A DNA stretch of 26,674 nt from NCBI GenBank assembly GCA_044359815.1, contig JBIKLL010000031.1, positions 1-26,674 of the forward strand, given 5' to 3'. The position numbers and the translations under genes are program-made. Under the pieces are notes generated by a model. The model searched no databases. It was not told the DNA's origin and saw only the letters and a program-made list of their open reading frames with translations. This DNA comes from Pseudobdellovibrionaceae bacterium. GTDB lineage: Bacteria; Bdellovibrionota; Bdellovibrionia; Bdellovibrionales; Bdellovibrionaceae. How positions within the stretch are numbered: position 1 is the first letter of the stretch; each line of letters opens with the position of its first letter. Below are positions 1 to 26,674 of this stretch, piece by piece.

Positions 1-2
1 CC

Positions 3-152
3 CATATCCCAGTGATAGCAGGGATTCCTTCTAATACTTTTGGAATACCTTATAAGCTGACGGCAACTTTGGTAGTTGTTGATTCCGCTGGGACTGAAAA
101 ACGTGATTTATATCTGCCCCAATCAGCTCAAGTGCTGATCTTGGGAAACTAA
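3..152 (+). CDS. 3' end of a hypothetical protein (partial, runs off the window start)
   Basis: Frame 3 is open from the window edge to TAA at 150-152 (HIPVIAGIPSNTFGIPYKLTATLVVVDSAGTEKRDLYLPQSAQVLILGN) and is followed directly by a hairpin. Confidence 0.55.
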   Translation, partial: HIPVIAGIPSNTFGIPYKLTATLVVVDSAGTEKRDLYLPQSAQVLILGN

Positions 153-155
153 AAA

Positions 156-190
156 CAGAGCCTTTTAAAGTTACTTTATAAAAGGCGCTG
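156..190. terminator. Hairpin between convergent genes, probable bidirectional terminator
   Basis: gcctttta (160-167) pairs with taaaaggc (179-186), extended by cag/ctg; it lies between the stops at 152 and 193. Confidence 0.55.
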
Positions 191-192
191 CT

Positions 193-831
193 TTATCGCA
201 GTTTTGTGATCAGGTGATCGCGAAGGTAGGATGGCTTTTTTTCCATGGGAAGCTTAAAGTCTTCGGCTAATTTTAGGCAACTGGCCAGGTCTAATTTGTT
301 AAGCCAATATTGATTCAGGGTTCTGTTGTAAAGCAGATTGATAATTTCAAAAATATTTTTATTTATGCTTTGTTTATTTTCGGCAACGGCCCAGATTGTA
401 AAATTATATTTTTCGTTCACTTGTTCGACCCGCCAAAACAGGGGTAGGGCATTGGATCTTTCAACCTGTTCGGTTAAAAAATCATTGCTGATTTTTTTGG
501 TCAGCTTGGAATCAATTAATCTGTCATTTAAAATCGGAGTCATTTTCCTGAGCCAGGTTGAATCAGCCAGGTACAGATCAAATTCTTTTGACAGCAATAA
601 AAACTCATCAAAGTTTGCAATCACAGTGGGTTCTACCAAAATCCCTGACATGTGAAAAATAGCAGCCACTACTTCTGCTGAAAAAACATCTTCGCGCTGG
701 GTTAGGATTTTGACTTTTGGTAAAGGTAAATTAAAAACGGATCTCCAGTGATGAGGAAATCCTCCCATGTAAAACCCCACACTCAGACCTAGTACCAAGG
801 TACAAATTGCCAGAATGAGTGCCTTTTTCAT
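193..831 (-). CDS. Hypothetical exported or membrane-anchored protein, weakly like a truncated PotD-type solute-binding protein
   Basis: 212 aa with a hydrophobic N-terminus (MKKALILAICTLVLGLSVGFYMGG). It starts 3 bp after the nrdB stop. The VKIL...SGILVE...FDLYLADSTWL pattern resembles an SBP N-lobe, judged by eye only. Confidence 0.6.
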   Translation of the reverse strand: MKKALILAICTLVLGLSVGFYMGGFPHHWRSVFNLPLPKVKILTQREDVFSAEVVAAIFHMSGILVEPTVIANFDEFLLLSKEFDLYLADSTWLRKMTPILNDRLIDSKLTKKISNDFLTEQVERSNALPLFWRVEQVNEKYNFTIWAVAENKQSINKNIFEIINLLYNRTLNQYWLNKLDLASCLKLAEDFKLPMEKKPSYLRDHLITKLR

Positions 832-834
832 TTT

Positions 835-1836
835 CTAAAAACTTTCGTCAAATGAAACTGTGCCGCTGACACCCATTTGGTAGGCAGAAACTCGGCGCTC
901 AAAAAAGTTAGCTAGCTCTTGCATGTCCTGCAGTTCCATAAATGGAAATGGGTTTTTCACTTTGTATCGGGGGCTGATTCTCAAACTTTCCAGCCTTTGA
1001 TCGGCCACAAACTCCAGATATTGCCTCATGTCCTTTATCGACAAACCGGCAATACCCATTCCCAAAATATCTTCAGCAAAAGTCATTTCGCAATCAATGG
1101 CGTCTTCCATCATTTGCACAATCATTTCTTGAACCTGACCATTAAACAATGCGGGCTCTTCTTTGCGTGCTGTGTGAATCACTTCATTAGCAAAAGAAAT
1201 ATGCATGCTCTCGTCCCTGAAAACCCAGTTAGTTCCGCTGGCCAGGCCAGTTAGTAAACCCTTTGATCTTAAAAAATAAACGTAGGCAAAAGCTGCAAAG
1301 AAAAACAGACCTTCAATACAGCTGGCAAAGCAGCTCATATTCATAATAAATTTTCTGCGGCCTTCGATGCCTGATATCTGATCAATTTTATTGATACTGT
1401 CCATCCACTTAAAGCAAAATTGTCCCTTTTTATGAATGGAAGGGATGTTATCCAAAGCAGCAAAAGCTTTGGCTCTTTCGTCCGGATGGGGAATGTAATT
1501 GTCCAACAAGGTCAGATAAAACTGCACATGCAAAGCTTCTTCGTAAAGCTGTCTTGATAAATACAACCGAGCCTCTGGAGAATTTACGTGTTTGTACAGA
1601 TTCAAAACCAGATTGTTGCCAACAATGCTGTCGCCAGTTGCAAAAAAAGCAACCAAGCGATTGATTAAATGCTTTTCACTTTGTGAAAGCTTGCTGCCAT
1701 GCAAATCAGCTAAATCTGTTGAAAAGTCGACCTCATCGACTGTCCAGGTGTTCTTAATAGCGTTTTTGTACATTTCGTAAAACACTGGGTATTTCATAGG
1801 TCGCAAAGTCAGATTGAATCCTGGATCTAAAATCAT
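835..1836 (-). CDS. nrdB: Ribonucleotide reductase class Ia beta subunit
   Basis: Diiron motifs FFATGDSIV, EEALHVQFY (radical Tyr present), IEGLFFFAAF and RDESMH; C-terminal NFFERRVSAYQ. Confidence 0.97.
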   Translation of the reverse strand: MILDPGFNLTLRPMKYPVFYEMYKNAIKNTWTVDEVDFSTDLADLHGSKLSQSEKHLINRLVAFFATGDSIVGNNLVLNLYKHVNSPEARLYLSRQLYEEALHVQFYLTLLDNYIPHPDERAKAFAALDNIPSIHKKGQFCFKWMDSINKIDQISGIEGRRKFIMNMSCFASCIEGLFFFAAFAYVYFLRSKGLLTGLASGTNWVFRDESMHISFANEVIHTARKEEPALFNGQVQEMIVQMMEDAIDCEMTFAEDILGMGIAGLSIKDMRQYLEFVADQRLESLRISPRYKVKNPFPFMELQDMQELANFFERRVSAYQMGVSGTVSFDESF

Positions 1837-1864
1837 AAATTCCCCTTTAATTTATTAAAAAACA

Positions 1865-4291
1865 TTACTGACAAGCTTCGCAGGCCTCAGGATTTTCCAA
1901 AGAACAGGCGATGGCTTCGGTTTCCGTAAATTCCTTTGCTGGAATCTCTGGATCGTTAGCCTTTTTAACTGTTGTTTTAGAAATCGCAGTGGCCGGACGG
2001 CTTCTGAGATAATAAGTCGTTTTAATTCCTTTTTTCCATGCATACATATACATGCTGGAAAGCTTCCCAATAGTAGGGCTTTCGATAAAAAGATTCAAAG
2101 ACTGACTTTGATCAATATAAGGCCCGCGATCAGCGGCCATATCGATCAATGCTTTCATGGGAACTTCCCAAACATTTCTGTAAATCTGTTTTATTGAATC
2201 AGGAATCTCGGCAACATTTTGAACACTGCCATCTGCTAGCTTGATTTCATTTTTAATGTCTTCATTCCACAGATTGAGCGCTTTGAGTTCGTTCACTAAA
2301 TATTTATTGATCTGCAAAAACTCCCCAGACAGGGTTTCTCGTTTAAATAAATTTGAAACCTGTGGTTCTGTGGCTTCGTAACATCCCACAATGGATGCAA
2401 TGGTTGCTGTTGGTGCAATGGCAATGGTCAATGAATTCCTTAAGCCCACTTTTTGAATTTTCTCTTTCAATTTATCCCATCTTTCAGAGTCAGATGGTTT
2501 CACTCCCCACAGATCAAACTGCAAGACACCTTTTGCGGCCTTGGTCAGTTTGAAGGTCTCATGGGGGCCAAATTTTTCAGCCAGCTCGCAAGAAGTCTTT
2601 AAGGCATGAAAATAAATTTCCTCTTGGATTTTAGCTGATAATTCTTGAGCCTGAGTGCTGTCAAATGGCAGTCTCAATTGAAAAAACATATCCTGTAAGC
2701 CCATAAGACCTAGGCCGATGGGTCTCCAGCGGTTATTTGAAAATTCAGCCGTAGAGATTGGATAAAAATTAATATCAATCACTCGGTCCAAATATTTAAC
2801 TGCTGTTTGAACGGTTTTGCCCAGCTTTTCAAAATCGAATTTACCATTCACCACATGGCGAGATAAATTCACAGAACCCAGATTGCAAACGGCTGTTTCT
2901 TGAGTTGAAGTGACTTCCAGAATTTCAGTGCACAGATTTGACAAATGAATGACTTCATTGGATTCACCGGTCTGATTGGCTTTTAAATTGGAAGCGTCTT
3001 TGAACGTCATCCAGCCATTTCCAGTTTGTGCCAAAGTTTTCATCATGCGGCCGTATAAATCCCTGGCCTTGATTTGTTTGGTAAATAGTTTTTGTTCTTC
3101 AGCTTCTTTGTAGGCTGTTTCAAACTCTAAACCATACAAATCAATCAATTTAGGAGTGATGCGTGGATCAAACAGTGACCACATGCCGTCTTCTTCAACC
3201 CTTTTCATAAATAAATCTGGAACCCAGTTTGCCAGATTTAAATTGTGAGTTCGCTTGGCTTCATCACCGGTATTGTCTCGAAGCTCTAAAAATTCTTCGA
3301 TGTCAGCGTGCCAAGTTTCCAGATAAACACAGGCAGCACCTTTGCGTTTACCGCCTTGGTTTACCGCTGCTACTGATGAATCCAGAGTTTTAAGCCATGG
3401 AATGATGCCATTTGAATGACCGTTGGTGCCTTTGATTAATGAGCCTCTTGATCTGACCCTGTGAAAAGCCACTCCGATGCCGCCAGCAAATTTAGACAGC
3501 AAAGCAATGTCTGTGTATTTATCATATATAGATCTCAGATCATCTTGAGGTGACTCAAGTAAATAACAAGAAGACATTTGTGATCTAAGGGTTCCAGAAT
3601 TAAACAGGGTAGGGGTAGAGCATAAATATTCGTGAGAAGAGATCAGTCTGTAAAATTCAACAGCCTCTTCAACGTTTTTTGCTAAACCACAGGCCACGCG
3701 CATGAAAAAATACTGGGGCGTTTCAAACACCATTCTGGTTTTAGGATTTTTAAGTAAATATCTGTCATAGACAGTTCTCAGGCCAAAATATTCAAATCGA
3801 TCGGTTCTGAACGGTTCAATGGCCGCGGACAGTGCCGCTTTGTTTTTTTCGACAAAATGATGAAGGCTTTCTGATAATAGACCTGCGTTGTATCCAAAGG
3901 CCACAGCATCAGCAAATGATCTGATTTTCTGAGCCCTGACTTCTTCGTCAACGTAAATAGCCAACAGTCGCGCTGCTAGTCTTGAATATTCTGGTTCTTC
4001 GCCAATTAATAAAGACGCAGTTTGAATGCACAGATTATCCAGCTCATTAGTTGAGGCCCCGTCGTAAAGGCCGCTGATAGCTTTTGTGGAGACTCGCAAA
4101 GGGTCTACCTGTTTGAGGCCATAGCAGCATCCCATAACGCGTTCTACGATCTTGGTGACGTCAACGGGCTCTAACGAACCATCCCGTTTTTTAACGTGCA
4201 TAATATGAGGTCTTTGAATGTCAAATTCCTCGGTGTTGTCTAATTTTAATTGAACCGAAGAAATTCCGTTTTCTTGAGTTGATTGAAGCAT
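1865..4291 (-). CDS. nrdA: Ribonucleotide reductase class Ia alpha subunit with N-terminal ATP cone
   Basis: ATP cone VKKRDG, STPTLFNSG, SSCYL, SNLCTE, VCNLGS, APTATI, KTTYYLR and C-terminal CEAC redox pair. Confidence 0.98.
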   Translation of the reverse strand: MLQSTQENGISSVQLKLDNTEEFDIQRPHIMHVKKRDGSLEPVDVTKIVERVMGCCYGLKQVDPLRVSTKAISGLYDGASTNELDNLCIQTASLLIGEEPEYSRLAARLLAIYVDEEVRAQKIRSFADAVAFGYNAGLLSESLHHFVEKNKAALSAAIEPFRTDRFEYFGLRTVYDRYLLKNPKTRMVFETPQYFFMRVACGLAKNVEEAVEFYRLISSHEYLCSTPTLFNSGTLRSQMSSCYLLESPQDDLRSIYDKYTDIALLSKFAGGIGVAFHRVRSRGSLIKGTNGHSNGIIPWLKTLDSSVAAVNQGGKRKGAACVYLETWHADIEEFLELRDNTGDEAKRTHNLNLANWVPDLFMKRVEEDGMWSLFDPRITPKLIDLYGLEFETAYKEAEEQKLFTKQIKARDLYGRMMKTLAQTGNGWMTFKDASNLKANQTGESNEVIHLSNLCTEILEVTSTQETAVCNLGSVNLSRHVVNGKFDFEKLGKTVQTAVKYLDRVIDINFYPISTAEFSNNRWRPIGLGLMGLQDMFFQLRLPFDSTQAQELSAKIQEEIYFHALKTSCELAEKFGPHETFKLTKAAKGVLQFDLWGVKPSDSERWDKLKEKIQKVGLRNSLTIAIAPTATIASIVGCYEATEPQVSNLFKRETLSGEFLQINKYLVNELKALNLWNEDIKNEIKLADGSVQNVAEIPDSIKQIYRNVWEVPMKALIDMAADRGPYIDQSQSLNLFIESPTIGKLSSMYMYAWKKGIKTTYYLRSRPATAISKTTVKKANDPEIPAKEFTETEAIACSLENPEACEACQ

Positions 4292-4529
4292 GATGATTTT
4301 CCCCTTCGAAAATTTTCGTTCTATTTCTGTTTAAATAGATGATTAAAACTGTTTATCACAATCCCTTGTGAAGACTGGTTAGACCCTCCTTGTCCTTTAG
4401 TCAGGTAGAAAGTTTTTAACAATCCACGCAACTAATTCCTTAACCAGTATGAAAACTGAGCCGGCACTGCAAAATAGCATTAGACGGTTCGCATAAAATA
4501 ACGCTGGACTCCGCAATTACTACTTAAAA

Positions 4530-4545
4530 ATACTATATGTAGTAG
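4530..4545. promoter_or_regulatory. NrdR-box-like operator upstream of nrdAB
   Basis: atactatatgtagtag fits the palindromic NrdR consensus acaCwAtATaTwGtgt and lies ~240 bp upstream of nrdA. A second box is not clear. Confidence 0.65.
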
Positions 4546-4851
4546 GTGTCGAAGTTCAGATGGTGGATCTATTGATGTATCAGTGACCCCCCACTGTTTC
4601 CCTATGCTTGATAATGAACGTAAATTATTTTTTCTGAGAGTCCAAGATTTTTTTTGAGTTTTGACTCAAACTTTTATGACGATTGCTTATTGTTTCGACA
4701 ACAATTTTTATTGAATTGACATTTTTTAGCTGAAACTCAGGACCTTCGAACTGCATTTTTACGAGGCACTGGACCAATGTCTTAACATAAGTTGCAGTAT
4801 CCAAACCAAATTCTAACAATTGATACAAGGGGAATTTAAGAATCTTAAATT

Positions 4852-5853
4852 TTATAAAATAGCTCTTTTTGATGATTGAAATGCCAACTCTGATTTTTTC
4901 TGAATCTGCAAAGCAGTTGTCGGATGAAATCGCAGTGATTGATAGGATCCCTCGGCTCTGAGTGTATCAACAATGTATTGGTGTGTCCCCATTTTGTCAG
5001 AAGTCCATTCTGGAACGATCAGCTCATCCCAGCGACTGGAAAAAGCCGCCAGACGGTGTACAAAAATTTCCGGCGATAAGTGTTCTAAAAACAATTTCAC
5101 TCGGTGAGCATAGGTTGATCGGTCAATAGGATTGAATTCGCCTTGGTTCCAAATTTTTTCAAGTTCAGTGTTCTTTAAAACATGCAGATGGTGAAGTTTT
5201 ACGTGATCAATTCCCAGACTGTTACAGATATTGGCTGTTTCAATAATTTGCTGATCGGTTTCATTGGGAAGACCAAATATTAAATGAATACCTAAATCCA
5301 AATCAGAATGGGATTTGATATTTTTAATGGCTTTAAAAACGGCTGCGGCATCATGCCCCCGTTTTAAAAATTCCAATTGATCCTCAAAAAAACTCTGAAC
5401 ACCCAGCTCGATGCTGACAAAATGAGTTTCTGAATAAGATTTCCATAAATTTAAAACAGCTGGTGAAACGCAGTCAGGTCTGGTACCGACAACAAAGCCT
5501 AAAATATCTGAATCCTGCAAAACAGTTTTAAAATGTTCATCAAGGGTAGAGATTTTTAAAAAGCTATTGGTGTAAGCTTGAAAATAAGCCAAAAATTTTG
5601 TGGCGTTAAATCGCTTGCCTATATGAGCTTTGTATTTTTGAATTTGCTCAGTCAAAGGCATTTGTAAACTGTCTGACCTTGCAGCAGAGCCCCACTCATC
5701 GCAAAAAACACAGGTCTGCATGCCCTTTAAACCCATGCGGTTTGGGCAGGTGTCGACAATGGAAACCGGGATTTTATAAATCTTGGTGTTAAATTTATTC
5801 TTGTAAAATTGCGAAATCGGATTAAAAGGAAGTCCGTTCCAAGCTTTTTCCAT
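4852..5853 (-). CDS. TIGR01212-family (YhcC/YtqA-MnmL-like) radical SAM protein
   Basis: CPNRMGLKGMQTCVFC variant cysteine motif, YFQAYTN, GTRPDC, ELGVQS, RGH, HLIFGLP and VKLHHLHVLKNT. Confidence 0.92.
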   Translation of the reverse strand: MEKAWNGLPFNPISQFYKNKFNTKIYKIPVSIVDTCPNRMGLKGMQTCVFCDEWGSAARSDSLQMPLTEQIQKYKAHIGKRFNATKFLAYFQAYTNSFLKISTLDEHFKTVLQDSDILGFVVGTRPDCVSPAVLNLWKSYSETHFVSIELGVQSFFEDQLEFLKRGHDAAAVFKAIKNIKSHSDLDLGIHLIFGLPNETDQQIIETANICNSLGIDHVKLHHLHVLKNTELEKIWNQGEFNPIDRSTYAHRVKLFLEHLSPEIFVHRLAAFSSRWDELIVPEWTSDKMGTHQYIVDTLRAEGSYQSLRFHPTTALQIQKKSELAFQSSKRAIL

Positions 5854-5874
5854 GGGCGAAAATTAGGACGTAAA

Positions 5875-6630
5875 ATGACCCCTGTAAACCAAATTCAATC
5901 TGATTTTCATAATTATCTGATTAAACTGACGGCTGACGGAAGCCCGACGCTGCAAACGCAAGACAAAAACCAGGAATCCATGCACCATTCAGGGGGCGCG
6001 TACAGTGAAACCCAACTGATCTATGGACAAATGATTGCTGAGTGCCTCAGGCGGGGCGGACGTCGGTTTTTGATCACAGGCTTGGGGCTAGGGTACATAG
6101 AATGGACATTGATTGATCAGGTTTTCAAGGCCGCTGTGGATCCCAGTCAGGTTTTTTTGGTGTCAGTTGAAAACGACCCCATTTTAGTCAACAGTCAGAG
6201 AAATTTTATTTCAGGCAATTTAGATTCGGTGACATTAAAAACAGCCAGTCAGTTTTTTACAGATTTTTTAGAAATTCAGAAAATTTTAGAGCGAAAACTT
6301 ATGGATGGAAGCTGGCAGATTGTGACTGATTTAAATCAATTCAGCGAATCAGCCAGTAAAACATTGGCTGGTTTTTCTGAACAAAGGTTTCAGGGAATCT
6401 GTTATGATTTTTACAGCAGCAAGCAAGATCCTCATTTGTGGAGCGAGGATTTTTTAAAAAGTTTCTTGGCCCAGTTTGCAGATCCTAATGGTTGTTATTT
6501 TAGCACCTATGCCTGCACAGGGGCTTTAAAGCGCGCTCTGCTTCAGCAAAATTTCACCGTCATCAAAAAACCAGGGTTTTGCCAAAAGCGCGACTCCACC
6601 CTCGCTTATAATTATAAAAACTCCCTTTAA
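5875..6630 (+). CDS. Stand-alone MnmC-type (MnmD-like) SAM-dependent tRNA methyltransferase
   Basis: TADGSPTL, ESMHHSGGAYSET, TGLGLG, YDFYSSKQDPHLWS, STYA and PGFCQKR motifs. ATG 5875 is preferred because the TTG at 5809 would overlap the divergent gene. Confidence 0.8.
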   Translation: MTPVNQIQSDFHNYLIKLTADGSPTLQTQDKNQESMHHSGGAYSETQLIYGQMIAECLRRGGRRFLITGLGLGYIEWTLIDQVFKAAVDPSQVFLVSVENDPILVNSQRNFISGNLDSVTLKTASQFFTDFLEIQKILERKLMDGSWQIVTDLNQFSESASKTLAGFSEQRFQGICYDFYSSKQDPHLWSEDFLKSFLAQFADPNGCYFSTYACTGALKRALLQQNFTVIKKPGFCQKRDSTLAYNYKNSL

Positions 6631-6647
6631 GTGCAATCCGATAAATT

Positions 6648-6944
6648 TCAAAAGCGAAGGCTCTATCTAGACCTTTTCAATTTCATTTTTTGAAGCTTTC
6701 ATTCCAAGTAATTGGTTTTTGATAAAAAACATATTTCAAAGATCTAAAATAAATAATTAAATATATTGAGATGGGTTCTCCGCGGAGCCATGGATGGCGG
6801 GGACTTGGTCCGAGCGGCTGAGGCAGGAGGCCGTAACCCATATCAATGTATTTAGTTGTTTATTTTAGATCTTTAAAAAACTTAATGGTTTGGAATGAAA
6901 GCAAAATGACTCAATTGAAAGCTAGGGCGAGCCTTCGCTTTTGA
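6648..6944. repeat. ~300-bp imperfect inverted repeat with a 57-nt GC-rich core
   Basis: Paired blocks: 6648-6663/6929-6944 (16 bp perfect), 6695-6707/6890-6902 (13 bp perfect) and 6738-6777/6835-6874 (40 bp, 4 mismatches). Confidence 0.92.
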
Positions 6945-7626
6945 CGTCGGAAAATTTGCGAACATATTCGATGATGGCGCTTTTAGATTCTGATTGAAGG
7001 CCTGAAAATTTCAATCCAGCATAGCCATCCTGAGAAACATAAACGACTTCAACTGTTGCATGGATGGGTGCGAACAGATTGGGGCTTTTAAGAATGGTCT
7101 TAAAACGCTCGCCAATTTTTGCATTAATGGCTTCGGTGATTCCCAGACCGCCTTCAGATATTGAAAGCACGCGGGCAGTGAATTGCCCAGCGGCGCCTTC
7201 GCAAAGTAAAGTTCCCATAATAGGCACTCGGGGATGCTTTCTGCGGCTGACGCCTAATTCATCCATAATTTTATGAATCTGAAAAATCTCTTTCCATTCG
7301 GTATAACCCTCGGTCCAAATAAAAACATCCGACAGATCCTCGCGAGTTTTTAAATAGTCCATCATTTCAGGTTGTGACATGGGTTTCATTTCTTGCCCAG
7401 CGACACGGACTTTCCAAATGCGCTCGTTAGCTGTTTTTAATTTTTGATGAGCTTGCTCAACGTCTTGTGCTGATTTTTCAAAACGCTTTCCTGAAACCCA
7501 TTCGTTTTGACCACGGGTCCAAACCAGAGCGTTTTTATTGGCTAATAATTGAGCATTGACTTCTTCTTTTGAAAAAGGCCCAACCACCTTTTCGTCCAAA
7601 AATAAAAACCATTTGCGTTCGCTCAT
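6922..7626 (-). CDS. GYF_2/DUF4339-like tandem domains plus C-terminal PilZ domain (putative c-di-GMP receptor)
   Basis: Two W...[GK]P...[VI]WTxGxxEW units, followed by PilZ motifs RRKHPR and SISEGG. Confidence 0.85.
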   Translation of the reverse strand: MSERKWFLFLDEKVVGPFSKEEVNAQLLANKNALVWTRGQNEWVSGKRFEKSAQDVEQAHQKLKTANERIWKVRVAGQEMKPMSQPEMMDYLKTREDLSDVFIWTEGYTEWKEIFQIHKIMDELGVSRRKHPRVPIMGTLLCEGAAGQFTARVLSISEGGLGITEAINAKIGERFKTILKSPNLFAPIHATVEVVYVSQDGYAGLKFSGLQSESKSAIIEYVRKFSDVKSEGSP

Positions 7627-7666
7627 AGTCTTGATTCGAATATTTAACTATGGCAAAGTCAAGTCC

Positions 7667-8218
7667 ATGAAATTTATAATCGCAGGTACAAATCGCAAGG
7701 GTTCAACCACACTTAAATTATCTCAATACATGCAGCAGGTATTTAAAAACTTGGGCGAGGATTTTGAAATCATCGATTTGGCTCAGATTCCATTGGCTGA
7801 TCTGACTGATGGTTCTTACAAGGCTTCAGAAAAGGTAAAACCCTTTATCAACAAGATGGCTCAATCCCAAGGCACCTATGTGGTAGTTCCAGAGTACAAT
7901 GGATCTTATCCAGGCGTTTTAAAATTATTTATTGATCACTGGAAATACCCGGATTCATTTGAACACAGGCCAGTGGCATTTTTGGGTTTAGGCGGGATGT
8001 TTGGTGGAATGAGACCGGTTGAGCACATTCAGCAGGTTTTTGGATACAGAAATGCTTTTATTTATCCAGATCGATTGTTTCTACAAAAGGTTGAAAAAGT
8101 TTTTAACGGTCAGGATATTACGGATCCGGTGATTAAGGATCTTTTAAACAAGCAAGCTTCTGGATTTTTAAAATTTTGCACGTCTTTGCAGGCGAAAAAT
8201 CTTATCCCGCAGCTTTAG
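7667..8218 (+). CDS. NADPH-dependent FMN reductase (flavodoxin-like)
   Basis: GTNRKGS and PEYNGSYPGVLKLFID motifs. ATG 7667 avoids overlap with the divergent PilZ gene. Confidence 0.92.
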   Translation: MKFIIAGTNRKGSTTLKLSQYMQQVFKNLGEDFEIIDLAQIPLADLTDGSYKASEKVKPFINKMAQSQGTYVVVPEYNGSYPGVLKLFIDHWKYPDSFEHRPVAFLGLGGMFGGMRPVEHIQQVFGYRNAFIYPDRLFLQKVEKVFNGQDITDPVIKDLLNKQASGFLKFCTSLQAKNLIPQL

Positions 8219-10343
8219 CTTCAAGCTTTGCTTTATATTCTGCAATTTTATCGTTCAGATAATTTTGAGCCTTGTATCTTTTTAGATCATGAATGGAATC
8301 TTTGCGAATGTGTAAATTGTTAACGCCTTTTTCTTTCAGACGGTCTTTTTGTGATTGATAAAAGGTGCCACCTTGAGCCGTGTATCTGACATATTTTTGA
8401 TTTTCTTCCATATACACATACATATCAAATTCCAGCGGAGTGTCTGTTTTGATTTCTTCAATATTTAATTTTGCCATATTTTCCTGAGCCGATTCCTCAA
8501 GCTTCACGTCAGTGTTGGCGGTTGGAAAAAACGCAATGGCAATTTCTTCTCCGTCATGAACGGATTTTCTTAAAAATTCGGCTTGCTGTACGGCCCATGG
8601 TTCAAAATCAACTTCCTTGATTTTGATGGCCATATTGTCAGTTTCGGAAATCTGCTCACCATTGGCTTTCAAAAATGAAAATAATCTTTTTTTAATTTGT
8701 TCCAGCAAGGTTCCATCGACTTTTCTGTTTTTACCCATAGCTGCGACCAGATAACCATTAAATCTGGTGGACTCAACGGTGATGCAAGCGACATTAGTGG
8801 CCTTTTCTACAGTTTGAACGACTTTGTTTTCATCAGTCAGTGCGACGGATTCATCCATTGCCTGTTGTGTGCCCTTGATAATCAAGGTGTCAGGCTTTGT
8901 GGGTTTGTTGTTGTTTTGAAATTTGTAAACCGGATCTTTTTTTACTTTTTTAGGGACATAGCCACTGTCCATGGTGGGTTTGGTTTTCTGTTTGCCATAA
9001 GGCCCCTTAGATTCCATTGTAGGATTGGTTTTTCCACTGCTTTTTGATCCAGATTGAGCATTGGGATCTATGCCTTGTCTTTGCTTTTCAGAATTTGAAT
9101 CCGATTGTGTTTTATCAGCCCCTTGCGTGCCACCATTGGGATTAGCATTTGGATTTTGATTAAAGGCCGCGCCAGCAGCTTTTCGCATCCGCTCAGACCA
9201 ATCTTCAAAAGATTCTCCGTCTTCAGGTCCTTGAGAGACGCTACCGTCAGCTGATGGTGTGATCTGCGAGCCATCAATGCTGCCATCTGGTTTCAAAGCT
9301 GAGGGAGGTATAAATCCTTGCCCTGATTGCTTGGCTCTGGCCATTTGTTGCTGGTAGGCTTGTTTCATTCTTTCGTTCCACTGAGCTTGAGATTCGCCAT
9401 TTTGTGGACCATTGGAAACACTTCCGTCAGCTGATGGTGTGATTTGTGAACCATCAATACTGCCATCAGATTTTACGGCTGATGGCGGAATGTATCCCAG
9501 GCCCTGCTGAGATCTTTGGTTTTGTTGAGCGTGCGCTTGGCGCATGCGGGCAGCCCATTGCTCTTTGCTTTCACCGTCATTAGGAGTTTGCGAAATCTTT
9601 CCGTCATCTGATGGAATAATTTGCGATCCATCTACCGATCCATCAGCATTGATAGCGCTGGAAGGTATGTATCCCAAGCCACCTTTTGATGCCTGTCCTT
9701 TTGCGACAATGGTGCCGCCTTGTTGAATCAGTGAACCGCCTTGGGTCATTGTGTTGTTTGAACCTGTGCTGTCGCTGTCTGAACTTAAAAAACTACTTAA
9801 GGCAGCTTTAGCTTGTTCTGAGCTAAAACTTCCTGTGACCTGTGTGTATCCGGGGCCTTTAATTGTGGGGCCAGAGGATCCGCCAGTAAATCCTTGAGGT
9901 GTGCTGGATTCAGCTCCGGATTCTAAATCTTTTTGAATTTTTCTGATAATCCTATCAATCGCAGGACCGCTGACGGGTGGGTACAAAGTGTATTTTAGCC
10001 CCATGTCGTGCAATACTTTAATTGTTTCGTTTGTTTGCTGTTCAGCAAAAGCAATTATTTTAACTGGAAAAGCTTGGGTTAACAATTTGGGAAGCATTCG
10101 TGTTTTTTTGTTTTTATGATCTGCGCTGATCATCAGAAACTGTGGCTGCTTAGTGATCAAATAGGTCAGCAGTTCTTTAAAGTTTGAACCGCTGGATACG
10201 TTCCAACCGCGGTTACGCAAAAAAGTTTCAGCGGGGACCATTACACCAGGTGCGCTTTTAAAAATGTAAAGCGAATACGACTCTTCTTTCACCGAGTCAT
10301 TCTCCTCATCTTTTACATCCAAATCTTTTGGATCTGCTGACAT
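8202..10343 (-). CDS. Large hypothetical protein: degenerate receiver-like N-terminus, three ~60-aa repeats in a low-complexity linker, globular C-terminus
   Basis: Long ORF. ATG 10343 has an AAAGGA SD upstream. Repeats are visible in the translation. Confidence 0.8.
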   Translation of the reverse strand: MSADPKDLDVKDEENDSVKEESYSLYIFKSAPGVMVPAETFLRNRGWNVSSGSNFKELLTYLITKQPQFLMISADHKNKKTRMLPKLLTQAFPVKIIAFAEQQTNETIKVLHDMGLKYTLYPPVSGPAIDRIIRKIQKDLESGAESSTPQGFTGGSSGPTIKGPGYTQVTGSFSSEQAKAALSSFLSSDSDSTGSNNTMTQGGSLIQQGGTIVAKGQASKGGLGYIPSSAINADGSVDGSQIIPSDDGKISQTPNDGESKEQWAARMRQAHAQQNQRSQQGLGYIPPSAVKSDGSIDGSQITPSADGSVSNGPQNGESQAQWNERMKQAYQQQMARAKQSGQGFIPPSALKPDGSIDGSQITPSADGSVSQGPEDGESFEDWSERMRKAAGAAFNQNPNANPNGGTQGADKTQSDSNSEKQRQGIDPNAQSGSKSSGKTNPTMESKGPYGKQKTKPTMDSGYVPKKVKKDPVYKFQNNNKPTKPDTLIIKGTQQAMDESVALTDENKVVQTVEKATNVACITVESTRFNGYLVAAMGKNRKVDGTLLEQIKKRLFSFLKANGEQISETDNMAIKIKEVDFEPWAVQQAEFLRKSVHDGEEIAIAFFPTANTDVKLEESAQENMAKLNIEEIKTDTPLEFDMYVYMEENQKYVRYTAQGGTFYQSQKDRLKEKGVNNLHIRKDSIHDLKRYKAQNYLNDKIAEYKAKLEAKAAG
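9170..9680 (-). repeat. Three intragenic tandem repeats (177-180 nt period)
   Basis: Units start at 9680, 9503 and 9323, consensus GxG[YF]IPxSA..DGS[VI]DGSQIxPSxDG..S..P..GES...W..RM. Confidence 0.9.
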
Positions 10344-10591
10344 CACTAAATTCCTTTTTCTCTGCATTCTATTCGGCAAAAACGGCCTGTCTTTTTAGCA
10401 ATTTAGCAAAAGCTTGGACCAAAGACTGATTTGTCAGTTTTTGAAGCGCAGGGTCCTGTATTAAAAGTGACATTGGTACTGGATAATATTAACCTTAAGC
10501 TGGACTTTTCACTGGCATTTTTAACTGACAAAAGATTTTAAACTGATGTTTTAAACAAAAAATATAAACCCATTTTTTAAAGAAGCACACC

Positions 10592-12472
10592 TTGGACCAG
10601 CAAAATAATACCCATCACCAGCCTTTATCAGTACTTTTTTTAGGAGCCTTAGGAATTGTCTACGGCGACATCGGAACCAGTCCCCTTTACGCTATCAGGG
10701 AGTGTTTTTCCGCTCATTATTTAACAGTCGATGAAACCAATGTTCTAGGGATTTTGTCATTGATTTTTTGGAGCTTGTTTTTAGTTGTTTCCATAAAATA
10801 TGTTTCTGTGATTCTGCGGGCAGATAACAGGGGCGAGGGCGGGATTTTGTCATTAATGTCCTTAGCTCTCAAAAAGACTTCACCTGATAAAAAATATTTT
10901 CCGTTTATTGTTCCCTTGGGTATTATCGGAGCCGCTTTATTGTACGGGGATGGAGTCATCACACCGGCAATTTCGGTTTTATCTGCGGTCGAGGGTGTTA
11001 AAGTCGTCACTCCTGTTTTTGAAAAATACGTAGTTCCCGTAACGATGGTGATCATCGTTTTATTATTTATGGTTCAACAGATTGGCACTGGTCGCATCGG
11101 AGTGCTGTTTGGTCCGATTATATTATTGTGGTTTATAGTGATTGGCTGGTTAGGTGTTCAACAAATAATTTTAAAGCCTGATGTTATGCTGTCTCTGAAT
11201 CCAATGTATGCGGTCGATTTTTTTATTAGCAACGGCTCTTTGGGATTTATCATTTTAGGTTCGGTGGTGCTGGTTATCACAGGTGGCGAAGCTTTGTATG
11301 CAGACATGGGGCATTTTGGTAAAGAGCCCATTAGACTGGCTTGGTTTTTTATCGTTCTTCCTGGTCTTGTCCTAAACTATTTAGGGCAGGGTGCTTTACT
11401 TTTAACTAATCCCGCAGCCATCAAAAGTCCGTTTTTTTTAATGGCTCCCGAGTGGATGCTTTGGCCGCTGGTGATTTTGGCAACCTTGGCCACAGTGATT
11501 GCATCGCAGGCTTTGATTTCAGGAGTGTTTTCATTATCAAAGCAGGCCATGCAATTAGGATTTTCACCCAGAATGAGGATCATTCACACCTCCAGTCGTG
11601 AAATCGGTCAGATTTATATCCCAGTGATCAATTGGATTATGATGGTTTTTGTTTTGTGGCTTGTAATGACGTTTAAAACATCCAGTCAATTGGCATCTGC
11701 CTACGGTATAGCAGTTACCGGGACTATGGCTATCACCAGTTTGTTGGCATTTATTGTTGCCAGAGAACATTGGAAATGGGGATTTAAACGCAGTTTATTT
11801 ATATTTATAGGATTTTTTATTTTGGACCTGGCTTTTTTTGGAGCCAATATTTTAAAAATTGGAGAAGGCGGTTGGATATCAATTGCACTTGGCCTGGGTG
11901 CTTATTTAATTATGTCTACTTGGAAAAAGGGCCGCAGAATTTTAGCCGAAAAATTGTTGAATCGATCAGTTTCCATTGATGATTTTCTGCAACAGATCAA
12001 GGAAAACCCTGTACACAGAGTTCCTGGTTCAGCCATTTATATGGCAGGGGATTCATGGGGTGTGCCCTTCCCACTATTGCATATTATCAAACACAACAAG
12101 GTCATGCACAATCAGGTGGCCATTTTGACAATCAAAACCAAAGAAGTCCCTTGGGTTGCCAAAAAAGACCGAGTTCAAATCGAAACTTTATCCGAGAATT
12201 TCTATAGGATCATTGCCTACTACGGTTTTATGGAAATTCCGAAAATTAAACACATTCTTGAAGCCTGTCGTGAACGAGGCATCATGTACAACATCACTGA
12301 AACAACCTTTGTTTTAGGACGTGAAACCATTTTGGCCACAGGGGATCCGACCCTATCAATTTGGCGCGAGAGAATTTTTGCGTTTTTATCTCGCAATGCT
12401 GAACGACCAACTTCGTTTTTCAAGATCCCACCGAACCAAGTTATCGAAGTCGGTATCCAAGTCGAGATTTAA
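10592..12472 (+). CDS. kup: KUP/HAK/KT potassium transporter
   Basis: GIVYGDIGTSPLY, ADNRGEGG, DGVITPAISVLSAVEG, GGEALYADMGHFG and AYGIAVT motifs. Confidence 0.97.
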   Translation: MDQQNNTHHQPLSVLFLGALGIVYGDIGTSPLYAIRECFSAHYLTVDETNVLGILSLIFWSLFLVVSIKYVSVILRADNRGEGGILSLMSLALKKTSPDKKYFPFIVPLGIIGAALLYGDGVITPAISVLSAVEGVKVVTPVFEKYVVPVTMVIIVLLFMVQQIGTGRIGVLFGPIILLWFIVIGWLGVQQIILKPDVMLSLNPMYAVDFFISNGSLGFIILGSVVLVITGGEALYADMGHFGKEPIRLAWFFIVLPGLVLNYLGQGALLLTNPAAIKSPFFLMAPEWMLWPLVILATLATVIASQALISGVFSLSKQAMQLGFSPRMRIIHTSSREIGQIYIPVINWIMMVFVLWLVMTFKTSSQLASAYGIAVTGTMAITSLLAFIVAREHWKWGFKRSLFIFIGFFILDLAFFGANILKIGEGGWISIALGLGAYLIMSTWKKGRRILAEKLLNRSVSIDDFLQQIKENPVHRVPGSAIYMAGDSWGVPFPLLHIIKHNKVMHNQVAILTIKTKEVPWVAKKDRVQIETLSENFYRIIAYYGFMEIPKIKHILEACRERGIMYNITETTFVLGRETILATGDPTLSIWRERIFAFLSRNAERPTSFFKIPPNQVIEVGIQVEI

Positions 12473-12521
12473 TAAACTAAACAGATCCGGCTTTATTAAA
12501 CTGAGTCACCATTTCTTGCGA

Positions 12522-13652
12522 TCAGTTTGATGAAAAAAACTTGAGGACTTCTTCTTTACGACGGATGACGTCGTCGTATCCGAGCTCGATCAATTGAGAT
12601 GTGAATTCTTTTTCAAACAATAGGTAGCTGATGATTTCAGAAGCGTCTTCCAGAGGGCCTAAACCTTTCAGTACAAAACGAATGATCCTAGGAAGCTTAG
12701 ATGACATGCTGGATGCGATTTCGCCTATGTCATGGCTAGGCGACATAAACAGATGGTCGACGGGTTTGAAATTTAATTGGGCGTGATGTTCTGCAGGAAC
12801 CTTTTTTAAAAAATCATTGATGCGATTTAGTCTTTCGACATCAACTTCCACACCGTCTAACAAAACCGCGTTTAAAATAACATTTACGACTCTGGCGACA
12901 CTGGGGCTTTTCTTTGATGTGGCAAAAGCTCTGTCGTAGGCAGAATCAGCCGTCATTCTGACTCCCACAATAAATAATTTATCAGCTCCCAAATGCAGGG
13001 CTGCACTGCAAGGGGCCAGATTCCTGACACAACCATCACCAAAAAATCTGTCTTCAATGGCTATTGGTGGAAACAAAATAGGAATCGCACTGGAGCCTAT
13101 AATGTGTTCAGCTTTGATGTTTGCTTTTTCTGATTTTCGACGAGCTCTTTCCCAGTCCACACAACTGCTGTCACCTTCTACAAAGGTGATGGCAGTCGAA
13201 GTTTTGTAATCCATTGCCGTGATGGTCAGGGCCTTTAAATTTCCTTTGTTAATCTGTTCAGCAATTTTTTCGCTCTGCAGATTTTTATTTATCAATTCAA
13301 ATAAAGGGGCTGTGTCCAATAATGAATTGCCAGGAGTCGTGCCTGTTAGGGCACCAAAAGACAATTCTCCTACCCATTTTAATCCGATTTTTCCGATGGA
13401 CAGTGCATCTGTTTTAAACACATTCTCAGTTTTAAGAGTTCCCCACAAATCAGCCAATTTTCTGGCCGATGAAACAAAATCATCATTGCCCGCAGCCATC
13501 ACAGAAGCGTTGATAGCTCCGGCACTGACTCCGCTTAAAATTTGAAATGGAATTTTAATGCCAGCTTTCGACGTGATATCTGCCAGGCCATTGAGCACGC
13601 CAACCTGATAAGCACCTCTTGCTCCACCACCTGATAAAACCAAAGCATTCAT
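12522..13652 (-). CDS. Patatin-like phospholipase
   Basis: GGGARG oxyanion motif, GVSAG nucleophile, and DGC as a DGG variant. Confidence 0.92.
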   Translation of the reverse strand: MNALVLSGGGARGAYQVGVLNGLADITSKAGIKIPFQILSGVSAGAINASVMAAGNDDFVSSARKLADLWGTLKTENVFKTDALSIGKIGLKWVGELSFGALTGTTPGNSLLDTAPLFELINKNLQSEKIAEQINKGNLKALTITAMDYKTSTAITFVEGDSSCVDWERARRKSEKANIKAEHIIGSSAIPILFPPIAIEDRFFGDGCVRNLAPCSAALHLGADKLFIVGVRMTADSAYDRAFATSKKSPSVARVVNVILNAVLLDGVEVDVERLNRINDFLKKVPAEHHAQLNFKPVDHLFMSPSHDIGEIASSMSSKLPRIIRFVLKGLGPLEDASEIISYLLFEKEFTSQLIELGYDDVIRRKEEVLKFFSSN

Positions 13653-13761
13653 ATATACAATTGAATCAAATAAGGGGCAGCACGTCTATTAAGATTTGTT
13701 TTGTACCCATAATAAAATTCGGACATAATTTTTGTTCTTAATCCAACAGGAGGAAACAAGA

Positions 13762-14358
13762 ATGAGAAATATTTTAACAAAAACAGCAGTTATCGGGTTG
13801 ATGGTTTACGGACCATTGGCTGGAGCCACTCCATACAAACTGGACGAGTCACACACGTCAGTGGGATTTAAAGTAAAACATTTAGTTGTTGCTAATGTTA
13901 AAGGAACATTTAACAAATTTGACGGAGCCTTTGAATTTGATGAAGCAAAGGGCGAACTTTCCAAAGTTGAAGTCAATATTGACACAGCATCGATTGATAC
14001 TAACGACTCAAAACGTGATGATCATTTAAAATCTCCGGATTTTTTTGATGCTTCTAAGAACAAAAAAATCACTTTCAAAGGCAACAAGATTGAATACAAA
14101 GACAAAAAGCCGGTAAAAATCACTGGAGAATTGCAAATGAAGGGTGTGACTAAACCGATCACTCTGGATTTGGAATACAACGGTGCTGCAAAAGATCCTT
14201 GGGGTAATGAAAAGGTTGGTTTTTCACTTAAAGGAAAATTAAACAGAAAAGACTGGAACATCACTTGGAACAAAAATCTTGATGGTGGTGGAGTCGTTGT
14301 TGGCGAAGAAATCGAAATCATGATTGAAGGCGAAGCTAATAAAGTCGCTAAAAAATAA
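13762..14358 (+). CDS. yceI: YceI-family periplasmic lipid/polyisoprenoid-binding protein
   Basis: Signal peptide, HTSVGFKVKHL, RDDHLKSPDFFD and DPWG; AGGAGG SD before ATG 13762. Confidence 0.92.
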   Translation: MRNILTKTAVIGLMVYGPLAGATPYKLDESHTSVGFKVKHLVVANVKGTFNKFDGAFEFDEAKGELSKVEVNIDTASIDTNDSKRDDHLKSPDFFDASKNKKITFKGNKIEYKDKKPVKITGELQMKGVTKPITLDLEYNGAAKDPWGNEKVGFSLKGKLNRKDWNITWNKNLDGGGVVVGEEIEIMIEGEANKVAKK

Positions 14359-14396
14359 GGGTTGTTTTTAAAGCAACATACTTAAAGTATCACTTT

Positions 14397-14427
14397 AACC
14401 AGTCTGGAAACAGACTGGTTTTTTTTT
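14397..14427 (+). terminator. Rho-independent terminator after yceI
   Basis: aaccagtctg-GAAA-cagactggtt followed by a T-run. Confidence 0.92.
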
Positions 14428-14462
14428 AATTAACCGCAGACAGATGTGCTGTTTGCAAAGTT

Positions 14463-16868
14463 TTAAACAGTAGAGCTTAAATTACTTTGCTGTCCAGTTG
14501 ATCCAGTGTCATTCATCAAAAGGCTGTCAGCTGAAAGTTTAATTCCTAAAGCGATATCTAAAACCTGTTCAACTCGGTCTACAAAATAAATTTTCAACTG
14601 AGCCTTGATATCGGCAGGAACATCTCGCAGGTCGGGTTCGTTCTTTGCTGGCAAAATAACTTCACTGACCCCGGATCTGTGAGCAGCTATGACTTTTTCT
14701 TTGATTCCACCCACGGGCATAACAGCACCCCTTAGGGTCACTTCACCAGTCATGGCAAGCTTTGGCTTTACAGGAATGCCTGACAGTTTGCTGGCAATCG
14801 ATGTCAACATAGTCACTCCAGCCGAGGGGCCGTCTTTCTGGATGGCTCCAGCAGGAATATGAATATGCAAATCTGTTTGGCTTTTATTCAAGGCAAATCC
14901 TGTGTGTGCCAACAATGTTCTGGCAAGGCTTAAGGAAATTTGCGCAGACTCTTTCATCACATCACCTAATTGGCCAGTCAGTATCAGTTCACCTTTTCCT
15001 GGCATCTGTGTGGTTTCAATAAACAAAATATCGCCGCCAACAGGGGTCCAGGCTAAACCAATCGAAACTCCTGGGTGTCCCCAGTTTTCAGCAAGCTCCA
15101 GTCGAAATTTTTCTGGACCAATCAGTTCAGTCAAATTTTTTGATTCAATAATGACCGGATTTGGTTTGCTTGAAATAATCTTTTCGCTGCTGGCTCTGAT
15201 AAGGGTCACGATTTTTCTTTGCAGATCTCTGACCCCAGCTTCTTTGGTGTATGAAGTTATCAGATTCATTAAAGCTTCGTCTTTGATTTGCAAACTGCTT
15301 GGATCCAGGCCGTGTTCAGCAAACTGTTTTGGTATCAGATGGTTTTTTGCAATGTGCATTTTTTCAGCGCTTGTGTATCCGTTAATTTCAATGATTTCCA
15401 TTCGGTCCAACAGGGGGCCAGGGATGCCGTCTAAGCTGTTTGCGGTGGCAATAAAAAACACTTTTGATAAATCATAGGGAACATCCAGGTAATGATCCAA
15501 AAAGGTGCTGTTTTGCTCAGGGTCCAGGACCTCTAACAAAGCAGCCGCAGGGTCTCCTTGAAATGATCTGGATAACTTGTCGATTTCATCCAGTAAAAAC
15601 ACAGGATCATTGCTGCCTGATCTTTTAATCCCTTGAATGATTCTGCCAGGCATGGCGCCAATATAGGTCCTTCTGTGCCCGCGGATTTCTGAATCATCAC
15701 GAACTCCTCCGACGGCCACTCTGACAAATTTACGATTTAAAGTTTTTGCGATGGATTCACCCAAGCTGGTCTTTCCAACGCCCGGGGGGCCTACAAATAA
15801 TAAAATTGACCCTTTAAGATTTTTCTTAAGCTTCATCACAGCCAAATGCTGAATGATTCTTTTTTTAACAGCATCCAATCCATAGTGATCCTGTTGTAAT
15901 TGGGCACGGGCTTTTTCCAGATCAATTTCAGAATCGCTGACTGAGTCCTTCCAGGGTAGGGACACCAGCAATTCTAAATAATTTCTGATGATGTGACTTT
16001 CTGGTGACTGCGTACCCACTTCTGAAAAACGTTTCAGTTCTGAAAGTGCGACCTTTTTTACGTCTTCGGGCATTTCGGCTTCTTCAATTTTTGCACGCAA
16101 TTGGTCTTCTTTTTTAGTTTCATCACTTTCGCCCAGCTCTTCACGGATGGCTTTAAGTTGTTCACGCAAAATAGCTTGTTTCTGCGTTTGACCCATTTTT
16201 TGATTTAGTTTTCCGCGGATTTCAGCCTGCACAGAAAGACTTTCTTTAACTTGCGACAATATGTTCATTAAATACAGGCTGCGCTCTTTGATGGATCGCA
16301 TTTCTAATATTTTTTGTTTTTCTTTATATGGCAAATCAATGTTGCCTGCGCACAGCCAACATAAAAAAGACAGATCATCCACAGTGTTAACAAGCTCAGC
16401 TAACTGTTCAGTATTAGCCGGGATAAATTTTAAAATATCTTTTGAAATTTCCTTAAGACTTGCCAGCATCATTTCTTGGGTGTTCTGATCCACATCGTTT
16501 TCATCACCTAATTCTGTGGCATCTCCAATGATATGATTTTTTTTACTCAGTTTTAAATCATTAATCTGAGCGCGAGCAACACCCTTAAGCACCACTTGAT
16601 ACCCAGTTTCAGGGGAGCCTTTCATGGATTCGATACGACAGATAGTTCCCACGCTGTGAACTTCGTGAGCCTCAACAGCTTTATCAGAATTTAAATCTTC
16701 ATCAGTTTTTAGTTGCTGAGTGGCAACGATCCAATAACCGTTTTTTTCAGCTTCCAATAAAGCGTTTATGGAACGTGTGCGACCCACACGAACTAATTGT
16801 GTCAGTCCAGGGAAAATCACATTGTTTCTGAGTGGCAATACGGGCAGCAGTCCTTGGGCAAAAGGCAT
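14463..16868 (-). CDS. lon: ATP-dependent protease La (LonA)
   Basis: LPLRN N-domain, Walker A GPPGVGKT, Walker B LLDEIDK, catalytic KDGPSAG and GGIKEK; GGAGG SD. Confidence 0.97.
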   Translation of the reverse strand: MPFAQGLLPVLPLRNNVIFPGLTQLVRVGRTRSINALLEAEKNGYWIVATQQLKTDEDLNSDKAVEAHEVHSVGTICRIESMKGSPETGYQVVLKGVARAQINDLKLSKKNHIIGDATELGDENDVDQNTQEMMLASLKEISKDILKFIPANTEQLAELVNTVDDLSFLCWLCAGNIDLPYKEKQKILEMRSIKERSLYLMNILSQVKESLSVQAEIRGKLNQKMGQTQKQAILREQLKAIREELGESDETKKEDQLRAKIEEAEMPEDVKKVALSELKRFSEVGTQSPESHIIRNYLELLVSLPWKDSVSDSEIDLEKARAQLQQDHYGLDAVKKRIIQHLAVMKLKKNLKGSILLFVGPPGVGKTSLGESIAKTLNRKFVRVAVGGVRDDSEIRGHRRTYIGAMPGRIIQGIKRSGSNDPVFLLDEIDKLSRSFQGDPAAALLEVLDPEQNSTFLDHYLDVPYDLSKVFFIATANSLDGIPGPLLDRMEIIEINGYTSAEKMHIAKNHLIPKQFAEHGLDPSSLQIKDEALMNLITSYTKEAGVRDLQRKIVTLIRASSEKIISSKPNPVIIESKNLTELIGPEKFRLELAENWGHPGVSIGLAWTPVGGDILFIETTQMPGKGELILTGQLGDVMKESAQISLSLARTLLAHTGFALNKSQTDLHIHIPAGAIQKDGPSAGVTMLTSIASKLSGIPVKPKLAMTGEVTLRGAVMPVGGIKEKVIAAHRSGVSEVILPAKNEPDLRDVPADIKAQLKIYFVDRVEQVLDIALGIKLSADSLLMNDTGSTGQQSNLSSTV

Positions 16869-16910
16869 AATTTCCTCCTGCGATTTAATCTGGGCACGTT
16901 CGAAAACCAG

Positions 16911-17591
16911 TCAAGTGATCTTAAAAAAGTTCTCTAAGCCTTGTTGAAACCACTTGTGAATTTCAGGTAATTTATTTTTATTGTTTAAAATTTGATCAGA
17001 GGTCTGACAAAATTTTCCAGTGGGTATGGGGTCTGGGTCATTGGCGCATTCAGTGACCCATTCAACCTCAGCCTCTGGATGAAACTGCATCGCTAACACA
17101 TGATCACTTAATGAAAATCCCTGATTCGCAGTGGCTTCACTGCGGGCTAAAAGCTGGCAACCGGATGGCAGATCACTGGCATATTGATGCCAGTGAAAGA
17201 CATCAAGTGATTTCGCTGATTCTATCCAATGAATCGGTTGAAACCCAATTTCCCACTGATCTTGTTTGTAAACGCGAGCACCCATTACGTGTGCCAGCAT
17301 TTGTGATCCCAGGCAAAGGCCCAGGATTTTAGATTTTTGATTGATTAGTTTTTTAATTGTCAGATATTCTGGATTCATCCAAGGGTGATTTGATTCTTCA
17401 CCGATGTTCATAGTTCCACCCAGTAAAATAACATTTTTAAAATCAGCCACAGCGTTCCAGTCATAAATTTCTTGGGCCTTTACCAGCTTAAATGACTGAT
17501 TGTTTTTTTTTAGCCAAGTAGATACAAAACCCGGCGGAGTTGTGTGACAATGTTGAATAATTAAGAAGGGGACATTAATGGAACTGGTCAT
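16911..17591 (-). CDS. Class I glutamine amidotransferase-like protein (start uncertain, 17591 or 17606)
   Basis: IIQH, LGLCLGSQML nucleophile elbow, WHQY and QFHPE. Confidence 0.88.
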   Translation of the reverse strand: MTSSINVPFLIIQHCHTTPPGFVSTWLKKNNQSFKLVKAQEIYDWNAVADFKNVILLGGTMNIGEESNHPWMNPEYLTIKKLINQKSKILGLCLGSQMLAHVMGARVYKQDQWEIGFQPIHWIESAKSLDVFHWHQYASDLPSGCQLLARSEATANQGFSLSDHVLAMQFHPEAEVEWVTECANDPDPIPTGKFCQTSDQILNNKNKLPEIHKWFQQGLENFFKIT

Positions 17592-18228
17592 GGAATTTGT
17601 TAACATGATACTGCATATTGATCAACATTTGGCCCAGTGGATGCAACTTTATGGGGCCGGGATTTATCTGGTCGTTTTTTTGATCGTCTTTGCAGAAACT
17701 GGTTTGGTCGTCACACCTTTTTTACCAGGAGATTCGTTGCTGTTTGCACTGGGAGCCTTAACTGCTATCGATGGCGGTTTGCAGTATTGGGTGTTAGTGG
17801 CGCTTTTGTTTGTCGCAACTTTATTGGGAGACAATACAAATTTCTTTATCGGAAGGACCCTGGGGCCGAAAGTTTTTAACAATAAAAATTCTAAAATTTT
17901 TAATCCTAAACACCTGACTAGCACTCACCAGTTTTTTGCCAAACATGGACCCAAAGCTGTGATTATGGCAAGATTTGTTCCCATCTTCAGAACTTTTGCG
18001 CCTTTTGTTGCGGGTATCGGTAAGATGGCATATTCAAAATTTATTAGTTTTAGTTTTATCGGATCTTTTTTGTGGATTTTTATTTTTCTGTCCGCTGGGC
18101 ATTTTTTTGGGAACATGCCAGTTGTTAAAAAGAACTTCACCTTGGTTATTTTTGCTGTGATTGGTGTTTCGGTTTTGCCAATTCTTTTTGAAATGTACAA
18201 AACCAAATTCAGCAAGCATTCGTCATGA
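17578..18228 (+). CDS. dedA: DedA-family membrane protein
   Basis: FAETGLVVTPFLPGDSLLFA, GDN and ARFVPIFRTFAPFVAG; SD aagaagggg. Confidence 0.94.
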   Translation: MELVMEFVNMILHIDQHLAQWMQLYGAGIYLVVFLIVFAETGLVVTPFLPGDSLLFALGALTAIDGGLQYWVLVALLFVATLLGDNTNFFIGRTLGPKVFNNKNSKIFNPKHLTSTHQFFAKHGPKAVIMARFVPIFRTFAPFVAGIGKMAYSKFISFSFIGSFLWIFIFLSAGHFFGNMPVVKKNFTLVIFAVIGVSVLPILFEMYKTKFSKHSS

Positions 18229-18767
18229 AGTCCTGGGTAGCTTCCATTCAAAAATTTATTGATCAGTGGTGGTACAATTATTTCGTGGGATTTTTGGCAG
18301 GATTTGATCATTTGGCGCTAGTCATTCCTACCGATGGTTTAGTGGTTTCATCTGCAATGATAAACCCCAAAAAATGGAAGCATCTGGCAATTTGCACAGC
18401 CATAGGTTCTACATTGGGGGCTGTTTTGCTGGCTCAGATATCCAATGTTTACGGTCTGCCTTTTTTAAATGAGCATTTTACAAGCATCGTCAGTTCACCT
18501 TATTGGGCAAAGACCCAAATATATTTTGAAGTCTATGGTTTAGGGTTTGTGTTTTTGTTAGCCGTAAGCCCGCTGGCTCAACAGCCCGGAGTCATTTTGG
18601 CCGGCTTGGCTGGGGCGTCCCTATTGGAGCTTGCTATGGTGGTGTTTTTAGGACGCATTCTTAAATACAGTTTCCTGTCCTATGTTTCTGTCTTTGCACC
18701 AAATTTAATCTACCGTCTATGGGGGATCCAAGGTGAAATCAAGCAGGCTGGGGTTGATAAGCATTGA
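18225..18767 (+). CDS. YqaA/VTT (DedA superfamily) membrane protein
   Basis: ATGA overlap with dedA; IPTD, GSTLG, SPL and GRILKY motifs; hydrophobic. Confidence 0.75.
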   Translation: MKSWVASIQKFIDQWWYNYFVGFLAGFDHLALVIPTDGLVVSSAMINPKKWKHLAICTAIGSTLGAVLLAQISNVYGLPFLNEHFTSIVSSPYWAKTQIYFEVYGLGFVFLLAVSPLAQQPGVILAGLAGASLLELAMVVFLGRILKYSFLSYVSVFAPNLIYRLWGIQGEIKQAGVDKH

Positions 18768-18903
18768 TACTGGCTGTGCTAAGTTTACGTGATCTCATAG
18801 GTAATTTATTTCCCGCCTAAATTAATAAGTTTACATTTTAAAGGCCAAAATCTAAATTTCAGTGAATTTAAGAATGCACGGGTGATTTAAAGTCACCAAC
18901 TGA

Positions 18904-18919
18904 TGGCATTTAGATTGCT
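18904..18919 (+). promoter_or_regulatory. Sigma54 (-24/-12) promoter candidate
   Basis: TGGCATTTAGATTGCT has exact GG-N10-GC spacing, ~170 bp upstream of the ORF at 19092. Confidence 0.7.
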
Positions 18920-19091
18920 AAGGCTTTCTGTGCGGTTACGGGGAAACAGGGGATTGCACCGAAAGCCTGGTTGGATTTGAACCCAACTAAGTCATGGACA
19001 AAATAGAACTGGGAACTTAGAACCTTAACATTAAAAAACCAAAAACTCCTTCAAGCACAGTCTTGAAAGGACCTTTAAACGGGGGACTTAC

Positions 19092-20024
19092 ATGAAAGCC
19101 ATTTTAACCATAGCAGCTTTGCTGGCAGCACAAAATTTGTATGCTCAAGGCTCAACAACTAAAGCGTCTGCAAAATCTGCAGCTAAAGCTCCAGCAGCAG
19201 GAACAACAACTGCGACTGCGACTGAAGCCGCTCCAGAAGCTACAAAAAAATTCGGTGTCAACTTGATTGCTGAAATAGCAAAGCAAATAAAAATGCTTGA
19301 TGATGGCAAAGAAGTTGAATCTCCGTATGTTACAGCAGGTGCTGCGGGTTTGACTTATAAAGCTACCAGCAAAGTGACTTTGGAAGCCCGTCACAATTTT
19401 GCTTACACTAGCGAAAGAACTTATGCAGGGAACGTAATTCCTGGTCAGTTTTATGGCGACAATTACGAAGCTATGGATTTTATGTTAAGAGCTAAGGTTG
19501 CTACTGATGCAACTTTGTTTGGATCTTCAAAAATCAATCCTGATTTTAGAGCCTATTTACCAACCAGCAGAAGAACTAGGGATGCAAAACAGAATGTTTA
19601 TTTGCGAAATGATTTGGCTCCTGAATGGACGATCAATCCAAAACTTACTTACTCCACATTGCTTTCAACAAGACTTTATCTGAATTCTGGATCTTCAAAA
19701 ATTGGTTCAGATTCTTTGTTGAGACTGGTAGTAACTCCGGTTGGATTGTCTTATGCATTCAATGATAAATTGAGCGCTTATTACACTTACACAATGGATT
19801 TAAGATCAGTTAACTATCAACGTGGAATTTTGTCTGCTGAAGCTGCAAATGCGGCAACTCACGAAACTGGTATGAACATCAGCGTGGGTGCATTGACTAT
19901 CAATCCAGCAATCACTTCTGACGTTAACCAGGGTGATGGATCAGCTTCAGTTTTAACTGCTGATTCAAGAGTGTATTCAGCTGATACAAGCTCATACAAC
20001 TTGAACCTGTACGCTAGCTTCTAA
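19092..20024 (+). CDS. Secreted, probable outer-membrane beta-barrel protein
   Basis: Signal peptide, Ala/Thr-rich linker, alternating amphipathic strands and C-terminal beta-signal YNLNLYASF; has its own terminator. Confidence 0.75.
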   Translation: MKAILTIAALLAAQNLYAQGSTTKASAKSAAKAPAAGTTTATATEAAPEATKKFGVNLIAEIAKQIKMLDDGKEVESPYVTAGAAGLTYKATSKVTLEARHNFAYTSERTYAGNVIPGQFYGDNYEAMDFMLRAKVATDATLFGSSKINPDFRAYLPTSRRTRDAKQNVYLRNDLAPEWTINPKLTYSTLLSTRLYLNSGSSKIGSDSLLRLVVTPVGLSYAFNDKLSAYYTYTMDLRSVNYQRGILSAEAANAATHETGMNISVGALTINPAITSDVNQGDGSASVLTADSRVYSADTSSYNLNLYASF

Positions 20025-20050
20025 TTAGAAGTAATTATTGAAAACCACTT

Positions 20051-20086
20051 AAACCCGAGGCCAAAACCTCGGGTTTTTTATTTTTA
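20051..20086 (+). terminator. Rho-independent terminator
   Basis: aaacccgagg-ccaaaa-cctcgggttt followed by a T-rich tail. Confidence 0.92.
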
Positions 20087-20224
20087 TCGGCTCAAATTAG
20101 TATTAATCTTCAACAGGGCAGAACAACGTCCTGTATGCGTTTTGGGGCCCTAAATGCTAGTCATTGGGCCATTCACTTTTTCTTTCGATTAAACGATCAG
20201 AATACATCGAAAGGAAACGCCATT

Positions 20225-20971
20225 ATGAAAACCTTGATTTTAATAGCCCTAATTGGGTTTGTGTTTGCAGCCAGAGCCAATGACAAAATAGTCGGAGGAG
20301 TAGAAGCCGCTGAGGGCGAGTTTCCTTTTATGGTTTCTTTGCAATATGACGGGCATTTTTGCGGGGGTTCTTTAGTAGGATCCCATTGGGTTTTGACGGC
20401 TGCACACTGTGCGGGCTCGGTTCAAGGGCTTTCGGTGTTTATGGGTAGCAACCGTTTGGATAGCGACAAGGCCACTAAGCTGTCAGTTTCTAAAATAATC
20501 GTGCACCCAAAATTTGATTCAAACAAATTAGATTTTGATTTCGCTTTGGTCAGACTATCAGAAGACGTTAGTTTTCAACCTGTGAGTTTAAATGAAACTG
20601 AGATGGAAGTCCCAAATGATCTGTCAAAATCAGTGACTACGGCTGGTTGGGGGCTGACTCAGGAAAACGGATTTGATTTGCCGGTGCAGTTAATGAAGGT
20701 CGATGTCCCATTGATCACAAAATCTGCCTGCGAGGATTCTTACAAAGGCATGATCACTGATCAAATGATCTGCGCTGGCTTGCCAGAGGGTGGTAAAGAT
20801 TCTTGCCAAGGCGACAGCGGGGGACCTTTGTTTGCAAAAGACTCTGAAGGCCAATTTAAATTGATTGGCGTTGTATCGTGGGGGATTGGCTGCGCCAGAC
20901 CCGATAAGTACGGAGTCTATTCCAAGGTCAACTCAGTCATCAATTGGATCAAAGCCGAAACAGCAAAATAA
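20225..20971 (+). CDS. Secreted trypsin-like (S1A) serine protease
   Basis: Signal peptide MKTLILIALIG, IVGG, TAAHC, DFAL and DSCQGDSGGP (Asp in the S1 pocket); SD aaagga before ATG 20225. Confidence 0.95.
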   Translation: MKTLILIALIGFVFAARANDKIVGGVEAAEGEFPFMVSLQYDGHFCGGSLVGSHWVLTAAHCAGSVQGLSVFMGSNRLDSDKATKLSVSKIIVHPKFDSNKLDFDFALVRLSEDVSFQPVSLNETEMEVPNDLSKSVTTAGWGLTQENGFDLPVQLMKVDVPLITKSACEDSYKGMITDQMICAGLPEGGKDSCQGDSGGPLFAKDSEGQFKLIGVVSWGIGCARPDKYGVYSKVNSVINWIKAETAK

Positions 20972-20988
20972 TCTGTCCCATTTTTGTT

Positions 20989-21547
20989 TTTTTAGTTTTT
21001 TGAATTTAGGGATTTTAGATATAAAAATATATTCCTAAATTCCCTACCTTGTGAATACATTTGCGAGCGCGCATGGCATATCTGGTGTTGAGTCATAATT
21101 TAGAATTTGTTCTTAAATCTGAACTTGTTTTGTTTTCTAAAAACCTGTCGTTTGTATTTAGCAAAAAATATTATTTTTTCTTCATTTTGTGAATACTTGC
21201 TAACGGCCGCAAGCTCATCTCTCGTATTGAGTCATGCAGCTGTTGATTTTTTCAAATAATATTAAATAAATTTTCAATCTCTTGTCTTAAAAATCAATAG
21301 CCGCATGACTCAACACCAGATATGCCATGCGCGCTCGCAAATGTATTCACAAAACACAGAAAACAAGAATATTTTTTGCTAAATACAAACGACAGGTTTC
21401 AGGAACTAAACTAATTAAGTTTTATGAACTTTTAAATTATGAATCAATACGAGAGATGAGCTTGCGGCCGTTAGCAAGTATTCAAAAGGTAGGGAATTTA
21501 GGAATATATTTTTATATCTAAAATCCCTAAATTCAAAAAACTAAAAA
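20989..21547. repeat. ~560-bp foldback element with four fixed-end units (A>, B>, <A, <B)
   Basis: Perfect arms 20989-21050/21486-21547 (62 bp) and 21141-21172/21368-21399 (32 bp). Inner stem 21227-21251/21289-21313 (23/25). Units read TGAATAC-core-TTGA(G/T)TCAT. Confidence 0.96.
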
Positions 21548-21556
21548 TGCGAAAGA

Positions 21557-22183
21557 TTATTTTTTGTTGGCGAGGCTTTGCATGATCTGTTCGCCGCCCG
21601 GCAGGTACGGGAGGGGATCGATGGGGAGGCGCTGCCTTCTGATTTCAAAGTGCAGATGCACGCCAGTGGCCCGGCCAGTTCTGCCCATTTTGCCAATCAT
21701 CTGTCCCTGTTCGACCACGTCGCCTTCATTGACCAAAATCTCGGACAGATGGGCATACAGTGTGGCCCATCCTCCTTCCCCTTCAATGACTATCAATTTT
21801 CCAAATCCTTTAAAGGCTTTGCCTGTATAGACTATTCTTCCGTTATGCGAGGCAAAGATTCGGGTGCCTTTGTTAGCTGCTAAATCTAATCCCAAATGGG
21901 GCCTGCGTTTTTTTTTGTTAAAACCACGGGTCAGTCTGGCTAAATCAACAGGCCAATCAAAATAGCTTTTGTTCTGGTTTTTGAATTTTTCGACGGCTTC
22001 GTCTTCAGCTAAAAATGAAGAGCCCGTGTCAGTTGCAGGTGATTCCTCGTCGATTTCCAATTCATCAGCTGGTGCCCAAGATTGGTAATCGTTCTCGTTG
22101 GCAGGCTTTCTGACAGGTTCGGTGTGCGAACAACCTGTTATCAAAATAACTAAAGCTAAAATTAATGAAAAACTCTGATTCAT
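21557..22183 (-). CDS. M23-family (NlpD-like) peptidoglycan endopeptidase lipoprotein
   Basis: Lipobox ITGC, zinc motifs HLGLD and HLH, and YAHL. Confidence 0.92.
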   Translation of the reverse strand: MNQSFSLILALVILITGCSHTEPVRKPANENDYQSWAPADELEIDEESPATDTGSSFLAEDEAVEKFKNQNKSYFDWPVDLARLTRGFNKKKRRPHLGLDLAANKGTRIFASHNGRIVYTGKAFKGFGKLIVIEGEGGWATLYAHLSEILVNEGDVVEQGQMIGKMGRTGRATGVHLHFEIRRQRLPIDPLPYLPGGEQIMQSLANKK

Positions 22184-22232
22184 CTGTAATTAGTATGAAA
22201 TCATAAAAATTAATTTACAATTTATTAAGGAT

Positions 22233-23498
22233 TTATTTTTTATTATACAGAGGAAATTTTGTGCACAGCGATCTCACATCGCTTTTTATTTTGGATTTCA
22301 GTTGAGCGTCCTCTGGATTTTTAATAATGGCTGAAATCCAATCACCGATTTGCTTCATCTCGGTGGTCCCCATGCCTCTGGTCGTTAGAGCAGGAGTTCC
22401 GATGCGGATCCCGCTGGTCACAAAGGGTGATCGTTTTTCGTTAGGAACAGTGTTTTTGTTTACCGTGATGTGAGCTTCGTCCAAGGCAATCTCTGCCTGT
22501 TTACCTGTGACTTCGGATTCGGATAAATCCACCAACACCAAATGATTGTCTGTGCCCCCAGTGACTAAATTTATTTTATTTGCAGTTAATGTCTCGCCTA
22601 GGGCTTTACAGTTTTTTACCACATTAGCAGCATAGTTTTTAAAATCAGGTTTCAGAATTTCGCCAAAGGCCACGGCTTTTGCTGCGATCACATGCTCCAG
22701 TGGACCACCCTGAATGCCAGGAAAGATTTTTGAGTTTACTTTTTTAGAAATTTCCTCGTTGTTGGTCAGAATGATTCCGCCCCTGGGGCCACGCAGGGTT
22801 TTGTGAGTGGTGCTGGTTACGATATCAGCGAATGGAAACGGTGATGGATGAGCACCACCTGCAACCAATCCTGCAAAATGGGCCATATCAACCATTAGTT
22901 TTGCACCGACCTCGTCAGCAATTTTTCTAAACGCTTCAAAATCCAAAACCCTTGGATAAGCACTGTATCCTGCAATAATCATTTTTGGTTTTGATTCTTG
23001 TGCTATTTTTCTGATTTGATCGTAGTTAATTCTGCCGGTTTGGGGATCCAGTTTGTAACTGACTGCTTTATATAAAATTCCAGAAAAATTAACTGGTGAT
23101 CCATGGGTTAAATGCCCCCCGTGGGATAAATCCATTCCTAAAACTGTGTCGCCAGCATTCAAGCAGGCTAAATAGACCGCCATATTGGCCTGTGAACCCG
23201 AATGCGGTTGCACATTGGCAAATTGGCAATTGAAGATCTTCTTGGCTCTTTCAATGGCCAAAGTTTCAACCTCATCAACAAACTGACAGCCACCATAATA
23301 TCTTTTGCCCGGATAGCCTTCAGCGTATTTGTTGGTCAGGCAGCTGCCTTGAGCTTCCATCACAGCAGTGGATACGTAGTTTTCACTGGCAATCATTTCC
23401 AGACCGTATTCTTGCCTTTGTTTTTCGTTTTCCATCATTTTGAATAAATCAGGATCTTTTACAGAAATAGAATCTAAGAAAGTATTTGCTGAAGACAT
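22233..23498 (-). CDS. glyA: Serine hydroxymethyltransferase
   Basis: [27 protein letters not shown] and [12 protein letters not shown]. Confidence 0.99.
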
Positions 23499-23519
23499 GG
23501 GGCTCTCCGATTTTTGAAA

Positions 23520-23978
23520 TTATAAGGGACTGTTAGTTTTTTTAACACGAAGACTGTGCCTGTCGCCAGCAAAGTTTGTAGTTAAAAAAAGCTCAACAAT
23601 TTCTAAAGCCAAATTTTCGGCAACTAGTCTGGCACCAATGCAAAGTATATTAGCATTATTGTGCTCACGACTTAAAGCAGTGCTTTCATGGTTCCAGCAC
23701 AGGGCGGCTCGCACATTTTGATACTTGTTAGCCCTTATGCACATACCCTGACCACTGCCGCAAATTAAAATCCCAATTTCGCTTCTGAGGCTGTCGACCT
23801 CTGGGGATTCTGACAGACGGTGAATAATTGATGCAACTTTGTCGGCGTAATCTGGATAGTCCACTCTGTTGTCGCTAGATGGCCCTAAATCATTCACTGA
23901 ATATTTACTTTTAAGCACAGGAATTATTTTAGTTTTTAAATTCAGTCCCGCATGGTCACTGGCAATATGGATTTTCAT
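23520..23978 (-). CDS. rpiB: Ribose-5-phosphate isomerase B
   Basis: SDHAG, DYPD, CGSGQG and REHNNAN. Confidence 0.96.
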   Translation of the reverse strand: MKIHIASDHAGLNLKTKIIPVLKSKYSVNDLGPSSDNRVDYPDYADKVASIIHRLSESPEVDSLRSEIGILICGSGQGMCIRANKYQNVRAALCWNHESTALSREHNNANILCIGARLVAENLALEIVELFLTTNFAGDRHSLRVKKTNSPL

Positions 23979-25228
23979 ACTTTACCAAAAACCAAACAAG
24001 CATTGGTTCCACCAAAACCAAAAGAATTATTCATGGCAAAATCAATTTTTGCTGATCTGGCTTTGTCTTTAACATAATCCAAATCGCAACCATCGCCGGG
24101 GTTTTCGATATTAATTGTAGGAGGGGATTTTTGATCCCTGATTGCTAAAACGCAAAACACGGATTCAATGGCACCTGCTGCGCCCAAGGTATGTCCTGTC
24201 ATTGATTTCGTTGAATTGACCAAGACTTTTTGGGCATGGCTGCCAAATATTTTTTTAATCGCAGAGGTTTCGATCTGATCGCCTACAGGTGTGCTGGTTC
24301 CGTGGGCGTTGATATAATTAATTTTATCCGGTGTCAGTTCAGCGTCTTTTAACGCCATTAACATGGCTCTTTGGGCACCGGCGCCTTCCGGGGCAGGACT
24401 GGTCATGTGGTAGGCATCTGCTGAAACACCATAGCCCGTGATTTCGCACAGAATTTTTGCTCCGCGCTTTTGGGCGTGTTCCATGCTTTCCAACAATAAA
24501 ACAGCTGCACCTTCTGCCAACACAAAACCATCACGGTCTTTATCAAAAGGTCTGCTGGCTTTTTCTGGATTATCATTTCTGGTTGATAGAGCTCTCATCG
24601 AGGCAAAGCCACCCACTGCCATAGGGCAAATCGTGCTTTCGGCTCCGCCAGACAACATAAAATCCACCACACCATTTCTGATATAGTTTACTGATTCTCC
24701 GATGGAGTGAGCTCCTGAGGCACAGGCTGAAGTCACTGAATAGTTAGGACCTTTTAAATTAAAAAATATGCTGACCTGGCCTGCTGCCATATTTGAAATC
24801 ACTTGTGGGATAAAAAAGGGCGAAATTCTGCTGGGGCCTTTTTCCAAAACCTTTTGAAATTGCTCTTCAATTGTTGAAAGTCCACCCATGCCCACACCAA
24901 TTATAGTGCCACCACGATGAGAATTTTCTTCGGTGATGGTTAAGCCACCATTATCCAAAGCCATTTTTGTGCATGCCAGAGCATACTGAGTGAACAGATC
25001 GATTTTCTTTTGTTCTTTTTTAGGTATTAAAGGGTCTGGTGAGAAATTTTTAACTTCCCCCGCAATGTGTACGTCGTACTGACTGGTATCAAATCGTGTG
25101 ACCTTTCCAATACCACTCTTGCCTTCAAGAAGGTTTTTCCAGGTGTCCTCGGCTGTTAATCCAAGGGGAGTAACAGCTCCGACACCGGTGACGACCACGC
25201 GATGTTGTTTTTGAGCTGTCCTGAACAA
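23975..25228 (-). CDS. fabF: 3-oxoacyl-ACP synthase II
   Basis: VVVTGVG, SACASG, NAHGTST, GHTLGAAG and NSFGFGG. Confidence 0.97.
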   Translation of the reverse strand: MFRTAQKQHRVVVTGVGAVTPLGLTAEDTWKNLLEGKSGIGKVTRFDTSQYDVHIAGEVKNFSPDPLIPKKEQKKIDLFTQYALACTKMALDNGGLTITEENSHRGGTIIGVGMGGLSTIEEQFQKVLEKGPSRISPFFIPQVISNMAAGQVSIFFNLKGPNYSVTSACASGAHSIGESVNYIRNGVVDFMLSGGAESTICPMAVGGFASMRALSTRNDNPEKASRPFDKDRDGFVLAEGAAVLLLESMEHAQKRGAKILCEITGYGVSADAYHMTSPAPEGAGAQRAMLMALKDAELTPDKINYINAHGTSTPVGDQIETSAIKKIFGSHAQKVLVNSTKSMTGHTLGAAGAIESVFCVLAIRDQKSPPTINIENPGDGCDLDYVKDKARSAKIDFAMNNSFGFGGTNACLVFGKV

Positions 25229-25230
25229 GA

Positions 25231-25467
25231 TTAAGCCTTACCTTTTTTTTGCAGGTATCCAGCAACGTCACCAACTGTTCGCAATTTTTCAGCGTCTTCG
25301 TCGGGGATTTCTAAATCAAATTCTTCTTCCATTGCCATTACCAATTCAACGATGTCCAAGCTGTCTGCGCCCAGGTCATCGATAAATGAAGCCTCAGGTT
25401 TAACTTTGTCTGGATCCACACCTAATTGCTCTACAATGATGTCGCGAACTTTTGTGTTTAATGCCAT
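25231..25467 (-). CDS. acpP: Acyl carrier protein
   Basis: [29 protein letters not shown]. Confidence 0.99.
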
Positions 25468-25632
25468 TTGATCCTCCTCGATCTGATCAATTCACTGATC
25501 TCGTAAATGTATTTCTTAATTTATTAGTAATCTTAGTATCATAAATACCAATTTTTATATTAATAATTTTATTTGTGCTTATTAATTTAAGCTCAAAATT
25601 TAAATTTTGTTCGTTCATAAAATCTAAACCCT

Positions 25633-26373
25633 TTATGGCATTAACATTCCGCCATTAACACCAATAACTTGGCCCGTAATATAACTGGCCTCATCTGATA
25701 GCATAAAGGCCACAACTGATGCAATCTCAGCAGGTTGAGCCATTCTTCCCAGTGGAACCTTGCTCAGTATTTTACTTTTTTGGTCATCATTCAAGACGCT
25801 TGTCATATCAGTTTCAATAAACCCCGGCGCCACACAGTTGGCTCTGATATTTCGACCGGCCAATTCAAGAGCTAAAGATTTTGTAAAGGCCTCAATCCCG
25901 GCTTTGCTGGCAGCATAATTTGCCTGGCCCGCGTTTCCTGTGGATCCTATGATGCTAGAGAGGTTTACGAAACATCCTGATTGTTGTTTAAGCATCACTT
26001 TAACAAATGGCTTGCTGACTAAAAAAGTTCCCAACAAATTGCTCTGCAGAACTGAAGAGAAATCTTCTTCCTTCATCCTGAGCAATAAAGTGTCCTTTGT
26101 TAGGCCCGCGTTATTAACCACGCCGTCCACGTTTCCCAGTTTTTCGATAGCCGTAACGCATGCGCTCTCAATGCTGGATGGATCTGATAAATTCATCTGC
26201 AGATAAAAATGCCCGGTGCCAGGCAGGGATTTTAAGACCTTTTCAGCAGAAGCTTCTTGGCTGTTAAAGGTGAAACAGACTGTAGCGCCTTCCGCAGCCA
26301 GTCTTTGAGTGATAGCGGCACCAATACCACGACTGCCGCCACTGACAAAAAATTTCTTTCCTTTAAATCGCAT
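25633..26373 (-). CDS. fabG: 3-oxoacyl-ACP reductase
   Basis: GGSRGIG, NNAG, GQANYAASK and PGFIETDMT, in fab cluster context. Confidence 0.96.
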   Translation of the reverse strand: MRFKGKKFFVSGGSRGIGAAITQRLAAEGATVCFTFNSQEASAEKVLKSLPGTGHFYLQMNLSDPSSIESACVTAIEKLGNVDGVVNNAGLTKDTLLLRMKEEDFSSVLQSNLLGTFLVSKPFVKVMLKQQSGCFVNLSSIIGSTGNAGQANYAASKAGIEAFTKSLALELAGRNIRANCVAPGFIETDMTSVLNDDQKSKILSKVPLGRMAQPAEIASVVAFMLSDEASYITGQVIGVNGGMLMP

Positions 26374-26376
26374 AAT

Positions 26377-26674
26377 CTAGTTTTTTAGCTTTTCTTCTAA
26401 AAGTTTAAAATCTTCTAAGCTGTTAAGATTGGAAACTTGAAACCATTCGGAGTCAATTTTTTTAATTAATCCGGCAAGCACCTTGCCGGCTCCGACCTCG
26501 ACAATATTTTGAACTCCCTGTGCCTTCATTTCCTGCACACTTTGCATCCATAAAACAGGGCCTGATATCTGATGAACTAGGTTTTCATAAAGTTCTGTTT
26601 TTTTAGAATGCAGTCTTCCGGTGAGATTTTGCACAACGGGAATTTTAGCATCATTAAAATTCACGGTTTTTAAA
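26377..26674 (-). CDS. fabD: Malonyl-CoA:ACP transacylase, 3' part (runs off the window end)
   Basis: PVVQN, QISGPVLW and EVGAGKVLAGL; directly upstream of fabG. Confidence 0.92.
   Translation of the reverse strand, partial: LKTVNFNDAKIPVVQNLTGRLHSKKTELYENLVHQISGPVLWMQSVQEMKAQGVQNIVEVGAGKVLAGLIKKIDSEWFQVSNLNSLEDFKLLEEKLKN

Follow-up and report, generated by a model that had tools for sequence, protein, structure and literature searches.

A nested palindromic repeat with paired cassettes between convergent protease genes of an uncultured Bdellovibrio-like bacterium

Anatomy of the palindrome

The window analysed here is a stretch of 26,674 nt from an uncultured Bdellovibrio-like organism. It contains two convergent open reading frames, the left one (20135-20971, plus strand) coding for a trypsin-like serine protease (Pfam Trypsin PF00089, E 9.5e-65) and the right one (21557-22183, minus strand) for an M23 peptidase (Pfam Peptidase_M23 PF01551, E 1.7e-32). 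The entire 586-nt gap separating them is occupied by one palindromic element, and aligning the left flank locally, with gaps, to the reverse-complemented right flank gives the palindrome an extent of 20950-21580. Its outermost, weaker extension reaches into both genes: the left part (20950-20981, pairing with 21555-21580) includes the final codons and TAA stop of the protease gene, whose reading frame overlaps the palindrome edge by 22 nt, and the right part (21555-21580) covers the stop codon of the peptidase gene and overlaps the end of that frame by 24 nt.

Four cassettes stand within the palindrome. The outer copy of cassette A (45 nt, 21052-21096, plus strand) is the exact reverse complement of the inner copy A' (21305-21349, minus strand), and the exact match extends to 48 nt (21049-21096 versus 21305-21352), identity ending on both sides. 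The inner copy of cassette B (46 nt, 21190-21235, plus strand) has the same ends as A around a different core, and its outer counterpart B' lies at 21439-21484 on the minus strand; the exact inverted identity between these two is 41 nt (21190-21230 with 21444-21484), inside 49-nt arms (21187-21235 with 21439-21487) that are mismatched at two positions and 96% complementary. The cores of A (21059-21087) and B (21197-21226) are the reverse complements of 21314-21342 and 21448-21477, respectively, and both plus-strand units are bounded by the fixed ends TGAATAC and TTGAGTCAT. An earlier, sequence-only reading of this DNA had located the four cassettes together with the two exact inverted matches, and its coordinates were all correct when we re-checked them.

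An inverted-repeat search revealed two further arm pairs, an outer one (20982-21058 with 21478-21554, 77 nt, 95% complementary) and an inner one (21141-21179 with 21361-21399, 39 nt, 95% complementary); when these are added to the cassettes the full order becomes O A X B / A' X' B' O'. Outer arm O (20982-21051), which pairs with O' (21485-21554), is AT-rich and locus-specific in sequence and is of the family's arm type, alignable with the arms of other copies. In the predicted rod the outer A faces the outer B'. Inside this pair lie linkers s (21097-21140) and s' (21400-21438), assigned from the predicted rod and from alignment as the left and right halves of the outer element's opened apex; they are partly paired with one another, and s can be aligned with the same segment in the long quartets C20, C83 and C106. 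Next comes arm X (21141-21189), paired with X' (21350-21399) according to both the inverted-repeat search and the predicted rod. Arm X is of the O type, aligns with the arms of free doublets, and is the outer arm of the nested inner element in which B faces A' below an apex hairpin (21236-21304; inverted repeat 21216-21251 with 21289-21324, 86% complementary).

Folding of the 586 nt yields a single rod (z about -24). As DNA the predicted energy is -173.7 kcal/mol, compared with -53.1 +/- 5.1 for 100 shuffles, and as RNA it is -266.2 compared with -107.8 +/- 6.5 for shuffles, so the tendency to fold as a rod far exceeds chance.

The repeat family and its orthologues

The element belongs to a family. 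BLAST of the genome found 248 cassette matches (115 to A, 133 to B) at 92 loci. The order A+B+A-B- or its reverse complement occurs at 27 loci and an A+B- doublet at 14, most of the remaining loci being truncated by contig ends; 25 internal quartets are alignable through cassettes and arms. The window's inner B..A' part, together with its own arms, aligns over its full length with 10 free doublets. Since the inner part thus corresponds to a free doublet from end to end, the swapped order is that of a heterotypic hairpin element sitting inverted in the apex of another. The sequence-only reading had suggested exactly this, an asymmetric A..B' doublet that harbours a second, oppositely oriented copy, and the 14 free-doublet loci, the 27 quartets and the full-length alignment all support it. 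Pairing of unlike cassettes is the rule at doublet loci, where A is found with B' 14 times and B with B' once.

The basic unit is a hairpin of about 250-290 nt comprising an AT-rich outer arm, A, a small apex hairpin, inverted B and the complementary outer arm. One such element inverted within the apex of another gives the A B A' B' order, and the nested form, mostly as a shortened 'compact' version, seems itself to have spread through the genome. Copies are built from a limited set of modules (two apex types of 31 and 53 nt, a 13-nt A variant, long and compact linkers) in varied combinations, which differ even between orthologous loci. All cassette and arm matches fall in elements of at most 631 nt. 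Family-wide, the element ends are fuzzy and fade gradually, and the cassettes are subterminal. A search for 'empty' arm palindromes lacking cassettes gave four candidate places (a truncated copy, a copy with the 13-nt variant, a copy with a different repeat core and a diverged A-like array on contig C56), none of which supports insertion of cassettes into existing arms.

As A and B have common ends and different cores, A:B' is a fixed imperfect duplex with defined bulges. It includes four invariant G.U/G.T wobble pairs that become A.C mismatches on the opposite strand, and the A..B' strand is the more stable one in 10/10 doublets (RNA mean -154.0 versus -141.1 kcal/mol). Given that A:B' folds better on one strand, a quartet has one strong site per strand; the geometric claim of the sequence-only reading, one A:B' site on each strand, therefore holds.

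Arms and cassettes have changed in different ways. In the hairpin, 54 of 107 predicted pairs have changed on both sides in a compensatory manner, compared with 13-29 such pairs in slid controls, and 95.6% of cells are paired compared with 84.1 +/- 0.6 in shuffles, none of 500 shuffles reaching the observed value. The two arms of a copy are 94.9% complementary, whereas arms of different copies are 78% identical (39 loci), and cassette B is 96.7% identical among copies; the cassettes are near-invariant across the family. The many intergenic doublets with variable arms that had been predicted from the window are thus present, at 92 loci and with arms 78% alike. Covariation is also seen within A:B', where a change from 'AT' to 'GG' in A accompanies 'TT' to 'CC' in B' in 3/3 doublets and AT/TT is kept in the other 8/8.

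Outside this genome we found the cassettes in none of 40 relatives and in none of 181 other genomes of the bacterial family, where the only matches were weak ones to the AT-rich apex. Likewise, blastn against plasmid and phage collections gave no match, and the fixed-end pattern occurred twice in the genome collection (in Bacillus and in a Methanosarcinales MAG), which we take as noise given that about 9 matches are expected by chance. Judged by these sequence comparisons, the family appears to be lineage-specific.

Nine metagenome contigs of a sister organism, 88-96% identical to the window's genome, do carry the element, and they map to sites that are element-bearing here as well or to contig ends adjoining an element. 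No presence/absence polymorphism is seen among the nine, which were retrieved with the B core and hence are element-bearing, so that empty sites could not appear among them. At the window locus the sister organism (L025) has kept arm O' and B' and has an interior of the compact form; its arm is about 96% identical to O' here, in line with the divergence of the flanking gene. Orthologous copies differ in the apex hairpin and in the 13-nt A variant. Furthermore, the interior is reversed between orthologues at 2/8 informative loci, a count that, like the module swaps, comes from short-read metagenome assemblies. At C110/L019 the two arms match perfectly in inverted orientation over more than 50 nt, and an assembler could have mis-oriented what lies between them. 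In one flip the arm variants adjoining the cassette moved along with the interior. A third candidate flip, L023/C73, was rejected on alignment, which gives the same orientation and a deletion or contig-end truncation in the genome studied here. We infer that recombination, not repeated insertion, accounts for the swaps and flips: near-identical cassettes would act as homology anchors through which apex and linker modules are exchanged among copies, and the interior would be invertible between complementary arms.

Competing readings

The placement of the copies is strongly biased. A convergent-gene setting was found for 35 of 51 classifiable internal loci, against a baseline of 16.9% of 2451 gene junctions, and of 100 flanking gene ends 82 are 3' ends. 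Their median distance to the edge of the palindrome is 8.5 nt, and 26 of the 82 overlap it. None of 54 internal loci lies inside an ORF of at least 100 aa. Copies lie directly after stop codons, chiefly between convergent genes, and are retained at these sites in the sister organism.

Such placement also fits an element that works as RNA, that is, a 3'-UTR structure common to converging transcripts (for stabilisation, processing, protein binding or bidirectional termination, for instance) in which A:B' is the recognised motif and nesting puts that motif on both transcripts. Consistent with this idea are the strong covariation and the four invariant G.U pairs of A:B'. The greater stability of the A..B' strand in all ten doublets points the same way, although it reflects one inherited cassette pair rather than ten independent tests. 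In addition, a 2026 preprint reportedly presents E. coli REPs as dual 3'-UTR regulators. A metatranscriptome contig of a relative extends from the protease gene as far as 21016 in arm O and might be added to these points, but it is no evidence for transcription of the element in this organism. Our reasoning for considering an RNA function unlikely is that: (i) arm wobbles on the A..B' strand show no strand-specific bias (27 G.T versus 29 A.C); (ii) copies are oriented at random with respect to the upstream gene (6 versus 5 in tandem settings, 13 versus 14 in convergent ones); (iii) the interior is flipped at two of the eight informative orthologous loci; (iv) there is no terminator-like site in 20800-21750; (v) the Rfam search that the sequence-only reading had proposed, when run over the whole window at gathering score, matched no family, and a permissive scan of 20800-21800 gave only sub-threshold matches to plant and animal microRNA hairpin models and (vi) the cassettes are absent from the 181 related genomes. 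A tRNA scan found none, and outward-facing promoter-like hexamers (TTCACA, supplied by the end of the cassette, with an AT-rich -10) number 5, compared with 2.3 +/- 1.4 in shuffles, an excess to which we attach no weight.

It is also conceivable, but improbable, that the family consists of ordinary MITEs, which derive by deletion from an insertion sequence with a DDE transposase and move as double-stranded DNA by way of terminal inverted repeats, with one copy inserted in another. The entire element is one long inverted repeat, its many copies are strictly intergenic (none of the 54 internal loci mentioned above interrupts a gene), and nesting is common among MITEs. However, direct repeats of 4-8 nt at the edges of 52 loci, which would mark target-site duplication, are not above a mismatched-locus control (for k = 6, 3/52 compared with 3.2 +/- 1.7). 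The conserved parts are the subterminal cassettes and not the gradually fading ends, and no larger, transposase-bearing copy was found between cassettes or arms in the assembly.

The exact 48-nt and 41-nt inverted repeats, together with the differences in interior orientation between the two organisms, might suggest a programmed invertible switch, with A/A' and B/B' as crossover sites at which a site-specific recombinase flips overlapping segments. We hold this to be very improbable. The order expected after inversion at A x A' or B x B' (for example A+B-A-B-) was seen at 0/92 loci, and the flips that we did observe turn the entire interior between the outer arms, in one case with arm variants included. 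The exact match of A to A' is already accounted for by the near-identity of cassettes across the family. Moreover, the flanking genes code for proteases and not recombinases, and the 92 sites, lying after stop codons, offer no obvious regulatory target. With no wobble bias in the arms, random orientation, no inversion product in any family member and no Rfam match, neither the self-cleaving RNA nor the dedicated recombinase entertained in the sequence-only reading is supported.

Assembly support for the window copy is partial. Contigs in Logan from three lake-water metagenome runs exactly match three of its junctions, O to A (20989-21074), A through the linker to X (21067-21172) and B through the apex to A' (21206-21334). 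Among the matches listed, no contig covers the whole element, and the X to B, A' to X', X' to B' and B' to O' junctions are absent. The Logan contigs broke at cassettes, and the parts of the element left uncovered speak neither for nor against its order. That identical cassettes led the metagenome assembler to put together a false A B A' B' order from different copies would accord with an assembly of 125 contigs in which breaks at these repeats are frequent and with the four unmatched junctions, but the presence of this order at 27 loci, every one with arms particular to that locus, its recurrence in a separate metagenome assembly (L019, and partly L024, L025 and L027) and the three junctions matched exactly by independent runs make this exceedingly improbable.

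Interpretation and known systems

With the anatomy, copy numbers, placement, compensatory arm evolution and orthologue differences established, we favor, as reasonably probable, the reading in which the region represents a 'long-form' copy from a non-coding, lineage-specific family of palindromic mosaic repeats resembling REPINs and BIMEs. It seems quite likely that we are dealing with selfish or mobile DNA of this kind, persisting as a hairpin. The high cassette identity and the old, diverged arms could be compatible with a host function, too.

How such a family would move is a more tentative matter. By analogy with known repeats, the element may be linked to an HUH/RAYT enzyme, and a possible, though rather doubtful, scenario is that it spreads when an HUH/Y1 (RAYT-like) enzyme, acting in trans, recognises its single-stranded DNA hairpin. 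Compatible with HUH-type mobility are the lack of target-site duplications of 4 nt or more above the control and the nine matches of the PF01797 profile in the genome, to which a protein query added two more distant Y1/HUH genes. The sequence-only reading had looked to doublets beside a Y1/RAYT transposase as a sign of a mobile family, and none of the located Y1/HUH genes has flanking A/B cassettes. Eight Y1-like paralogs have no canonical cassettes within 700 nt, with the exception that the diverged A-like array on C56 lies about 340 nt upstream of one of them, a neighbour whose chance occurrence we estimate at about 0.4. The region common to these paralogs is the coding sequence plus about 90 nt upstream, with no hairpin ends visible, and this eight-copy family occurs in 124/182 genomes of the bacterial family, the cassettes in this genome only. 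A RAYT-like gene on C8 (9501-10160) scores 72.5 bits against NCBIfam REP_Tyr_transpos, under the cut-off of 80, and is flanked by a different repeat of about 36-39 copies. By eye, genes between closely spaced copies include no transposase. Since the assembly is 91% complete and broken at these repeats, an associated gene may be unassembled.

It could further be imagined, although we consider it improbable, that the nested quartet is a selected design rather than the chance landing of one repeat in another. A:B' would then be the single strand-specific site that a domesticated HUH/Y1-type system, or else an RNA-binding factor, recognises, and an upside-down second copy would give both strands, or both transcripts, exactly one good site in either orientation. 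This would explain why the quartet out-competes the doublet, why orientation flips freely and why the cassettes are almost invariant while the arms drift. If it were true, the expanded Y1-like gene family of this bacterial family would be the partner.

For annotation, the consequence of the favored reading is that a candidate 'giant structured RNA or ribozyme' is replaced by a repeat family, one that fills no fewer than 35 of the roughly 414 convergent gene junctions and is behind many contig breaks in the genome. The family would offer a clean natural example of heterotypic cassette pairs outside enterobacteria, of a self-nested hairpin element spread as a unit and of conserved cassettes that anchor the exchange of modules and inversion in place. 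Should an HUH enzyme prove to read A:B', the REP/RAYT principle would be extended to untagged 45-nt cassettes in predatory bacteria.

Among known systems, integron attC sites carry the boxes R''/L'' and L'/R', of the form RYYYAAC ... GTTRRRY, and lie beside an integron integrase and a cassette array. Inspection by eye shows GCTAAC in B and GTTAGC in B', which are close but not equal to this consensus, and unlike an integron cassette array the family is dispersed at 92 loci after stop codons. Bacterial MITEs (Correia/NEMIS, ERIC, RUP) are small, non-coding, intergenic and palindromic, often at gene ends and sometimes nested, and in all these respects the present family is like them. What defines a MITE, however, is the combination of terminal inverted repeats that are conserved, target-site duplications and kinship to an insertion sequence. 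Here the ends are the least conserved part, duplications of 4 nt or more are lacking and the assembly yielded no parent element.

IS200/IS605 elements have imperfect hairpins on one strand of single-stranded DNA that are read by a Y1 HUH enzyme, and they make no target duplication. Y1-type genes are present in this genome as well; unlike those of IS200/IS605, the Y1-like paralogs here lack visible hairpin ends, and their distribution departs from that of the cassettes. With their subterminal hairpins and hairpin-only derivatives (PMC6006769), IS200/IS605 elements are among the closest known systems.

REPINs are likewise close in form. In the available text of Bertels and Rainey (2011, PMC3116915) they have conserved ends formed by two inverted blocks, fold as a long hairpin and show less conservation between and around the blocks, with compensatory change in the variable spacer; they are extragenic, present in tens to hundreds of copies, lineage-restricted and long-persisting, and are described there without target duplication. 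All of this is matched here. The blocks of the present family differ in being heterotypic and about 45 nt long, without the GTAG or CGTC tag of most REPs (neither cassette contains GTAG, CTAC, CGTC or GACG, whichever strand is read), and in having complementary arms of 50-75 nt outside them. The commonest form here is a doublet nested inverted in another, whereas the REPIN clusters described in that portion of PMC3116915 are un-nested, and no cassette-flanked RAYT gene was found in our 91% complete assembly.

The heterotypic pairing has its precedent in the BIMEs of E. coli, which, in the part of Ton-Hoang et al. (2012, PMC3333891) available, consist of y and z1/z2 REPs with linkers, one REP of each y/z pair per strand. 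According to the same text, a stem mismatch is required for binding of E. coli REPs and only single-stranded DNA is bound. Shared with our family are the inverse heterotypic pairs of related palindromic units, the defined mismatches in the stem on which BIME recognition depends, and the variable linkers, reshuffled into 'atypical' chimeras, with per-locus structure varying among strains. On the other hand, that text gives BIME-2 as a tandem y z' y z' array, REPs as 20-40 nt long and GTAG-tagged, and the E. coli enzyme gene as lying inside a REP cluster (the 'REPtron'). Here the cassettes are 45-46 nt and untagged, no such gene was found in the assembly, and the BIME-2-style order A+B-A+B- occurs at 0 loci in the census, the nested A+B+A-B- at 27. 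The family is thus built like the known REP/BIME repeats, and what sets it apart is that one hairpin unit is nested upside-down in another.

Anatomy and nested architecture of the family

The structure fills the whole gap between two convergent genes, which encode a trypsin-like protease (20135-20971, plus strand, left flank) and an M23 peptidase (21557-22183, minus strand, right flank). The sequence-only reading had described four units in the order A B A' B', and the matches on which it relied are all present. Core A (21059-21087) is the reverse complement of 21314-21342, and the exact 48-nt match around it (21049-21096 versus 21305-21352) stops there; core B (21197-21226) is the reverse complement of 21448-21477, as part of an exact 41-nt match (21190-21230/21444-21484); and both plus-strand units are bounded by TGAATAC and TTGAGTCAT. 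A repeat finder added to that description an outer arm pair (O/O', 20982-21058/21478-21554; 77 nt, 95% complementary) and an inner arm pair (X/X', 21141-21179/21361-21399; 39 nt, 95% complementary), giving the full order O A X B / A' X' B' O'. At its ends the palindrome overlaps the left ORF by 22 nt and the right one by 24 nt, and the TAA stops of both lie within complementary stretches. The 586 nt are predicted to fold into a single rod (z = -23.6 as DNA, -24.3 as RNA) in which A faces B' and B faces A', as had been proposed.

An assembly artefact at this copy is unlikely, since the same order recurs at 27 loci and in the assembly of a sister organism. Logan contigs from two or three lake-water metagenome runs match both flanks exactly, along with three junctions, namely O to A (20989-21074), A through the linker to X (21067-21172) and B through the apex to A' (21206-21334); neither the whole element nor the four remaining junctions are spanned among the matches listed.

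The expectation that the cassettes belong to a family extending beyond the window was borne out, and we rejected a unique giant hairpin or viroid-like RNA in favor of a dispersed repeat family. When the two units were compared by BLAST with the source genome (2.95 Mb, 125 contigs), 248 matches were obtained (115 to A and 133 to B), which group into 92 loci. The swapped order, A+B+A-B- or its reverse complement, is a property of the family, occurring at 27 loci (25 of them away from contig ends), and A+B- occurs at 14; at most of the others, the element runs into a contig end or one of its cassettes falls under the detection threshold. None of the 92 loci showed the tandem order A+B-A+B- or the order A+B-A-B-, the product of an inversion between A and A'. 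Where only two cassettes are found, A is paired with B' 14 times and B with B' once, so the pair is heterotypic as a rule. Across 39 copies cassette B shows 96.7% identity, and it is this sameness of cassettes throughout the family, not a peculiarity of the locus, that makes the A/A' and B/B' matches in the window exact. About a third of A copies (for example contig positions C14:23860, C49:51707 and C110:632) have a small internal hairpin capped by a 13-nt AT-rich insertion; the insertion also varies between orthologues, being present in C87 and absent from its sister-organism counterpart, L021.

In an alignment of 25 internal quartets, homology reaches 50-75 nt past the cassettes into AT-rich arms, which terminate in a more G+C-rich outer segment. 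Four quartets (the window copy, C20:30374, C83:699 and C106:57264) have a long form, in which the inner pair consists of full-length cassettes with their own arms of the outer-arm type. The commoner compact form has shortened junctions, its outer cassettes lacking the inner end and its inner cassettes the outer end. Taken on the reverse strand, the inner part of the window copy (21125-21415) can be aligned from end to end, with its arms, to ten free-standing A..B' doublets, which supports the earlier suggestion of a second copy nested in the opposite orientation. We interpret the quartet as a doublet whose apex contains a second doublet in inverted orientation. Because the long forms can be aligned across the junction, they probably descended from a single nesting event, and the compact form may be a deletion derivative that then spread.

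An unrelated dispersed repeat, family C, also occurs in the window (6740-6880), between convergent ORFs at 5809-6630 (+) and 6922-7626 (-). It has AT-rich complementary arms around an asymmetric G+C-rich core of ~55 nt; the core gave ~65 BLAST matches across the genome, and the repeat had no Rfam match at the gathering score. At C104:16887-17060 a family C core lies between A/B-type arms, in the usual place of the A..B' interior, so the arm framework can hold a different interior; this arrangement reflects either insertion of one repeat into the other or replacement. Two window ORFs, at 8202-10379 (-; 725 aa) and 19092-20024 (+; 310 aa), matched no Pfam family at E <= 0.001.

Placement between genes and conservation of pairing

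No copy lies inside an ORF of at least 100 aa at any of the 54 internal loci, of which 35 are convergent, 13 tandem, 3 divergent and 3 unclassifiable. By a crude whole-genome ORF model, convergent junctions make up 16.9% of 2451 gene junctions, and the 35 of 51 observed here represent a roughly four-fold excess (binomial p ~4e-16). At 52 loci, 82 of 100 neighboring gene ends are 3' ends, with a median of 8.5 nt from stop codon to palindrome edge and the stop within the palindrome in 26 cases; the 18 neighboring 5' ends lie at a median distance of 141.5 nt. Orientation relative to genes was random (6 versus 5 at tandem loci, 13 versus 14 at convergent ones), and a terminator scan of 20800-21750 found no intrinsic-terminator-like site.

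Over the 50 nt adjoining the cassettes at 39 loci, the two arms of a copy are 94.9% complementary, but identity between copies is just 78% for every choice of arms. For the doublet alignment, RNAalifold predicted 107 pairs, 54 of them with both sides changed and the pair kept. In this structure 95.6% of cells are paired versus 84.1 +/- 0.6 in shuffled alignments, and none of 500 shuffles attained the observed value on any of five measures, although related sequences can outscore shuffles without any structure. A safer comparison comes from slid controls, which were also far lower: shifting the structure by 1-3 columns left 13-29 compensated pairs and ~40% pairing. Covariation reaches the cassettes as well. 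A change of AT to GG in A accompanies TT to CC in B' in all three doublets that have it, AT/TT is kept in the other eight, and one position within the shared TTGAGTCAT end appears as A-U five times, U-A five times and C-G once.

Four G.U (G.T) pairs are invariant in the A:B' duplex; the opposite strand has A.C mismatches in their place. In all ten doublets the A..B' strand folds more stably (mean folding energy -154.0 versus -141.1 kcal/mol as RNA, -100.5 versus -91.4 kcal/mol as DNA), but these share one inherited cassette pair and count as one family property, not ten independent tests. Arm mismatches on the A..B' strand number 27 G.T versus 29 A.C, and thus give no sign of selection on one RNA strand in the arms.

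Distribution and the sister organism

The element had no match in 40 relatives of other genera, or in plasmids and phages, and the cassettes were absent from 181 other genomes of the same bacterial family, where only weak matches (E 3.5e-4 or worse) were found, all to the AT-rich apex. The fixed-end pattern gave just two matches, a chance-level number, in a species-representative genome collection. Nine short contigs with core B from one metagenome assembly are 88-96% identical to the source genome and represent a sister organism; each maps to an element-bearing locus in the source genome or to a contig end adjoining one. One of these (L025) is the window's own locus, with arm O' and cassette B' kept at ~96% identity, equal to that of the neighboring gene, and an interior of the compact form, unlike the window's long form.

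Interiors are flipped in two of eight informative pairs. At C110/L019, where arms and flanks are almost identical, the sister quartet reads B A B' A' and its counterpart in the source genome is a reduced A-B' doublet with the 13-nt variant of A. All of these sequences come from short-read metagenome assemblies, and the arms of this pair are perfect inverted repeats, between which the orientation could be mis-assembled. At C49/L027 the sister interior matches the reverse complement of its counterpart, and an arm variant adjoining the cassette moved along with it. Four further pairs agree in orientation; what distinguishes their members is the apex hairpin module or the 13-nt variant of A. L023/C73, considered as a flipped locus, was rejected as a truncation. 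Our reasoning is that apex stems show far more differences than the ~5% flank divergence allows; we therefore infer that the identical cassettes may act as homology anchors for an exchange of modules between copies, and that interiors may be inverted by recombination within the complementary arms.

Search for a partner enzyme and comparison with known repeats

A cognate Y1 or RAYT transposase gene beside some of the copies, which would have supported a mobile family, was not found in the assembly. PF01797 (Y1_Tnp) matched nine places in the source genome. A RAYT-like gene (C8:9501-10160, locus L001; 72.5 bits against NCBIfam REP_Tyr_transpos, cut-off 80) has inverted copies of another short repeat (~26 nt, ~36-39 copies in the genome) on either side. 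The arrangement resembles a classic REP-RAYT system in its own right, but not one of the A/B cassettes. The other eight, all weak matches, are paralogs of ~205 aa with an HUH-like motif (on C23, C47, C48, C49, C56, C100 and C125, and at C8:23385-23984; L003 is one such locus); their DNA is 80-85% identical, and homology is limited to the ORF and a conserved, promoter-like stretch of ~90 nt upstream, with no recognizable element ends around them. A further two copies, more distant, were located at C116:57224-57682 and C123:18427-18873. Long microsatellites stand directly upstream of two paralogs (TGAT/TGGT-type, ~200 nt, on C125; an array of 8-nt units on C23).

The sole Y1 gene neighboring cassette-like sequence is the C56 paralog, ~340 nt upstream of which lie three tandem diverged A'-like units (C56:2300-2630, locus L047; period ~77 nt) followed by a family arm. 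This could be coincidence, as the chance of one such neighbor, estimated from 92 loci in 2.95 Mb, is roughly 0.4. Of 182 genomes of the bacterial family, 124 have members of the Y1-like family, frequently in large numbers (as many as 20 matches in one genome), and one has the cassettes, so the two do not specifically co-occur. Target duplications of at least 4 nt were not seen, which fits HUH-type movement but proves nothing, and the assembly contains no autonomous element that shares the arms or cassettes.

The finding is real and the structural half of the sequence-only reading right: the structure in the window is a heterotypic palindromic repeat, nested in itself and restricted to one lineage, whose kind is ordinary and whose layout is unusual. 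The closest descriptions are those of REPINs and BIMEs. Unlike REPs, the A/B cassettes have no GTAG or CGTC tag; they also differ from REPINs and BIMEs in being 45-46 nt long with long arms outside, in being nested and not tandem, and in having no cognate enzyme gene beside them. RAYT groups themselves vary in copy number and REP association (PMC5581495). We do not file the family as a member of either class, since two defining features that were tested were absent, but it probably works like a REPIN or BIME. The published REPIN pattern, with conserved ends around a variable spacer that undergoes compensatory change, matches that of the A/B family, and higher-order clusters are also described there (PMC3116915). 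For E. coli BIMEs, the cited study describes heterotypic pairs of y with z1 or z2 in inverse orientation, variable linkers and chimeric 'atypical' forms, binding to single-stranded DNA only, and a needed stem mismatch, with inverted units placing a REP on each strand (PMC3333891). The heterotypic pairing, single-strand binding and mismatched stem would parallel the A/B family, and the one-REP-per-strand logic is the same as that first proposed for the A:B' site.
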